From assembly GCA_000002435.2 (NCBI GenBank), contig CM018791.1: a stretch of DNA of 64,000 bases. The stretch is one strand, 5' to 3'. Source of the stretch: Giardia intestinalis (Eukaryota). Shown here piece after piece: positions 1 through 64,000 of this stretch. How positions within the stretch are numbered: position 1 is the first letter of the stretch; every line of letters begins with the position of its first letter. The translations under genes were made by a program, and so were the position numbers. The notes beneath the pieces were generated by a model that was not told the DNA's origin, made no database searches, and saw only the letters and a list, made by a program, of their open reading frames with translations.

Positions 1-286
1 AGACGCCATTACTGTGCGGGATCCTCTGAGCTTCACTATCCATAGGCACGGGTTTGTGTTTCCCTTGCCTCGTAGAAGGTTCTCGGTCACGCTAATGCAG
101 GCAGGAAAGGAGGTTTGTGCACTTGACGGAGTCGAGGGAGTGGCAGGACTCAACACGATCTATCTAGATAGCTGTGCTGAGAGGATGCAGGAGCTCCGAG
201 ACAAACAATACTACCTAAAGCTATGCTCTCAGAAGATGGAGTGCACGGTAACGCCGACTTTCACGGTACTAGATGACACTCATTGA
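1..286 (+). CDS. 3' end (last 95 or more codons) of the arm-duplicated cathepsin-B-like multidomain gene. This is a partial CDS that enters from beyond the left window edge.
   Basis: The frame is open from position 2. Translation DAITVRDPLSFTIHRHGFVF...VLDDTH is identical to the C-terminus of the 783-aa protein at 20291..22642 (-). Confidence 0.7.
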   Translation, partial: DAITVRDPLSFTIHRHGFVFPLPRRRFSVTLMQAGKEVCALDGVEGVAGLNTIYLDSCAERMQELRDKQYYLKLCSQKMECTVTPTFTVLDDTH

Positions 287-3200
287 CACACTCTGATGAA
301 CTAGATGGTAAATCTATCCTAAGCAAAGATGTTGTCGGTTACACTGGACAGACTGTCATAAGCTCCTTCCCTTCATAGCCGACCGACTTTACCGAGGCTC
401 CGAGAAGAACAGGCCGACACCAGTTTATGCCGAGCATGCCACCAACACACCAGCCAGCCAAAACCTCTGACATTAGCGCTCACTCCTTCATCCAGACAAG
501 TATCTAGCAAAGCCTAGAGCCCCGTGCCCTTGTTTCATTCTGCTGTAGGAGCGAAACCCAGAGGCGTCCCAAGTTCTCTGTACTCGACATAGCGAGAGGC
601 CAAAACTAGGATAGGGACCGTCTTACCACTGCAGACCAGTGTAGGCGCACATAGAACCGCAGCAGAGAGGATCCTAGAGGCATCCTTAGCATCTTCGTAC
701 TAAGAAGGCCAGAGCTGGACAGAGCCCCTTTTCTATAATCCAACTGGAGTCCGGCACTAGTATTGGGGGAGTAAGATCCTAGCCCCTAGAGCGCAAAAGG
801 CACAGGGTAATCCGATCCAAAGCAATCTATTCTCGACACGCATTGCAGCCAGCGCCCTCAGCAGCATACGAACAAAAGGCATGCACTTCCGATTATGCAG
901 ATCAACACAATCCATTATACGGCACAGCCACTTTTGCCAGACGAATCCCTGTGCATGGAGGCATCCAACTAAGCTACGGAGACAGCGTGGGCCAGCTGGG
1001 CGCCGAACGTATACAGAAGAGCGACATATTAGTAAGGCACCTTGTTAGAGATTCGAGCCGTACAGCGTTATCACTAGGGGACTGCTGCAGAGAAAACTGT
1101 GAGAGGATGAGGAACAACTGGATTGCCATACAACCGGCTCGAAGCAAAACCACTTTGCATGACAGAACAGCTCTCCGTGTCAATATGAATATTGTCATCG
1201 AGAATGGCTCAGGGAAGAGAAGCACATGGTCAGAGCGGATGGTATAGGAACAAGGTGTTGTTTGCCAGAACTGCGACGTGGGTGCCCAGATTACCAGATT
1301 CTGGAGGTAGATGGCATCGGTGCTTTTAGTCCTGCAAGATCCCATTGTCTGCCTTATGGCAATCTCAGAACACACGCCTAAGTGGAGAGATAGGGCGCCA
1401 CCAAGGAGTAAACAAGAGAAGTTAAAGTGCAAACCTGTCGTTGGGGTCTAGTCTTTCATGCCTACACTACCCCTGACAAGGATGCATCCAACCACTCAGC
1501 TGCTCGAGATTGGAATCAGTACACCGGAAATGTTATGGCAGAATGAGGTATTCAATTGTTAGTGCTAGGTGTGGATTTTATTCTTATGTAGGGCTAAGTA
1601 GTATGATTAAACAGGTGCCCAGAGGCTTCATAGGGGAATGAATAAGGAGCCATCAGCGAGTTCGATGCTTGGGCTATAGTGTAACAGACAGAACGAGGAA
1701 GCGGGACTCTCTCCCGTGGTGCATCATGCTACTCTACTATTTCATGCGAAGAACAGCTTTGTTGCAAGGGCTCTGTATCCCCATGGCCTATCGGCTAGGG
1801 TCCGCCATCACATAATGTCGCTATCTATATCACCGGGCTTTCTATCGCTATGTAAGTCAGAGCTGCCTTCTCTGCATCATCACTGTATCAATGTACTGTG
1901 CCAGCAAAATCCTACTGTCTTACATGACACGATAGAGGTAGGCACGTTGCACATAACGAGTCCATTCACGGACAGGGGGTTTTGAGGCCTTTTATCTTTG
2001 CTTTTTCTGGCATCGTCTATCAGTAAAAGTATCCAGCAGTGCCCGAGCCCAGCAATTCAACTACTGCAACGGTGGGTGCGCAGTGAGTCTAACGCGATCA
2101 TCATATGAAGACTGCACAACGCCAGGGATATTCTGTTGGATGCTCCTATCGGACTTGGTATCAAGAATGGCATGAAGGGGACATGACCATCACATAGGCT
2201 GCGTGGTACCAGTAGTGTTAGCACAGTAGCAGATCTGGATAGGCCTGAAGGTAGACAAAGCCTACAAGCAAGTGACTCGTCCTCTTTGCTGCTACAACAG
2301 GTGCAATAGCACGTGGGTCCAAAGTCTAACCATCTGGGTCACAACTGTTACATATCGAAGGAGTGGACCGCATGGGATGCAGGCACGTGCAATGAGGAAT
2401 GTGAGAAGGCCACCTGGTCCAAACAGTGTCCCTGCTACTACTGTCCTCATTGCGTGGTGCACTCCATACCTAGAGTTCCGGGCTCAGACTGAACCCTGAG
2501 CCAACCCTCGAGAGATCCCATCTCCAGAAGGATGCGTCCTTCACTGTCTATGGCAGCGGGGTCAAAGAACTATGGCCCAAGTGCAGTCAGACTGGTTCGG
2601 TGTGGGGTGCAAGCGCCCACTATTCTCTCTCTGGCCGTCCAGTACCATGTGTTCTGTATCAGACAGGCAGGATCTGACGTTGCACAACACAAGAGCCCTT
2701 CCAGGATGTGCAGGGGGCTGTGTGATCTGTGATGGTGGCGCGTCTCTACCTTCGAAGATGCTGGCAGAGCCAGTGAGCCTAGTGAAGTACACCGGTAGCT
2801 ATAGCGTACCGAATGGATCAAGCCCTTTGCATCCGGTCACGAATTATGCCTTTGTAACAGACCACAGGTGAAGCGGGAAACTTAGCCCTGATGGTGGCAC
2901 GACTGTAATGGCTGGTGAGTCCAGAGTAACCGCCGAATTGGAGCCGTCGATGTGGTTTTCAACAAGGTACAGCAGAGCGTATGAGCCAGCTGAGCACTGA
3001 TGCTGGGCTTCTGAAGAGCTGGGGCTTGGACCTCTCAGATGAAGCAGGGTGAATTGTGTTGTCCTTGCTGAGTAATCTTAGAATCTCAAAGTGTCTGGAT
3101 CCGTACTTGCGTGTCCGTCAAAACCCACAGTGTGCTTTGGGACCGCACTAGTTGATAGGTCGAGATATTTGAGAAGAGCTTTGCTGTCTTCTGCCATCAG

Positions 3201-6200
3201 CATGCGCTGTCTCGTGGACCCATCCTGAGGTTACGCCCTTGAGTGACCAGAGGGGACCAAATGCCAGCAGAGCTGGTCAGCGAGGCAAGCCTGCTACAAG
3301 CAGCTTGTCGATCTAGCGAAAGGCATACCTACGGCGAAGAAGAGCATCTTGCACCAGTTGAGTGTGACTTAGGGCTAGGGGCGAATTGGGGGCTGGATCT
3401 GCGAACGACCGCCATTTTGCATCATCCTTGTGGCCATGACTAGGCCATCCAGGCAACACGCCTCGATACGGGCGCAGAGACTTGGAGAGTAGGATGCCCC
3501 CATAGGTTTGTTGCTTGAGTACTAAAAAATCCGGAACAACAATAACGGCTGCTGTCTCCTCGGGATGCCCATCTGTCCATAGGATCGGTCGTTCTAGCTT
3601 TGATCCACTGGACAAGTAGCCTAGGGGTATTCTGTGCCACAGTCTGACACACAGTGCAGTACAGGTACTCGTAAGCACAGCAATACAGGGGAGGGGAGTA
3701 GCATGAGCAGCCGGCGCGTTATGCTCCTGGTTGTGTACTGTAGCTTCCGCCTGTATAAAGCTACACTGAGCTAGCACGTCCTATTACCTTCCGGCGATGA
3801 CTGTCTCTACCACTGCGTTCGCTACAACAAGAGACGTATACGCCTGACAAATTAAGCAGATATTGCGGCATCCTTCTCTAGTAGCGTATACAGGCCCGCA
3901 CAATGCCATAGTAGATAGAGTAGATGTCATTTCATCTAAGGTGTCTACTTTGATGGAAGACAGCGCTCGGTTATACTAGAGATGCTTCTGTTTAAGCATA
4001 AGGTCTTTACGACTGCTTATCCATCAGCTACAGTGACAGCTGTATACCCAAAAGGATCCTGCAGAGCGCTCCGCCATCTTTCAAGGTGAAACATAGATAT
4101 GCGTACAAAGCTAAAAATAGAAATCTGTGCATCAAATGTCATAACCCTAGTGTGATGACTGGCCTAAATCACAATGCACTCGTCAAGAGCTTGTATACTC
4201 GCTTGCATACTCGCTATTAGTATTAAGCAAGAATACAGGGAGATTTGCCTCTGGTTGCGCTCACCTCATAATGTCTAGTCCTCGGTGACACGCTTCAAGG
4301 AGGAAGAATGTCTGCTAGGTGCTTGGAAGACTATCCGTGCATGGCGGCTCCTAGAGAGCCGGTTCGCATGGAGAATGTAAGGGTAATCAACAGATCAGTG
4401 AGATAAAACTGACGCTACAGAGACTAGCTATTAGCTCGGATTACAGCAGGGACACCTGTAATGCCTCTCTGACCTCTAAACCTGGAGAGGTCGTAGGGTC
4501 TGCAGACAAGCTGGACGCTGCTTTTTGATTTTATGCATTTACGGCAGCGTAATATCTATCAAGAGTTGCTTCGTTTGGAGCCGAGGGTATTCACCTTCCC
4601 TTCGTATACAGATGAGGAGCGATTGTAGAGATCTCCACAGGCTGGTACCGGTCGATATGGTCACTATCCACACTGTCTCAGCTGCGTCCTCCCATGCCAG
4701 ATGGACACCAATAATGCTTCTTGGCCACATGACGTCCTACGATGCATCTCCACCTTCGACACAGGTTGCTACACACACTGCGTAGTTTAGATTGCTCATT
4801 AGCCAAGGTGATCTGATCAGCTCTTGTCCTCTGCCCGTCTATCTCGTGCAACCACTACTGATGGCCTTTCCAGATCAGCGAGTGCTTCCATCGGTCCCGC
4901 AAGGGCATACGTCATACAGGCGACCACTACGGACTAGGGTCCTGTCTACCAAAGAAAGGGTCAACCAGTTTACTACGTAGGCATTCATTGTGCGTCTCAT
5001 ATAGTCCGGCAGGTCTTGTGCTCTCCAACATTCCCTCGCAAGCCTCCGACTAAAGCCATGCATATCGTTATTGACAAGCACCTTAGCTTTATTCGACCAC
5101 TTAGGGCGTTAGATCCTTTGCCCTGTACAGTGGGTATGCTCAGCGTGGGAGGTTCACAATCAGCATTAGCTTTCTTGGCTCATTGTTTGAGTAATACTGT
5201 CATTGCTTCTCGATTCAACTAGCAACTCAACTAATGGTCTCAAATGCAAATGATAACTCACCAGTAGGTAGTCAGCAATAACTGTGGCGCATATCTCCGC
5301 CAAGACACGGCTTCCTGAGCAGGGGCATGAAGTGGGCCTCTGCCATTCTACGGTCCTGCTGCTCCCTCGGATAGCAAGGATCGGAACAGCCTAGGCTAAC
5401 ATTGATCGCTTCCGGGTCTCCATCTGTCCTCGTTGTCTGAGGTAGGCTTGACTTCATAAACTGAAAGGTACTGCACTGTACTCTGGATCTGCGAAATTCA
5501 ATTAGGCAGGGCTGCCATTTCGGTGGCTGCACTGATGTAGCTGCGCACCCCGCAGGACCTCCAGAGAGCATTACAGCTCAATGGAACCCTTTATTTGTCT
5601 AATGCAAGTTGTAGCTGTGACCTTATAGGTGCAGGACTTTCTAGAATAACCGGCCAACTACAGAGTTCGCTCATTCATGTAGAGCCAACGAATAGAGAGT
5701 AACATCAGTTTCGTCGATCGTCTACAACGCACATCAGTCAAATCTCACAGGCGAGTAAGCCCCATCCACCCCGCAGCAATAAGCATCAGTAGGTGTTCTT
5801 CATAACGATAAGTAGACAGGCTTTCAACAATCACAGCACCCGCTTTCCTGTTGAAGACCTTCCAGTCACTAGCCTAGGTCAGCTTCCTACAAGATCCGTG
5901 ATGGAATTGTATCAGAAATGCATGCTTATGGGACTCCCAGCTCAAGATGTATGCTGCTGGATCCCACTTTCCATACCAGTCTGTGTACGGCGGTTCTTTT
6001 GGCCCCTAGTGGAGCCATAGAAGATTGCAGGATATGATGTCCTCAGTAGGGCTTTATCTGACTCCTATAGCTATATGACAAGAAGATCCCGGCCTTCTAT
6101 GCATTATTTAACGCATGCTAAGGTGCACTAGTACAACCCCTACAGTGTGGCATGATTCGTGAGTCAAGAGGTAGGACGCTTACGCTGATTGGCATGTCTC

Positions 6201-7289
6201 CTCAGGGCCAACTACAGCTCGGACCAAAGGTCATGAGCGAATGCTATTCGATTCCCTTATCAACAGATGGGGGTCAACTGCTCTAACACCCACAGGAGGT
6301 CACAAAAGGTACTGGACCAGGCATCCGGCCAACGCCTGGCAAACCAGCGCGGTCTCCTTGGATTCTATTCTTTCCTCACAAGCATCCACATGTAGGAAGC
6401 TCTGAGGGCTTAAAGCCTTACACTAGCAGGCTCAAAGTACTGCAAACCCGGCTGCCTCCACTAGCGATGGTAGCGACAGCACTAGGATGATCCAGAGGGG
6501 AGGATAAGAGTCCTGCTCCATCAGTTTAGGGGGTGACACAGTTTGGGCAAGGTTTTCTCCTTGTCTAGATTTAGGAGTGCTGGCCTACGCTCTCTGAAGC
6601 CCAATTGACACCCTGTCATGCGATAGGATATCTTAAAGTATTCATTACAAAAGATCAGAAATAGCGCCATGCACACCCAACAAACCAGAGCGCCTCGTAG
6701 GCTAATCTATACTGATTCACACTTCTACGGGCCTTAGCGATCACTGTAGCCTTTTCTCGGGATCTCGCACAAGACTGTCCTTGAGTGCGGTTCTCTCACG
6801 ACAGCCGGGAGTCGCAGACATAATCTAAGGAAGTGATGATGCAACAGAGGCGGAAACGAGGTCATCGGCGCATGGGGGTCCGTAGGGGCCCGATCCGCGC
6901 AAGGAAGGCACAGGGAGCTGACTCATCAGGGACGTAGAGACCCCAGGAGAGGAGCCAGCAACGAACCCACGGCACAGCAGGGGCACCTGAGCTGTCTTTT
7001 GATTGGCCGCAGGGTAGAGAGGCGGCGAGCGTGTGAAGAAGTTTCACCACCTATTTTTGGATTTTTTGTTTCCCTGCGTGTTGTGCAGGGGGTATGGAGT
7101 TCAGGCCCAGAGAGCTCGCGTGGGCTGTATGCAGTAGATGTACTTAGTATTTGATGAGCTTCTATGTCCTAAGCAGAGGTATCGTAGGAGACGAATCTCT
7201 TTGGATTAATTAGCACAGTATATAGTAAGTCAGGTCTTTAGTCTTAAGTATTTTATTCTTACTCATGCGATAAGCTGAGAAGGACCTCA

Positions 7290-8945
7290 ATGTTGTTGGT
7301 AGCTTTCTACTTTGTGCTGAGTGCTCTTGCAGCAGAATGTAGCGCGGAGGGAACTGCTAAAGATAACTGTGAAGCCAATCATTGCGAAATGGTTGGTGGC
7401 ACTGAAATCTGTACGCAATGTCAAACAGGAAAGGTTCCAATTGATGGGCAATGTGCAGGTGCTACTGATAGCAACACAAAGTGCAAGAATGCTGATGGCG
7501 TTGCTGATGCAGATCAGACGTGCGGAAAATGTCTTCTAGAAACTTTCATGTACAAAGGAGGATGCTATGTAACAACCAAGGCTCCTGGTAATGTGATGTG
7601 CGGAGATGCAGCTGCTGGTAAGTGCACACAGGTTAAGGCTGGGTACTTCCTGCCGCCGGGCGCTGATAATGCGCACGACTCGGTTGTTTCATGCGGGGAT
7701 ACAACGGGCGTGACGCTTACTGACAATAAGAAGTACACGGGCGTGGCCGGGTGTGGTAAGTGTGAGCAACCCGGCGAAGCACAGAATGGCACTCCCAAGG
7801 CCGCCACATGCACTGAGTGCCAGGCGGATAAGTATCTGAAGACAGAATCAGGGACAACCTCTTGTGTTGACGAAGGGAACTGCAATAACGGATTCTTCCC
7901 CACCACTGATGCACAGAGTAATAACAAGAAGGTATGTGCTCTGTGTAGTGAGGCCGATAAGGGTGGCATAGCCGACTGCAAGAAGTGCTCCCTCAAAGCA
8001 ACGTCTGCAAGAGCAGGTCCAATGGTTACGTGCTCTGAGTGTACTAATAATAATCTGAGCCCCCTGAAGGACGAGTGCATGCTCGGTTGCCCTGCTGGCA
8101 CATATGCCAACAACAAGGTGTGCACCCTCTGCCACGAGTCGTGCGCTGGCTGCCAGACCGACGACAAGGAGACCTCCTGTACGGCCTGCTACCCCGGGTC
8201 TGTACTTGAGCATGATGGTGATCTGACTACTGGCAAATGCATCCAGGAGTGCACGGGAAGGTACGCAGAGAACTGCGAAGCTGGCCAGTGCACGGCCGTC
8301 GTTGGGGGATCCAAGTATTGCAGCAGGTGCAAGACAGGGTTCGTTCCGATAAACGGCATGTGCGTCTCTACAACAGCCCGCGCAGCCACAGAGTGTGTGG
8401 CTGGAGAGGGAGTCTGCACTAGTTGCACGGGCGCATACTTCTTAGAATCTGGCGGATGCTATAAAACCGGGGCATTTCCAGGTAACACGTTGTGCATAGC
8501 CGCAGGGGCCAATGGAAAGTGTGCAAACTGCGCCAATGGACAGAATGCAGATCCTCAAACAGGCGCGTGTCCCCCGTGTCCAGCCAACTGCTCAAAGTGC
8601 AGCGGCGATAGCGATGTTAAGACGTGTACTGAGTGCTATTCTGGATACTATCTTGACACTGGAAAAGAGTGTAAAAAGTGTTCTGAAACAAGTGGTAACA
8701 TCCAAGGCGTACCTAATTGCGTGAGCTGTAAAGCTCCTTCGTCTCCTAATGCGCCGACTCCTGTTACCTGCTATGTTAAAACAGACGCCACTAACAACGG
8801 CGATAACGATAACAACGGCGGAAGCACGAACAAGAGCGGCCTCTCCACTGGGGCCATCGCGGGTATCTCCGTTGCTGTGGTGGTTGTTGTGGGTGGTCTC
8901 GTAGGGTTCCTCTGCTGGTGGTTCATATGTAGGGGGAAGGCGTAG
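7290..8945 (+). CDS. Variant-specific surface protein (VSP), 551 aa
   Basis: Signal peptide MLLVAFYFVLSALAAEC, 29 or more CXXC motifs, two GGCY motifs, C-terminal TM helix GISVAVVVVVGGLVGFLCWWFI and the invariant CRGKA tail. ATG lies at 7290. Confidence 0.92.
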   Translation: MLLVAFYFVLSALAAECSAEGTAKDNCEANHCEMVGGTEICTQCQTGKVPIDGQCAGATDSNTKCKNADGVADADQTCGKCLLETFMYKGGCYVTTKAPGNVMCGDAAAGKCTQVKAGYFLPPGADNAHDSVVSCGDTTGVTLTDNKKYTGVAGCGKCEQPGEAQNGTPKAATCTECQADKYLKTESGTTSCVDEGNCNNGFFPTTDAQSNNKKVCALCSEADKGGIADCKKCSLKATSARAGPMVTCSECTNNNLSPLKDECMLGCPAGTYANNKVCTLCHESCAGCQTDDKETSCTACYPGSVLEHDGDLTTGKCIQECTGRYAENCEAGQCTAVVGGSKYCSRCKTGFVPINGMCVSTTARAATECVAGEGVCTSCTGAYFLESGGCYKTGAFPGNTLCIAAGANGKCANCANGQNADPQTGACPPCPANCSKCSGDSDVKTCTECYSGYYLDTGKECKKCSETSGNIQGVPNCVSCKAPSSPNAPTPVTCYVKTDATNNGDNDNNGGSTNKSGLSTGAIAGISVAVVVVVGGLVGFLCWWFICRGKA

Positions 8946-8959
8946 ATGTGTACTTAGGT

Positions 8960-8966
8960 AGTAAAC
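8960..8966 (+). terminator. Giardia-type polyadenylation signal AGTAAAC, 15 nt after the VSP stop. The mirrored copy for the second VSP lies at 11611..11617 on the - strand.
   Basis: Sequence ...tag gtagtaaacgcg... The motif matches the Giardia consensus AGTRAAY. Confidence 0.6.
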
Positions 8967-9513
8967 GCGTCACTGTATATGATTTATTACACTATGCTGC
9001 TGGGGCTATCTGAGTGTGGCCCAGAGATCGTGCGGGTAATCATCGCTCCTTCCTGGTCAGTTCAGAGACGACTGTTGGTCATGGATAGCATAACAAGAGG
9101 GTCCTCTCCAGTGATATATTCAGAGTCTGGGCATTCCTCGGCCACTCCATGAGGATATGCTCTGTCTGGATATCCATGCCGATCTGCCTTGGATTCAGGC
9201 CTTCTTGTAGACTCTCTGCTCTACCGGTGGGGCCTCTCCTTGGTCTTCCTTCGTGGTGGGTGAGACTCCGGTCGCTGTCTTTTTTAGATGCCCCCGTCTG
9301 TCAGGGGCTGCCATCGGGGCTCTCCGCTGGCTGGGCCCCTCGGTGTCCGGTCAGCTGTGGCCCGGGCAGCGCTTCTACAGTCGTGGTCACGCAGGTCTCA
9401 GTGGGCCAGCTGGTGGGTGAGGCGGTGGGGGCTGGGCGGTGAGGCTGGGTTGCTGGGGCGGTGAGGCCGGAGGGGACTGGTGGGACCGGGTGGGGTGTTG
9501 TATGTGCCTCTGG

Positions 9514-11063
9514 TCCCTCGATAGACTGGGGTGATCGTAGCTGTGGTGACTGGGGGCTGTCTATCTGTGACTCATCCCTCTGTGTGCTCGTGGTCTGTGA
9601 GTGCCTCCACCCAGACAACCCTCAGGAGCCGTGCACGCCGGGACAGAGAGGATGACCAGGGGGTCAGGCAGCCCTGCCATGAGGGTGCATAGCAACCAGC
9701 CTGAGATGCAGGGCCTGCTCGAGCGATGGTAGTGGCAGACGACTCCCTCTGACAGCGACCCTTGATGACTGCACTGGTCTGCTTTCGAGGCTGAGTGACA
9801 GTGTGCACAGATGGACATGAGTGCAGGAGGACCATCCACACACGGACAGACTGTGCCCCCATACGAGAGTACCAGGCAACCACCCGAGCACCCGAGAGGC
9901 AGTGACAGACACGGGCACCAGAGATCCCCGGCCAGACACATTACTGTGCTCATCCACAGGGGCATCAGAGGACCAGATGGAGTCACCCTCACAATCAGGG
10001 TATGATAGGAAGCCAGAGGACTCAAGCAGCACAGCAGAGCAAAGGGGGCCCAAGGGAGGCACACTCCAGCAGGTGAGCAGTGGCAGAGCCTTGATAGCTG
10101 CCAGGGTCTCCATGACACCCAGGCAGGCACCAGACTCCGAAGACTCGCTGGCCTCCACCGATGATCCGAGGGGGCAGCAACCAGAGGAGTGGGGAGACCT
10201 TAGGATACCACAAGAGGCCCGGCTGTCCAGCAGGCTATGAGGCAGACAGGTGACCTCTGAGCACCATAAGGCACAGAGCCGACAATCAGAGTGATGCCCG
10301 ATCACAGAGATGACCACGAGCACCATCCACCGCACTCTGAGGGGCTGTCAATCATTCACTGCCTCTCATAGCAGACCTCCTTGAGGGCAGTGCAGTGGGT
10401 CCCAGCTCATGCAGGAGGGTGTGTGCCTCCCCTGGCATAGGACACCCCGGCTCTCCCCGAGGGGTCATCAGAGCCACGAGAGGGGTCAAGGTCCCGATAG
10501 ATCACACTGGGAACTCCTGAGGGCACAGCAACTGAGATATGAGTGACCCCCAGCGTGCTCCTCTCTGCATGGTAGAGCATCCTGAGACCAAGGAGGCTCA
10601 CCCCTGCCTACGGACGACACACAGCGCTCCACAACGAGGACCCACCAGGAGCAGCACAGCTGACCACGGGGACAGTGCAGTCACCGGTGCCCCACCATGC
10701 CAGTCTTCTGGGCCATCACACTAGAGGCACGAGAGAACCCATCCCATCCACAGGCTCATCCACACCCCTGCTGGCCCGAGGTGAACTACCGTCGAGGCAC
10801 TGGACAGGGCATGCCAGGGGCTCAGCAGACCCGCACAGAGCAACAGGAGAGGCTGCGATGGCCTGCCTCAACCCTCACGCACCAGCCAGACAGAGAGGCA
10901 GTACTGCCTGAGATAAGGGGCCAAGGGAGGCGCTCAGTCAAGGGGACACGACACGATCGTCGGTGCCTCTGTCTCAGAGAGTGCAACGAAGGCTGGGGAT
11001 CAGACACAGCCACCTTAGCAAACAGAACGGGGATCACCCACCACCCCACTGACCCACCAGACC
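9514..11063. other. Unique, strand-asymmetric (T-poor on the + strand) central spacer of the IR1 palindrome
   Basis: There is no mirror identity across the axis here. Mirror identity resumes at 9399..9513 against 11064..11178, and a diverged patch of about 85% identity lies at 9263..9398 against 11179..11314. The + strand is A/C/G-rich, and the ORFs in this region are compositional. Confidence 0.7.
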
Positions 11064-11314
11064 CAGAGGCACATACAACACCCCACCCGGTCCCACCAGT
11101 CCCCTCCGGCCTCACCGCCCCAGCAACCCAGCCTCACCGCCCAGCCCCCACCGCCTCACCCACCAGCTGGTCGCTATAAGACCCAAGTGACCGCGACTGT
11201 AAAGCGCTGACCCAGATCCACAGCTGACCGGACACCGAGGAGCCCAGCCAGCGGAGAGCCCGGTGGCAGCCCCTGACAGACGGGGCATCTAAAAAAGGAC
11301 GGCGACCAGAGCTT

Positions 11315-32713: not shown

Positions 32714-34087
32714 ATGCGTAAATCAGTGCCGCAAAATATAATGATATATGACGGCGATGAAGTGTGCGACGTTTGCCTTTGTGGAGACTTCAATAGCGAC
32801 AACCAGATAGTATTTTGCGACTCGTGTAACTGTGCTGTCCACCAGGCGTGTTATGGGATTTCTGACGCCGAGGTTGCTGCAGATCGCTGGCTCTGCAAAG
32901 CCTGCGCCCAGGAGTTCGAAGGCCCCTGCTTTCTCTGTGGATTCTCCTTGTCTGGCTTTAGCAGCAAGGAGTATGTCATAATCGGGAGGCCAGCGGCGAC
33001 GAGGTTTGTTCACTGCCTATGCTTCCGGATATTTCCCTCTCTGGTGTATTCCCCGGACGACTCAACAATTCAGATAACCCCCGCAGCCCACTTACGATTG
33101 GAGTCCATGCGGGAGCAATTTAAGAAACGGCCTTGCCTTTGGTGTGCGAGCAAGCCGACCAGCAACGGGATCACGATGGTATGTCGTGCCCCAACTGGAT
33201 GCACTAGTAGCTACCATCCCCTGTGCCTGGTCCTAGCGGGCGGGGGAATATGGGAGGAGGGGTTCGATACATACGATGTTATCCATGCCCTATGCCCCAC
33301 GCACGTAAGCTACAATTGGGCAACGTGGCGACAACAGAAAGTGGCCAGCGGCTCTTTTGACAACGCCATGGCTGAGGTCCAGAGCCTGTTGTTAAATCCT
33401 CCCCTTAAGCAGTCGCTGCGTCAGAACACTGCGACCGCCTACAAGATAGGGGCCCACACTGTGCGAGACTATGGAACCGTTTCAACGGAAGGCTTCATGC
33501 TTATGGGGTTTCTCGACGATGTGCATCAGGAAGCAGCCGCCCAGTATCCACTCTGCGTCACGTCGTATCAGGGTAGGGCCTCTGAACCGTATGCTTTGGG
33601 CACACACGAAGCAGCCCTTCTTAAGCATCTTCAAATAACTGCAAGACTAACGACGTCATGCCCGCGATGCATCCGAGCAGGGGATTCCCTTCGACTGATT
33701 GACGATGGTGCTCTTGTTACTGCTTTGGAGCGTCAGTTTGCGAGCTGCAGCTCTCTATCCGAGCTGCTGGCGCAATCTCTTGCGTGCGTATCTGCAATTA
33801 GCTCCTCCATATTTGCTTCCCTGTCCCTAGTTCCAGGTATGCTTTTGTGGCGGTCGTTCTCCTCGGACAAGGCGTTGTTGGGCTCGGATGCCCATCCACA
33901 GACCCTCGATGGATATGATGCCACTTTTACCATTCCCTGCCTCGAGCTTTACTTGGCAGTTCTACAGCATCCAGTGACCATCTTTCTGATCCCTGGAGAC
34001 GGTGACACCGACACCGTGAGTGCAACGATTCTACGACCTCCAGTCGCAGTCACAGGCTGCAACCTTCTGTTAAGAAAGGGCAGTTAG
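32714..34087 (+). CDS. PHD-finger protein with a PHD / Zn-knuckle / extended-PHD (PZP-like) arrangement, 457 aa
   Basis: CDVCLCGD...IVFCDSCNCAVHQACYGI...WLCKAC matches C4HC3. A second Cys/His cluster is CLWCASK...CRAPTGCTSSYHPLC...HALCPTH. Confidence 0.7.
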   Translation: MRKSVPQNIMIYDGDEVCDVCLCGDFNSDNQIVFCDSCNCAVHQACYGISDAEVAADRWLCKACAQEFEGPCFLCGFSLSGFSSKEYVIIGRPAATRFVHCLCFRIFPSLVYSPDDSTIQITPAAHLRLESMREQFKKRPCLWCASKPTSNGITMVCRAPTGCTSSYHPLCLVLAGGGIWEEGFDTYDVIHALCPTHVSYNWATWRQQKVASGSFDNAMAEVQSLLLNPPLKQSLRQNTATAYKIGAHTVRDYGTVSTEGFMLMGFLDDVHQEAAAQYPLCVTSYQGRASEPYALGTHEAALLKHLQITARLTTSCPRCIRAGDSLRLIDDGALVTALERQFASCSSLSELLAQSLACVSAISSSIFASLSLVPGMLLWRSFSSDKALLGSDAHPQTLDGYDATFTIPCLELYLAVLQHPVTIFLIPGDGDTDTVSATILRPPVAVTGCNLLLRKGS

Positions 34088-34600
34088 TAATCCATGTGGT
34101 GCAATTGCGCTACGTAAAGAGGCATGTTTTCCTTTATACCTGATTGACATGGACACCCTGAAATAATGTGCCTATCGATTCACATTGGATATAACTGAGA
34201 CACACATGCCTTAGAGCGCACGGATTGGTGCTTGTGAGCGAGGCTCAGCTTAGCTATGCTATGAGCAATACAGTGGCCCCTGAGCAGCCTGAAGGATGAC
34301 ACGCTTTTCGCCGATTGCTCGGTTTCTCCGCGCCTTAACTACCTCACCTTGTCCCTAGAACCGCTCGTGTCTATGCCCACTTCGGCAGAGAGTTGACTTT
34401 GATGGTTCACTCTGCAGATAAGGCTGTGTTGCCAGACAGAGTTCTGTATCTATGAAGGATGCAAAAACTTTCGGAGATTTGTCTTTGTCTACAATTTCTC
34501 GACGAGGAATATCTCAGCAGCAAATGCTCAGCGTATGCAGTGAAGGTTCTCGCCGTATTTTACCTTCGGCCTCGAGTTAATTTATTCTCGTTCAGAACCG

Positions 34601-37600
34601 ATGCTATCGGTTTTGTATCAAAATGCTATCTCTGAGGCGGAGGATCGGATGCAGGAGCTCGAGGACATCTTACATGAAACGGCAGCCCTTAGCTGCTCTC
34701 CAAACGGGGCAATCATGCTGAAAGATCTCATACAGACCTACAGAGCTCACATGAATGGCCGTGGCATATATGACGGCGAGGAGGGCTCGCTTTACTGCAG
34801 AATATTAAAGCTGAGCACCATGGTTGACGAGGAATTCTGCGCTCTTGCTTTGCGATTGAAGTCGAAGTCTAAGGCGCGCAACTGCGATTCCGCTGGGTCC
34901 CGATTGAGCGTCATCCCACATAGCGAGGGCGTGCCTTACGACCTTTGGAAGAAGTGCCTCAAACAGTATAAGGCTGAGCTGGCCCTTAATATTCTTGTAG
35001 ATGCGTACTCTCACTCTCGATCCAAGCGCCTTGCATTTCAAGGCTTAGTGCATGCTTACAACAGTAGAGCCAGCATGCTACTTCAGCGATCTTCATTCAG
35101 TTTGACCGAACCTGTAGAGGACTACTATTACCAAAGCACTTACTCTTCTGAAACCTCATTAACTCCCGATTCTGCTCTCCAAGATCAGAAAGCATTGCAA
35201 CCGGGTTTACCGGCTAATGAGGTCAACGCTTGTCAAGTTAGCGGGTTTCCATCCGATATTTGCGCTTTCAGCAGTAATCTGGTCGGCGCTAACCAGGCAT
35301 TTCCAAGCCTCGAGTTTCTGAACAGCGTTGCGGCCTCCAATCCTTTTAGAACTCGTGACGACGCAATGATGTCATCTGGCAACTCTGGATCCCAGCTTTT
35401 AGACGCAATAGGTGCAGTTGCAGGCCTGTATACGCAAAGCGAATTCCTTAGTTCACAACTTGGCCACCTCAGCGAATCAAAGGTTGAAGCAATTACTGTC
35501 CGCGAGGAAAAGCTACAAGCCTATGCAGACTGGTTTCAGAAAAAGATTTCACTCAAGCGCACACAACAGGCTTTGACCGCATGGAGACAGAAGTATCTAC
35601 GTGGCCTCGATCTGGAGGCACAGGTCCGCGAGAGCGTACTTCGTGCCGATCATCTCCTTGCGCGTACATTTGGTGCCATGCGATTGCACTTCTTGCGGTG
35701 GCAGCGGCTACTTCCCATTGCAAAAGAGTTTCATAGAGCACACCAGGCTCAATTTATAGCCACTGCCTTCAGTGCTTGGCGAGAGGCCACACGACTCATA
35801 AGCCCATATATTCTTCTCGAGCGACTCTATGAGGGAAGTGACAGACAGCTCCGCGATAGCAGGCGCACTCTTCCTCGAGACCTCGCTCTTTCGTCTGGCT
35901 TACAAGACCCCCGTCCATTGGAGACTAGCATGTCATTTTTATCTGTTTTGGGGATAACACCCCAGTTCATAGAGCAACGCCAGAAAAATCGGGTCCTGCA
36001 ATTTATTCGCTGTGCCCTTTGGCTCACGGCATACGTCCCCTCTTTGAGGAATGCCCACGCTGTGCTACTAAATGTGCACGCGCGCAGCCTTTATACGGCA
36101 TATCTGCAGGCGCTGAAAGAGGAAAGCGATCAACAAGGTCTTCCGGAAAAAGACCCCCAGGTCAGAAACAACGCAATGGTAGTCTTTCTTCAAACGCTGT
36201 TCTCTATGAAGCCTCATTTAATTTCTGGCATGCTTCCCATTACTATTAGCTCCCTGCGCCGAAACGTCGATTATCTGCGCGCCATACACGCCGCCAATGC
36301 CTATCAGCTTTTCGTCATGGAGGCCGGCTTCAACGCCTTTCGGAGGCACGCACACACTTCCAAGCTAGCGCTCTCCAAGCGCATAAAAGCTATTACGTTT
36401 GCGCGGTTCCGAAAGGGAGTGCGCTTGTTCCAATTTGATTGCATCGCACTTGAGCGGTACAATCAATTTCTGATCGGTCGTTTGTTTGATGCTATGCGTA
36501 CTAAAGTGCACTTTTCGCGCACAATGCAAACTATTGCTTCGCGTCTGAACTTAAATCTTATGCGGCGAAGCCTTAGGATGATGCATGACGTTTATCTCTT
36601 CCAACTTGTGCTTAGTCGAAATGAGGAGGCGCTTGTTACAAGGTCCAACTATACGCTCTTATCTACCGCATTTAGAAACTTGCATACACGATATGTAATC
36701 CTCTATCTGGTGCGATACCAGAATGCATCCATCTTGCGTGACTACTATCTCTATCGGAGAGCCTTTGAGTCCATTCTGCAAGTCCACGATCGACAGATGC
36801 GTGGAGAAGCCATTTACTCTAAAAGCTGTCTCAGTCTAATGCACCGCACGCTTTCAGGTATACTAGAGGCATCCAGTACCCAAAGACTTCGGTACGAACT
36901 AGCGTCTGGTCATTATACAAATATACTAGTCCGGGTACGGAATACTGTTTTTAGGCAGTGGAGGTGGCGCACAGCCGATGTGCGTGATTTGATACTTATA
37001 GCCGGGGAGCAGATAGCAGCTGTCGAAAGAGACTACAAGGCGCGCGCGTTTCAAGCATGGAGAGGAGTTTTCCAAGAGTTCCGGTCTTGTGAGCAATACC
37101 TGTCCCAGAAAGAGGGCACTCGGGTTCTTCGCACGGCGTATCGTGAGCTTTCTTGGCTATTTGGTCTTGCTCGAACAGCTGACAGACATAACAACATCCG
37201 TGAGCACCAGCGCAACATCTATGTGGCGGGAAAGATATTTCGGTCTATGCGCCAACTGTCTGCCCAAAAGGCTTTCAAGCGCAAAGAGATCGCAGAGGAG
37301 CTCCGTCGTAGATATAATGGCTACCTGCTTAAGCAGGCCATGCAAACGATCCTCTTGGCAATAAAGGGAATCGCTTTAACCCGGTTGGTCAACAGATGCC
37401 TTCTTCAGAGGTTCTTTTCCAATCTTGTGCAACAACACAGAGAGCTCATTCGTGAGCGGAATACAGAGCACAGAGTCAAAAACGGACTGGCACACTTGTC
37501 TGCCGAACAGATTGAGCGGCTAAAATCCAATGTGGCGACCTTGCTGAGCACGTTTGCCGATAGTGAGAAGACCTTCAATCACCAGCTCAATGCACACGTA

Positions 37601-39100
37601 TCTAAGGGAGATTTGATGAGCCTTCGCGGGTATCTTCTACAGTGGAAGCTCTATGCCAAAAAGAGCAGCAAACTTACTCAGCAGGAGGGCGCGGTAGTCA
37701 GCATTGTTACGACCCATGTGCTGAGCCTTGCGTGGCGTTCATGGCGGGCAGCCCTCGCCCTTGTCCAAAAAGGGCATGACATAGAGGTTCTGGTGGACGC
37801 TCGTCTATTGCGCCAGGCATGGGTGTGCATGCAAGCCTTGCTTTTTCATCTTCAGTACTGCGAAGTAGCTATTGAGCAGCGGACTCGCACCAGGTTACTG
37901 CGCTATACGCTTGATCATTTAGTTTATTCCCTGTCACTTTCACGCAGAGTTGTCAGTGTCTCCAGGCTAGCATACGTCCGAAGTGCGCGCGCTGTTTTTG
38001 CAGCACTAAGACACCGGCTAGCAGCGCTGCAGAAACTTCATAGCCTTATTTCTGCCTCTGCACGGAGGGCTGTTCTGCGCGTATATTTTAGACACTTAGC
38101 AGAGATATATCATACAAATCAGCGCATCAATCTACTAACTCGTCGATCCAATCTTTCGTGTCTAAAGAGAGCGTTTGCGCAGCTTGTTAACTCACATAGA
38201 CTCAGGGTCTTAGAAGCTAACCTTACATCACTTACTATCTGTCGCCTAAAGCGCGCAGCATTTTCTGTATGGACTCACAAGAATCGCAGGTCCGCACAGC
38301 TCCAACGAAGCTGCGATATGGCTCGCATTAGTATGGATAGCTGCTTAACTAAGCGGGCGTTCTTCGTGTGGGTCACGCGCTGCAAGCACCGCCTTAAGAT
38401 TGCTGCCTTGCAGGAGGATCTTTGTAGACGCCTGAACAAGCACCTTCTTCGCCAAGCATACGAGACCATCGTGGCCCGGGCAGAGGAGTTCCTCTTAAAT
38501 GAACAGTTGGTGCGAGGACTCTACTACTTACGTACTATGCGGGCATCCATGGATGCCCTGGTGACCTATGCTGCTGCCAAGAAGACTCAACGCACCGAGG
38601 CCGAGGCAGCTGCCGATGTCTTTAGAAGAACTGCACTTCTTAGACGATGCATGCTTTCTGGGCGCCGGAACTTAGCCAACAAGCAAACCATGCTTGCAGC
38701 GGCAGTGCGCTATGAGGAGACTCTAAAGCGGAAGGAACTTTCACTGATCTTTCAGCATTGGTTCGACAAAGCCCAGTTTCTTGCCGCTGCGGAAAGGCGA
38801 GTCTTGCCACTTTCCTATCGGTGGGCGCTCCCTGTCCACTTTTGGGCCTGGCTGTCTCTTGCACGGGCCATCTTACATCATAGACGGTACACAAAGCAGA
38901 CGTACCTCCGTCATTTACATAGGTACACTGATGCAGTAAACCGCATGAAAAGGCAAATGCGGACAAATAATCTACTAAAGCAAAAGGCAGACCACCTCAT
39001 CTCTGTGCAAAATAGAAAGTGCATGTTCGACGCGCTTCGCACAATGATGGATCAGTACTCCCGCCGGACTGGGGAGTGTGAGCACTGGCTGCTCACATAG
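34601..39100 (+). CDS. Large alpha-helical protein (1499 aa) with many Sfi1-like repeats of the form A-F/L-x-x-W-R/K
   Basis: Recurrent motifs include ALTAWRQKYL, AFSAWREATRL, AFQAWRGVFQEF, LAWRSWRAAL, AFSVWTHKNRR, AFFVWVTRCKHR and FQHWFDKAQF. The sequence is Arg/Leu-rich. Confidence 0.55.
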   Translation: MLSVLYQNAISEAEDRMQELEDILHETAALSCSPNGAIMLKDLIQTYRAHMNGRGIYDGEEGSLYCRILKLSTMVDEEFCALALRLKSKSKARNCDSAGSRLSVIPHSEGVPYDLWKKCLKQYKAELALNILVDAYSHSRSKRLAFQGLVHAYNSRASMLLQRSSFSLTEPVEDYYYQSTYSSETSLTPDSALQDQKALQPGLPANEVNACQVSGFPSDICAFSSNLVGANQAFPSLEFLNSVAASNPFRTRDDAMMSSGNSGSQLLDAIGAVAGLYTQSEFLSSQLGHLSESKVEAITVREEKLQAYADWFQKKISLKRTQQALTAWRQKYLRGLDLEAQVRESVLRADHLLARTFGAMRLHFLRWQRLLPIAKEFHRAHQAQFIATAFSAWREATRLISPYILLERLYEGSDRQLRDSRRTLPRDLALSSGLQDPRPLETSMSFLSVLGITPQFIEQRQKNRVLQFIRCALWLTAYVPSLRNAHAVLLNVHARSLYTAYLQALKEESDQQGLPEKDPQVRNNAMVVFLQTLFSMKPHLISGMLPITISSLRRNVDYLRAIHAANAYQLFVMEAGFNAFRRHAHTSKLALSKRIKAITFARFRKGVRLFQFDCIALERYNQFLIGRLFDAMRTKVHFSRTMQTIASRLNLNLMRRSLRMMHDVYLFQLVLSRNEEALVTRSNYTLLSTAFRNLHTRYVILYLVRYQNASILRDYYLYRRAFESILQVHDRQMRGEAIYSKSCLSLMHRTLSGILEASSTQRLRYELASGHYTNILVRVRNTVFRQWRWRTADVRDLILIAGEQIAAVERDYKARAFQAWRGVFQEFRSCEQYLSQKEGTRVLRTAYRELSWLFGLARTADRHNNIREHQRNIYVAGKIFRSMRQLSAQKAFKRKEIAEELRRRYNGYLLKQAMQTILLAIKGIALTRLVNRCLLQRFFSNLVQQHRELIRERNTEHRVKNGLAHLSAEQIERLKSNVATLLSTFADSEKTFNHQLNAHVSKGDLMSLRGYLLQWKLYAKKSSKLTQQEGAVVSIVTTHVLSLAWRSWRAALALVQKGHDIEVLVDARLLRQAWVCMQALLFHLQYCEVAIEQRTRTRLLRYTLDHLVYSLSLSRRVVSVSRLAYVRSARAVFAALRHRLAALQKLHSLISASARRAVLRVYFRHLAEIYHTNQRINLLTRRSNLSCLKRAFAQLVNSHRLRVLEANLTSLTICRLKRAAFSVWTHKNRRSAQLQRSCDMARISMDSCLTKRAFFVWVTRCKHRLKIAALQEDLCRRLNKHLLRQAYETIVARAEEFLLNEQLVRGLYYLRTMRASMDALVTYAAAKKTQRTEAEAAADVFRRTALLRRCMLSGRRNLANKQTMLAAAVRYEETLKRKELSLIFQHWFDKAQFLAAAERRVLPLSYRWALPVHFWAWLSLARAILHHRRYTKQTYLRHLHRYTDAVNRMKRQMRTNNLLKQKADHLISVQNRKCMFDALRTMMDQYSRRTGECEHWLLT

Positions 39101-41081
39101 GGCCGACTGTATCTAGAAATTCGTCTTCAAAACGTATAACCTGTTTAATTTGTGCCTGCGTTCCCTCCTTGAGGAGCCCGAAGATCTCGCGCAGTAGGGT
39201 CTGGTAGTGATTAATCCAGGTGTCTGGGACCCTGGATTCGTCACAGTTTTCGCTTGTATTAACAAGAAGGGTGTTTATAGAAACTCGTTTCTTCATGTTT
39301 TCTGTTGACTCTGCATAGAGTTCGTAGCTGAAGTAGGACTGTACAGACGTGCACAGCAGCTGTAAATGCCCCCGAGTGTCCATGCCCAGATACATGCCAT
39401 AGACGATATCTCGAAATATGCCGTAAAAGGTGTACAGCTCCAAGTCGCTCTCTATGTTCAGGAGCAATTCGGCAAATATGTTTGGGGGCATCACGTCGTT
39501 GTGAAAGGCGTCCCAGAGCTGCAGGGCAGCGTGCTGTGCAGGCCCTGCTTTCAGTTTTTGATGTAGATAGCCCCTTCTGGCGTCCATGATAGATCGTATA
39601 CTAGGAATGAGCTGCTCTATAATTCGCATTCTACTTCCACCACCCTGTCGTATGCCTGATACCAAGGTGGCTAGCTCTGCGGTTCTATCCGGGGGATCGT
39701 ACACAGAGCGGACGGCGGACTCCATTTGGACCTGCTCCTTAACTGCGGTCACCACTTTTTCACGCACAGCGCTGGAGCTCTGAGGCGCATGCTGAGCAGA
39801 ATGGTCTAGAATGGTGTGCGCCATGCTGACTGCCTTTAACTGAGATAACTTGTCTAGTGCAACCTTGCGAGCAGGCATTCTGGGCTCTTCTATTTGTGCT
39901 ATGCTAGGGGATTCCTTTATGGAGACTGCATGTTCCTCTGCCTGTTCTGGATGCTTTTCAACCATTTGCTTATCGGCCTTTGCCAATTTAGCCTGCGCTG
40001 GCTCCGTATGCGTAGGAGATGCCGCACTCTCCAGGTTGTTCCCACACTTTCGTGCAAGGCTCTTTAGCTTTGCCTTGAGAGTTTCATAGTCCTGTAATAC
40101 TTGAATTTCGCTCATATTTGGAGATATTCTGTACTCGTCAGTATCGCCCTTCAAAGCATGCTGTGTGACGTGCTTGAGACTATGAAAATCTGCAAGGCAT
40201 GGAAGAAATGCCACGGCCAGCGGCCAGCGAAACCCCGGTAAAGGCATGGTCTTTTTGCCGCATTTGGCGAACTTCTCTGCTAAGAACTGTCCGTTGGGTC
40301 TGGTTTCCATGTTAGACTGGTAACTATTCAGCAAGCTAACTAATTGCCTGATGAGCTTCCTGGTTTCGGCTTGGGGAAGTCCGTAAATGGTCCTTTCCGA
40401 AACCGGGGTCCAACCTCGTTTAGTGTATACGACAACTGGGTATGTTTGTGGTGCCTTGGAGTATGTAAGAGTGTATGAAGACTTTTGTGACTGCCGCGAA
40501 TCAGTCGTGGCTAGGCACTCATATTTGGTCAGCCCCGGCGACCACGCGATAGCTGTATTCGACATCAGCTTCTCCTTGTTCTCGTTAAAGATGCGGTTCA
40601 CAGAGGTGAGCACATAGGGGAGCCACTCTTCCTCCTTGTCGACATCAGATATTGTCCGCTGCAATGAAACGCGCGCACTCCCATCGCGCCGCTTCAGGAA
40701 GATTCCTCCGCTCCCGTCCAATTCGAAAGAGAAGCGTAGATCCATCTCCTCATTTTCGAACGCCCCCTGTTGGGAGCCCAGAGTCGACTTTGTCAGAAGA
40801 TCCAGGAGCGAAACTGGCAAATGCAGCGTAATCCCGTTCTCGCTGCGCAAACTCGCCCACATCCGCTCTATGCAATCCAGAAAAGATACTGCGTCATTGT
40901 TCAGTTTGTTCCGGAGCCTTTTGGCAAGTTGTGTCCCTGCTGATCCGCCTAAAAGGGTTAACACGCTCTGCAATGCAGATATGACTATCTTGCACTCTTC
41001 AGATGAATATAATTTTACTGACTCCTCATCATTGTCTGTGTCCTGACGTAGGAAGAGATAGGTTTGCTCGGTGAACTCCAT
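39093..41081 (-). CDS. Hypothetical protein, 662 aa
   Basis: A long ORF with ATG at 41081. The 3' end overlaps the preceding convergent gene by 8 nt. No recognisable domain. Confidence 0.55.
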   Translation of the reverse strand: MEFTEQTYLFLRQDTDNDEESVKLYSSEECKIVISALQSVLTLLGGSAGTQLAKRLRNKLNNDAVSFLDCIERMWASLRSENGITLHLPVSLLDLLTKSTLGSQQGAFENEEMDLRFSFELDGSGGIFLKRRDGSARVSLQRTISDVDKEEEWLPYVLTSVNRIFNENKEKLMSNTAIAWSPGLTKYECLATTDSRQSQKSSYTLTYSKAPQTYPVVVYTKRGWTPVSERTIYGLPQAETRKLIRQLVSLLNSYQSNMETRPNGQFLAEKFAKCGKKTMPLPGFRWPLAVAFLPCLADFHSLKHVTQHALKGDTDEYRISPNMSEIQVLQDYETLKAKLKSLARKCGNNLESAASPTHTEPAQAKLAKADKQMVEKHPEQAEEHAVSIKESPSIAQIEEPRMPARKVALDKLSQLKAVSMAHTILDHSAQHAPQSSSAVREKVVTAVKEQVQMESAVRSVYDPPDRTAELATLVSGIRQGGGSRMRIIEQLIPSIRSIMDARRGYLHQKLKAGPAQHAALQLWDAFHNDVMPPNIFAELLLNIESDLELYTFYGIFRDIVYGMYLGMDTRGHLQLLCTSVQSYFSYELYAESTENMKKRVSINTLLVNTSENCDESRVPDTWINHYQTLLREIFGLLKEGTQAQIKQVIRFEDEFLDTVGPM

Positions 41082-41148
41082 TAAGCTTTGTTTTATGCAT
41101 TATGGCGTATTATTTTAGCTGTTCACTGCATTCTGGAACACATACGAA

Positions 41149-41883
41149 ATGACCCATGTGGCGCTAGACGACGAGGCCCGGCATGAGATCTATCTATGGG
41201 TCGACGGAATACCCCTTTCAAGGTCTAAGGGCTACATCTCGCGCGACTTTGCCGATGGCGTGCTGCTTGCAGAGGTTATCCATCACTTTCTCCCCAAGCT
41301 TGTGGAGCTTCACAACTATCAATCTACGACTAACTCCGAGGCCAAGAGAAAGAACTGGGAGACCCTACAGCAGAAGGTGCTCAAAAGGCTCCAGCTTAAG
41401 CTGAGCGCCGACGAGATTGATGCGCTCATTTCTGCAAAGCCAGGCGCAATTGAACGCGTGCTGATCCGGGTTCGCTCGGCCATTATGCGCGTAAGTGCAA
41501 GAAGCGAGGAGCATCCTTCGAGATCCGACCCGCGAGGAGACGAGCATCGCCTTCAAAGGCATCTTTCGGCCCCCAGTCGCTCAGCTCCTTCCGTAGCTAC
41601 TGCTTCTGCTGCAAACCAGCAGCATACGCCCGCTCCTGCACCTACCCTTCGAGTGGCTCCTCCTCCCCAGCCCCCTCCAGTCAGCAACACTTCTATTGGC
41701 TTGGCCGACCTGCACGACGGATCAAGCATTGCTAACGGAGACCTCATGGAAGAGAACACTCTCCTCAAACAGAAGATTGCCACGTTGGAAAAACTTCTTG
41801 CGGTGAAGAACGAGCGAATACTAGCCCTTGAGAGGAAAATAGAGCATCTTGAAGTAAAGCTCAAGCAGCGCAATGGCGCATAA
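41149..41883 (+). CDS. SPEF1/CLAMP-type calponin-homology (CH, DUF1042) microtubule/flagellar protein, 244 aa
   Basis: N-terminus LWVDGIPLSRSKGYISRDFADGVLLAEVIHHFLPKLVELHNY...NWETLQQKVLKRL matches the SPEF1 CH domain. There is a C-terminal coiled coil. Confidence 0.75.
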   Translation: MTHVALDDEARHEIYLWVDGIPLSRSKGYISRDFADGVLLAEVIHHFLPKLVELHNYQSTTNSEAKRKNWETLQQKVLKRLQLKLSADEIDALISAKPGAIERVLIRVRSAIMRVSARSEEHPSRSDPRGDEHRLQRHLSAPSRSAPSVATASAANQQHTPAPAPTLRVAPPPQPPPVSNTSIGLADLHDGSSIANGDLMEENTLLKQKIATLEKLLAVKNERILALERKIEHLEVKLKQRNGA

Positions 41884-41888
41884 CTCAT

Positions 41889-43808
41889 TTACTCTAACAG
41901 GGCCGCTGATGACCTGTCCCACAAGGGCTTTAGTTTTTCCCCAAGCTGATCCCATGGAAAGTCATCCTTCTTGACCTCCTGTTGGTTTGATTCTGAAACA
42001 ATGGGATTCGTGGCCTCTCGAGCTTCCCTGACTTCTTTGATTGGCGCTCCGCTTTCATTGGAGGCCGCCCCTATACTGTACTCCCTGCCATCCGTATACA
42101 TCGGAGCAGGGGCTGTCTTGAAATAACCTACCTCACCGGATTCAGGTTCAGCTCCGGACTGAGACATAGCTAAACCGGGCATGGTGGTTGTTCTTGTGGA
42201 GGAGAAGCCGTCCAGGAACTCTAGAGGCATTTTGACGGCCTGCTGAGAGGAGAATGGATCGATCTCTCCGAAGGATAATGGCGTCTCGTTGCGATTAATA
42301 CCGACGGCATTCTGCATGCCGCCGTACGGTGCGTACGCAGTAAACGAAGCATCGACTCCGAGTGGCATGGTATGCTGCATACTGTTGGGTACGAAGTTCA
42401 AGAAGCTGGGCACATGATGCATCTGCCCTTGAAAGCACATGCCCATGTTCGATATGGAGTTACCGCCGTTGCTCATATTGGAAGGGTACCCAACGTTAAT
42501 GCTATGATTGCACGACATGCTGGTTCCGTTGTGCGACAGTCCAGCGGGGTACTGACGGTGGTCATCGGTAGGTGGTACAGACTGCTGTCCCGCAGGAGGG
42601 ATGTTTTCGATGTACAGACCCGCTGAATGAGGCTGCTGCAGAGGAGTCCCGTTATCAGCAACCATGATAGGGGACGATTCATAACTTAACCGGTTACTCC
42701 GATGCGGAAACATGTTTCCTTGGGGGGCACCCACATAGTTATTAAGCGGCTGATCCTGCCTGAGCTGTTGATACATGGTCAGAGGAATGTGCTTAGAAAA
42801 ATCCCCGGAGGCAAGGGTATTGACCCCGCGCCAGTTCGGCGCATGCTGGGCCTGTGTTCTAAGATAATAAGAATTGGGGATCAAGGACGGGTCTGGAATG
42901 CTCGATAAGCCCAGGCCGCTGCCGTCCAGCACTTGCTTATTACCTCCAATGTCAATAGACGGAAAGGATAACCGCATGTTGTCACTGAGATGGGAGTCCA
43001 GACTTGCCCCCTCGCCCTCTTCGTATCCAACCGGGGTCTGCACCTCGGTGCCGTATGTGCGCGGCGTATAGTAGCCAGGGGTAGACGCGTGTGAGTGCAT
43101 TGTGCTGGTAAAGCCTACACTATGCGCTCCTGGGCCTATGTTAATATCGCTGTGGGACCCCCTGCTTTGTGGCGTGAGGGCTCCCATCCTGGATCCCGGC
43201 AAGCCAACAATGCTAGATCCGTGCGTTTTCTGCCCGTTGTATGCTACGTAATTCGGAGATGACGCGCCAGAAGTGCCCGAGTACATTAGCGTGCTTCCCT
43301 TCGTCCGACGCGCACAGAACTCATCTGTTATGTCTAGTCTTGTCTTCTTTCCAGAAAGAGATACTCCTGCCTTCATCATCGCCATCTTCACCGCCTTACT
43401 CCGGAGGATATTGTTATATGTCATAGTAAATTCCGCGCGATGGTACTCCTTGCTCATTCTGCTCTTGATTCGTGCTTGAAAATCGCTTGCCAGAATGCTT
43501 TTGTCCTCGATCCCTTTCAAGATCATATCTCTAATTATCTCTTTGTCATCAAAGGTGACCTTGGCATCTATAATCTTACGCAGATGGGTTTCATAATACC
43601 AGTGGTACGCACGGTTTCGATCGATGTTGACTGCTGAGGACACCTCCAGCCAGTTCACCCGCATTTGCGAAACATACCGATGAAGTATAAGAGGCTCGTT
43701 AAAAATAGTTTCAAACGGTGGGTGGTGGGGATTATTCCGCTCGATATATTTGGCGAGGGAACGCAAAATATCACGGTGCTGCTCGTCGTACGTAGAAGGA
43801 ATTGGCAT
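41889..43808 (-). CDS. Hypothetical protein with a globular N-terminal domain and a long S/G/P/N/Q/M-rich disordered tail
   Basis: The ORF-track start at 43862 is a TTG; the first ATG (MPIPSTYDE) is at 43808. AGTAAAT overlaps its stop codon. Confidence 0.5.
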   Translation of the reverse strand: MPIPSTYDEQHRDILRSLAKYIERNNPHHPPFETIFNEPLILHRYVSQMRVNWLEVSSAVNIDRNRAYHWYYETHLRKIIDAKVTFDDKEIIRDMILKGIEDKSILASDFQARIKSRMSKEYHRAEFTMTYNNILRSKAVKMAMMKAGVSLSGKKTRLDITDEFCARRTKGSTLMYSGTSGASSPNYVAYNGQKTHGSSIVGLPGSRMGALTPQSRGSHSDINIGPGAHSVGFTSTMHSHASTPGYYTPRTYGTEVQTPVGYEEGEGASLDSHLSDNMRLSFPSIDIGGNKQVLDGSGLGLSSIPDPSLIPNSYYLRTQAQHAPNWRGVNTLASGDFSKHIPLTMYQQLRQDQPLNNYVGAPQGNMFPHRSNRLSYESSPIMVADNGTPLQQPHSAGLYIENIPPAGQQSVPPTDDHRQYPAGLSHNGTSMSCNHSINVGYPSNMSNGGNSISNMGMCFQGQMHHVPSFLNFVPNSMQHTMPLGVDASFTAYAPYGGMQNAVGINRNETPLSFGEIDPFSSQQAVKMPLEFLDGFSSTRTTTMPGLAMSQSGAEPESGEVGYFKTAPAPMYTDGREYSIGAASNESGAPIKEVREAREATNPIVSESNQQEVKKDDFPWDQLGEKLKPLWDRSSAALLE

Positions 43809-44092
43809 GTGGTATCTGGTTTTATTTTTTGATTCAAAAAAAGGTTCTTTGCGGAGGTACAACTAGATCACACAAGCTGGCCCCAGATGCTCCGTCACAG
43901 TTCTGTAACCCACTGATGTAACTTCTATGAAGAAATCCAAAGTACTGATGGGTGGAACATAAGAAGATGGCAGTCCTTTTACGTTCGTGCCCTCCACACT
44001 GCTGTGATACGAGCGATCCACCCGCTGACAGGGCTTGTCAACTTGACCATGTACAGCCTGACAGTGGAAATTCTAACTGAATCAATGAAACA

Positions 44093-46513
44093 ATGAAAAA
44101 ACTGGACCCCAGATTACTAGGCACCTCATCTAATGTTAATGAAAGGTGGTCAGGAAGTTCGTCTAGGCGGAGTGAGCTAGCTGCAGCCCGGAAGAGACTC
44201 ATAAATTTAAGTAACTACTATGGGACGTTGGAAACGCATAGCCACTCCTCATCTAAGTCTGAGGATCTTCTGGAGTCACTAGCCAACCTCTGCAGCGGTG
44301 ATAACGTAAATAAAACATTCGCACAGCTGATATCTAATAAGCAGAAGTGCCTAGAGCTTAAAGAAGCGTCAATATACTTCCCCGTCTCAGAGATGCTTCA
44401 ATTAATTCATATAGAAAATACGCAGCATACTAGCAATGTCCGTAACGAAGCCCGGGAGCTGCTGAAGAAGCACTCTCCGCAGGACGTTATTCTTTCCTGC
44501 TGGACTGGCCTCCTGAATCTTCTCCTATCCAAAGAGCACACTCCCAGTGGATATCCAGAGCCAGCATTCGGCTCTAACTTCTCCACATACGTATCTGAGG
44601 ATCTCTGTGCAGCCGATCACGACTCCACAAACTTCTCGGATCAGTGCTTCGACGGCTGGACAGACTTGCTTCAAATTCTGGGAGAGGTCGACCAGATCTA
44701 TATTCGTATAGATATGCACGGCGAACCTGAATTGGCACAAAGCATACCAGGCCTGCCTACCGTCCTAGAAAACGTAGCGCTTACTCTCACGGACGTCCTC
44801 TGCACAAAGATCCAGGATCGTGATAATGAAATGCACTGTCTCCTCAATCTGATAGTATACGACATCTCGCTAAACTACTCTCCGATCCAGCACAACGGCA
44901 TCCTTCAGGGCATTCGGACTCTCTTGCTCATAGACTGCAGAAAGGACGAGGTAGACGACGACACGCACTACGATTTTTTCTCTTATCCAAACATAGAAAC
45001 CTTTGGTCTTCTTAACTCGACAATACCGCTGGCATTAGTCAAATGTCTTGAAGGCTCCACGCCGCCAATAGTAAGAGCAGGCGCGTCTTCGCAATACACG
45101 CAGACAGGGATCAAGCGCCTCTGGCTCAACGAGTCAATCATATGCGGAGATGTACGTTCCGATGAGGAGCCTCTCACACGAGCAAAATTAGCACTACACT
45201 ATCTGCTGACTTCTGTAACAAATCTCACCCTTTCCCGTCAACTGCGTGACTTGTGTCTACCGGCAGACCTTCCTCTGGAAGCCTACGAGTTCCTCCTTGA
45301 CCACGGTATATCGGGGATTCTTTTCATGAACCTCAGGAATCTGACTATACATAAGCTCAATCAGCCAGTAAGCCTTGCAACGTATATACCAGACCAGACG
45401 AAGGGGCGAGCTAATCTTGAAACCTTCTACGCTAGCCGCCTCCAATCGAATAACACAACCGTCGCGGAATTCTTGGCCAGCTCTAACCTTGAAGGATTGC
45501 TAATTGACCCCTACCCTGCTCTTACCTTTAATTCTGAGGAACAGAACAGGTACCAGGGGGCTCTTTCTTTGTTTGCACGCAAAGCAACGGCGTCGACTAT
45601 CCGTCAAGATGCTTGTTTCTCTTCTCAATCCATCCACCAACGATGCATAACCTCCGCTGCAGCGCGGTGCATTCCTAATACAGAGTTCTCTGCAGACGAG
45701 CTGATGATGCTCGACAGAAGGGTTCCGGCCAAGTGCGGCATACTGCTTTGCGGTGCATTAGAGACAGATGTAGCTCTTAGCATAGCGACTTCTTTGTCTT
45801 ATCTTCTAATTCCTTACGAGGCAGGCAAACTGGACTACTCTCCCACCTGTCGCCTGGTGACAGAAACACTGGTCAGACTACACGCCCTAAGTTTGCAATT
45901 CAGTAATGACTGTTATACTTGCAAATCACAGGTGTTATGTTACACTCCTTTTGCTCATGTAACACGAATAGTAGACCCAAATCACGAAAGACTGAAGCAC
46001 ATGCGTGCGATTCTTACGACTTATACATCAGGGACCCCTGGGCCCGAAATCGGAGATCCAGTCAATGAAGCTTTGGCAAATCTTTGCCTTGATACATTGG
46101 AACACTGTTTGAAATTTCGCGAAAGAGACGATCTGGATTTCAGCTGTAGAAGCCAGGGAACGGACTCTAAAACTGGCCCTACCATCACCCTTGTTGCCGG
46201 CTCGGGGAGTGTCCACACCATTGTTGCGCTTACCCTGGTCATCTTGCTAGAGATGGGCTTTGCAGGACCAATGTCCATTGACTTGCGTCCAGGCATCCTT
46301 CTCGCGAGTATGCGTAATTCACAAAACTATATTGAGAAGTATCTTTCCCAGATAGCGTTGTTTCCATTTATCAAAAAAATAGCTCTTCCGGCGGACGCCA
46401 CGATGCTTCGCTTGAACAACGCCTCTCGGAAGTTTGTGGTTTTTGATGAGGACAACAATGAAAAGCCTTTTGCAACGCAGGTCCATGGAGCTAGGCGGAT
46501 TTTCAAAAGGTAG
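44093..46513 (+). CDS. Hypothetical protein, 806 aa
   Basis: The ORF is uninterrupted with an ATG-proximal A-rich box (caatgaaacaATGaaaaaa). It has no recognisable domain. Confidence 0.55.
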   Translation: MKKLDPRLLGTSSNVNERWSGSSSRRSELAAARKRLINLSNYYGTLETHSHSSSKSEDLLESLANLCSGDNVNKTFAQLISNKQKCLELKEASIYFPVSEMLQLIHIENTQHTSNVRNEARELLKKHSPQDVILSCWTGLLNLLLSKEHTPSGYPEPAFGSNFSTYVSEDLCAADHDSTNFSDQCFDGWTDLLQILGEVDQIYIRIDMHGEPELAQSIPGLPTVLENVALTLTDVLCTKIQDRDNEMHCLLNLIVYDISLNYSPIQHNGILQGIRTLLLIDCRKDEVDDDTHYDFFSYPNIETFGLLNSTIPLALVKCLEGSTPPIVRAGASSQYTQTGIKRLWLNESIICGDVRSDEEPLTRAKLALHYLLTSVTNLTLSRQLRDLCLPADLPLEAYEFLLDHGISGILFMNLRNLTIHKLNQPVSLATYIPDQTKGRANLETFYASRLQSNNTTVAEFLASSNLEGLLIDPYPALTFNSEEQNRYQGALSLFARKATASTIRQDACFSSQSIHQRCITSAAARCIPNTEFSADELMMLDRRVPAKCGILLCGALETDVALSIATSLSYLLIPYEAGKLDYSPTCRLVTETLVRLHALSLQFSNDCYTCKSQVLCYTPFAHVTRIVDPNHERLKHMRAILTTYTSGTPGPEIGDPVNEALANLCLDTLEHCLKFRERDDLDFSCRSQGTDSKTGPTITLVAGSGSVHTIVALTLVILLEMGFAGPMSIDLRPGILLASMRNSQNYIEKYLSQIALFPFIKKIALPADATMLRLNNASRKFVVFDEDNNEKPFATQVHGARRIFKR

Positions 46514-46583
46514 CCGTGGTAATTGGTAAATGTTACCATTTAGCGAAATTTTGTGATACAAAATTAAAAGGTCGGCCGCGTCC

Positions 46584-49500
46584 ATGCACCCAGTCGGAAG
46601 CATGGATAAGGTGCACCATCTCAACTCGCGGATCATCACACTGACTGCGACTGTTGCGAGTCTGCAGACCGCAAATGGGCAATCTCAGCAAACAATCGAG
46701 AGACTCGGCCGTGAGCTGCAAGCGGCGCGCACGCAGATATCAGAGCTAAAGCACGAGTTACAAGAGAGTGAGGATTTGATGTACGCTGGGTCACGGACAT
46801 GCGAGAAACTCTCCAACGAAATCGCCCGCGTCCGCGGTGAAAACGCAAAGCTCCAAGATGAGTTAGCAGAAGCAAAACGGCAAGCCTCTGCAGCTCTCCA
46901 CGAGAAGTCCCAGAACGAGAATCTCCTTGCCAGTACTGTAATGCATCTTCATACAAAGCTTCAAGACGCCGAGAAAACCGAGGCTCTCCTTTCAAACTCA
47001 ATAGCATCTCTTCAATCTCAGCCGTCCGCTCAATTACAACAGGCACAGGCCCTTTTTGAAAAATGCTGCGTGCTAGAAGGAGAAAACACTAGACTGAAGG
47101 ATGTAATTCATCGTTATGAAGCTACCGCGCAGGAACTGCAGACCCGGCTGTCCGTGCTGTCCAGCGACCACCTGAAGCTGGAGTTCGAGTACAAGACGGT
47201 CCAGAAACAGAGGGAGCTGCTTGCAGTAAACTTGAGGGAGCTGCAGTCCCGGGCCTTGCACCTGATGACAAAGGCCAGCGTCCTCGAGCTGGAGGCCCAG
47301 AGCAAGCAGCTACAGATGCAGGCGGACTCTGCAACCGAGATCAGCGTTACGCAGGACGGCCGGCGGCCCCTGAGCGCAGCTTCGGAGGGCGTGTTCGGGG
47401 CCCTGAGCCTCCACCCCGACGAGCCGAGCACAGACCTGCCACCGCGCGCAGGGTCGACCATCTCTGCCCCCCGGGGCGCGTCGCAACCCCTGCCAGCGTA
47501 CGAGGAGGAGAACAAGCGCCTGCAGGCAATCGTGGAGGACCTGTCTGCAAAGGTCTCCCAGCTCTCTGAGTGTAGTGCACAGGCGCAGAAGGCGCTGGCA
47601 GAAAGCACGCGGCTCCGGGAGGAGCTGAGGGAGAAGGACCTCCTCATCAGCGAGCTACGCAGCCAGTCCCCCGTTAGCGTGCAACACAACGCTCCAGTGA
47701 TCACAACAATTATTCCCACCGACCCAACGGAAGACCTGCATGTCCTCAACGAGAAGTACGTCATCGAAATCACAAACTTGAAGAGGACTCTGCGAGAAAA
47801 GGAGAACGAGGAGATCCTGCTTCGGCAGAGATCCGATCAGTTGGCGTCCGACCTCTCAGAGCTCCAGTCTAGGATGATGTCTCATCCATCCCAAACATCA
47901 GACCATCTTGTTGAGAAGATTGAGACCCTCAGCGCAGACAATGCAACGTTGCGGGCCGCGCTAGCTAAACTTGAAGAAGAGCAAGTATCTCTCGCCGCTG
48001 ACCGTGTGCGGCTCAAACGCCGTGTCAATGAGCTAGTAGCATATAGCAAGAAGATACGCGCGATCCTTCAGAGTGTGCACGGTAAGCTTATGTATGCCGG
48101 CTCTAAGGGGTACCTGTACCGAGAGGAGATCGATGCATTGGTGATGGAGATATCTGGGGCATTTATGGATAAAGTTAGTCTTCAAGAAGCCACTTTAACT
48201 GCCAGTGAAGCTAACACTCCCACGCTCTCGGGGGTGTCACAGCGACGAGGATCTATTGTGAATGCAAACCAATCTCCTCCAAGAATACCACCTCGTAGTG
48301 AAAAGTCACGCAAGCCATCTGCCTCCGAGCGTGAAGACTGTGGTCCATCAATTACGGACTCATTGGCGGAACCGATGATTCTCCAGCCGGTGGTTCCTAG
48401 ATCCCTTGGTCGGAGCACCGGGCCTCGAAAGAGGGAGTCTGAGGAAGAAAGTCGCGTAACTCCGCGGCCAGGAAACTCCCTTGCAGAGTCTAGTTACAAG
48501 CGCATCACATCATCTGTTGAGAAGCGTGCACACACTTCATATGTGCGGCGACCCAATGAGTTTGAGGAATACTATGGGAAGAGTGGTCCTATAGAGCCTC
48601 TAGGTTCTGCTTCTGGCCGCAGATTTGAAAGCCCTGCCCTACGGTCCGCTTCCTCATTCTCTGCGCTTCCCGATAGAAACTCCTCTAAGGCAAGCAACAC
48701 TACACTAGGCTCAGTCTCTCTCTTCCTGGCCCAGAAGACCGAATCTCCGGTGTGCATCCAGCAGCACCCTCCGAAGCAGAAGACTCCAGAACGAAGCATG
48801 TCTTCAAACGATTTAGCGACTTCCATCGGACGGCGCAAACCACTCATCTCTGTTGAGTCCCCAGACCTTGAGCTTCAGTGCGAAGACCCGAAGAAAGCCG
48901 TTGTGGAGGTTCATGATCCTGTCCACGATGTGCAGTTAGAAGAACCTGATCAGAGAATATCTGAAAATTATCTGCAGGACGTAGACGATGATGGTTATGT
49001 AAGTAGGGTTGATAGCTACACCGGCCCCACAAACGAGAGCATGGAGCTGGAAGACTTTAACGATGAAAACGTTACCGAAGGCTCAACCATTATTCCTGAT
49101 TCAACAAATAGTGGCGAGCTAGACATCTCTTTGGCGCATGCCATATCCGTGGCCTCAAATCCATCCTATGCAGTCCAGAATGCTACTCTTGGCTCCTATT
49201 TCGAAGAGGAACCGCATGTGGATGAGCATATGCAAAATATCACTGCGAATAGGACCCCAGAGTCCCTCGCACACCACCGACAACAGGCACGAGAAGCGGG
49301 AGAGCTAGTTGGGAGCTTAACCCTCAGCAGATTTGAGGGTGGTACCCCTGTCCGCCCTACTAATGCAACCACTCTTGCAGCAGAAACAATGATCGATAAA
49401 GATATTAACCAATCCAGTGTTAGCATGGCACATGTTAGTCTAGAGCAGAGTCTTACCGAGAGCGGCTTGGCACGGCCACAGATCAGTGTTCCCGATGACA

Positions 49501-50384
49501 GCAGCGACACCTTTGACTTTGGAAAGCTAGGAGTACAGGGGCTACTGGTCCCAGAGCAGGCCAAGACGTCTCCGCTGCGGAAACGAGCAGTTGCGAGGCA
49601 GAGCTTAGCTCAGGAAAGCGAGCACGGCGCTTTTACAAATCAAAGTATCTCCCAGCAGCCTGCAATAGCGTCTGGGTCTCTTTGCAGCGCTAATGATATA
49701 AATAGATTGTCTCCTCCCAGGGCATCTCCTAGTTCTTTTGCACAAAGGCCTCCCCCATCTGGAAGAATTGCGAACGGCTCCTCGCATGATCTGCCCAATC
49801 CGGTGTCATATGAAAGGTCTGCACCCATGACTGACGTGGATCTCAACTATTATTCGGATAGCTACTCTGTACAAGGCCAAGGACTCGGGGAGCCTCATCC
49901 CAGTAGTCAGCAGCGCAGTCTGCAACCATCTGGTCGCAAGATCATCCCGCCCGATGACACCTTGAACGAATTTATCGACAGTCCAGAGATCACTATAAAG
50001 CCCTCCACAGCCCCGCGACTCGACGACATGCAGGATCTCGACCCAGACTCGCACTACCTTCTGGAGGAGAAAAGCGTGCATCAAAAGACGCCAACTACAA
50101 GAAAGCTAGAGGCCTGGGAGATGGACTTTGTCGATGAAAAGAAGCCCGCCGGCAGGGTAGAGGGTGGGATGGCCGACTCTACTCTTGATTACTTGGCCAA
50201 CATGAGCGGAGCTGAAATGGATTTCTATGACAGCAAGCAGTTCGAGGGAGGAGCGTCACTGGAGCGGAGCGCGCAGGGAGGAGCCATGGGGGAGGGCCTG
50301 GCCAGTAGAAGCTTGAGCATAGGCGTCGGGAACGCAGTTAATGAGCCACTCTCCACCTTCAACGAGCTTGACATAGACCTGTAG
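46584..50384 (+). CDS. Large coiled-coil protein (1266 aa) with an N-terminal heptad coiled coil of about 560 aa and a Ser/Pro-rich disordered C-terminal half. This is the full-length parent of the IR2 duplicate.
   Basis: Long uninterrupted ORF with a coiled-coil N-terminal half. Confidence 0.7.
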   Translation: MHPVGSMDKVHHLNSRIITLTATVASLQTANGQSQQTIERLGRELQAARTQISELKHELQESEDLMYAGSRTCEKLSNEIARVRGENAKLQDELAEAKRQASAALHEKSQNENLLASTVMHLHTKLQDAEKTEALLSNSIASLQSQPSAQLQQAQALFEKCCVLEGENTRLKDVIHRYEATAQELQTRLSVLSSDHLKLEFEYKTVQKQRELLAVNLRELQSRALHLMTKASVLELEAQSKQLQMQADSATEISVTQDGRRPLSAASEGVFGALSLHPDEPSTDLPPRAGSTISAPRGASQPLPAYEEENKRLQAIVEDLSAKVSQLSECSAQAQKALAESTRLREELREKDLLISELRSQSPVSVQHNAPVITTIIPTDPTEDLHVLNEKYVIEITNLKRTLREKENEEILLRQRSDQLASDLSELQSRMMSHPSQTSDHLVEKIETLSADNATLRAALAKLEEEQVSLAADRVRLKRRVNELVAYSKKIRAILQSVHGKLMYAGSKGYLYREEIDALVMEISGAFMDKVSLQEATLTASEANTPTLSGVSQRRGSIVNANQSPPRIPPRSEKSRKPSASEREDCGPSITDSLAEPMILQPVVPRSLGRSTGPRKRESEEESRVTPRPGNSLAESSYKRITSSVEKRAHTSYVRRPNEFEEYYGKSGPIEPLGSASGRRFESPALRSASSFSALPDRNSSKASNTTLGSVSLFLAQKTESPVCIQQHPPKQKTPERSMSSNDLATSIGRRKPLISVESPDLELQCEDPKKAVVEVHDPVHDVQLEEPDQRISENYLQDVDDDGYVSRVDSYTGPTNESMELEDFNDENVTEGSTIIPDSTNSGELDISLAHAISVASNPSYAVQNATLGSYFEEEPHVDEHMQNITANRTPESLAHHRQQAREAGELVGSLTLSRFEGGTPVRPTNATTLAAETMIDKDINQSSVSMAHVSLEQSLTESGLARPQISVPDDSSDTFDFGKLGVQGLLVPEQAKTSPLRKRAVARQSLAQESEHGAFTNQSISQQPAIASGSLCSANDINRLSPPRASPSSFAQRPPPSGRIANGSSHDLPNPVSYERSAPMTDVDLNYYSDSYSVQGQGLGEPHPSSQQRSLQPSGRKIIPPDDTLNEFIDSPEITIKPSTAPRLDDMQDLDPDSHYLLEEKSVHQKTPTTRKLEAWEMDFVDEKKPAGRVEGGMADSTLDYLANMSGAEMDFYDSKQFEGGASLERSAQGGAMGEGLASRSLSIGVGNAVNEPLSTFNELDIDL

Positions 50385-50555
50385 CAACTGCGTCCGTGCC
50401 AAAATTAATTCTATGGCCGCCGCACCAGACCCCATCGCGTCTCCCCGCTATCTGAGTTCGACTGAACAGGCCATGCACTTGTTCAACGATTTGCAGCATA
50501 GCGTAGACGCACATCATCAGCTCATGCAAGCGGTTGAGCGTAAGAGCCTCAAAGA
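47128..50555. repeat. IR2 right arm
   Basis: Reverse-complement identity to 28089..31516. The outer junction lies inside the 192-aa ankyrin ORF after codon 48. Confidence 0.9.
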
Positions 50556-50991
50556 CATCCGCGCTCACTTAGACCAAGCAGGGACGCTTGACAAGGCCGG
50601 CTGGTCTGCGCTTGGCCTAGCAGCAAAGATGAGATATGATGAGGGAGTACGAGAGCTCGCCCCCCTTGAGAAGCAGCTCCACATGGATGTGAGACTCAAG
50701 ATGGGATCGATGACGGTTACTAGGCCTACCGCGCTCATTCTTGCTGCATACTACAATTACCAGTCCATTATAGAGATTCTTCTTGACTTTGAGTCTGGTG
50801 CTACGGACGGCGAGGGGCGTGTCGCCCTTGTGCACGCCAGTGCCATGGGTAACCTTGAGGCCGTTAAGCTCTTGGCTCCGCGTGAGGGCGATCTGTACGC
50901 CGAGGACGCCCTCAAGGTCTGCTGCTCTGAAGCAAAAAGTTCTCCACATAAATCCAAAATAGAGGAGTTACTTAGATCGTACATAATGTAA
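50413..50991 (+). CDS. Small ankyrin-repeat protein, 192 aa
   Basis: Ankyrin consensus residues are present, and gccaaaattaattctATGG is the AT-rich initiator. The first 48 codons lie inside the IR2 arm, and a truncated 49-codon copy exists at about 28103..28246 (-). Confidence 0.6.
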   Translation: MAAAPDPIASPRYLSSTEQAMHLFNDLQHSVDAHHQLMQAVERKSLKDIRAHLDQAGTLDKAGWSALGLAAKMRYDEGVRELAPLEKQLHMDVRLKMGSMTVTRPTALILAAYYNYQSIIEILLDFESGATDGEGRVALVHASAMGNLEAVKLLAPREGDLYAEDALKVCCSEAKSSPHKSKIEELLRSYIM

Positions 50992-51039
50992 TGTAAATTT
51001 ACAATCGCATTACGAGCCATTGATGTAGTGGATTTGCAC

Positions 51040-53360
51040 CTAATCTATGCGACGACCTCGACTCTTCTCGGCAAGCACGCTGTGGTAGATGCTCTTCTTT
51101 TCCTGGAGCTGCTCAAGAGTCGCCTTGAGTATTCTATTTTCGCTTCTGACTTTCTTATACCCTTCCATTATGGAGCGCCGTGCCTCTACACCAAACTGGT
51201 CACGCATTATTAGAGAGTTTTCGAGCTGAAACCGAGCTAGGAAATCTAGGATCTCGTCCAAGGGATAATCGTTGGCATAGAACTGCCGCAAACTAGCTAA
51301 AAGCTGATACAATGCCTGGAGTTTTTTCTCGTCTGATAGGGGCTCGTCTCGGCCTATGGCTTTTCTCAACAAAGCCTTACAATCGTTGGCAAAGTGCTCC
51401 AGTTTCGTCCGGCTCCGTAACACTTTCGGATGGAAGATGTATCGTAGCAGTGTGATGGCTGTGATGTCTATATTTATGTCGTCCTCCATAAAACGTTCGA
51501 GAGAAAGCGGGTAATCTGACGCAAGAACATGGAGGCTTCCGTTTTCTGACTTCAGTGGGGCTGCTTCAGACTCGCGCTTCAGAGGGAAATGGCTACTAGC
51601 AGAAGGATCGATACCGGAAACAGCAGATGTTCCGACTCCCAGCGATGCTGATGCAACCTCTGCAAGAGTGCGCTCAGACTGCTTAACCAATTCTGTCGTT
51701 GTGTAGATTATTGTGTTCGAATCTAACGTAGCAGAATCTATTTTACAACCGCAATCATAGCAGACAGGTTTTCCCGAGTAAAAGAGCTGAAGCTGGCCAG
51801 ACATCTCGCGGAGCCGCTTGTTTTGCTCTGCTGTAAGTAGCTGAAACTTGACTAGTGTATTTGCAAGGTTGTTCGTGTCCATCATAAGACTAACAAGGCG
51901 TTCCTTATACATCTCCGTCTCCTCGCTCCGTGCGCTTAACTCCTGCTTTGAGTCTCCAAGCATACGTTGCAGGCTACTGACAGACATCTGCATGCGCTTG
52001 TTCTCCGCCGCCAACTCCTCGTTACAGTTACGGACAACAGCGCACGAACAGGACCTTTGAACTTCTATGAGTTGGTCTCTGGCCAATGAGAGCTGGGTGG
52101 TCAGATCGTTGATGGTTTGCTGGCTCTCTTCTAAAAGGGCTCGTTGAACTTCTATCTCCTGTTTCAAAGACCCTTGTTTAGAGGTGACTTCCTTGAGGTT
52201 CCTTTCTGTGTCTGCAAGCTTTTGTTTATAGTAACCTAATTGACTTTCCAGACTGTGAATCATCGCGATATTTCCAGACTGGTCAGCTATCGCAGAGGAA
52301 TGGACAGTACTCGTGGTTTGACTGGACACAAAAGAATGCACGGCATCGCCTAAAATCTGAAGCTTAGCAGCTAAGTTATTTAGATTGAGCGGATCCGTAC
52401 GAATATCGTGGTCGATCTGGGTAAGTTGAGCAGGAAATGGCGAGCCTGTTGGGCAGGGCACCAAATCAGCCAGTCTACGTGCTGCCAGTGAAAGCGTGTC
52501 TGCACCTTCAGAGAATAGTCGCACTCGCTCACTAAGGGTCTTCAGCGTAGCGGAATACAAGCCAATGTCCGCTTCAAGCCCTCGTAGCTGCTTTTCCTTC
52601 AATCTCACAATTGCAACGGCAGTATCCTCATTTGTCTGCTGGTCCTTGAGAGCGTAGGGGCATATCTGTAAATGACTTTCCATATCAGAAAGCAGACCCT
52701 TGTAAATGCATCCTTCGGAGAGGAACGCGCAGTTGAATGTAAATCTATTACGTAGCTTTTGATACATCTCATGCTGATAGTTTGCAAATGTAACTTCTGC
52801 CGCGCAGAGGGAACACGTAGTAATGTAACGAGGTTCAGAGCGAGAAAGAGGACCCACAGAACAAGTTGTGCCCCGCTCCAAGCAGTTCCTGCATATGGTA
52901 TGGCCACATGGGTGCAAAACAACAGGCAAGAGCATCAGCTTCTCGCAAGCTGGGCATAGATAGTCCTCAAAGGAAGAAAGCTCTAATTGCCTCGAATCAT
53001 CGTCTATGTCTGTGACTCCCGCGTAGTTATCACAGAAGATGGTGAACTCACGAATGGTATTCCCGCTGGTATAGAGCTTTGCAGGTGGAAGAAGCTCAGT
53101 TAGCGGGGTGCTCCTTGTCAACACACCTTCCAAGACCCGGTAGAGGTGGACCTTGAAACGTATGTCTGTGTCTAATTGGGCCAGCGGTTGATTGTAGAGG
53201 GCTTCGTCGATTTGCTTGCACACATCTCCAAAGATGAGCTCAAGGACCCCAAGGGGGACTTGAAAAAGAGAACTGTAGTGTAGCAGAATGCTCTGTATTG
53301 AAGAAAGCGGAGAAACTGCGCCCGCAGGCGGGAGGGACGGCCTGTCGGCGCAAAGGGCCA
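51040..53360 (-). CDS. RING-finger plus TRAF-type zinc-finger protein with a long coiled coil (E3-ligase-like)
   Basis: RING motif CPACEKLMLLPVVLHPCGHTICRNCL. TRAF-type finger CSLCAAEV...FNCAF..GC..HLQICPY. The ORF-track start at 53412 is a TTG; the first ATG (MALCADRP) is at 53360. Confidence 0.7.
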
Positions 53361-53386
53361 TAATTTTAAAATGTTTATTGTGACAG

Positions 53387-53971
53387 CTAGGCCATGGACG
53401 ATATACTTGCAATGGACGAGAACGACGACGCCTCTATAACTGGCCCCAGAAACTCATAGAGCGACTTTATTGGTTCTGCGACAGACTTCTTCATCACGCG
53501 ATCTTTCAGCCATTGAGTTCTCCTGGCCGCTGCGGCTCCAAGCTTTTTCTGCAGATGCTCTCCTTGCTCCCTTCGAGATACCTTTTCCTGCACGGCTCGA
53601 AATATCAACTTGTCACGCATGTGCGCATAGTACCTGCTAATGTTGTTCTTCTTGTAGGCAAGCCTTGTATTGCGGATCAGAAGGGCATTCAGCTGACGAA
53701 GGGCAATCTCCTGGGCTAATTTGTGGCGCTGCTGGTGATCGGCAAGGACGGCGGCCGCTCGCTTGACGGTGACTCCGCACGACTCCAACTGCGCTCTAAT
53801 AGCCTTCGCAGTAGTAGCTGCCTTGGCCCTGCCATCAGCAGCACTGAGTTTCTGGGCCAGTTGCTCGTGGGTTAGGGTAACAGGTGCCATTACCAAACGA
53901 GCATAGAGGTTTTCCCTCAAGGGCAGACCGGGCCTGGTGCCTGTCTCTATCTCAAATGCTACTGCGCTCAT
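53387..53971 (-). CDS. Hypothetical basic alpha-helical protein (about 194 aa)
   Basis: The ORF at 53387..53992 has a second Met in the context gaaaataaaATG, which fits a Giardia initiator. Confidence 0.45.
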   Translation of the reverse strand: MSAVAFEIETGTRPGLPLRENLYARLVMAPVTLTHEQLAQKLSAADGRAKAATTAKAIRAQLESCGVTVKRAAAVLADHQQRHKLAQEIALRQLNALLIRNTRLAYKKNNISRYYAHMRDKLIFRAVQEKVSRREQGEHLQKKLGAAAARRTQWLKDRVMKKSVAEPIKSLYEFLGPVIEASSFSSIASISSMA

Positions 53972-54038
53972 TTTATTTTCCCTTCCTCGCATGCCTCTGC
54001 GTCTACTATGGGTGCGACCCTAATAAAAAACTCCCTCC

Positions 54039-54467
54039 ATGGATGCTAACGCCCACCCGGCTCTTCTGAAGAGGCAGCAAGTAAACGAGAATATCCTGCA
54101 GATGATGCAGGAGTTAACTGAGGCGCTTCTTCAGCAGAGGAATAGCTTTCTGCGGGAGCGGGAGGGGCTTGAGAACCGGATAGTGGCCCTGGAAACGGAA
54201 AACGAGGTGCTGAGGAAGAGCGTAGACACTCACCTTGTTGTCATAGATGATCTGAAGTTCGAGATAGAAACTCTTCGTGCCAAGCCGGTAGTAGCTCCAA
54301 CCCCGCCTACAAGGACTCCGCAGCGACCGCCCCTTCCACCCACAGATACTACTGCCCTTGCGAAGCAAGCAGTGGACGGCCTCAATGCCATGGAGTCGTC
54401 TCTGACGGCGGACCCGGAACTCGCCGCCCTGATCAAGGCCTACCGGTCCCGGAATAATATACAATGA
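54039..54467 (+). CDS. Hypothetical small coiled-coil protein with a Pro-rich segment, 142 aa
   Basis: Heptad-like LENRIVALETENEVLRKSV. The ATG is preceded by taataaaaaactccctcc. Confidence 0.5.
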   Translation: MDANAHPALLKRQQVNENILQMMQELTEALLQQRNSFLREREGLENRIVALETENEVLRKSVDTHLVVIDDLKFEIETLRAKPVVAPTPPTRTPQRPPLPPTDTTALAKQAVDGLNAMESSLTADPELAALIKAYRSRNNIQ

Positions 54468-54476
54468 AGTGCACAT

Positions 54477-63038: not shown

Positions 63039-64000
63039 ATGTTTTTTGGTTGCTTAATTTATTTGCCAAGTAGCGACGCCCTCCCCATGCTCAAAGCCTC
63101 TTTAGAGCAGCTCAGGAACGATCAGAAGATGACCCAGAGCCTCATATCGCATTATCGTGCACAACACATGGCTCAGATATGTCTCTGTCTTAAGAAGGCT
63201 CTCGACGCTCCTGCTTCCGAGGCTGTCGATCAACTCAAAAGAGCCATAGCATCCTTCGGCCGAATAAACGAGTCAGGCGCCTATTTTGAAGAGATTCGGC
63301 AGCTGCAATCTGGAGTACAGACAATCATTAATCGTGAAAAGCTCATTAGGCAGTACAATGAGGAACGGCTTGAAGTGTGTATAAAGGCTGCAGCCCGAAA
63401 AATGCGCTCCTGCGCTGTCTTTCCCGATGCTGAAACAGGCAGAAAACACCCAAGCCAAATGAGCGGCTTTAGTAGTGACGGGGCTCATCAGCAGCTGTAT
63501 ATGAATCTACTGACTATTCCAGACTACTTAGATGCTGTTAATCTGCTTGCTGTCTGTAGAAAGATCTATGTGTTGGATAGTTGTGTTTTCAGCGCTTTTT
63601 ACACTGCCATTTCAACGGCTCTCCTATTACAGGACTCCTCCCTTGTACACTTATTAGGTAGAGACTACCGCACTTGTATTCGTATCCTCTACTATCATGC
63701 TCTGTTTGAAGAGGCGGGAACTACCCTTGACTTCGCAGGATTGGGTACCAAGCTTTGTGAGTACATTCAGGAACTGTGCCTCACAACACCCCAGCTCCTC
63801 ACCAAGCTCAGCGTAGTGACTGCAGATGCCATAGCACAGGCGCTCAACTTCCAGGCTTTCGGGGCTGCCTTTTCTTCTGTGATTACCACTAACATTCTGG
63901 ACGAACTTCGCGATACTGTATACACCTTAGAAGGGAGTATTAAGCGCATCACAGCCACCACAGCTTCTGTGCAGGATTGCTTACAATCCCGACACATTCT
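63039..64000 (+). CDS. Partial CDS running off the right window edge (more than 300 codons, hypothetical protein). It is not in the ORF track because no stop falls inside the window.
   Basis: I translated it manually. The frame is open from the stop at 63018..63020, with ATGs at 63039 and 63087, to position 64000 (MLKASLEQLRNDQKMTQSL...VQDCLQSRHI). It is divergent from the chromodomain gene. Confidence 0.5.
   Translation, partial: MFFGCLIYLPSSDALPMLKASLEQLRNDQKMTQSLISHYRAQHMAQICLCLKKALDAPASEAVDQLKRAIASFGRINESGAYFEEIRQLQSGVQTIINREKLIRQYNEERLEVCIKAAARKMRSCAVFPDAETGRKHPSQMSGFSSDGAHQQLYMNLLTIPDYLDAVNLLAVCRKIYVLDSCVFSAFYTAISTALLLQDSSLVHLLGRDYRTCIRILYYHALFEEAGTTLDFAGLGTKLCEYIQELCLTTPQLLTKLSVVTADAIAQALNFQAFGAAFSSVITTNILDELRDTVYTLEGSIKRITATTASVQDCLQSRHI

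What the first reader, a model, noticed from the sequence alone, without database searches (positions are those of the whole stretch)
9263..11314. Structured centre of the palindrome: a diverged patch, a re-converged G-rich segment, and a 1.55-kb T-poor unique spacer
Moving inward, identity drops to about 85% with small indels at 9263..9398 versus 11179..11314. It returns to identity at 9399..9513 versus 11064..11178. It then disappears over 9514..11063.

The re-converged segment is a G-run-rich, imperfect direct repeat on the strand reading toward the centre (ggtgggtgaggcggtgggggctgggcggtgagg ctgggttgctggggcggtgaggccggaggggactggtgggaccgggtggggtg). This makes it a G-quadruplex candidate on both sides of the spacer.

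The spacer + strand is strongly A/C/G-biased and has no palindromic symmetry. It could therefore exist in two orientations (flip-flop) between chromosomes or nuclei.
Basis: seen in the sequence. Interest (0 to 1): 0.6.

Follow-up and report, generated by a model that had tools for sequence, protein, structure and literature searches.

The report
Centre of a Giardia VSP gene palindrome
The region is the gene-free middle of a published pair of identical, tail-to-tail surface-antigen (VSP) genes in the parasite Giardia; the sequence features were described accurately, but the structure is a documented one, not a new one.

Summary
Arms 1-9263 and 11314-20576 are mirror images with 0 mismatches. 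Next comes an 84%-identical patch with indels (9264-9405 / 11171-11313), then a perfectly identical G-rich segment (9406-9513 / 11063-11170), then a 1549-nt unique core with only 14.3% T.

The window is Giardia intestinalis WB. The arms carry the identical 551-aa VSP genes GL50803_136003/136004 (vsp-7.1/7.2, chromosome 3) in tail-to-tail orientation. Adam et al. 2010 list this pair with 3' divergence "318 (572)" and spacing 2687. Xu et al. 2020 give 2686 bp and no gene between. Both match the window.

I found homologues of the centre (80-87% nucleotide identity) beside different VSP genes in several metagenome assemblies. It is therefore a conserved, non-coding module: the indels are not codon-sized, and there are no Pfam or Rfam hits.

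A canonical four-tract G4 motif exists on each side, but it is not conserved in the homologues. The G-rich part is a 22-nt minisatellite whose length varies.

The diverged patch consists of two old haplotypes. Their linkage to the two spacer ends is swapped in one homologous locus, which fits past exchange, possibly spacer inversion, in the G-rich segment. Present-day flip-flop could not be tested. Novelty is low.

The parts
1..9263 (+). Left arm of the palindrome. It is cut by the window start, so its true length is unknown.
   Evidence: 0 mismatches against the reverse complement of 11314-20576. ORF 14-286 equals the C-terminus of the cathepsin-like ORF 20291-22642(-), so the arm probably continues beyond the window.
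7290..8945 (+). VSP gene, 551 aa, ending in CRGKA. It is one member of the pair GL50803_136003/136004 (vsp-7.1/7.2).
   Evidence: Pfam PF03302 E=1.3e-75. 100% identical to the NCBI WB protein P0008 on a 1,973,847-nt contig. 551 aa, TTIP, chromosome 3 in the supplement of Adam 2010.
8951..8970 (+). Conserved VSP 3' motif TACTTAGGTAGTAAACGCGT, which contains the AGTAAAC polyadenylation signal. Mirrored at 11607-11626(-).
   Evidence: Two exact matches against 0 expected. The same motif is listed for 136003/136004 in supplementary file 5 of the 2022 preprint. Homology to unpaired VSP genes (L007) stops at about 8972-8975.
8997..9263 (+). Outer part of the conserved inner flank (inverted-repeat part of the centre module), still inside the perfect arm.
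   Evidence: Alignable to L001, L002a, L002b, L003, L005 and L006. In L002 the same flank is present on the side that has no VSP gene, starting at about window 8997-9005.
9264..9405 (+). Diverged patch, left copy ('alpha' haplotype). It includes the near-invariant block at about 9296-9345.
   Evidence: 84.2% identical to the right copy with 7 gap columns. At the 13 sites where both states recur among loci, L002a matches this copy 13/13. The block is 0.96 conserved across loci.
9406..9513 (+). Re-homogenised G-rich segment, left copy. It holds the 22-nt imperfect tandem repeat (9409-9484) and a canonical G4 motif (9472-9495).
   Evidence: 108 nt 100% complementary to 11063-11170. TRF. G4 scan. 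Length and copy number vary among homologues.
9514..11062 (+). Unique asymmetric core (spacer), non-coding and T-poor on the + strand. Ends are named s1 (9514 side) and s2 (11062 side). An extra G4 motif lies at 11037-11064(-).
   Evidence: Composition. No self-symmetry. 80-87% identical homologues L001-L006. Non-coding: only 6 of 26 indels are multiples of 3 and there is no codon periodicity; no Pfam hit in six frames; no Rfam hit.
11063..11170 (-). G-rich segment, right copy (G-rich on the - strand). G4 motif at 11081-11104(-).
11171..11313 (-). Diverged patch, right copy ('beta' haplotype).
   Evidence: It shares the beta states, including two indels, with L002b and L006. It also carries about 8 private differences.
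11314..20576 (-). Right arm of the palindrome, carrying the second VSP copy at 11632-13287(-).

Best explanation
The region is the 2686-nt gene-free centre of the Giardia intestinalis WB tail-to-tail inverted pair of identical VSP genes GL50803_136003/136004 (vsp-7.1/7.2, chromosome 3). About a dozen such pairs exist in this genome, all with gene-free centres of 2.5-2.8 kb.

Shown: the centre is a conserved non-coding module. Two imperfect inverted flanks of about 0.5 kb start about 50 nt after each VSP stop codon and end in a variable 22-nt G-rich minisatellite. They enclose a 1.55-kb strand-asymmetric core. The module recurs at 80-87% identity beside different VSP genes in other Giardia genomes. 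At one locus it sits between a VSP gene and a non-VSP gene.

Inferred: the long outer arms are identical for one of two reasons. Either they are kept so by arm-to-arm gene conversion, as in other large palindromes, or they were copied outward recently from the older inner inverted repeat. The inner flanks are an older mosaic of two haplotypes (alpha and beta). The perfect identity of the G-rich segment records a recent short conversion tract or a crossover between the arms at the spacer boundary. A crossover there would invert the core alone. The T-poor bias is an inherited property of the core, also seen in its homologues, and is not a coding signal. The unique core probably matters mainly as a loop that stops the structure from being a perfect, unstable palindrome.
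For: Identity of the locus:
- Pfam VSP hit.
- 100% match to the WB protein P0008.
- Adam 2010 Table 5 lists pair 7 with 3' divergence 318 (572) and spacing 2687. The window gives 9263-8945=318, 9513-8945=568 and 2686.
- Xu 2020 Table 2 lists chromosome 3, 136003/136004, -> <-, 551 aa, 2686 bp, nothing between. All 12 -> <- pairs are 2526-2813 bp apart.
- The preprint's S4 table says the intergenic regions of this cluster are 'very similar'.

Module conservation:
- blastn of L001-L006 gives 79.5-87.1% identity across the core and flanks, beside VSPs of 516 and 625 aa.
- Unpaired VSP genes (L007) lose homology about 30 nt after the stop codon.
- In L002 the module has its own 77-88% inverted repeats and abuts a Mec-17 acetyltransferase gene on one side.

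Non-coding:
-.

Mosaic and exchange:
- Alpha and beta states, including indels, are shared between loci, and their linkage to s1/s2 is swapped in L002.
- A different stretch (77 nt) is the perfectly identical one in L002, so the identity pattern is locus-specific and not a fixed design.

Composition:
- The L002 core has T .151.
Against: - I could not retrieve the other WB tail-to-tail centres. Within-genome similarity therefore rests on the literature, and gene conversion among arms is inferred, not measured.
- The core (0.88-0.96 per-column identity over 9546-10600) is better conserved than the VSP-proximal flank (0.54-0.74). This could mean selection on the core instead of a passive loop role.
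- The metagenome loci come from unknown Giardia lineages, so the neutral divergence level is not calibrated.
- Arm identity in a polished long-read assembly could be slightly overstated.
Confidence: 0.8

Rival explanations
1. Recombination switch. The identical G-rich, G4-prone minisatellites at the two spacer boundaries are a hot spot for crossovers between the arms. The 1.55-kb core would then flip and exist in both orientations among the four genome copies or the two nuclei.
For: - There are 108 nt of perfect identity exactly at the spacer boundary, inside otherwise 84%-identical flanks.
- G4 motifs cluster here, with 3 of the 4 in 64 kb.
- Alpha/beta linkage to s1/s2 is swapped between the window and L002. 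A single crossover in this segment explains that most simply.
- Inversions are the commonest intra-isolate structural variant called from nanopore reads in WB (162 of 392), and several dozen of the structural variants are enriched for VSP genes (PMC7048089).
Against: - No read-level data could be examined, and this locus is not named in the held supplements of that study.
- The strict G4 motif is missing from most homologous flanks. In L002 the two G-rich segments are only about 77% alike and differ in length.
- Ectopic conversion among about 12 paralogous loci could also shuffle the haplotypes. L001, L003 and L005 are mosaics.
Confidence: 0.2
2. Regulatory RNA source. Read-through or antisense transcription across the centre of convergent identical VSP genes yields a hairpin or double-stranded RNA. 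This RNA would feed the Dicer/Argonaute pathway proposed to silence VSP genes, and the conserved core and the invariant block at about 9296-9345 would serve that role.
For: - The geometry is right: identical convergent genes sit 2.7 kb apart.
- The core is more conserved than the adjacent flank, and a block of about 50 nt is near-invariant across loci.
- From my own knowledge, Prucca et al. 2008 proposed RNAi control of VSP expression.
Against: - A canonical polyadenylation signal follows each stop codon.
- No Rfam family matches.
- No expression or small-RNA data were examined.
- Only about 40 of roughly 135 intact VSP genes are in pairs, so pairing cannot be the general silencing mechanism.
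Confidence: 0.08
3. Relic mobile element. The centre would be a non-autonomous element of about 2.6 kb with terminal inverted repeats of about 0.5 kb that inserted downstream of VSP genes, and the palindromes grew outward from it.
For: - It is a multi-copy module with inverted ends.
- At L002 it lies between a VSP gene and an unrelated Mec-17 gene, with the module ending about 80 nt from that gene's stop codon.
- The inner inverted repeat is older (84%, shared haplotypes) than the outer arms (100%).
Against: - No transposase or reverse-transcriptase signal appears in any frame.
- No target-site duplication could be defined.
- Only one locus has an unrelated flank, and that could equally be a pair that lost one VSP gene.
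- The published retrotransposon remnants lie between head-to-head pairs, not tail-to-tail pairs.
Confidence: 0.1
4. Assembly artefact, such as chimeric palindromic long reads or collapsed repeats.
For: Perfect identity over 9263 nt. Duplicated VSP pairs were once questioned as artefacts of the older assembly.
Against: - The same spacing and both divergence points appear in the 2007 Sanger-based assembly (Adam 2010) and in the PacBio assembly (Xu 2020).
- A read chimera would not contain a 1.5-kb unique core and an 84% patch.
- Homologous centres occur in independent metagenome assemblies.
Confidence: 0.02

Closest known systems
Inverted identical VSP gene pairs of Giardia lamblia WB (Adam et al. 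2010, BMC Genomics 11:424; Xu et al. 2020, Sci Data 7:38; first example vsp1267)
   Same: It is one of them. The gene size (551 aa), chromosome 3, tail-to-tail orientation, 2686-nt spacing and both 3' divergence points (318 and about 572) all match. There is no gene between the copies.
   Different: Nothing differs. The papers give only distances and say the intergenic regions are 'very similar'. They do not describe the 22-nt G-rich minisatellite, the two patch haplotypes or the strand bias of the core.
Large palindromes with unique spacers on primate sex chromosomes (e.g. human Y P1-P8, X palindromes; PMC8327919)
   Same: Long, nearly identical arms surround a non-palindromic spacer. The arms carry multi-copy genes. 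Arm identity is attributed to arm-to-arm gene conversion, and spacers can invert through arm recombination.
   Different: The scale is about 10 kb instead of 10 kb to megabases. The organism is a tetraploid, binucleate protist. Here the same centre sequence is shared by many palindromes that carry different genes. Conversion and inversion are inferred, not measured.
Palindrome formation seeded by a short inverted repeat (Tetrahymena rDNA palindrome with a short non-palindromic centre; short-inverted-repeat-initiated palindromes in yeast and mammalian cells). Cited from my own knowledge.
   Same: An older, imperfect inner inverted repeat around a unique centre, with perfectly identical arms outside it, is the footprint such a mechanism leaves.
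   Different: This palindrome is interstitial in a chromosome, not a free or terminal molecule. The outer junction lies outside the window, so the mechanism cannot be checked.
G-rich minisatellites and G-quadruplex motifs as recombination-prone sequences
   Same: It is a tandem 22-nt G-rich unit with variable copy number between loci. Four-tract G3+ motifs occur in the window copy.
   Different: The canonical motif is not conserved among homologues, and no structural or recombination assay exists for it.

Membership tests
Giardia tail-to-tail inverted identical VSP pair | Two VSP ORFs with identical sequence in convergent orientation | tested here: met
   7290-8945(+) and 11632-13287(-) lie inside arms with 0 mismatches. 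Pfam VSP E=1.3e-75 and a CRGKA C-terminus.
Giardia tail-to-tail inverted identical VSP pair | 2-4 kb of non-coding DNA between the ORFs (2.5-2.8 kb in the -> <- class) | tested here: met
   2686 nt. No Pfam domain in six frames. Indel and substitution patterns are non-coding.
Giardia tail-to-tail inverted identical VSP pair | Flanks identical up to an abrupt divergence point a few hundred nt from the ORF | tested here: met
   Divergence begins 318 nt after the stop codon, and again at 568 nt. Table 5 of Adam 2010 gives 318 (572).
Giardia tail-to-tail inverted identical VSP pair | Correspondence to a catalogued pair | tested here: met
   GL50803_136003/136004, 551 aa, chromosome 3, 2686 bp.
Palindrome maintained by arm-to-arm gene conversion | Arms much more alike than homologous copies elsewhere | tested here: inconclusive
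   The arms are 100% identical, against 72-87% for homologous loci. Those loci are paralogues or other lineages, so a recent duplication cannot be separated from conversion.
Palindrome maintained by arm-to-arm gene conversion | Spacer found in both orientations within a population | not testable with these tools
   This needs sequencing reads or PCR. Only the evolutionary swap of haplotype-to-spacer-end linkage was seen.
G-quadruplex-forming sequence | Four or more G3+ tracts with loops of 1-7 nt | tested here: met
   9472-9495(+), 11081-11104(-) and 11037-11064(-).
G-quadruplex-forming sequence | Motif conserved in homologous copies, as expected for a functional G4 | tested here: not met
   Under the loop <=7 rule the motif is absent from L002b, L001, L003, L005 and L006 and present only in L002a.
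G-quadruplex-forming sequence | Folding shown in vitro or in vivo | not testable with these tools
   No biophysical or G4-seq data were available.
TIR-type mobile element | Terminal inverted repeats with a sharp shared outer boundary and target-site duplication | tested here: inconclusive
   Inverted flanks of about 0.5 kb are present. The outer boundary could be estimated from one locus only (L002), and no target-site duplication was identified.
TIR-type mobile element | Transposase coding capacity, or a known autonomous partner | tested here: not met
   No Pfam hit in any frame of 9401-11170. Homology searches with core ORFs returned only Giardia metagenome ORFs with no domains.
Hairpin-RNA / endo-siRNA generating inverted repeat | Transcription through both arms and small RNAs mapping to them | not testable with these tools
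   No RNA data were examined. A polyadenylation signal follows each stop codon.

The most novel reading that the evidence does not exclude
The centre of about 2.6 kb is a discrete, selectively maintained non-coding element of Giardia: inverted flanks of about 0.5 kb ending in a G-rich minisatellite, around an asymmetric 1.55-kb core. It would nucleate VSP palindromes by fold-back copying outward from its own old inverted repeat. It would flip by crossover in the minisatellite. It might also drive antisense or hairpin transcription of the adjoining VSP genes, linking genome architecture to antigenic variation.
Probability: 0.1. Interest if true: 0.6.

Novelty: already known. Interest (0 to 1): 0.22.

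Why it matters
VSP genes underlie antigenic variation in a major human intestinal parasite, and the paired identical genes have been called an interesting but cryptic feature (Adam et al. 2010). This finding adds no new kind of object.

The follow-up does show three things. The centre of the tail-to-tail pairs is a conserved non-coding module that is also present in Giardia from independent metagenomes. Its inner inverted repeat is older than the perfect outer arms. The patch haplotypes provide short-range markers, so spacer inversion could be tested with ordinary PCR or reads of about 2 kb, without reads that span arms of 10 kb or more. That is a modest, practical gain for anyone studying how VSP pairs arise and are homogenised.

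Tried and rejected
- rDNA palindrome, organelle or virus inverted repeat: rejected. There are no rRNA, tRNA or Rfam hits, and the window carries dense eukaryotic genes with ankyrin, DEAD-box, STI1 and VSP domains.
- Spacer as a VSP pseudogene: tblastn of the VSP against the core gave nothing better than E=1.3.
- Spacer as a relic of any protein domain, including reverse transcriptase: no Pfam hit in six frames at E<=0.1.
- Spacer as a protein-coding gene: amino-acid identity of the longest ORF to its homologues (46-68%) is roughly what unconstrained drift at 80-87% DNA identity gives. Only 6 of 26 indels are multiples of 3. Substitutions by codon position are 35/54/40.
- Known ncRNA: none, even at E<=1.
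- Hidden palindromic symmetry of the core, or decayed arm homology beyond 9513: not significant. The multi-locus alignments hint at about 25 nt of weak similarity.
- Repeats of the core elsewhere in the window: none.
- Retrieving the other WB tail-to-tail loci, or this locus from other assemblies, by exact protein look-up: this failed for the NCBI WB proteins, so the within-genome comparison could not be done.
- Looking for this locus among published nanopore structural variants: no occurrence in the held supplements.
- A long ENA contig with a related VSP (L007): it proved to be an unpaired VSP and served only as a negative control for the 3' flank.
Full report
**Observation**

The window contains a large inverted repeat. 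Positions 1-9263 are the exact reverse complement of 11314-20576, with 0 mismatches. The repeat finder had already flagged this pair. The left arm is cut by the window start.

Moving inward, a global alignment shows identity falling at 9264. Positions 9264-9405 against 11171-11313 have 123 of 146 columns identical (84.2%) and 7 gap columns.

Exact identity returns for 108 nt, 9406-9513 against 11063-11170.

The 1549 nt from 9514 to 11062 have no partner. The core does not align to its own reverse complement better than shuffled sequence does (score 19 against 16.2 +/- 2.4). It has no other copy in the window.

Its + strand composition is A .249, C .311, G .297, T .143. No 1549-nt window outside the centre has an A or T fraction below .165.

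At 100-nt resolution the AT skew changes sign near 9600. It stays positive to about 11400, so the T-poor domain comprises most of the core plus the right inner arm.

**The G-rich segment**

Tandem Repeats Finder reports a 22-nt period with 3.4 copies and 71-76% matches at 9409-9484, mirrored at 11096-11167.

A regular-expression scan finds canonical G3+N1-7 four-tract motifs at 9472-9495(+), 11081-11104(-) and 11037-11064(-). The third lies just inside the right edge of the core. Only one other such motif exists on either strand of the 64 kb. G4Hunter-type scores of 1.5 or more cover about 9407-9499.

The G4 candidate is therefore real at the motif level.

**What the object is**

The window has no rRNA, tRNA or Rfam match. 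It carries dense intron-less eukaryotic ORFs with ankyrin, DEAD-box helicase, STI1/TPR, PHD and papain-like domains.

The only long ORF in each arm is a 551-aa protein. It matches Pfam PF03302, the Giardia variant-specific surface protein family, at E=1.3e-75 and ends in CRGKA. The two copies, 7290-8945(+) and 11632-13287(-), are convergent and 2686 nt apart.

The protein is 100% identical to a VSP of Giardia intestinalis ATCC 50803/WB encoded on a 1,973,847-nt NCBI contig (P0008).

Three publications describe this pair:
- Adam et al. 2010 (PMC2996952) list 14 inverted pairs of identical vsp genes in WB. In their Table 5, tail-to-tail pair 7 has 3' divergence "318 (572)" and spacing 2687. In the window, 9263-8945 = 318 and 9513-8945 = 568.
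- Their supplement names the pair vsp-7.1/7.2 = GL50803_136003/136004, 551 aa, chromosome 3.
- Xu et al. 2020 (PMC7000408) list chromosome 3, 136003/136004, -> <-, 551 aa, 2686 bp, no gene between. All twelve -> <- pairs are 2526-2813 bp apart with nothing between them.
- A 2022 preprint (10.1101/2022.03.07.483299) gives 'None' between the genes and 2,686 nt. It notes that the intergenic regions of this cluster of pairs are 'very similar'.

The finding is therefore the centre of a documented structure.

**The centre is a conserved module**

The longest ORF of the core (9664-10335, - strand) found seven proteins, all on ENA metagenome contigs, at 46-75% amino-acid identity. A second core ORF found one more.

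The contigs align to the window at the DNA level:

| Locus | Aligned to window | Identity |
|---|---|---|
| L002 | 11770-9479 | 84.0% |
| L004 | 11049-9477 | 87.1% |
| L001 | 10579-9479 | 84.6% |
| L003 | 10612-8823 | 80.4% |
| L005 | 10158-8993 | 79.5% |
| L006 | 9849-11936 | 83.0% |

The adjoining VSP genes are different ones, of 516 and 625 aa.

As a control, two unpaired VSP genes on a 67-kb contig (L007) lose similarity to the window at 8972-8975. That is about 30 nt after the stop codon, just past the conserved TACTTAGGTAGTAAACGCGT polyadenylation motif. The 3' flank from about 8997 inward is therefore not a general VSP flank. It belongs to the centre.

In L002 the module has its own inverted repeats (534-963 against 2560-2951), which are 77-88% alike apart from one 77-nt perfect stretch. 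One side of the module adjoins the 3' end of a VSP gene. The other side adjoins the 3' end of a Mec-17-type acetyltransferase gene (PF05301, E=3.2e-30), not a second VSP.

**The core is non-coding**

Several results agree:
- Against L002 the core is 86% identical over 1626 columns, with 26 indels of which only 6 are multiples of three.
- Substitutions by codon position are 35/54/40, and transitions to transversions are 102:27.
- Amino-acid identities of 46-68% at 80-87% DNA identity are roughly what unconstrained drift gives.
- No Pfam family matches any of the six frames of 9401-11170 at E<=0.1.
- The VSP protein does not align to the core.
- No Rfam family matches 8900-11700 even at E<=1.

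The T-poor bias is shared by the L002 core (T .151), so it is a property of the family. Long ORFs on both strands follow mechanically from it, because all three stop codons contain T, and contain A on the complementary strand.

**Conservation profile**

In a seven-sequence alignment, per-column identity to the window varies by region:

| Region | Identity to window |
|---|---|
| 8946-9195 | 0.54-0.74 |
| 9196-9395 | 0.80-0.96 |
| 9296-9345 (peak) | 0.96 |
| 9396-9495 (G-rich segment) | 0.31-0.52 |
| 9546-10595 (core) | mostly 0.82-0.96 |
| 10596-11045 | 0.75-0.82 |

The low values in the G-rich segment arise because it differs in length. L002b and L001 lack about 68 nt, and L002a, L003, L005 and L006 lack about 22 nt.

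The strict G4 motif (loops <=7) is present only in the window copies and L002a. It is absent from L002b, L001, L003, L005 and L006, although all remain 41-52% G.

This looks like a G-rich minisatellite, not a conserved G4 element.

**The diverged patch is a mosaic of two old haplotypes**

Of the 25 columns where the window's two arms differ, 13 are polymorphic in at least two sequences for both states, including two indels.

- L002a matches the window's left arm ('alpha') at all 13.
- L002b and L006 mostly match the right arm ('beta').
- L001, L003 and L005 are mosaics.

The junction sequences define the two core ends unambiguously:
- s1: TCCCTCGATAGACTGGGG...
- s2: GTCTGGTGGGTCAGTGGGG...

In the window, alpha adjoins s1 and beta adjoins s2, and L006 also has beta next to s2. 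In L002, alpha adjoins s2 and beta adjoins s1.

The L002 arms are only about 77% alike and differ in length between the patch and the core. A short-read mis-join there is therefore unlikely.

The simplest single event that converts one arrangement into the other is a crossover between the arms inside the G-rich segment, which inverts the core alone. Ectopic conversion among the many paralogous loci is an alternative that I cannot exclude.

The stretch that is perfectly identical differs between loci. It is the G-rich segment in the window and a 77-nt stretch inside the patch in L002. The pattern 'diverged patch, then re-converged segment' is therefore a locus-specific record of exchange, not a designed architecture. 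Most other pairs in Adam's Table 5 are identical right up to 486-559 nt after the stop codon.

**Mechanism**

Shown:
- The identity of the locus.
- The module's conservation and its non-coding nature.
- An inner inverted repeat at 84% identity, whose two forms are shared with other loci, against 100% identity in the outer arms.
- The swapped haplotype linkage in L002.

Inferred:
- The outer arms are kept identical by arm-to-arm gene conversion, or were copied outward recently from the older inner repeat.
- The identical G-rich segment marks a recent conversion tract or crossover.
- The unique core acts chiefly as a loop that prevents a perfect palindrome.

I give this reading 0.8.

The rivals and their probabilities are:
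- A genuine flip-flop switch at the minisatellite: 0.2. This is compatible with the main reading.
- A hairpin or antisense RNA source for VSP silencing: 0.08.
- A relic element with terminal inverted repeats: 0.1.
- An assembly artefact: 0.02.

The artefact reading is excluded by agreement between the Sanger-era and PacBio assemblies and by the independent metagenome homologues.

**Limits**

- The exact-protein look-up does not hold the NCBI WB chromosomes. I could not align the other WB centres or examine the outer end of the palindrome.
- No reads, RNA data or biophysical data were available.
- The Giardia lineages behind the metagenome contigs are unknown, so the higher conservation of the core cannot be judged against a neutral rate.

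**Verdict**

The object is already known, and interest is low (0.22). One useful by-product is that the alpha/beta patch variants and the s1/s2 edges give short-range markers for a direct test of spacer inversion.

Noticed in passing
window 28089-31516 and 47128-50555: A second perfect inverted repeat (3428 nt, 100%) with a 15.6-kb gene-bearing spacer. The arms carry most of two long coiled-coil ORFs (28260-31523 on the - strand, 46584-50384 on the + strand), which point away from each other.
   Followed up: no
window 14-286(+) and 20291-22642(-): The first ORF of the window is identical to the C-terminus of the papain-like (Peptidase_C1 + Kre9_KNH) ORF that straddles the end of the right arm. 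The palindrome therefore probably extends beyond the window start and may duplicate that gene. The long ORF has no ATG upstream of its catalytic-cysteine region, so it may be truncated or a pseudogene.
   Followed up: partly
window ~300-7290 (mirrored 13287-20280): About 7 kb upstream of each VSP copy has no ORF longer than 154 aa, in an otherwise gene-dense genome. It is nevertheless 72-81% similar to DNA upstream of other VSP genes (L001 3797-6457, L006 3531-4423). The 2022 preprint reports repeated upstream regions with transposon relics.
   Followed up: partly
window ~9296-9345 (mirrored ~11232-11281): A block of about 50 nt inside the 'diverged patch' (…CCCCGTCTGTCAGGGGCTGCCATCGGGCTCTCCGCTGGCTGGGCC…) is nearly invariant in all homologous inner flanks (0.96). 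It follows a conserved T6 run. Its function is unknown.
   Followed up: partly
L002 1-6072: Here the centre module lies between the 3' end of a VSP gene and the 3' end of a Mec-17-type tubulin acetyltransferase gene. It has its own 77-88% inverted repeats. Either the module exists without a second VSP, or one VSP copy was lost.
   Followed up: partly
L008 (= L006), L009, L010: An identical 625-aa VSP (P0121) occurs in three independent metagenome assemblies. L008 and L009 are identical downstream and lead to the s2 end. L010 is identical for about 250 nt after the stop codon and then diverges sharply, with an 86-nt insertion. It may be the other arm of a pair, or a strain difference.
   Followed up: partly
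L006 versus L007 (both from ERZ28528424): The contig names give coverage of 51.9 for the VSP-plus-centre contig and 22.5 for a 67-kb single-copy contig of the same assembly. The ratio of about 2.3 is what a collapsed two-copy arm would give.
   Followed up: no
window 11037-11064(-): A third canonical G4 motif sits just inside the right edge of the 'unique' core, with no counterpart at the left edge. On that side the G-rich character continues past the arm boundary.
   Followed up: no
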